Of a DNA stretch of 24,080 nt, positions 1-24,080 are shown in pieces. The stretch comes from a virus. Lineage: Duplodnaviria > Heunggongvirae > Uroviricota > Caudoviricetes. The position numbers were made by a program, and so were the translations under genes. Location: IMG/VR virus record IMGVR_UViG_3300028025_004880; one strand, 5' to 3'. The first letter of the stretch is position 1, and every line of letters starts with the position of its first letter. Under the pieces are notes generated by a model. The model did no database searches. It was not told the origin of the DNA and was given only the letters and a program-made list of their open reading frames with translations.

Positions 1-66
1 GATTATGAAGGGATAAAACGACTTTATAATTGGAGAATGGGGTCGGGTCTGAAAAAGGCGCTCTAG
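1..66 (+). CDS. 3' end of an upstream gene (partial, DYEGIKRLYNWRMGSGLKKAL*)
   Basis: Frame 1 is open from the window edge to TAG at 64-66, followed by a hairpin and T-run. Confidence 0.4.
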   Translation, partial: DYEGIKRLYNWRMGSGLKKAL

Positions 67-82
67 ACCCCAATCTCTTTTT
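33..82 (+). terminator. Possible intrinsic terminator
   Basis: GAGAATGGGGTC (33-44) pairs 11/12 with GACCCCAATCTC (66-77), with an alternative GGGTCT/AGACCC stem. TTTTT follows. The loop is long. Confidence 0.4.
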
Positions 83-167
83 CTTCTTCCTATAAGTCGT
101 ATATCAAAGGACTACAACTGTAAAGGCACTCTGGCTGGATCTGGTCTATACTAAGGGTACCAGATAT

Positions 168-196
168 TTGACCCATGTTCAGAGTGCTTTTATAAT
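168..196 (+). promoter_or_regulatory. Sigma70-type early promoter
   Basis: TTGACC (168-173), 17 nt spacer, TATAAT (191-196). Confidence 0.65.
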
Positions 197-258
197 TGGA
201 GTTCCAGAAAAAAATCCTGCAAAATTTTTTGTATCGCTGGAAGTCGCAATAGATTTAA

Positions 259-287
259 TTGACATTTATTCACACTACAGGTATAAT
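259..287 (+). promoter_or_regulatory. Sigma70 consensus early promoter
   Basis: TTGACA (259-264), 17 nt spacer, TATAAT (282-287). ATG at 294. Confidence 0.85.
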
Positions 288-293
288 GAACGC

Positions 294-476
294 ATGGATA
301 TAATACTCACTCTATTTGCTTTGAGCAGTTCTTCTTGGGCACTTGAACCCTCACGTCCGATCACTGAGAATGCACTAGTGTATAAGTATAAGGTATATGA
401 GGAAACCGATCCCCATAAAGATATGTACTCACCTGATTGGATATATAAAAATGACCAAAAAGAAACTAAAAATTGA
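294..476 (+). CDS. Small hypothetical protein with hydrophobic N-terminus (60 aa), possibly leaderless
   Basis: ATG 6 nt after the -10 box; MDIILTLFALSSSSWALEPSR. In frame with track ORF 168..476, whose TTG start is the -35 box of another promoter. Confidence 0.5.
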   Translation: MDIILTLFALSSSSWALEPSRPITENALVYKYKVYEETDPHKDMYSPDWIYKNDQKETKN

Positions 477-681
477 ATTTGCCCCAGGATGCTTCGATAA
501 CTTCGATGGCACTCAGGAAGAATTAGACTCACTCATTGCTCAGCTTACACAGCAAGTGGAGAGTGGAGAACTCATGGAGAAGTCTACCCCTGTTGATTGG
601 GATAACCTTGACGATGAAACCCGAGCCAAGTTGGAAGCATGGGATGAGGGTAATGATGGCGATTCTAGGAGTCTACAATGA
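451..681 (+). CDS. Hypothetical acidic protein
   Basis: Track ORF 397..681, more likely started at ATG 451 (MTKKKLKIEFAPGCFD). Stop overlaps the next start (ATGA). Confidence 0.7.
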   Translation: MTKKKLKIEFAPGCFDNFDGTQEELDSLIAQLTQQVESGELMEKSTPVDWDNLDDETRAKLEAWDEGNDGDSRSLQ

Positions 682-932
682 GTTACGCACGATGGGGTGA
701 AAGTTCATGGTATGCCTTTGTAAGCGTACGTGGTGAATTAGAGATGTGGCGTTCCATTGATGAGGAAGGTCGTCTATGCTATTCTCTTGGATATTGTAGA
801 GAATTTTTATGCCAAGATGCCCCTAGACAGCAAATGGAAATATGCGAAGCCACAGGGTGTGGACCCGAAGAGGCGCAAGAAGCAATAGGTTTTATAAAAC
901 GATTCGTAAAGGAGCAAGGCTATGAAGTTTGA
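678..932 (+). CDS. Hypothetical protein
   Basis: 84-aa ORF coupled to its neighbours by overlapping stop/start codons. Confidence 0.65.
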   Translation: MSYARWGESSWYAFVSVRGELEMWRSIDEEGRLCYSLGYCREFLCQDAPRQQMEICEATGCGPEEAQEAIGFIKRFVKEQGYEV

Positions 933-1278
933 ACCATGGGGCTACCACCTAATGGCTAACCTGAAAGGGTGTAATGATAACGTGAAGGATGAGGAAGCAA
1001 TTCTTGCCTTCAATACCGATGTGGTGGCAGCTGCAGAAATGATTGCCCATGGTGAGCCAGTGGTCACTTACTTCGGTGAACTGGGTGAGAAGAATGGTTA
1101 TACACTGCAACAACTCATTACCACGTCCTCACTTACAGTGCACTTCTGTGATGATGGTAAGGTGTTCTTTGATCTATTCTCTTGTAAGAAATTCAATGAA
1201 GATGCCGTTCTTGGTTGTCTTCACTATTACTTCCATCCTAGCGATCTAGATTACGATGTCATTGAACGAGCAATTTAG
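922..1278 (+). CDS. speD: Pyruvoyl-dependent S-adenosylmethionine decarboxylase (SpeD/SpeH)-like proenzyme
   Basis: WGYHLMANLKGC N-terminus, GEKNGYT, putative self-cleavage site ITT|SSLTVHF, DLFSC with the catalytic Cys, 118 aa. Confidence 0.8.
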   Translation: MKFEPWGYHLMANLKGCNDNVKDEEAILAFNTDVVAAAEMIAHGEPVVTYFGELGEKNGYTLQQLITTSSLTVHFCDDGKVFFDLFSCKKFNEDAVLGCLHYYFHPSDLDYDVIERAI

Positions 1279-1717
1279 TCAGGATATAGTGGAATGGATC
1301 GATGCGTTAAGTGCGCCTAATGATGCGTTGGGTGGCATGTCAGTATGCCCCTTCGCAAAAAGAGCCAAGTTCAGCGTGGTCCATGTGAATGGCGAGGTGG
1401 CTGTTCCTGAGAATTTAAACTTTGAGTTGGTGATTTATGTGTTCCCTGATTCGTTGAGTCAGGAACATCTACATGTAATGGCAACGGATCTAAACGCAAC
1501 CCATCCTGAGATGGTGTTCCTTCCTGACCACAAGGATCGAGTTACTCATATTAATGGTGTTGTCACCAACAACGGCAAACATAACCTTCTCCTCTGTCAA
1601 CCTAAGTATAAGTTAAGAGATGCACGTGCTGCTCTCCGACGCACCAGTTATTATTCCCACTGGGATGAGCAATATTTAAAAGAGATACTTGGAGAAGACT
1701 ATGGCAATATGGACTGA
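1256..1717 (+). CDS. Hypothetical protein, DUF1415-like (W..L..P....G...CPFA motif)
   Basis: VEWIDALSAPNDALGGMSVCPFAK, later LPDH and YYSHW. The family resemblance is by eye only. Confidence 0.5.
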   Translation: MSLNEQFSQDIVEWIDALSAPNDALGGMSVCPFAKRAKFSVVHVNGEVAVPENLNFELVIYVFPDSLSQEHLHVMATDLNATHPEMVFLPDHKDRVTHINGVVTNNGKHNLLLCQPKYKLRDARAALRRTSYYSHWDEQYLKEILGEDYGNMD

Positions 1718-2777
1718 GTACGATCCGCTAACTGAAATCATTGTTGGCACCTGTCCCCCTGAAGATTATTATGACAATGTCATTACCGATGAGCGCAGTC
1801 TTCCGCTACTACACACAATTCTAAAAGAAACACGGGAAGATCTCGATGCCCTTTCGCTTCAACTAGAAGCCATGGGTGTAAAGGTTCATCGTCCCAGAAA
1901 CTTACCCTTCGAACGTAAGATACAGTTGGCAGGGTTTAACATAAACAATCCTGTTGCACCAATCGTACCACGTGATCAATACATGGTCTATGGTGAGAAG
2001 ATTGTTCAAACCTACACCAGCATGCCCGATCGTTATCTAGAGTCGTTGGCTTACTATGATATATTCCGTGAACTGTTTGAACAGGGATTTGATTGGTGCA
2101 GTATGCCACCGCCATTGCTTGAAAACTTTGCCGACAATAGCATGTGGTACAGTGATTCAGTGGGTCGCTATCATAACATACTTGCCGATCGTTTGCTATG
2201 GCACACCGCCACCATGTTCAAGTGTGGCGATGCTCTCATTACCAACACCAAAGGTCCAGGTAATAATCTCGGTCTAGAGTGGATGCGGAGACAGTTCCCC
2301 GATGCACGTATCCTAGAAAACAAAGGCACTGTTCAAGAAAACCTTGGACACATTGACCATGGTTGGTTCATGACAGATGACAATACCGTGTTCGCCGAGA
2401 AAGAATTTTGGGCACCCTACTATCTAAAGGGTAAGGAAATTATCTATCTACATGACGTGGTCGATACACCTGACTTTGCTCAATATGATAGTGCGTTGAC
2501 ACAGTCCACTGGTAAGTTTTCCTACGATTATCTAAATATATGGATGAGCGAGTGGAAGGGTTACATTCAAGAAGTTGCCTTTGACTTCAATGTGCTAGTG
2601 GTTGACAGTAAAAATATTTTCATTAGTAATGCGCAACCAAAGCTACAGGAGATGCTGGATAAACGTGGCATTACTTGTCATATAGCACCCATTCGTCATA
2701 ATCATTTTTGGGATGGTGGTATACACTGTCTCACACTAGATGTTAAACGAAACGGAAACCGTAGAAAGGTAGTATAA
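1701..2777 (+). CDS. Amidinotransferase (glycine/inosamine-phosphate amidinotransferase family, pentein fold)
   Basis: EYDPLTEIIVG, PRD, NNLGLEWMRR, GHID, NVLVVD, GGIHCLTLDVKR. SD GGAGA lies before ATG 1701. Confidence 0.88.
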   Translation: MAIWTEYDPLTEIIVGTCPPEDYYDNVITDERSLPLLHTILKETREDLDALSLQLEAMGVKVHRPRNLPFERKIQLAGFNINNPVAPIVPRDQYMVYGEKIVQTYTSMPDRYLESLAYYDIFRELFEQGFDWCSMPPPLLENFADNSMWYSDSVGRYHNILADRLLWHTATMFKCGDALITNTKGPGNNLGLEWMRRQFPDARILENKGTVQENLGHIDHGWFMTDDNTVFAEKEFWAPYYLKGKEIIYLHDVVDTPDFAQYDSALTQSTGKFSYDYLNIWMSEWKGYIQEVAFDFNVLVVDSKNIFISNAQPKLQEMLDKRGITCHIAPIRHNHFWDGGIHCLTLDVKRNGNRRKVV

Positions 2778-2778
2778 A

Positions 2779-3480
2779 ATGTGGATAGATTCTGATAGAT
2801 ATAAACATGAGAACGTGCTAGAGGAACTCACACGCAGATTGATGTTAGATCTTAAGAATCTGCGTGCCACTGGCTATGATCCAGAAAAGAGTGCGTGTCA
2901 AATTTTAAAGTTTGAGTATTCCGATGTGTATCCTGAGTTAAGTAATGCGACTGATGTTGAGTATCACAAACCTGAACAGTTTAGCGATAAGCCAAACCCA
3001 AGAGAAATATGGTATGCTGAAGCACTTTATCTTGATGGTGAACTACATGAACGATTCAAACCCAATTGGCCATTGACCTCTGAGTACGTTGATAAAATTC
3101 CTGGACTGCTTCAAATGATTGTTAACTTTATAAAACCAGGAGGAGTGCTTCCTTACCATGACGATCGTGGTGGATGGGAACGCATTGATACATGGACAGG
3201 TGATCTTCAGCGTGGCTTCACAGTTTCTATTGGTGTTGATATTCCCACCGATGACCCTGCAATTTGTGGCTTAGAATTCGAGGGTGAACGCAGAGGATGT
3301 CGTACTGGTGAGTGGGTAATATTTGAGGGTAGAAACTTTCATCACAACTGTTGGAATCATTCGAATGGTTGGCGCATTGCAGGTGTCGTAGATATAAAAG
3401 CATCGGAGTTTAATCTAGAAGGATACGAAGAAAAGTTAAATGCTGTTTGGAAAAAAGAGGCACTTCTCTATGTTCGTTGA
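2779..3480 (+). CDS. Aspartyl/asparaginyl beta-hydroxylase-family 2OG-Fe(II) oxygenase, paralog 1
   Basis: NFIKPGGVLPYHDD (HxD) and FEGRNFHHNCWNHSNGWR (distal His and 2OG-binding Arg). Confidence 0.8.
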   Translation: MWIDSDRYKHENVLEELTRRLMLDLKNLRATGYDPEKSACQILKFEYSDVYPELSNATDVEYHKPEQFSDKPNPREIWYAEALYLDGELHERFKPNWPLTSEYVDKIPGLLQMIVNFIKPGGVLPYHDDRGGWERIDTWTGDLQRGFTVSIGVDIPTDDPAICGLEFEGERRGCRTGEWVIFEGRNFHHNCWNHSNGWRIAGVVDIKASEFNLEGYEEKLNAVWKKEALLYVR

Positions 3481-4072
3481 TCCTAAAAATTATAAACACT
3501 ACGATATGTTAGTGAAGATGGCAGATGCACTTAAACTTGATTACGATGAGTTTATCGTTGACCATCCTGATCCGAGAAAACATGTCTGCGTATTTAAGTT
3601 TGAGTATCCAGAATTAGAATCTCAGAAACTAGACTATGAAGATGACTGGTGGGCAGTTCCTATTTTCGTTGATGGACAAATTGACAACACAATGTATCCG
3701 AATCATTGGTTAAGAACAAAGGCGATTACTCAAACATTACCTGGACTCTATCAACAAATCATTAACTTCATTCGTCCCAATGGTGGTAAGCTACCATGGC
3801 ACAATGACTTCGGTTCGTGGGAAAGAATTGGTCAACACTTCCCAAACCCAAAGGGATATACTGCTGCCATTGGCATTGATATGCTTGAGCCCATCGATAC
3901 TGAGAAGCAAGGTATACAATTTGGTGATGACATTCGTTCCTATGTCAACAAAGAAATTACTGCCTTCGATGGTAGAAATTATGCACACTACGTATGGAAC
4001 TTATGCGACGCATGGCGAGTGAGCAGTGTTATAGACCTGTCCGAGAAGGAGTGGAATAATGTGGTTGGGTGA
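3470..4072 (+). CDS. Asp/Asn beta-hydroxylase-family 2OG-Fe(II) oxygenase, paralog 2
   Basis: NFIRPNGGKLPWHND and FDGRNYAHYVWNLCDAWR. GAGG SD lies before ATG 3470, and the N-terminus (MFVDPKNYKHYD) matches the paralogs. Confidence 0.8.
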   Translation: MFVDPKNYKHYDMLVKMADALKLDYDEFIVDHPDPRKHVCVFKFEYPELESQKLDYEDDWWAVPIFVDGQIDNTMYPNHWLRTKAITQTLPGLYQQIINFIRPNGGKLPWHNDFGSWERIGQHFPNPKGYTAAIGIDMLEPIDTEKQGIQFGDDIRSYVNKEITAFDGRNYAHYVWNLCDAWRVSSVIDLSEKEWNNVVG

Positions 4073-4628
4073 TCCCCTACAATATAAGCACTACGATCAA
4101 CTACAAAAGTTGATGCAGTGTATGCTAGAAGATTATGCTGAGTGGAAACTAAAGTATGACATCGACAGTAAGTGTGTCGATGCTGCTACACGTTATGAGA
4201 TGCCACCAGAAAATGCCAATGGCTTTATGGCACTGCCAATAATTGACGCAAGAAAAGTTCAACAGCCATGGGCTGATGGATGGGAAAGAACAGTTGCGCA
4301 AGCATACGAATGCCCAGGAATGATTGATATGTGTATAAATTTTATTCGTCCTGGAAAAATGTTACCAGTGCATCATGATGGTCATGTTTGGTCATGGATA
4401 CGTGGGAGCATGGGAAAACACGTAGAAGGGTTTACTACTTCTTTTGGTATACACATCCCCGATCCAACAAATCAATGTTTAGTGTTTGATGGCGAATCCA
4501 AAGTTTGGAACACTGGTGAGTTTCGAACATTTAATGGTGAGTTCACACAGCACTACATGAAGAATCTTGGAAGTGACTGGCGTATCACTGGTGTCATGGA
4601 AATCGAGAAAGAGCACTACGTTCTATAA
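4059..4628 (+). CDS. Asp/Asn beta-hydroxylase-family 2OG-Fe(II) oxygenase, paralog 3
   Basis: NFIRPGKMLPVHHD and FNGEFTQHYMKNLGSDWR. Confidence 0.8.
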   Translation: MWLGDPLQYKHYDQLQKLMQCMLEDYAEWKLKYDIDSKCVDAATRYEMPPENANGFMALPIIDARKVQQPWADGWERTVAQAYECPGMIDMCINFIRPGKMLPVHHDGHVWSWIRGSMGKHVEGFTTSFGIHIPDPTNQCLVFDGESKVWNTGEFRTFNGEFTQHYMKNLGSDWRITGVMEIEKEHYVL

Positions 4629-4647
4629 CCCTACACTTTGTAGGGGT
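4627..4647. repeat. Operator-like palindrome AACCCTAC-N5-GTAGGG(G)T, copy 1
   Basis: AACCCTAC actt t GTAGGGGT, ending 11 nt upstream of the -35 box at 4659. Confidence 0.65.
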
Positions 4648-4658
4648 TTAAATAATCC

Positions 4659-4687
4659 TTTACTTTAATTATGATTGAGAGTATAAT
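4659..4687 (+). promoter_or_regulatory. Sigma70-type early promoter (TTTACT class)
   Basis: TTTACT, 17 nt spacer, TATAAT (4682-4687). ATG at 4694. Confidence 0.8.
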
Positions 4688-4693
4688 AGTCTT

Positions 4694-4984
4694 ATGATAG
4701 ATAAAATGTTTGCACCTACTTTTGAATGGATTCGTAATGATTGGAAATCTAACAAACCTCGTTTCATCGTTGAACTTCTTGCTTGGGCTATTAGTATTGG
4801 GTGCAGTATCACTATGGCTGTTACTGTTCCCTCTCCGCCACTACTTGCTTTATATCCTGTCTGGATTACTGGTTGCGCTATGTATGCTTGGGCTAGTTAT
4901 ACTCGGAAATCGTTTGGCATGTTGGCTAACTACATCTTGCTAACTGCTATCGATACGTTTGGTTTGATCCGTATGATTATGTAA
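4694..4984 (+). CDS. Small integral membrane protein (about 3 TM)
   Basis: Three hydrophobic segments: FIVELLAWAISIGCSITMAVTV, LLALYPVWITGCAMYAWASY, FGMLANYILLTAIDTFGLIRMIM. Confidence 0.75.
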   Translation: MIDKMFAPTFEWIRNDWKSNKPRFIVELLAWAISIGCSITMAVTVPSPPLLALYPVWITGCAMYAWASYTRKSFGMLANYILLTAIDTFGLIRMIM

Positions 4985-4993
4985 GGAAGTAAT

Positions 4994-5461
4994 ATGAGTG
5001 TTGTTCGTTTCATTGAAAATGTGAGTAAGTCCGATGTGGCATCTGGTATGCATATGGACGCAGGAACAAACTCTATGCTCATTCGCATTCAAGATCCCGC
5101 AACCTTTTTTGGTTGCGTCAAATATCCCTTCAAAGAAGTTTATCAATTTGAATTTTTAGATGCTGAAGACAACGATCCCTATGAGGATGAATGTAAAATT
5201 TCCGATGAGCAAGCTGATCAGCTTGTGAAACTTCTGCGTCGCGCACTTGATAAGCACATGAATGTAGTTGTTCAATGTCATGCTGGTATTTGTCGCAGTG
5301 GTGCCGTTGTCGAAGTTGCTGAGATGATGGGCTTTACTCCCACCGATCGCTATCGTCAACCCAACCTACGTGTTAAACATAAGATGATGAAAGTTTTAGA
5401 ATGGACATATGACTTAGATTCATGTCGTCCTTCCCACCCCGAGTATGGAGATTTAAAATGA
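4994..5461 (+). CDS. Protein tyrosine/dual-specificity phosphatase-fold protein
   Basis: CX5R P-loop VVVQCHAGICRSGA. Confidence 0.8.
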   Translation: MSVVRFIENVSKSDVASGMHMDAGTNSMLIRIQDPATFFGCVKYPFKEVYQFEFLDAEDNDPYEDECKISDEQADQLVKLLRRALDKHMNVVVQCHAGICRSGAVVEVAEMMGFTPTDRYRQPNLRVKHKMMKVLEWTYDLDSCRPSHPEYGDLK

Positions 5462-6330
5462 AAGTAGCACTTTGTTCTGATGTGCATTTAGAGTTTGGTC
5501 AATTGGTATTGGAGAATACAGAAAATGCGCACGTCCTTATTTTGTCTGGTGATATTTGTGTGGCTCGCGACCTCATGCTTCCCGACCCCCATAATATTGT
5601 GGACTTTGGAAAGTCTAAGCGGTATCATGAGTTTTTCAGCAACTGTGCTAGTAACTTTCCTCACGTGGTTTATATTGTTGGTAACCACGAGCACTATCAT
5701 GGTGATTTTGCTGATACGATTCCTCACCTCAGGAAATGTCTTGGACACCTTACGAACCTTCACATCCTCGATAAAGAAACAGTTAAGATTGACGACATAA
5801 CATTTATCGGTGGTACATTGTGGACTGACATGAATAAGGAAGATCCATTGACACTTCATGGAATTCGTAGAATGATGAACGACTTCCGTTGTGTTGAAAA
5901 CAGTAATCGTGTTGTTAACTTTAAATCGTACGATGATCCTGAGAATCCAGATCACCCAACATTCAGAACTCGAGCAGCAGTATTCTGTCCAGAAGATGCT
6001 GTTGAAGATCACAAGAAAATGTTAGACTACATTAAAACTGTTGTTGAGGGTAAACATGATGATAAGTTTGTTGTGGTTGGACACCACACTCCGAGTCACA
6101 AGAGTTGTCATCCAAAATATAGCGATGATCAAATAATGAATGGTGGATATCATAGCGATCTAAGTGAGTTTATTATGGATCGCCCACAGATTAAACTATG
6201 GACACATGGTCATACGCATGAGTTGTTTGATTATATGATTGGCGATACACGTGTTGTTTGTAATCCAAGAGGATATATAAACTACGAAAAACTTGCAGAC
6301 ACTTTCCTTTTAAAGTACATCGAGGTATAA
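5458..6330 (+). CDS. Calcineurin-like metallophosphoesterase
   Basis: SDVHLE, LSGDI, GNHEHY, GHHTPS, HGHTH, NPRGY. SD GGAG lies before ATG 5458. Confidence 0.88.
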   Translation: MKVALCSDVHLEFGQLVLENTENAHVLILSGDICVARDLMLPDPHNIVDFGKSKRYHEFFSNCASNFPHVVYIVGNHEHYHGDFADTIPHLRKCLGHLTNLHILDKETVKIDDITFIGGTLWTDMNKEDPLTLHGIRRMMNDFRCVENSNRVVNFKSYDDPENPDHPTFRTRAAVFCPEDAVEDHKKMLDYIKTVVEGKHDDKFVVVGHHTPSHKSCHPKYSDDQIMNGGYHSDLSEFIMDRPQIKLWTHGHTHELFDYMIGDTRVVCNPRGYINYEKLADTFLLKYIEV

Positions 6331-6331
6331 T
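6303..6331 (+). promoter_or_regulatory. Probable sigma70 promoter embedded in the gene end
   Basis: TTTCCT (6303-6308), 17 nt spacer, TATAAT (6326-6331). ATG at 6338. Confidence 0.5.
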
Positions 6332-6337
6332 ATATCT

Positions 6338-6673
6338 ATGAGTGAATATATTCCAGACAAATGGGTAGTCGTCAAGATTACCGCAAAACATACCTCACCA
6401 ATCCATAAAGTTTTCGCTTGCTGGTATGGTGGGTGGGCTGGTTCAGATTCATGGAAACTGAACAGTGGCATCACGAGAGCGTATGAAGAAGGGCAGTGCT
6501 TTATGTTTGATGGGAGCAGTGGTTCAACCTATGCTTGCCATAAAGCATCTTATGGCACGAACATGTATGGTGATGGAGTTCTCTCTAATATGATTACTAA
6601 TGCTGCATCAGCTGGTATAATTATTGAGATTCTTCCTGAAGAAACAAATTGGTTGGAGATAAATTATGAGTAA
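6338..6673 (+). CDS. Conserved phage hypothetical protein
   Basis: YIPDKWVVVKI...HKVFACWYGGWAGSDSWKLNSGI, a pattern I recognise from myovirus hypotheticals. Confidence 0.7.
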   Translation: MSEYIPDKWVVVKITAKHTSPIHKVFACWYGGWAGSDSWKLNSGITRAYEEGQCFMFDGSSGSTYACHKASYGTNMYGDGVLSNMITNAASAGIIIEILPEETNWLEINYE

Positions 6674-7145
6674 AAATAGTTGGTTACTTGAAGTCGAGCA
6701 AGCTGAAGATGGTGAATACTTTATTCAACTCACTGATGAGATGCTAGAAAAATCTGGCTTCGCCATCGGTGATGAACTTGATTGGTTAGATAACAAAGAT
6801 GGAAGTTTTACACTTATGAAAAAAGAAAAACCTAAGACTGTGTTGGTTATGGTAGATGCGCTACAAACATATCGTATGCGTTATCTTGTTGAAGTCCCAG
6901 CTTCTAATCCTGAGTGGGCATTAGACACTGTTACAATGAATGAAGCGAAAGAGTTTTCGCAAGAACCATTACCCGAACTAATTTGCAGTCATCGTGTAGT
7001 GACTAGAGAAGAAGCGTTGGCTATGTGTGATGTAGATAATCACTACGCTAAGAGTTGGACAGACGAAAAAAAGATGGAGGTGTTTTGCACTCCCGATGGT
7101 TATAAAGCGCAGGAAGATCCTCACCACCACTTATATGGAAAATAA
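6666..7145 (+). CDS. Protein with an N-terminal AbrB/MazE-like swapped-hairpin domain
   Basis: DGEYFIQLTDEMLEKSGFAIGDELDWLDNKDGSFTLMK fits the AbrB pattern (lP..l...lg...GD.l.....dg.i.l.k). Confidence 0.55.
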   Translation: MSKNSWLLEVEQAEDGEYFIQLTDEMLEKSGFAIGDELDWLDNKDGSFTLMKKEKPKTVLVMVDALQTYRMRYLVEVPASNPEWALDTVTMNEAKEFSQEPLPELICSHRVVTREEALAMCDVDNHYAKSWTDEKKMEVFCTPDGYKAQEDPHHHLYGK

Positions 7146-7148
7146 CAT

Positions 7149-7802
7149 ATGAAAATTTATACAAGCAATTATCGCTATCACTGGATTTCTCCATACACAA
7201 TTATGGAGAAAGTTCTCTTTTGGAAAAAATGGACTGATCCAGAATTTGACTTATACGATGACAAGAACGACAAGTATACTGACTGGTTAGTTAAACCTAT
7301 GCAGGTAGTGATGAAAGTTCTTGACTTTATTCACCCAAAAATCACTTATGTGAAAATTGATAGATGGGATACATGGAATATGGACAGCACATTGGCATTG
7401 ATTATTTTGCCTATGCTTAAACAACTACATGCTGAGAAACATGGTGCGCCATGCGTAGATGATGAAGATGTTCCTGAAGAATTAAAATCTACATCAGCAC
7501 CCGCAAAAGAAAATGATTGGGATACTGACGACAATCACTTTAAGCGTTGGGACTGGGTGATGGAAGAATTAATCTGGACGTTTGAGCAACTACATCCCGA
7601 CAATGATTGGATGGAACAATACTGTTCTGGTGAACATGATACCGTATGGGAAAAGACTGAAGATAATCCAGAACTGTATGAAATGAAAGATGGACCGAAG
7701 CACACTTTCAAAATGGATCATGATGCGATTAAACTGCATGATGAACGTATTGCTAGAGGACTTAAACTATTCGGTAAATATTACAGAGGACTATGGGATT
7801 AA
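7149..7802 (+). CDS. Conserved phage hypothetical protein
   Basis: 217-aa ORF with IDRWDTWNMDSTLALIILPMLKQL..KHGAP and GLKLFGKYYRGLWD. Confidence 0.7.
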   Translation: MKIYTSNYRYHWISPYTIMEKVLFWKKWTDPEFDLYDDKNDKYTDWLVKPMQVVMKVLDFIHPKITYVKIDRWDTWNMDSTLALIILPMLKQLHAEKHGAPCVDDEDVPEELKSTSAPAKENDWDTDDNHFKRWDWVMEELIWTFEQLHPDNDWMEQYCSGEHDTVWEKTEDNPELYEMKDGPKHTFKMDHDAIKLHDERIARGLKLFGKYYRGLWD

Positions 7803-7803
7803 T

Positions 7804-8181
7804 ATGAGCAAAGTATTTACAGATGTTGCAGTCTTTTTAAAAGCGTGTGGTCAAAACTATCCAAATAGACCAGATCCTAAAGTTTCTGATCTTGCCGAGT
7901 TATATAAGAAACTCATCAAAGAAGAAGTCGATGAGTTCTGGGAAGCGGAAGCAGCAAGCGATGACGCAGAACAATTAGATGCTTGCTTCGATATGATATG
8001 GGTTATTGTTGGTTACATGCATGCACGTGGATGGAATCCTAGTCTTGCTTGGGACGAGGGTGCTAAATCTAATTTGTCAAAGATTGATAATAAAACAGGG
8101 CAGGTTATCCGTAGAGAAGATGGTAAGATCCTTAAACCAGAAGGCTGGCAACCACCAGACTTCACCAAATTTGTGAGGTAA
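7804..8181 (+). CDS. All-alpha NTP pyrophosphohydrolase (MazG/PRA-PH/dUTPase-like superfamily)
   Basis: LIKEEVDEF..A....D..EQLDACFD, SNLSK, IRREDGKILKPEGWQPPD. Confidence 0.8.
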   Translation: MSKVFTDVAVFLKACGQNYPNRPDPKVSDLAELYKKLIKEEVDEFWEAEAASDDAEQLDACFDMIWVIVGYMHARGWNPSLAWDEGAKSNLSKIDNKTGQVIRREDGKILKPEGWQPPDFTKFVR

Positions 8182-8183
8182 TC

Positions 8184-8597
8184 ATGATTGATTGTATGAT
8201 TGTTGGAGATAGCATCGCAGTGGGAACATCATACGCAAGACCTGAATGTGTTTCCTATGCCAAGGGTGGATGGAATAGTTGGCAGTGGAATAAAGACTAC
8301 TTGGCAAAAGCATCAGAGAAGCCAGCAAAGACTCTAATCATTTCGCTTGGTGCCAATGACCATAAGGGTGTAAAGACTGAAGCTGAACTTCGCAAGATGA
8401 GATCTACTGTTAAAGCAGATCGAGTGTTTTGGATTAGTCTCGGTAAAGATAGAAAACAAGAACAGATGGCAGTGATCACAAAGATTGCTGCTGAATATGG
8501 TGATGTAATTATCCCAAGACCTGAAGCGAATATGAGTCCCGATAAGATTCATCCTACTGGTAAGGGATATAAGATTATAGGTGAAGCAACAAAATGA
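8184..8597 (+). CDS. SGNH/GDSL hydrolase
   Basis: VGDSIAVG (block I), SLGAND (block III), DKIHP (block V). Confidence 0.85.
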   Translation: MIDCMIVGDSIAVGTSYARPECVSYAKGGWNSWQWNKDYLAKASEKPAKTLIISLGANDHKGVKTEAELRKMRSTVKADRVFWISLGKDRKQEQMAVITKIAAEYGDVIIPRPEANMSPDKIHPTGKGYKIIGEATK

Positions 8598-9103
8598 TTA
8601 CGATTTATTTGGACATGGATGGGGTTGTCTGCAACTTCATGGAAAAGTTTGAAGTGTTCAAACCAGCTGCTGTAAAATACGACAAAGCCATTTTTGCTAA
8701 AGCAGTTATGGATGGTAAGATCTTTGAAGATCTAAACTGGATGCCAAACGGCAAACGATTGATTGACCATGTTCGTACTATTCGTGGTGTTAAAGTTGAG
8801 ATGCTAACATCAGTGGGAACGCAACGCACAGAACAAGGTGCTGAGGCAGCACGGCAGAAAACTGTTTGGCTAAAGCGTCATGGTATTGACTATCACCCAA
8901 ACTTCGTAAAGATGTTTAGTGAGAAAAAGAAATACGCTAACCCAATGTCTATTCTTATTGACGATAGACCTGATTGCGCATTACCTTTTACTGAAGCTGG
9001 TGGACACGGCATCCTTCACGAAGATACACATATGAATAAAACTCTTGCGACATTAGATAGTATTGTTTTGCAGTTGAAAGCAATTAATGCAGCAAAGATT
9101 TAG
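8594..9103 (+). CDS. HAD-family 5'(3')-deoxyribonucleotidase-like protein
   Basis: IYLDMDGV, LTS, K..WL, ILIDDRP. Confidence 0.8.
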   Translation: MITIYLDMDGVVCNFMEKFEVFKPAAVKYDKAIFAKAVMDGKIFEDLNWMPNGKRLIDHVRTIRGVKVEMLTSVGTQRTEQGAEAARQKTVWLKRHGIDYHPNFVKMFSEKKKYANPMSILIDDRPDCALPFTEAGGHGILHEDTHMNKTLATLDSIVLQLKAINAAKI

Positions 9104-9104
9104 A

Positions 9105-9287
9105 ATGTGGTTAATATGGGCAAGAGCCACGGGACATCTGATGGGTCACAGTGATGATGACAAACCAGATGTTCCAATTTTAACTTTGCAAGAAGCAAAG
9201 ATAGCATTGCTATTAAAGACGTTTTGGGTTATAATTCATGTAGTGACTTGTATTTTTATTATTGCAAATGTTATACATAATTGGTGA
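9105..9287 (+). CDS. Small membrane protein
   Basis: WLIWARATG N-terminus and a C-terminal TM helix. The start could also be 9087. Confidence 0.6.
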   Translation: MWLIWARATGHLMGHSDDDKPDVPILTLQEAKIALLLKTFWVIIHVVTCIFIIANVIHNW

Positions 9288-9292
9288 AGACT

Positions 9293-9925
9293 ATGAATAT
9301 TTTTTATCTTGATAATGAACCAAAGACTTGTGCTCAAATGCACCTAGACAAACACGTTGTGAAAATGATTCTTGAATATGCACAGTTGCTATCAACTGCA
9401 CATAGAATCCTTGATGGTACACAATATGAAGCATTGACAAATGCTGGTCGTAAAATTCAAAGATGGAAATTAGATGACCATAATCTAGAAACACTTCTGT
9501 TTAAAGCATCGCACGTAAACCACCCATCAGGTATTTGGTGTCGTGCCAATGTTCAAAACTATATGTGGCTTGCTGAGTTGCTTGAAGAGACCTGTGTAGA
9601 ATATACCTTCAGATATGGTAAAGTCCACAGCGTAGAACAATCAGGATTAATGCAAGCACTGAAGAATAATTTTCCAAAAAATTTACCAATTGGTCCATTC
9701 ACTGAACCAACACCTGCTATGCCTGTTGATTGCAAAATCCCAGGTGATTCTCTCGCATCTTACCATAAATACTACTTAGAAAAGAAAAGATTATTTGCTA
9801 AGTGGACTAATCGACCAATGCCATTATGGTTCGCAGATGGACTAAATAAAATAGATGAGTCTTGTTACATCGTAAATGATGTCAAGAGAAATCGTTTCAT
9901 ATCAATGTCAACTGAATTAATGTAA
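9293..9925 (+). CDS. Pyrimidine dimer DNA glycosylase (DenV/endonuclease V)-like protein
   Basis: MNIFYLD..P..CAQMH.DKHVVKMILEYAQLLSTAHR, H.NHPS.IW.R, Y..RYGK.H. Confidence 0.65.
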   Translation: MNIFYLDNEPKTCAQMHLDKHVVKMILEYAQLLSTAHRILDGTQYEALTNAGRKIQRWKLDDHNLETLLFKASHVNHPSGIWCRANVQNYMWLAELLEETCVEYTFRYGKVHSVEQSGLMQALKNNFPKNLPIGPFTEPTPAMPVDCKIPGDSLASYHKYYLEKKRLFAKWTNRPMPLWFADGLNKIDESCYIVNDVKRNRFISMSTELM

Positions 9926-9935
9926 GGAGAAATAT

Positions 9936-10181
9936 TTGCCAACGTATAGTTTCAAAGATAAAACAACTGGTGATGTGTTCGATAAGTTTATGAGCATGAG
10001 CGAACGTGAAACTTATCTAAAAGATAATCCTAACATTGAAACTGTTTTAACATCTGCAGCTATTTGTGATCCGATAAGATTGGGTGGTCTAAAACCTCCC
10101 AGTGGTTTTAAAGAAGTCTTAAACAACATACACTCTAGATCTCCTGGAAGCGTTTTAAAGAAAAGTGGAAATTTAGAATAA
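9936..10181 (+). CDS. Conserved T4-like small protein (FmdB-like N-terminus, no Zn cysteines)
   Basis: TTG start with AAGGAG SD; MPTYSFKDKTTGDVFDKFMS...YLKDNP...GFKEVL. Confidence 0.65.
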   Translation: MPTYSFKDKTTGDVFDKFMSMSERETYLKDNPNIETVLTSAAICDPIRLGGLKPPSGFKEVLNNIHSRSPGSVLKKSGNLE

Positions 10182-10192
10182 GGAAAACTAAT

Positions 10193-10972
10193 ATGGCTAG
10201 ACGTGCTCAAGCACCATCAGATCAAGAATTTCACCCTGAGAATACGAATCAAAAACCAAAAACAGTATCTTCTAATTCTTTGAAAGTTAGATTAGATGAT
10301 TTAAAAAGTTTTCCCCCTCTTACTGATAATCAGAAAATGTTTTATGATGCATATAAACGTGGCGATTATTTTGTAGCACTTCATGGTGTAGCAGGAACTG
10401 GTAAAACTTTCATCGCACTATATAAAGCACTTGAGGAAGTTCTCGATAGAGGAAATCCATTTAAGAAAATTATTATTGTTAGATCGGCTGTCCCATCAAG
10501 AGAAGTTGGACATCTGCCAGGAGACATTGATGAGAAAACCGATATCTATCGTCAACCATACAAACAAATATGTGAAACACTATTTGGGCGCAAGGATGCT
10601 TACGATAGATTAGAAGAACAAAATTATATTGAGTTCATATCAACATCATTTATTCGTGGTATGTCTTTTGATGATGCTATAATTATTGTTGATGAGATGC
10701 AAAACATGACATATGAAGAAATTGATACTGTCATGACACGTGTTGGTTATCGTTCCAAAATTGTTTGGTGTGGTGACTATCGACAAACCGATCTTAATAA
10801 AAAGAAGAACGATATGTCTGGTATTTTGAAATTCTTTGATATCGCCATGCATATGAATGCATTCACACGTATCGAATTTTTACCCAACGATATCGTGAGA
10901 AGCAGTTTAGTAAAAGAATATATTTTAGCAAAACTAAAATATGAAGATCATACAGAAAACAAAAAGGACTAA
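10193..10972 (+). CDS. phoH: PhoH-like ATPase
   Basis: Walker A GVAGTGKT, IIIVRSAV, GHLPG, FIRG.SF, IVDEMQN, GDYRQTD, DIVRS.LV. Confidence 0.95.
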   Translation: MARRAQAPSDQEFHPENTNQKPKTVSSNSLKVRLDDLKSFPPLTDNQKMFYDAYKRGDYFVALHGVAGTGKTFIALYKALEEVLDRGNPFKKIIIVRSAVPSREVGHLPGDIDEKTDIYRQPYKQICETLFGRKDAYDRLEEQNYIEFISTSFIRGMSFDDAIIIVDEMQNMTYEEIDTVMTRVGYRSKIVWCGDYRQTDLNKKKNDMSGILKFFDIAMHMNAFTRIEFLPNDIVRSSLVKEYILAKLKYEDHTENKKD

Positions 10973-10973
10973 G

Positions 10974-11816
10974 ATGAAACTTACAGCCGACCTCATTAAA
11001 CAAACTTGTAAAAACAATAAGTCACCAGATGCTCTTGCTGGTGCTCTTAACAAAGTTATCGACAAGTATGAAATTAATACAACAAATCGACTAGCAGGTT
11101 TTCTTGCTCAGTGTGGACATGAGTCATTGGACTTTACCGTACTTAAAGAAAATTTGAACTATGGCGCAAAGGGTTTGATGGGTACATTTAAAAAGTATTT
11201 CCCCGACGAAGCCACTGCGTTGAAGTATGAACGCAATCCAGAGAAGATCGCCAATAAAGTTTATGCCAACCGCATGAACAATGGTGATGAAGCATCTGGC
11301 GATGGTTACAAATATCGTGGTCGTGGTGCGATTCAGTTAACTGGTAAAGATAACTACACAAGATTCGCAACAGCAATTGGTAAATCTATTGACGAAACTA
11401 TTGCATACCTAGAGACAATTGATGGTGCCATTGAATCTGCTTGCTGGTTCTGGAAGACAAATGGTCTAAACGAAATCTGCGATAAAGACGATATCGTTCT
11501 AATGACTAAGCGCATCAATGGTGGCACTATTGGTCTTGAAGATCGCACCAATCACTACAAACATAACAAAGCAGTTCTTGGTGGCGACCATGCTCCTGCG
11601 CCAGCTGATGATTCGGTAACTGAAGTTGTGTTAGAACTTTGTAAAGTTGGAAGCAAGAACGCTACAGTTAAATTAATCCAAGAGAAACTTGGTTTGACTG
11701 CTGATGGCGACTTTGGTCCAGGAACAGAGAAGGCTGTTAAAGCATGGCAATCGGCAAATGGTTTGACTGCTGATGGAATTGTTGGACCAGCAACTATTAA
11801 GAAAATGCTGGGTTAA
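10974..11816 (+). CDS. Endolysin: GH19 catalytic domain plus C-terminal peptidoglycan-binding domain
   Basis: AGFLAQCGHES, ENLNY, YRGRGAIQLTGKDNY, SACWFW, TKRINGG. C-terminal VKLIQEKLGLTADGDFGPGTEKAVKAWQ..NGL.ADGIVGP.T. Confidence 0.92.
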   Translation: MKLTADLIKQTCKNNKSPDALAGALNKVIDKYEINTTNRLAGFLAQCGHESLDFTVLKENLNYGAKGLMGTFKKYFPDEATALKYERNPEKIANKVYANRMNNGDEASGDGYKYRGRGAIQLTGKDNYTRFATAIGKSIDETIAYLETIDGAIESACWFWKTNGLNEICDKDDIVLMTKRINGGTIGLEDRTNHYKHNKAVLGGDHAPAPADDSVTEVVLELCKVGSKNATVKLIQEKLGLTADGDFGPGTEKAVKAWQSANGLTADGIVGPATIKKMLG

Positions 11817-11818
11817 AA

Positions 11819-12472
11819 TTGATCACTCATATACATCATGATATTCCCAAACTTGAACGTGCTACCGCTCCCGATGGGTCAAGAGTATACGCGACCCCAT
11901 CGGGTCGAGCCTATCCTTCCGTCACAACGATTACAGGATTACTCGGAAAAGAAGCAATCATCGCATGGAGAAAACGAGTCGGGGAAGAAGAAGCGAACAG
12001 AATCTCAACAACTGCCGCAAATAGAGGAACTCGCATCCATTCACTTTGCGAATCGTTCCTCAACAATGAGCCAGTCAAGCCAGATATGTTTGACCACTAC
12101 ACGTGGGATTCAATCTTACCTGAGTTGTCAAAGATTGACAACATCCATGCACTCGAAACACCACTTTACTCTGATCATCTAGAAGTTGCTGGAACAGTTG
12201 ATTGTATTGCAGAGTATGAAGGTAAACTTGCTGTCATTGACTTTAAAACATCAAAGAGGGTAAAATCAAGAGACGATATTCATAATTACTTTATGCAGTG
12301 TGCAGCATATGCTGTGGCTTTCGAAGAGAGAACAGAAATCCCTGTTGGGCATTTGGTTATTATTATGGCAGTCGATGATCACGAGCCAATTATTTTTAAA
12401 GAAAAACGTGATACATGGATAAATAAGTTTATTGAAGTAAGAGAGCAGTACCGAAGAATTAAAGGACGCTAG
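11819..12472 (+). CDS. PD-(D/E)XK exonuclease (Cas4-like T4-type exonuclease, no Fe-S cysteines)
   Basis: YPSVTTI, GTRIH, E..LYS, AGTVDCI, IDFKTS, YFMQ..AYA. TTG start. Confidence 0.85.
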   Translation: MITHIHHDIPKLERATAPDGSRVYATPSGRAYPSVTTITGLLGKEAIIAWRKRVGEEEANRISTTAANRGTRIHSLCESFLNNEPVKPDMFDHYTWDSILPELSKIDNIHALETPLYSDHLEVAGTVDCIAEYEGKLAVIDFKTSKRVKSRDDIHNYFMQCAAYAVAFEERTEIPVGHLVIIMAVDDHEPIIFKEKRDTWINKFIEVREQYRRIKGR

Positions 12473-12479
12473 TAAACTT

Positions 12480-13283
12480 ATGGACAAAACATACAAAACA
12501 ATTTTTATAAGTGATGTCCATCTTGGTACCAATGATTGTCAAGCCAAAAAGTTAAACAACTTTCTCAAACACAACACCTGTGAGACATTATATCTAGTGG
12601 GTGATATTATTGATGCCTGGAAAATACAACAAAACAAGTGGCGATGGAAACAAAGTCATACTAATGTAGTTCGTAGAGTGCTTGGCCATGCCAAGCGTGG
12701 AACCCGTGTTGTATTCATAGCAGGTAACCATGATGAGTTCTTAAGACCAATGATACCATATGGGTTTTCTTTTGGTCTGATAGAAATTAAAAACCAAACA
12801 GAGCACATTGGTGTGGATGGTAAACGATATCTAGTTACACACGGAGACTTGTTTGATGGTATTACTAGACTGGCACCTTGGATAGCATTCTTAGGAGATA
12901 AAGCGTACGACATTGTTCTTAACCTCAACAATAAATTTAATTGGGTTCGTCGTCGCATGGGTTTTGGGTACTTTAGTCTTAGCAAGTTTCTTAAGCACAA
13001 AGTCAAAAAAGCAGTAGACTTTATGTTTCAGTTCGAGCGCAATCTTGCAGCATACTGTAAGAAGCGAGGTTACGATGGAGTTATTTGTGGGCACATTCAT
13101 CATGCTGAAATTAAAGAGATTGATGGTGTAACATATATGAATGACGGAGACTGGGTTGAATCGTGCACTGCTCTTGTTGAGCACCATGATGGACGCTGGG
13201 AAATAGTAACGTGGACAAAGGAGACAGACAATGAAAGTGAAAGAGATAGTGAAGAAGATGTATCTAGCATGCGTCAATCATGA
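12480..13283 (+). CDS. PlcP/LpxH2-like metallophosphoesterase (UDP-2,3-diacylglucosamine hydrolase family; putative phospholipase C)
   Basis: FISDVHLG, LVGDIID.W, GNHDEFLR, DGKRYLVTHGDLFD, FLGD.AYD, DGVICGHIHHA, NDGDWVESCTALVE..DG..E..TW. Confidence 0.85.
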   Translation: MDKTYKTIFISDVHLGTNDCQAKKLNNFLKHNTCETLYLVGDIIDAWKIQQNKWRWKQSHTNVVRRVLGHAKRGTRVVFIAGNHDEFLRPMIPYGFSFGLIEIKNQTEHIGVDGKRYLVTHGDLFDGITRLAPWIAFLGDKAYDIVLNLNNKFNWVRRRMGFGYFSLSKFLKHKVKKAVDFMFQFERNLAAYCKKRGYDGVICGHIHHAEIKEIDGVTYMNDGDWVESCTALVEHHDGRWEIVTWTKETDNESERDSEEDVSSMRQS

Positions 13284-13362
13284 TAGAGTAAAAGAAAAGA
13301 AAATGTGGTTAAAAGCATTAAAGAAATCATTGAAACATAAACGTACACATGTCATTAAGTAA
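13231..13362 (+). CDS. Small basic protein, 43 aa (not in the ORF track)
   Basis: AAGGAG SD then ATG 13231; MKVKEIVKKMYLACVNHDRVKEKKMWLKALKKSLKHKRTHVIK*. It bridges the plcP-like and GT2 genes. Confidence 0.55.
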   Translation: MKVKEIVKKMYLACVNHDRVKEKKMWLKALKKSLKHKRTHVIK

Positions 13363-14059
13363 TAAAATAACAATTGTAGTTCCTTGTAAAAACGAAGAGA
13401 ACTATATCGCGCATTTGTTAATGCATCTGCGCCAGCAATCAATAGGTGATACTAGAATTATCATCGCAGATTGTTCTACTGATAACACCCGAGAAGTTAT
13501 ACAAGTAATGAAGGGTGATTTGAATGTAGAGATTATCGATGGTGGTCCAGTTTCATTTGCTAAAAACAGTGGCGCTAAACTTGCCACCACCCCATACATT
13601 TTATTCATCGACAGTGATGTGAGATTTTTCTCCGACACTGTTATAGTCGACGCAGTAAATGAACTAGAACAAAATAATTTGGATTTAATCGGATTGCGTG
13701 TAAAGTGCTATGATGGTGACGTAAGGGCGCAGATCGGTTTCATGATATTTAATTTCGTAAACAGCATTATGCAATATAAAGTTCCATTCGCTGTCGGCGC
13801 ATTTATGTTAACCAGAAAAACTAAATATGAAGAGTTCGGTGGCTTTGCCGAGAAGTATGGCACCAGTGAAGATTTCTTTTTGTCTAAGATGTATGACACC
13901 AAGAAATTTAAACTGATGAAACATTACTTCGGTCAAGACAGCAGAAGATTTCAGAAGATGGGATATTTTGGAATGGCATGGTATCTTATTAAAAACTTCT
14001 TAAACCGAAATAATAAACAGCATTGGGATAATGTAGATTATTCTAAATACTGGAAGTAA
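13349..14059 (+). CDS. Glycosyltransferase family 2
   Basis: ITIVVPCKNEE, IIIAD.STDNT, AKNSGA, ILFIDSD (DxD), GAFML, FGGF.E....ED. Confidence 0.9.
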   Translation: MSLSNKITIVVPCKNEENYIAHLLMHLRQQSIGDTRIIIADCSTDNTREVIQVMKGDLNVEIIDGGPVSFAKNSGAKLATTPYILFIDSDVRFFSDTVIVDAVNELEQNNLDLIGLRVKCYDGDVRAQIGFMIFNFVNSIMQYKVPFAVGAFMLTRKTKYEEFGGFAEKYGTSEDFFLSKMYDTKKFKLMKHYFGQDSRRFQKMGYFGMAWYLIKNFLNRNNKQHWDNVDYSKYWK

Positions 14060-14348
14060 TTGTTGTAATCCCTTCAAAGCGAAGGCATGTTGGACGGGAG
14101 TTCGATTCTCCCCACCTCCACCAAAAGTATTTTGCACCCAGCAGATAAGACTGGCTCTGTTCGTGAAAATAAAATACTTCTGATGGGGGTGACTAGGTTT
14201 CGACAGCGTGAGATAGTAGAGACGGCAACACGGTAGGCGATGACCGTAAATCAAGCAAAATCAATAACTGCAAACGATGAGTTATTTGCTATCGCTGCCT
14301 AAGCATAGCTGAGGTTTCTCCGACTGTCCTTATCACCAAATCAGTCGG
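14060..14348 (+). ncRNA. ssrA: Circularly permuted (two-piece) tmRNA
   Basis: T-arm GGGAG-TTCGATT-CTCCC, then CACCTCC-A-CCA (14113-14123), comes before the 5' strand GGGGGTG (14185-14191). The 7-bp acceptor stem has G3:U70 and discriminator A. The intervening segment is closed by AAGTATTTT/AAAATACTT. The tag frame follows. Confidence 0.93.
14270..14302 (+). other. tmRNA tag reading frame ANDELFAIAA*
   Basis: ATAACT GCA AAC GAT GAG TTA TTT GCT ATC GCT GCC TAA, with a typical resume-codon context. Confidence 0.9.
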
Positions 14349-14356
14349 TCTTTTTT
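14320..14356 (+). terminator. Hairpin and T-run ending the tmRNA coding piece
   Basis: CCGACTG (14320-14326) pairs with CAGTCGG (14342-14348); TCTTTTTT follows. Confidence 0.65.
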
Positions 14357-14369
14357 ATTATAGGTAAGC

Positions 14370-15860
14370 ATGAACGCAAATGGATTAATATTTACATCTC
14401 TCGGTTGGCAGACAAGTCTCGAAAGATCTCCTGGCGCATATAGAATAGCGCATTACCTAAGACAAACTATGGGTATTGATGTTGAGGTAATCGATCGTTT
14501 GACTGCTTGGTCAAATAAACAATTAGTTGAACTAATAGACTCAAGAATTTCCCAAAATCAAATTAAGTGGATAGGTCTTTCCATAACTTGGTTATCTAGA
14601 TACGAAACATACAAAGTCATAATCTCTTTCATTAGAGCAAAATATCCAGACTTAAAAATTTTACTTGGTGGTCAGGACATTTACTATAAAGATCTTGATG
14701 CTGATTATTTCATTAATGGATACGGTGAACTTGCTGTTGTTGAAGCACTAAATCATGCTTTCTCTAATGGTAAGATAAAAGGTATCCCACTCAACAAAGG
14801 TTGGGTAATAAATGCACTTCACATGTATCCAGCGTATCCACCAGAAACAGTTGGTGGGTCATACTCAATAGAATATCAAGAAAGAGATTTCATACTACCT
14901 TCCGATGTGTTGACTATTGAGTTAGAACGAGGGTGTAAATTTAAATGTAAATATTGTTCATATCCGATCCTTGGCGTAAAGGGCGATACCTCAAGAACTG
15001 AGGAAGACATGTATCGCGAACTGCAATCAAATTATGATAAGTGGGGTGTTACAAATTACGCGATCGCAGATGAAACTATTAACAGTAATGAAGAGAAGTT
15101 AATAAAGTTTTCATCAGCTGTAAAACGATTATCATTTAAACCAAATTTCACTGGATTCGTTAGACTAGATTTACTTTACAATAATACTCGGGATAGAGAA
15201 TTGTTGCTAGAGTCGCGCATCTGGGGACAATACTATGGCGTGGAAACATTCAACCATGAAAGTGGAAAACTGATTGGTAAAGGATTGCACCCAGATAAGA
15301 ATAAACAAACAGCATTAGAAATGAGAGAGCTGTTCAATAAAGAACTTGGATTATATGTATCAACTATGTCTATGATTACAGGGTTACCTAGAGAATCTTA
15401 TGAGTCGCTTGACAATACTGTAAAATGGTTTAAAGAAAACTGGATGGATCAACATTGGGTATTTTTTCCACTGACAATACATAAAAAAATATCTGATCAA
15501 GATGGGGCGATTAAACTCTCAGCAATGGGCGAAGATTTAACTAAGTATGGATATAGAGAAATTCCAGCAGAATTAGACATGGAAGATTTTAAGCATAATG
15601 GCGCATATCCGTACAGCGTTAATTGGGAAAACGAATATGGGAATAAAGACAAAGCAGTTGCTTGGTCTTGGGTAAATACTGGCGACCAACAAAATGCATA
15701 TCTAGATTCATGGGATGTTTGGGGAGTTGCATCATATAGTGGTCTAGATATCCAAACCATTAGAAATAGTGCATTTACAAGGCAACATGCTGATGATCTT
15801 GTCTATAGAATTGCGCCACTTGAAAACGAATACATAAAAAAGAAACTTGCTTTATATTGA
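14370..15860 (+). CDS. Cobalamin-binding-type (class B-like) radical SAM protein
   Basis: ELERGCKFKCKYC (CxxxCxxC), IADETIN, GVETFN, MITGLP.E. The roughly 180-aa N-terminal domain (RSPGAYRIAHYLR...ILLGG) resembles B12-binding domains. Confidence 0.85.
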   Translation: MNANGLIFTSLGWQTSLERSPGAYRIAHYLRQTMGIDVEVIDRLTAWSNKQLVELIDSRISQNQIKWIGLSITWLSRYETYKVIISFIRAKYPDLKILLGGQDIYYKDLDADYFINGYGELAVVEALNHAFSNGKIKGIPLNKGWVINALHMYPAYPPETVGGSYSIEYQERDFILPSDVLTIELERGCKFKCKYCSYPILGVKGDTSRTEEDMYRELQSNYDKWGVTNYAIADETINSNEEKLIKFSSAVKRLSFKPNFTGFVRLDLLYNNTRDRELLLESRIWGQYYGVETFNHESGKLIGKGLHPDKNKQTALEMRELFNKELGLYVSTMSMITGLPRESYESLDNTVKWFKENWMDQHWVFFPLTIHKKISDQDGAIKLSAMGEDLTKYGYREIPAELDMEDFKHNGAYPYSVNWENEYGNKDKAVAWSWVNTGDQQNAYLDSWDVWGVASYSGLDIQTIRNSAFTRQHADDLVYRIAPLENEYIKKKLALY

Positions 15861-15874
15861 GCAATCAGGTATTA

Positions 15875-15882
15875 TATAAATA
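15875..15882 (+). promoter_or_regulatory. T4-type late promoter
   Basis: Exact TATAAATA in an intergenic region; gp33 is present in the window. Confidence 0.8.
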
Positions 15883-15893
15883 ATGATACACAG

Positions 15894-15922
15894 TGGGTTG
15901 AAGGATCCCAATAAAACCTTCA
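15894..15922 (+). other. Predicted H-type RNA pseudoknot in the 5' leader
   Basis: S1 TGGG/CCCA (15894-97 with 15907-10), S2 TGAAGG/CCTTCA (15899-904 with 15917-22), L1 1 nt, L3 ATAAAA. Confidence 0.5.
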
Positions 15923-15956
15923 TTACACACAACTCATAACACACAAGGAGTAAAAC

Positions 15957-16235
15957 ATGAGTAACTTAACCCCGTTCGAGATTCGCCTAGAACTTTTAAA
16001 AATGGCGAAGGATATGCTTTCCGAGGAATACTACGGTAAGCGTGAAGTAATTAGCAACGACTGGCAAACTAAAGTCGAATCCGCTAAAATCAATGGTGGC
16101 ACGATTCCTGATCATCCAGGATTCCCTGCTTATCCAATCGAAAGCGATATCATTGCAAAGGCGCAAGTCCTAAATGGTTTCGTTTCAAACGTCCCCCAAG
16201 ATACAACAAAGACTATTAGCAAGAAGTCAACCTGA
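15957..16235 (+). CDS. Conserved T4-like hypothetical protein (late)
   Basis: Strong AAGGAG SD; TPFEIRLELLKMAKDML...YP...II.KA..LNGFVS. Confidence 0.8.
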   Translation: MSNLTPFEIRLELLKMAKDMLSEEYYGKREVISNDWQTKVESAKINGGTIPDHPGFPAYPIESDIIAKAQVLNGFVSNVPQDTTKTISKKST

Positions 16236-16245
16236 TACGGGATCG

Positions 16246-16275
16246 GGAAGGTATGTTCACGCATACCTTCCTTTA
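16246..16275 (+). terminator. Intrinsic terminator-like hairpin
   Basis: Perfect 10-bp stem GGAAGGTATG/CATACCTTCC with a 6-nt loop and a short T tail. Confidence 0.65.
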
Positions 16276-16294
16276 ACTAATTAAGGAGATAAAA

Positions 16295-16930
16295 TTGCAT
16301 AAGACAATTTTTTTAATCATAACTACAATAATATTTTCAATAACAACAATAGTGCTGGCAAATAACAACTCACTATTTCCTATTCGTGTAACAGCTGATC
16401 AATTAACTAATAAGGCTAGAGCGGAAGTAGAGTGTTTAGCAGATAACATATTTTTCGAAGCAGCATATGAACCAATCGAAGGTCAAAGAGCAGTGGGTAT
16501 AGTAACCCTCAATCGTGTTCGTTCTGGACAGTTTGGAAACAACATATGCTCTGTTGTGAAAGAAAGAAGCCATAGAACATGTCAATTCTCATGGTATTGC
16601 CAAGATCGCGAAAGATCTATGGCTTATAATAAAGAACGTCTTTTTTCTGATAGACAAAAAGATGTGTATGAAAAAGTATATAATGTGGCATTAGACCTAT
16701 ATGTAAACTCTCATACCATAAAAGATAATACAGGAGGTGCTCTGTTTTATCACGCTGATTATGTGAACCCAAAGTGGAACCATCTAAATAGAACTGTTAA
16801 GATTGGTTCACACATTTTTTATAAACATGGAGAGAAGTATGCCCACCAACATGATGCAAAAATTAAATCTAGAATTGAAAACGAGCGACAGTTTGTCGCA
16901 TTCGTTCTTCCCTCTAATGGAGGATATTAA
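16295..16930 (+). CDS. SleB-like cell wall hydrolase (Hydrolase_2) with N-terminal signal/TM segment
   Basis: ECLADNIFFEA, AVG.VTLNRV, ICSVV, CQFSW, GALFYHADYVNPKW, IGSHIFY. TTG start with AAGGAG SD. Confidence 0.88.
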   Translation: MHKTIFLIITTIIFSITTIVLANNNSLFPIRVTADQLTNKARAEVECLADNIFFEAAYEPIEGQRAVGIVTLNRVRSGQFGNNICSVVKERSHRTCQFSWYCQDRERSMAYNKERLFSDRQKDVYEKVYNVALDLYVNSHTIKDNTGGALFYHADYVNPKWNHLNRTVKIGSHIFYKHGEKYAHQHDAKIKSRIENERQFVAFVLPSNGGY

Positions 16931-17411
16931 TTTACAAGTCGCAAAATCTTGCGTAGAGTGGATCTTTGAGGCAAACTTTGCTGAGGAAAGACCATCGTTA
17001 TTGAATTTACTGATAACAAGTCCAGGTGGAGATCTTACGGCAGCATTTGCGCTGATAGATGTTATACGTGGATCTGCTATACCAGTAAGAACAATCGGAT
17101 TGGGACAGGTATCTAGCGCAGGACTTTTAGTCTTCACAGCAGGAACCAAAGGTATGCGTGTCCTAACACCAAACACTTCAGTTCTGAGTCATCAATACTC
17201 ATGGGGTGCGTTTGGAAAAGAGCATGAACTTTTTGCTACGGTAAAAGAATTTGATTTAACTACAAAAAGAATGATCGCTCACTATAAGAAATGTACTGGT
17301 TTGACTGAGGCAAAGATACGTGAAACTTTACTACCACCACAAGATATTTGGTTATCCGCTGAGGAAGCACAAAAACTTGGATTGTGTGATCAAGTAAAAG
17401 ATTTGAAATAA
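16839..17411 (+). CDS. clpP: ClpP-like serine protease
   Basis: LLITSPGGD, GQVSSAG (Ser), SHQYSWG (His), QDIWLSAEEA..LGL.D (Asp). GGAGA SD lies before ATG 16839. Confidence 0.9.
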   Translation: MPTNMMQKLNLELKTSDSLSHSFFPLMEDINLQVAKSCVEWIFEANFAEERPSLLNLLITSPGGDLTAAFALIDVIRGSAIPVRTIGLGQVSSAGLLVFTAGTKGMRVLTPNTSVLSHQYSWGAFGKEHELFATVKEFDLTTKRMIAHYKKCTGLTEAKIRETLLPPQDIWLSAEEAQKLGLCDQVKDLK

Positions 17412-17412
17412 C

Positions 17413-17589
17413 ATGATGGATTTTTTAAGGTACTCTGGAATTTGGTTTGGCTTCGTTGTCAATCCATATCACTGGAGAATAAAAATAGAGTCACCAACTG
17501 ATGAATTTGACCATAGCGCACTTCATGGTATAGCAATATATCTCGGTCCATTTTGGTTTAGATTTATCATTGATGATGGAACACGTTAA
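17413..17589 (+). CDS. Small hypothetical protein, 58 aa (not in the track)
   Basis: MMDFLRYSGIWFGFVVNPYHWRIK...LGPFWFRFIIDDGTR*, filling the gap exactly. Confidence 0.65.
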   Translation: MMDFLRYSGIWFGFVVNPYHWRIKIESPTDEFDHSALHGIAIYLGPFWFRFIIDDGTR

Positions 17590-17600
17590 GGAGAAGTAAA

Positions 17601-17720
17601 ATGTTAGACACACTATTATGGGTAGCAGTAGGAGCTTTTATTGGATGGAATTTACCCCAACCACTATGGGCAAAGGTAATTCAAGAAAAACTTTCCGCAA
17701 TGTTGAAAGGTAAACAATGA
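17601..17720 (+). CDS. Small membrane protein, 39 aa (not in the track)
   Basis: AAGGAG SD; MLDTLLWVAVGAFIGWNLPQPLWAKVIQEKLSAMLKGKQ*. Stop overlaps the next ATG. Confidence 0.7.
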   Translation: MLDTLLWVAVGAFIGWNLPQPLWAKVIQEKLSAMLKGKQ

Positions 17721-17956
17721 AGATAGAAATTATTGTCGCTGCGGTATTCTGTTTCATATCAATGATCGCTTCAGTAGCGTATTATCATACGAAAGAGCAA
17801 GAAAATATTTCTAAGACCATGGCTTTGGCTATGGAAAGAGGTATTGACCCGATGGCAGTTCGTTGTTCTTATGCACAACCCAATGATATGGTCTGCGTAG
17901 CCTATGCAGCGTCTGGCAAGAGGGCTGAATCCGCTCCAATGCTGAATAAAAAGTGA
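17717..17956 (+). CDS. Small membrane-anchored hypothetical protein
   Basis: N-terminal TM helix; GIDPMAVRCSY....MVCVAYA with paired Cys. Confidence 0.7.
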   Translation: MKIEIIVAAVFCFISMIASVAYYHTKEQENISKTMALAMERGIDPMAVRCSYAQPNDMVCVAYAASGKRAESAPMLNKK

Positions 17957-17968
17957 AAAACCGCAAAA

Positions 17969-17989
17969 AACCCTACTTTTTGAAGGGTT
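17969..17989. repeat. Operator-like palindrome, copy 2
   Basis: AACCCTAC ttttt GAAGGGTT (one mismatch). Confidence 0.6.
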
Positions 17990-18019
17990 TTTAGCTGAAA
18001 ATGGTCCAAAAACCAAGAA

Positions 18020-18040
18020 AACCCTACTAAAAGTAGGGTT
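18020..18040. repeat. Operator-like palindrome, copy 3 (perfect)
   Basis: AACCCTAC taaaa GTAGGGTT, extending to an 11-bp perfect inverted repeat at 18018-18042. Confidence 0.7.
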
Positions 18041-18055
18041 TTTCACATAAAGTGC

Positions 18056-18084
18056 TTTACTTTAATTCAATAATCGTGTATAAT
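18056..18084 (+). promoter_or_regulatory. Sigma70-type early promoter (TTTACT class)
   Basis: TTTACT, 17 nt spacer, TATAAT (18079-18084). Shares CTTTACTTTAATT and GTATAATAGTCTTATGAT with the promoter at 4659. Confidence 0.8.
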
Positions 18085-18090
18085 AGTCTT

Positions 18091-18351
18091 ATGATGATTG
18101 ATAAAGGGAACGAAATGACTGAATTTGAGAAAAACTGCTACGGTATGACTGAAGCCGATATCCGCGACCAATACATGAACTCTATTACTGCTCGCTTGAG
18201 TGGTTTGGAAATGGTTGCGATGGGTGTGTTGTCTGATGCGCAAGAATTAATGACTTTTGGTCATGATCAAGCAACTGATCAAGCTCGCAAAAACATTAAC
18301 ATCGCGAAGTTTATTCTCTGTGAAATGATGGAAGCAAAGGAAACTGTATAA
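18091..18351 (+). CDS. Early hypothetical protein
   Basis: ATG 18091 (6 nt after the -10 box) is in frame with ATG 18115, which has an AAGGG SD; CYGMTEADIR...GVLSDAQELM. Confidence 0.7.
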   Translation: MMIDKGNEMTEFEKNCYGMTEADIRDQYMNSITARLSGLEMVAMGVLSDAQELMTFGHDQATDQARKNINIAKFILCEMMEAKETV

Positions 18352-18716
18352 TGACTAGCTGGGAAGAAATGTCTGTGTTGGAACAAATGCAATGCCAGTT
18401 CTGGGATATGTACAAGGATGCGTATGGCGTCCGTCCTCGTGGTATCGATACCACTAATTGGACTGAGGAAGAATTCATGGCTGAATTCGAAACTCTCGGT
18501 CGAGTCATCGAGCGTGAAGAGATTGCTCGCAAGGAAGCTGAGGCAGAAGCCACTGCCAAATTTGAGCAGCATGTTACCAACACAATTTGTATGGGCGCAA
18601 GGGATCGCGCAACTGCTCTCCGCTGGATTATGGATGCCAGTCAAGCGGATGGCGACTGGGAATACTTCTGTTTCCTCAATGGTTTGCCTTATGGCTATTT
18701 TCGGGAAGCAGCATAA
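18351..18716 (+). CDS. Early hypothetical protein
   Basis: TAATG coupling; FWDMYKDAYGVRPRG...CF.NGLPYGYF. Confidence 0.75.
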   Translation: MTSWEEMSVLEQMQCQFWDMYKDAYGVRPRGIDTTNWTEEEFMAEFETLGRVIEREEIARKEAEAEATAKFEQHVTNTICMGARDRATALRWIMDASQADGDWEYFCFLNGLPYGYFREAA

Positions 18717-18728
18717 TCTTGGTAATGC

Positions 18729-18757
18729 TTGACATTAATTCATGATTGAGGTATAAT
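18729..18757 (+). promoter_or_regulatory. Sigma70 consensus early promoter
   Basis: TTGACA, 17 nt spacer, TATAAT (18752-18757). ATG at 18764. Confidence 0.85.
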
Positions 18758-18763
18758 TATACT

Positions 18764-19099
18764 ATGATTCTTATACATACACATATTCCAAAGGCGAAGA
18801 AGCGCAAGCCTACTAAAAAACAGCGTGAGTTGAAAGCATCTTGGGAAGCCATGCTTGCTAAGTATCCAACTAAATCTGTGCCGAAAAATGTGGCTATGCC
18901 AAAACCACAACCAGCGTATCATCGTGAGACTGTTAGACATCCTAGTCTTAACAGTGGGTTGGGTAATGCTACTCTGAAACCTTCTAAGGTGTACACTGGT
19001 ACTTTGGTGAAGGGTATCGCTACTATGCATAAGTCTAATGCAGTACCTGTGTTTTCTAATGAAGAAGCTGTTGAAATTTCTAAAATGAGGAGAGGTTGA
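18764..19099 (+). CDS. Conserved T4-like basic hypothetical protein
   Basis: KVYTGTLVKGIATMHKSNAVPVF..EEA.EISKMRR motif; Lys-rich N-terminus. Confidence 0.75.
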   Translation: MILIHTHIPKAKKRKPTKKQRELKASWEAMLAKYPTKSVPKNVAMPKPQPAYHRETVRHPSLNSGLGNATLKPSKVYTGTLVKGIATMHKSNAVPVFSNEEAVEISKMRRG

Positions 19100-19101
19100 T
19101 T

Positions 19102-19386
19102 ATGGAACTACATGTTTCTGAGTATTATGAAAAGTTTTCTTTGTGTGCAATTGATCGCGATTTGCCAGCACTAGTGCGTTTACGCAATTCGTTGCTTAGC
19201 GATCGTCAAAAGATGGACTCATGGTTCGACAAATTTTTGGATAAATGTAACAAGAGAATGGATTCTTCCAAACTTGACACACCCGAGTGGAAGTTATATA
19301 ATAAAAAGTCAGAAGAATATAGTGAGTTGAATCGCTTAATCGTTTCAGCTGATGCCTATATCCGAAAGGTTGAAACTAATGTTTGA
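19102..19386 (+). CDS. Hypothetical helical protein
   Basis: GGAGAGG SD before ATG 19102; coupled to gene 33. Confidence 0.7.
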   Translation: MELHVSEYYEKFSLCAIDRDLPALVRLRNSLLSDRQKMDSWFDKFLDKCNKRMDSSKLDTPEWKLYNKKSEEYSELNRLIVSADAYIRKVETNV

Positions 19387-19594
19387 AGATAGTGGTTCTT
19401 TTTCGTTATACATTGAGCAGATAGTGAAGGATAAAAAGTGTACGCATCTTGATGCTGTTCTTAAATACTGTGAAGAAAATTATATTGACCCACAGGATAT
19501 AAAGTCTCTGGTCAGCAAATCGCTCAAACAAAAGATTGAAGCGAACTTTATTGAAATGAATTTTTTACCTAAACAAGCAAAACTAGATGTGTGA
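19379..19594 (+). CDS. 33: T4 gp33-like late transcription coactivator
   Basis: FS..IEQIV......LDAVL.YCEEN.ID..DI..LVSKSLK.KIEA.....NFLPK; position before genes 59 and 32. Confidence 0.85.
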   Translation: MFEDSGSFSLYIEQIVKDKKCTHLDAVLKYCEENYIDPQDIKSLVSKSLKQKIEANFIEMNFLPKQAKLDV

Positions 19595-20199
19595 TGGATG
19601 GATTTAAAGCGTACAAATATTACATCGCTGTAAAATTACACTTTACAACCGATAATTTTAATGTGTTCGTTAACCCAAACGTAAAAGGAAGTCGTGATGT
19701 TTTTGAGTCTAGGAATGATCGTAGAATATTTGAGAATCTTGCGAGAAGGTTCGACAAAGACTTTGATATCATACAGTTCTATGTTGCAAACTTTGCTTAT
19801 GGTCATGATGCCACAGTATATTCCCTTGGTGAGTCGGATCGCAATCTAACTCTTTGGCAAAAACGTAAACAATCAATTACTCAAGTGTTTCAAGCAGACT
19901 GTAATACAATTATTCTTCATATGGAAAAATCTAAGCTGAAAAGCGCAGATCTATTTGAAGCAAAGATTCCTGAATTACTCAAACTCTATCTGGGTGGTCA
20001 TATATCCATTGAGAGTATGTGTATTTTGGAAAAACTCTATGGCTATCTTGATTCTTGGAAAGCAAATACAAACTTGCTTTGGGAACAAGAATACCGTAGA
20101 ATATGTAAGTGTGGACCTTTCGTTAAATACGATGCCACAAAAATCGACTTAATCAATTCTAATTTTAAATCGGAACTAGAAGAGTTACAAAATGGCTAA
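19594..20199 (+). CDS. 59: T4 gp59-like helicase loader
   Basis: GFKAYKYYIAVKLHFTTDNFNVF, F..RND..IF..LA, LKLYLGG.ISIES; synteny 33-59-32. Confidence 0.85.
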   Translation: MDGFKAYKYYIAVKLHFTTDNFNVFVNPNVKGSRDVFESRNDRRIFENLARRFDKDFDIIQFYVANFAYGHDATVYSLGESDRNLTLWQKRKQSITQVFQADCNTIILHMEKSKLKSADLFEAKIPELLKLYLGGHISIESMCILEKLYGYLDSWKANTNLLWEQEYRRICKCGPFVKYDATKIDLINSNFKSELEELQNG

Positions 20200-20392
20200 G
20201 ACGAGGAAGTTAAATCATCGGGACATTGATGATGATTTTCAAAGAAAGAAGCATCCGAGCAAACAGCAAGGTATGCGTATTATAAATAGATGGGTCGAGG
20301 AAGACTATGATGATGGATATCTAGATGATGAAGATGATGAAGACACACTACCTTCTAAGACACATACATTTAAACAAAAATTTATACTTTAA
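20192..20392 (+). CDS. Small protein with basic N-terminus and acidic C-terminal patch
   Basis: 66-aa ORF overlapping the gp59 stop; it contains the late promoter for gene 32. Confidence 0.5.
   Translation: MAKTRKLNHRDIDDDFQRKKHPSKQQGMRIINRWVEEDYDDGYLDDEDDEDTLPSKTHTFKQKFIL
20281..20288 (+). promoter_or_regulatory. T4-type late promoter upstream of gene 32
   Basis: Exact TATAAATA about 130 nt before the gene 32 ATG. Confidence 0.65.
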
Positions 20393-20416
20393 CATACTTT
20401 AAACAAAGGAAATACG

Positions 20417-21346
20417 ATGGACATTCAAACACTACGCAAAATGCGCAACACCGACTTCTCTAAAATCGCATCTGAGTTCGACAAGATCGCGAGTCCAGCA
20501 GGAGAAAAAAAATCCTATGATGACGACCGAATCTGGAAATTAACACCAGATAAAGCTGGTAACGCATCTGCGGTTATTCGGTTCTTACCACATACTCAAG
20601 GCGACGAACTCCCATTCGTTAAAGTCTTCAGTCATTCATTCCAAGGTCCAACTGGAAAGTGGTATATTCAAAACTCTCTTACTACTCTTGGTGAAAATGA
20701 TCCAGTTGGTGAACTCAATTCTAAGTTGTGGAACTCAGGATCTGAATCCAATAAGGAAATTGCTCGCAAGCAAAAACGTAAGTTGAGTTTCGTTGCTAAC
20801 ATCTATATTGTTAGTGACCCAGCAAAACCAGAAAACAACGGCAAGGTATTCTTGTTTAAATTCGGCAAGAAAATCTTCGACAAACTTATGGACAAAGCTC
20901 GTCCTACCTTCGCTGAAGATAAACCAGTAAACGTCTTTGATTTGTGGGAAGGCGCAGACTTTAAACTACGTATGCGCAAAGTTGATGGTTACCCAAACTA
21001 TGACCAATCTACATTTGCTGATGCTTCACCATTATTGGGTGGAGATGAAGAGCAACTTCTTGAAGTAGTCGGTAAACAATATCGATTGGCAGAGTTCCTT
21101 GATCGTAAGAACTTTAAGTCTTATGAAGAACTATCCCGAATCCTTAGCGATGTGTTAAGTGAAGGTGGGTCAGCTGTTCGCAGTGCTGCTTCGATGTCTG
21201 AAGATGATGATTATGTTGCACCAGTTCCACCAAAGTCAGTTGGTGCTTCTAAGCCAGCGCCAGCACCAAAGGTAGCTACTAACTCTACGCCAGATGATGA
21301 CGAAGATGTTATGGCTTACTTTAATAAGATCGCCCAAGAATCATAA
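20417..21346 (+). CDS. 32: T4 gp32-like single-stranded DNA-binding protein
   Basis: WKLTPDKAGNASAVIRFLP, HSFQGPTGKWYIQNSLTTLG..DPV, VFLFKFGKKIFDK, FD.WEGADFKL, NYD.S.F, acidic tail. Confidence 0.96.
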   Translation: MDIQTLRKMRNTDFSKIASEFDKIASPAGEKKSYDDDRIWKLTPDKAGNASAVIRFLPHTQGDELPFVKVFSHSFQGPTGKWYIQNSLTTLGENDPVGELNSKLWNSGSESNKEIARKQKRKLSFVANIYIVSDPAKPENNGKVFLFKFGKKIFDKLMDKARPTFAEDKPVNVFDLWEGADFKLRMRKVDGYPNYDQSTFADASPLLGGDEEQLLEVVGKQYRLAEFLDRKNFKSYEELSRILSDVLSEGGSAVRSAASMSEDDDYVAPVPPKSVGASKPAPAPKVATNSTPDDDEDVMAYFNKIAQES

Positions 21347-21364
21347 AGCGATTTTCATAGCAAT

Positions 21365-21396
21365 AAAAAAGCCACCTTCGGGTGGCTTTTCTTTTT
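21365..21396. terminator. Bidirectional intrinsic terminator with C(UUCG)G tetraloop
   Basis: AAAAAAGCCACC-TTCG-GGTGGCTTTTCTTTTT between convergent genes. Confidence 0.92.
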
Positions 21397-23848
21397 AGTA
21401 AACGTATTTCGATTCAACCATATTATAGAAGGAAGAATCTTGATTACGTATAGGTGGTTTTATTGCAGTAGTTGTTCTTTGTTGAACATTCGTTTGATTC
21501 ACTGTGCTTGCTGTATTAATCTGCGGTGCGCCTTGAGATTCTTTCGCTGCTGCTACATCTTTAGAAGAAGAATCAACAGCCTTTGATGATGTAGGCGCAT
21601 TTGCGGGTTTTACAGCACCCTCATCAAATCCCTTTTTACCTGATGCTAATGCGTCAGCTTCCATCTTTTTATTTGCTGCGTCGAATTCAGGTTTTTGTTT
21701 TGCATATTGCGCTTCAACTTCTGCTGGGTATGGATATTTGTTATCTTTATCCATCATTTTTTTCATACTGATCGCACGCATTTGTTTATCAGATAATGGA
21801 CTTCCTGCAACAAAATCATCTCCAGCAATCTTTAATTTTTCAGTTTTGGTTGTAACAGAACCACCAGCTGGTTTCGCTGCATCTGCTTTTGGTGATGATG
21901 CTGTTGCGGTAGCAGATGCTGCTTGCGCTGCCTCTGCCTTTGGTGTTGCGGTAGCAGCTGCTGCTTGCTCTTTACCTTTACCTTCTGATTGTTTTTTCTT
22001 ACCTTTGTTTTGGCGATCAGATATCTCTCTCATCTTCGCTTTATATTCTGGCGACTCAATTTTCTTTGCGATGGCTGTAAATTTTTTCGCAGCATCTTCC
22101 ATTGCTGCAGCATCACCAGCCGATTCGGCTTTACCAAATGCAGCCCAGTGTTTATTTGCTTCATCTATATCTTCTTTTTTACCAGAAAGATTATATCCCG
22201 ATTCGTAGCCAGCAATAGTTTGACCACCAATTTTTTCTTGTTGAACCCTTGCGCGAGCAAATGTTACTTCTGCTTCTTTCGGTGCTGTTTGTGTATTAGG
22301 TGCATTTGCTAATGTTTCTGTTTTGGCAGCAGCACCTGACTTGTCAGGATTAGGACCACTAAATGCATTTACAATTTTACCACCAGTCTCACCCAAGAAA
22401 CTTCCTGCTTTACCACCAAGGAAAGAACCACCAAGACCACCAACTGCTGCACCAATTAATCCACCAACAGCAGTTCCAAGCACAGGAACAACTGAGCCAA
22501 TAGCAGCTCCAACTGCTGCGCCTTTAAGCGCACCAACTGTTCCACCAACTGCTTGTCCCGTACCTTCACCAATCGCACCACCTTTTTCTACTGTTGCTTG
22601 TTCGGCAGTTATTTCGCCCTTTGCTAACTTTTCATTTGCGCCAGTAAAACCTGAATATGCAGTATAAGCGCCAGCGCCAATTGATGCTATGGCAGCAGCT
22701 GGACCAGCAAATTTACTGGCACCTTGTAGTAGACTTCCTGCTTTAGATGCTATGCCACCGATTTTACCTGCTTTACCTGCTTTATTACCCAACAAATCCA
22801 TAGCACTACTTGCTACATCACCTATACTACTTCCGCTACCACCTGCTTTAACCGCAGCCAATAGTTCTGCGTCAGCTTTTGCAATTCTTTCTTTTTCTTC
22901 ACGCCACTCTTCCAAATAAATTGGGAACGCACCTGTATTTTCTCTCATGCCAGCCATCAAATCATTTTGCTGAACCATTAAACGATTATTTTCTAGAGTA
23001 GTTTCTTTGTCGCTACCAAATCCTCCACCCGAACCACCTGACGATGGGAATGGAATTACATTTGATGACGATTGTGTTGCAGCTGGACCAGCAACTGATG
23101 CAGCCATTCCATCAAGAACACCCTTTACTTCTTGTTTTCTAAATTTGTCTACAGACAATTCTTCAGCTTGGGCTGTTTCTAATGCTTTCTTTTGTCGTTT
23201 ACCACCAATTGATTTACCTAATTCTTCTTCGCTTATGCCACTGGCCATTAGCGAGTCCATCTTATATTTTTCAGCTTGTGTTTTTGCCTGCGCAGGCGCA
23301 AACTTTTCTTCGTGTTGTTTAATGTAGTATTGTCTTACCTTCTCATCATCCCCACCGAATTGTTTTAAATTCTTCATCTGAGGATTCATCTTCATCAATG
23401 TGTCGGCACGTTTTAATTTATCTTCACGTCTGCCAGCAAGATTACCAAAGAAACTATCATCCTTCATTCCAAATACAGTTTTGCCTAAACCACGCACACT
23501 CCCCAATTTATACTTTAACGAATCTTGATCGAAGGGGTCTCTTTTTCCATCAGATCCTTTTCGTCCTAGCAGTCCATCTTTAAATTGATCTTTTACTGTT
23601 CTCTGATCAAATGTGCCACCTTGCTTATAGTTTACTTCACCTGCTCCACTAGATTTAATCGCACCACCACGAACAGCTAATGCTAATTTTTCCAAATTGG
23701 TCGATAGTTTTTCACTAGTCTTAACCAATTTCTCATTCACATCAAGCGACTTCTTTTCCATGTCTTTTGACTGTTGGTCAACTTGAGATGTGGCTGATGA
23801 TGAGTCACGATATTGACTCATTGGAATAATTTTTGCTAGTTTTGCCAT
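21395..23848 (-). CDS. Tape-measure/baseplate-hub-like structural protein (gp29-type position), 817 aa
   Basis: Directly downstream of the gp26/gp51-like genes. It has charged helical segments, a Gly/Ala zipper (GGAIGEGTGQAVGGTVGALKGAAVGAAIG...) and a Thr/Asn-rich C-terminus. Confidence 0.65.
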   Translation of the reverse strand: MAKLAKIIPMSQYRDSSSATSQVDQQSKDMEKKSLDVNEKLVKTSEKLSTNLEKLALAVRGGAIKSSGAGEVNYKQGGTFDQRTVKDQFKDGLLGRKGSDGKRDPFDQDSLKYKLGSVRGLGKTVFGMKDDSFFGNLAGRREDKLKRADTLMKMNPQMKNLKQFGGDDEKVRQYYIKQHEEKFAPAQAKTQAEKYKMDSLMASGISEEELGKSIGGKRQKKALETAQAEELSVDKFRKQEVKGVLDGMAASVAGPAATQSSSNVIPFPSSGGSGGGFGSDKETTLENNRLMVQQNDLMAGMRENTGAFPIYLEEWREEKERIAKADAELLAAVKAGGSGSSIGDVASSAMDLLGNKAGKAGKIGGIASKAGSLLQGASKFAGPAAAIASIGAGAYTAYSGFTGANEKLAKGEITAEQATVEKGGAIGEGTGQAVGGTVGALKGAAVGAAIGSVVPVLGTAVGGLIGAAVGGLGGSFLGGKAGSFLGETGGKIVNAFSGPNPDKSGAAAKTETLANAPNTQTAPKEAEVTFARARVQQEKIGGQTIAGYESGYNLSGKKEDIDEANKHWAAFGKAESAGDAAAMEDAAKKFTAIAKKIESPEYKAKMREISDRQNKGKKKQSEGKGKEQAAAATATPKAEAAQAASATATASSPKADAAKPAGGSVTTKTEKLKIAGDDFVAGSPLSDKQMRAISMKKMMDKDNKYPYPAEVEAQYAKQKPEFDAANKKMEADALASGKKGFDEGAVKPANAPTSSKAVDSSSKDVAAAKESQGAPQINTASTVNQTNVQQRTTTAIKPPIRNQDSSFYNMVESKYVY

Positions 23849-24031
23849 TTATCTTTTACTCGCTAATCTTTGTTTTTCTTCTTCTAGGTATTGAAGCAAC
23901 ATCGTAACATATATGTCTCTCTCAAATGGAATCATATTTTCAATCTCAGCCAAGGAATACTTATGATATTGCATGAGAGAAAAGTTCATTTTATAAAAGT
24001 TTCCCAAATCCTCATGACTGAGATTAATTAA
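23849..24031 (-). CDS. 51: gp51-like baseplate hub assembly / tail chaperone C-terminal frame (not in the track)
   Basis: LINLSHEDLGNFYKMNFSLMQYHKYSLAEIENMIPFERDIYVTMLLQYLEEEKQRLASKR*. The first ATG is at 23989, but the frame is open back through the poly-T of gp26. Confidence 0.8.
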   Translation of the reverse strand, partial: LINLSHEDLGNFYKMNFSLMQYHKYSLAEIENMIPFERDIYVTMLLQYLEEEKQRLASKR

Positions 24032-24052
24032 AAAAAACTTTCAACACCCTCC
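24028..24052 (-). promoter_or_regulatory. Putative -1 programmed ribosomal frameshift signal
   Basis: Minus strand GGAGG (24052-24048), 10 nt, T TTT TTT (24037-24031), TAA. A -1 slip enters the gp51-like frame. Confidence 0.6.
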
Positions 24053-24080
24053 AAGGTTCTATTGTTTTCTTTTTCACAAA
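24028..24080 (-). CDS. 26: 3' end of a gp26-like baseplate hub subunit gene (partial, ...CEKENNRTLEGVESFF*)
   Basis: The C-terminal C...N..TLEG..SFF* signature and the position upstream of gp51 match T4-like gp26. Confidence 0.75.
   Translation of the reverse strand, partial: CEKENNRTLEGVESFF

Follow-up and report, generated by a model that had tools for sequence, protein, structure and literature searches.

Enzymes that install guanidine groups and enzymes that oxidise them are, to our knowledge, known from bacterial natural-product pathways and not from phage infection. The known substrates of the class 1b AdoMetDC fold are ornithine, arginine and AdoMet, and AspH acts on proteins. Aquatic phages commonly carry SpeD homologues, and the activities shown for these include AdoMetDC, ADC and ODC (PMC9992855, PMC10407285); phage ODCs already assayed are LBP and UCP01-04. 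The amidinotransferase HsvA of the hsv (phevamine A) pathway amidinates spermidine with arginine as the donor (PMC6187163), while AglA from argolaphos biosynthesis, a member of the YqcI/YcgG family (PDB 9ub3), is a guanidine N-hydroxylase of the haem-thiolate type, with its ligand Cys44 close to the N-terminus (PMC12866846).

The window, i.e. the whole stretch of 24,080 nucleotides analyzed here, comes from an uncultured freshwater T4-like phage. Positions 922-4628 hold a block of six genes on the + strand, all of them at the coordinates given in the initial annotation. The features of the block and its surroundings are:

168-196, + strand: sigma-70-type promoter-like site, 11 of 12 matches to consensus
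259-287, + strand: sigma-70-type promoter-like site, 12 of 12 matches to consensus
397-681, + strand: small acidic ORF, coupled (ORF list, translation)
678-932, + strand: small Cys-rich ORF, coupled, running into speD (ORF list, translation)
922-1278, + strand: SpeD-like pyruvoyl-dependent decarboxylase, class 1b AdoMetDC fold (PF02675, E 1.3e-12)
1256-1717, + strand: CPFA protein, a candidate for a Cys-ligated haem oxygenase (putative AglA-like fold; related to DUF1415/DUF6875)
1701-2777, + strand: amidinotransferase-family enzyme with Cys-His-His in place of the Cys-His-Asp centre (homology to HsvA, StrB1, AGAT and SxtG)
2779-3480, + strand: AspH-type 2OG/Fe(II) oxygenase, paralogue 1, Hyd1 (PF05118, E 2.8e-10)
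3470-4072, + strand: AspH-type 2OG/Fe(II) oxygenase, paralogue 2, Hyd2 (33% identical to paralogue 1)
4059-4628, + strand: AspH-type 2OG/Fe(II) oxygenase, paralogue 3, Hyd3 (30% identical to paralogue 1; PF05118, E 0.005, below cut-off)
4624-4650, + strand: hairpin overlapping the final stop codon of the block (12-nt arms, 83% complementary, 3-nt loop)

The six genes are a tightly packed, translationally coupled early operon. The speD-like gene, preceded by an AAGGAG ribosome-binding site, overlaps the CPFA gene by 23 nt, the latter overlaps the amidinotransferase gene by 17 nt, and a gap of 1 nt leads to the first oxygenase. The oxygenase genes overlap by 11 nt (paralogues 1 and 2, if Hyd2 begins at ATG 3470) and 14 nt (paralogues 2 and 3). 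The two promoter-like sites are the top two within positions 1-5600, and between them and speD sit the two small ORFs, which have no match in Pfam or PHROG and are kept in the three closest contigs only. As the hairpin has no long run of T, the terminator scan missed it; the next promoter-like site follows at 4659. This is in accordance with the initial annotation, which had described a coupled six-gene operon behind early promoters at 168 and 259 and ending at a palindrome; its gene assignments likewise hold. A megablast search with the block in 50,697 phage records gave no match.

The product of the first gene resembles the phage SpeD homologues that have taken on new functions as pyruvoyl ornithine or arginine decarboxylases (Li et al., PMC9992855, PMC10407285) in its size (118 aa), class 1b AdoMetDC fold, freshwater T4-like phage origin and retained processing Ser, His and Cys, but differs in having TTS and not ES before the Ser. 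It scores 48.5 bits against PF02675 (cut-off 25) and its gene matches phrog_3125. In an alignment with the canonical cyanophage S-SCSM2R SpeD and the phiN3 AdoMetDC, Ser69, His74 and Cys88 are invariant. The nearest studied relative, 31% identical, is the phiN3 enzyme, a true AdoMetDC (PMC9992855), and the window protein does not reach the cut-off of the AdoMetDC equivalog TIGR03330 (24.5 bits against 75.65). Neither of the phage SpeD papers (PMC9992855, PMC10407285) mentions a linkage to an amidinotransferase.

The amidinotransferase ORF opens at TTG 1689, although the alignment of homologues favours ATG 1701 as the start. Full-length phmmer matches in PDB were HsvA (3.7e-25), StrB1 (4.9e-23), AGAT (2e-20) and SxtG (3e-19), and a profile of the family matched solved members with E values from 3.8e-36, for HsvA, to 7e-25. 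HsvA (PDB 5wpi) is thus the best solved homologue, and the two share the nucleophile Cys, the HID motif, the Asp of the PRD motif and a place in a small amine-tailoring operon. The nucleophile Cys343 (AGAT C407, G-x-HC-x-T) lies in GGIHCLT and is invariant in 19 family members. His217-Ile-Asp219 (AGAT H303 and D305) and the guanidine-binding Asp92 (AGAT D170) are invariant too and align with AGAT, StrB1 and HsvA. However, in each of the three profile alignments the position of the triad Asp (AGAT D254, StrB1 D179; FDAAD in HsvA) is taken by His168 (LWHTAT), which is invariant. The phage enzyme also differs from HsvA in a second His after HID and in its low overall identity, and the partners of the two genes differ, ATP-grasp ligases in hsv and the CPFA protein, SpeD and oxygenases in the phage. 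A Pseudobdellovibrionaceae homologue also has His at the triad-Asp position. The initial assignment to the amidinotransferases stands as family homology, but since the canonical triad Asp is absent, ordinary amidino transfer is not assured, and judging from these residues the enzyme may be something other than a plain transferase.

The CPFA protein (153 aa) carries a VCPFAK motif at residues 30-35, and Cys31 is invariant in alignments of both close (A1) and distant (A3) relatives. Its gene matches phrog_10325. We found no Pfam match with E up to 10, nothing significant in PDB by sequence with the single protein and two profiles, and nothing in PDB with Foldseek. In structural comparison AglA was the top match and the only outstanding one. 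AglA is larger (243 aa), and CPFA has neither Pfam nor profile-profile similarity to it; the same absence of sequence or profile similarity holds for the YqcI/YcgG haem N-hydroxylases in general (PF08892; AglA, DcsA, GntA). Hhalign against 19 Bdellovibrionota YqcI/YcgG sequences (from 20 fetched loci, L130 being dropped) gave a probability under 1%, and direct searches of three phage records with PF08892 and PF07209 found no match. An insignificant local hhalign match placed CPFA's CPF motif on the C-terminal KCPF of YqcI/YcgG proteins. Among 40 distant relatives found by profile, four matched DUF1415 and five DUF6875, the window protein itself matching neither, and a viral cluster with an Atlas TM of 0.81 to CPFA has DUF1415 in 18% of its members; we found nothing in the literature on the function of this domain. 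The AglA match suggests that the CPFA protein is probably an oxidising enzyme with a putative AglA-like fold, an option which the initial annotation did not contain.

To see the block in its wider context we surveyed 80 fetched IMG/VR CPFA loci, with gene contexts taken from IMG/VR and one genome scan; CPFA relatives are encoded on 336 IMG/VR contigs in total, and cellular genomes of 185,579 species gave only one match. The CPFA and amidinotransferase genes are paired in 44 of the 80 loci, usually overlapping by 4 nt, and 39 of these pair loci contain AspH-type oxygenases (about three per locus) and 43 an amine-making enzyme (SpeD-like in 17, class-III aminotransferase in 36, or both), counts which are not independent because many loci belong to related phages. 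SpeD is spread over three different arrangements and no fewer than five separate clades of the amidinotransferase, and was found in none of the 36 CPFA loci without amidinotransferase. In 12 of those 36 the CPFA gene lies near a gene weakly similar to the Arg-tRNA transferase C-terminal domain, which is a second arginine-linked context. Independent assortment of the genes was not seen: the amidinotransferase travels with CPFA, arrays of AspH-type oxygenases and an amine-forming enzyme. The initial proposal of a single coupled amine/guanidino pathway held with regard to coupling and co-occurrence, but the conserved core is the pair of CPFA and amidinotransferase, SpeD being one of two alternative partners. 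We found no paper describing this module.

These data also bear on whether speD, as in other marine phages, simply serves ordinary polyamine metabolism by boosting spermidine, putrescine or agmatine, with its neighbours as unrelated passengers. The frequency of SpeD homologues with AdoMetDC, ADC and ODC activities in aquatic phages (PMC9992855, PMC10407285) would fit, but we consider this improbable given that speD is translationally coupled to CPFA and amidinotransferase, that further members of this SpeD subfamily (ITTS motif) stand beside the pair in several clades and arrangements, and that speD is missing from all 36 CPFA loci lacking the amidinotransferase. Least probable of all, and only barely credible, is a side chain for hypermodified phage DNA bases, comparable to putrescinyl-thymine, for which amine-modified phage bases are the only, and a general, precedent: neither the window nor the recurrent neighbour families annotated across the 44 loci include a base-transfer, kinase or hydroxymethylase gene, and no DNA-modification gene was seen in the annotated neighbour families.

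The three oxygenases are mutually 30-33% identical and keep HxD...H...R, with H127 and H189 invariant and D129 and R199 nearly invariant in the alignment. The Hyd2 ORF opens at 3440, and ATG 3470 is its likely start, as the resulting N-terminus fits the MW.D..YKH of its paralogues. Hyd1 exceeds the PF05118 cut-off of 22.6 bits (40.7), while Hyd2 (14.1) and Hyd3 (17.1) fall below it yet are clear paralogues of Hyd1. The AF2 model of Hyd1 (pLDDT 94.7) is a double-stranded beta-helix whose top Foldseek match is human AspH (E 4e-9). Apart from the PF05118 match (a family that also includes LpxO and OlsC) and the helix, they share with AspH a distal His followed ten residues on by Arg, but they stand alone, at about 190-230 aa and without TPR or membrane part, have the HxD carboxylate ligand and occur as three tandem paralogues.

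This similarity to a protein hydroxylase could mean that the enzymes decorate a ribosomal peptide, a virion protein or a host protein, the oxygenases hydroxylating side chains and the amidinotransferase-like enzyme remodelling those of Lys, Orn or Arg. Bigger related clusters contain additional radical SAM, B12-radical SAM, methyltransferase and Trp-halogenase-like genes, which is the combination typically met in peptide tailoring. Moreover, proteins detected in purified virions of the cultured cyanophage S-SCSM2R include a truncated relative of the window amidinotransferase (ORF266, without the middle of the protein) and an adjacent 2OG oxygenase (PMC12801897). Nevertheless we regard such a target as rather unlikely: next to the core pair we found no conserved precursor-like gene, free metabolites are the substrates of SpeD-fold enzymes and of class-III aminotransferases, and every characterised amidinotransferase relative acts on small amines (PMC6187163). 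A cell-envelope target, be it an amino sugar, a glycan or a lipid, is less probable still; here the host surface would be altered by amidination of an amino sugar as with StrB1, or by hydroxylation as with LpxO and OlsC, acting on lipid A or ornithine lipid. StrB1, an inosamine-phosphate amidinotransferase, is the second-best solved relative, and a more distant S-SCSM2R amidinotransferase of a different, sugar-cluster type (ORF309) sits among glycosyltransferases, but this enzyme is only about 20% identical to that of the window, the NCBIfam matches of Hyd1 to LpxO and OlsC (E about 0.003) are far below cut-off, and no glycosyltransferase or sugar-nucleotide gene is present in the block or among the recurrent neighbour families annotated.

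Of all these, we rank a small-molecule product as the most likely, with a peptide or protein target lower. We see an even chance that the product of the early operon is a small, oxygenated amine that bears a guanidine and is built from arginine- and ornithine-type precursors. The SpeD-like enzyme would decarboxylate an amino acid to a primary amine, to which Cys343 of the amidinotransferase would pass the amidino group of arginine with release of ornithine; if SpeD is an ornithine decarboxylase, this ornithine would feed the first step. CPFA, whose gene overlaps that of the amidinotransferase, could act as a Cys-ligated haem oxygenase on a guanidine nitrogen before or after transfer, and the three AspH-type oxygenases would hydroxylate carbon positions. 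Going further, CPFA and the His-variant amidinotransferase could be an undescribed two-enzyme system, nearly confined to aquatic phages, in which a re-tooled amidinotransferase works together with a haem-thiolate oxygenase of minimal size to produce or transfer an N-oxygenated (hydroxy)guanidine group, so that N-hydroxyguanidino amines are made during infection for a dedicated role in host takeover; we hold this extension to be doubtful.

The core pair, with its altered catalytic centre, is widespread in uncultured aquatic phages. The window carries its smallest and cleanest version, six genes without radical SAM enzymes, and is therefore a good construct for finding the product. The identity of this product would give a function to a large unannotated phage gene family (525 clusters at 50% identity) and would explain the arrays of AspH-like oxygenases in freshwater and marine T4-like phages.

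The proposal in the initial annotation that the speD-like, amidinotransferase and hydroxylase genes form one functional set is supported by gene neighbourhoods in IMG/VR, where these genes are linked rather than independently assorted. Besides 26 loci found through the amidinotransferase, we used the CPFA protein, the 153-aa product of 1256-1717 named after its VCPFAK motif, a relative of which is encoded by 336 IMG/VR contigs; 80 of these loci were fetched and, with local HMMs and clustering, divided into 44 with and 36 without the amidinotransferase. Where both genes are present they usually overlap by 4 nt. AspH-type 2OG/Fe(II) oxygenases were found in 39 of the 44 loci with the amidinotransferase (mean 3.3 per locus) and in only 4 of the 36 without it. 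The SpeD subfamily, i.e. relatives of the window's SpeD homologue with an ITTS motif, is present in 17 and a class-III aminotransferase in 36 of the 44, so that 43 have one or both, while neither was detected in the 36 amidinotransferase-free loci. On the amidinotransferase tree, SpeD linkage is spread over at least five clades in three arrangements. Pfam searches of the same 44 loci also revealed radical SAM genes in 36 and a Trp-halogenase-like gene in 24; the module in the window is compact and has neither of these, nor the aminotransferase, which most of its relatives carry. In most loci of the aminotransferase type (such as L004-L020), two neighbour-protein clusters are found immediately 5' of the CPFA gene: c10, conserved, of about 442-470 aa and with no Pfam match, and c4, about 200 aa long and short-chain-dehydrogenase-like.

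The window derives from an uncultured T4-like myophage; genes for gp32, gp59 loader, PhoH, MazG, endolysin and prohead protease lie 3' of the block, and megablast against phage records found no close cultured relative of the block. The six enzyme genes are all on the + strand and overlap or abut one another (ORF list), and the features around them are as follows.

Features flanking the six enzyme genes
168, + strand: promoter-like site, 11/12 consensus, one of the best two matches in the first 5.6 kb
259, + strand: promoter-like site, 12/12 consensus, the other of these two
397-681 and 678-932, + strand: two small coupled ORFs with no assigned function, 3' of the promoter-like sites and 5' of the enzyme genes
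4624-4650, + strand: hairpin overlapping the stop codon of the last block gene
4659, + strand: new promoter-like site, 3' of the hairpin
4694-4984: small membrane protein under the new promoter-like site, just downstream of the block, conserved in the closest contigs
4994-5461: dual-specificity/PTP-like phosphatase, likewise under the new promoter-like site, Pfam matches just under the cut-off, conserved in the closest contigs
5422-6330: metallophosphoesterase, likewise under the new promoter-like site, conserved in the closest contigs

The promoter-like sites, the coupled genes, the hairpin at the end and the fresh promoter-like site behind it therefore confirm that the block is a single early transcription unit. 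The ribosome-binding site of speD is AAGGAG. According to homologue N-termini the amidinotransferase most likely starts at ATG 1701, the mechanical ORF start at 1689 being probably too early; likewise, paralogue N-termini place the start of Hyd2, the second oxygenase, most likely at ATG 3470 rather than 3440.

The SpeD homologue scores above the Pfam PF02675 cut-off but below that of the AdoMetDC equivalog model. An alignment with a canonical cyanophage SpeD and the enzyme of Sinorhizobium phage phiN3 shows that the processing Ser (S69), His74 and Cys88 are conserved, with TTS, not ES, in front of the processing Ser. Among cultured phages the phiN3 enzyme matches the SpeD homologue best (31% identity); that enzyme is a true AdoMetDC and groups with phage ornithine decarboxylases (Li et al., PMC9992855). 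The substrate may therefore be ornithine, arginine or AdoMet.

Amidinotransferases go unmentioned in papers on phage polyamine enzymes, and the one cyanophage paper which lists phage amidinotransferases classed them, without analysis, as "antibiotic synthesis genes". The window's amidinotransferase is homologous along its length to the known amidinotransferases HsvA, StrB1, AGAT and SxtG. Cys343 as nucleophile, His217-x-Asp219 and Asp92 do not vary among 19 aligned phage members; where AGAT (D254) and StrB1 (D179) have the triad Asp (numbering counted from alignments), all of them carry His, within LWHTAT, and another invariant His comes after the HID motif. Since the triad Asp, one defining feature, is thus missing, we describe the protein, judged by its sequence, as an amidinotransferase-like enzyme whose centre has been rebuilt. 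When cellular genomes, one for each of 185,579 species, were scanned by pattern, a sole relative turned up, in a Pseudobdellovibrionaceae MAG; it too carries His in place of the triad Asp, and its locus has no CPFA neighbour. In the cultured cyanomyovirus Synechococcus phage S-SCSM2R, ORF266 (within L114:5354-8337, ORF266-269) is a 297-aa truncated relative which has N- and C-terminal segments in common with the window protein, RH..WDGG.HC among the shared sequence; the genes after it encode 2OG oxygenases from a different family.

The CPFA protein has no match by sequence in Pfam or PDB, and Foldseek gave none for its confident model (pLDDT 87). Its family comprises 525 clusters at 50% identity (E up to 0.001) and is nearly all viral (Atlas); Cys31 of the motif, unlike the second Cys, never varies in the alignments of either close or distant relatives. 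Some distant relatives match DUF1415 and DUF6875, Pfam families without assigned function. A profile-profile comparison with 19 sequences of YqcI/YcgG, a haem N-hydroxylase family, was negative, which counts against a haem-oxygenase reading, and we give this candidate function roughly even odds. In the 36 amidinotransferase-free loci CPFA lies just 5' of the baseplate genes gp25 and gp6, and in 12 of them near a gene weakly similar to the Arg-tRNA transferase C-terminal domain. In the IMG/VR loci L072-L106 CPFA belongs to a second subfamily of about 40% identity, which is never accompanied by the amidinotransferase; it is directly 5' of these two baseplate wedge genes and often preceded by the weakly ATE_C-like gene. 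S-SCSM2R ORF100 (L113:5105-5572), unannotated, belongs to it. Trp-halogenase-like and CPFA genes adjoin in several loci, and in one contig a 658-aa ORF (L062:2615-4591) has a Trp-halogenase-like flavoprotein ahead of a CPFA domain at its C-terminus, a fusion that may be genuine or may have arisen in assembly.

The three oxygenases are paralogues with 30-33% mutual identity; among 37 relatives His127 and His189 never vary, and Asp129 and Arg199 hardly ever do. Small proteins of about 189 aa (cluster c11) are tandemly repeated beside the core pair of CPFA and amidinotransferase genes in L030, L076 and many of the loci L031-L068. They show, by eye, the pattern H-I-D-G ... P-H-x-I-x-N, have no Pfam match and gave no significant hhalign result against the AspH-type set; possibly they form one more divergent family of cupin oxygenases.

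The model of Hyd1, the first oxygenase (pLDDT 94.7), best matches human AspH (E 4e-9), which works on proteins. The larger clusters resemble peptide-tailoring sets, and the S-SCSM2R virion proteome contains both ORF266 and the nearby oxygenase ORF269 (PMC12801897). These observations speak for a peptide or protein as the substrate, a rival reading that stays credible, though less likely than a small molecule. Nothing supports DNA as the target.

The recurring set consists of an amine-forming enzyme, an arginine-dependent amidino-handling enzyme, a probable oxidase and several C-H hydroxylases, and the explanation that fits it best, as far as gene content can tell, would be a hydroxylated guanidino small molecule. 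Ornithine is the by-product of amidino transfer and is among the substrates of characterised phage SpeD-type decarboxylases and of many class-III aminotransferases. It is thus an attractive, if unproven, possibility that the partner enzyme, SpeD homologue or aminotransferase, could recycle the released ornithine into the acceptor amine.
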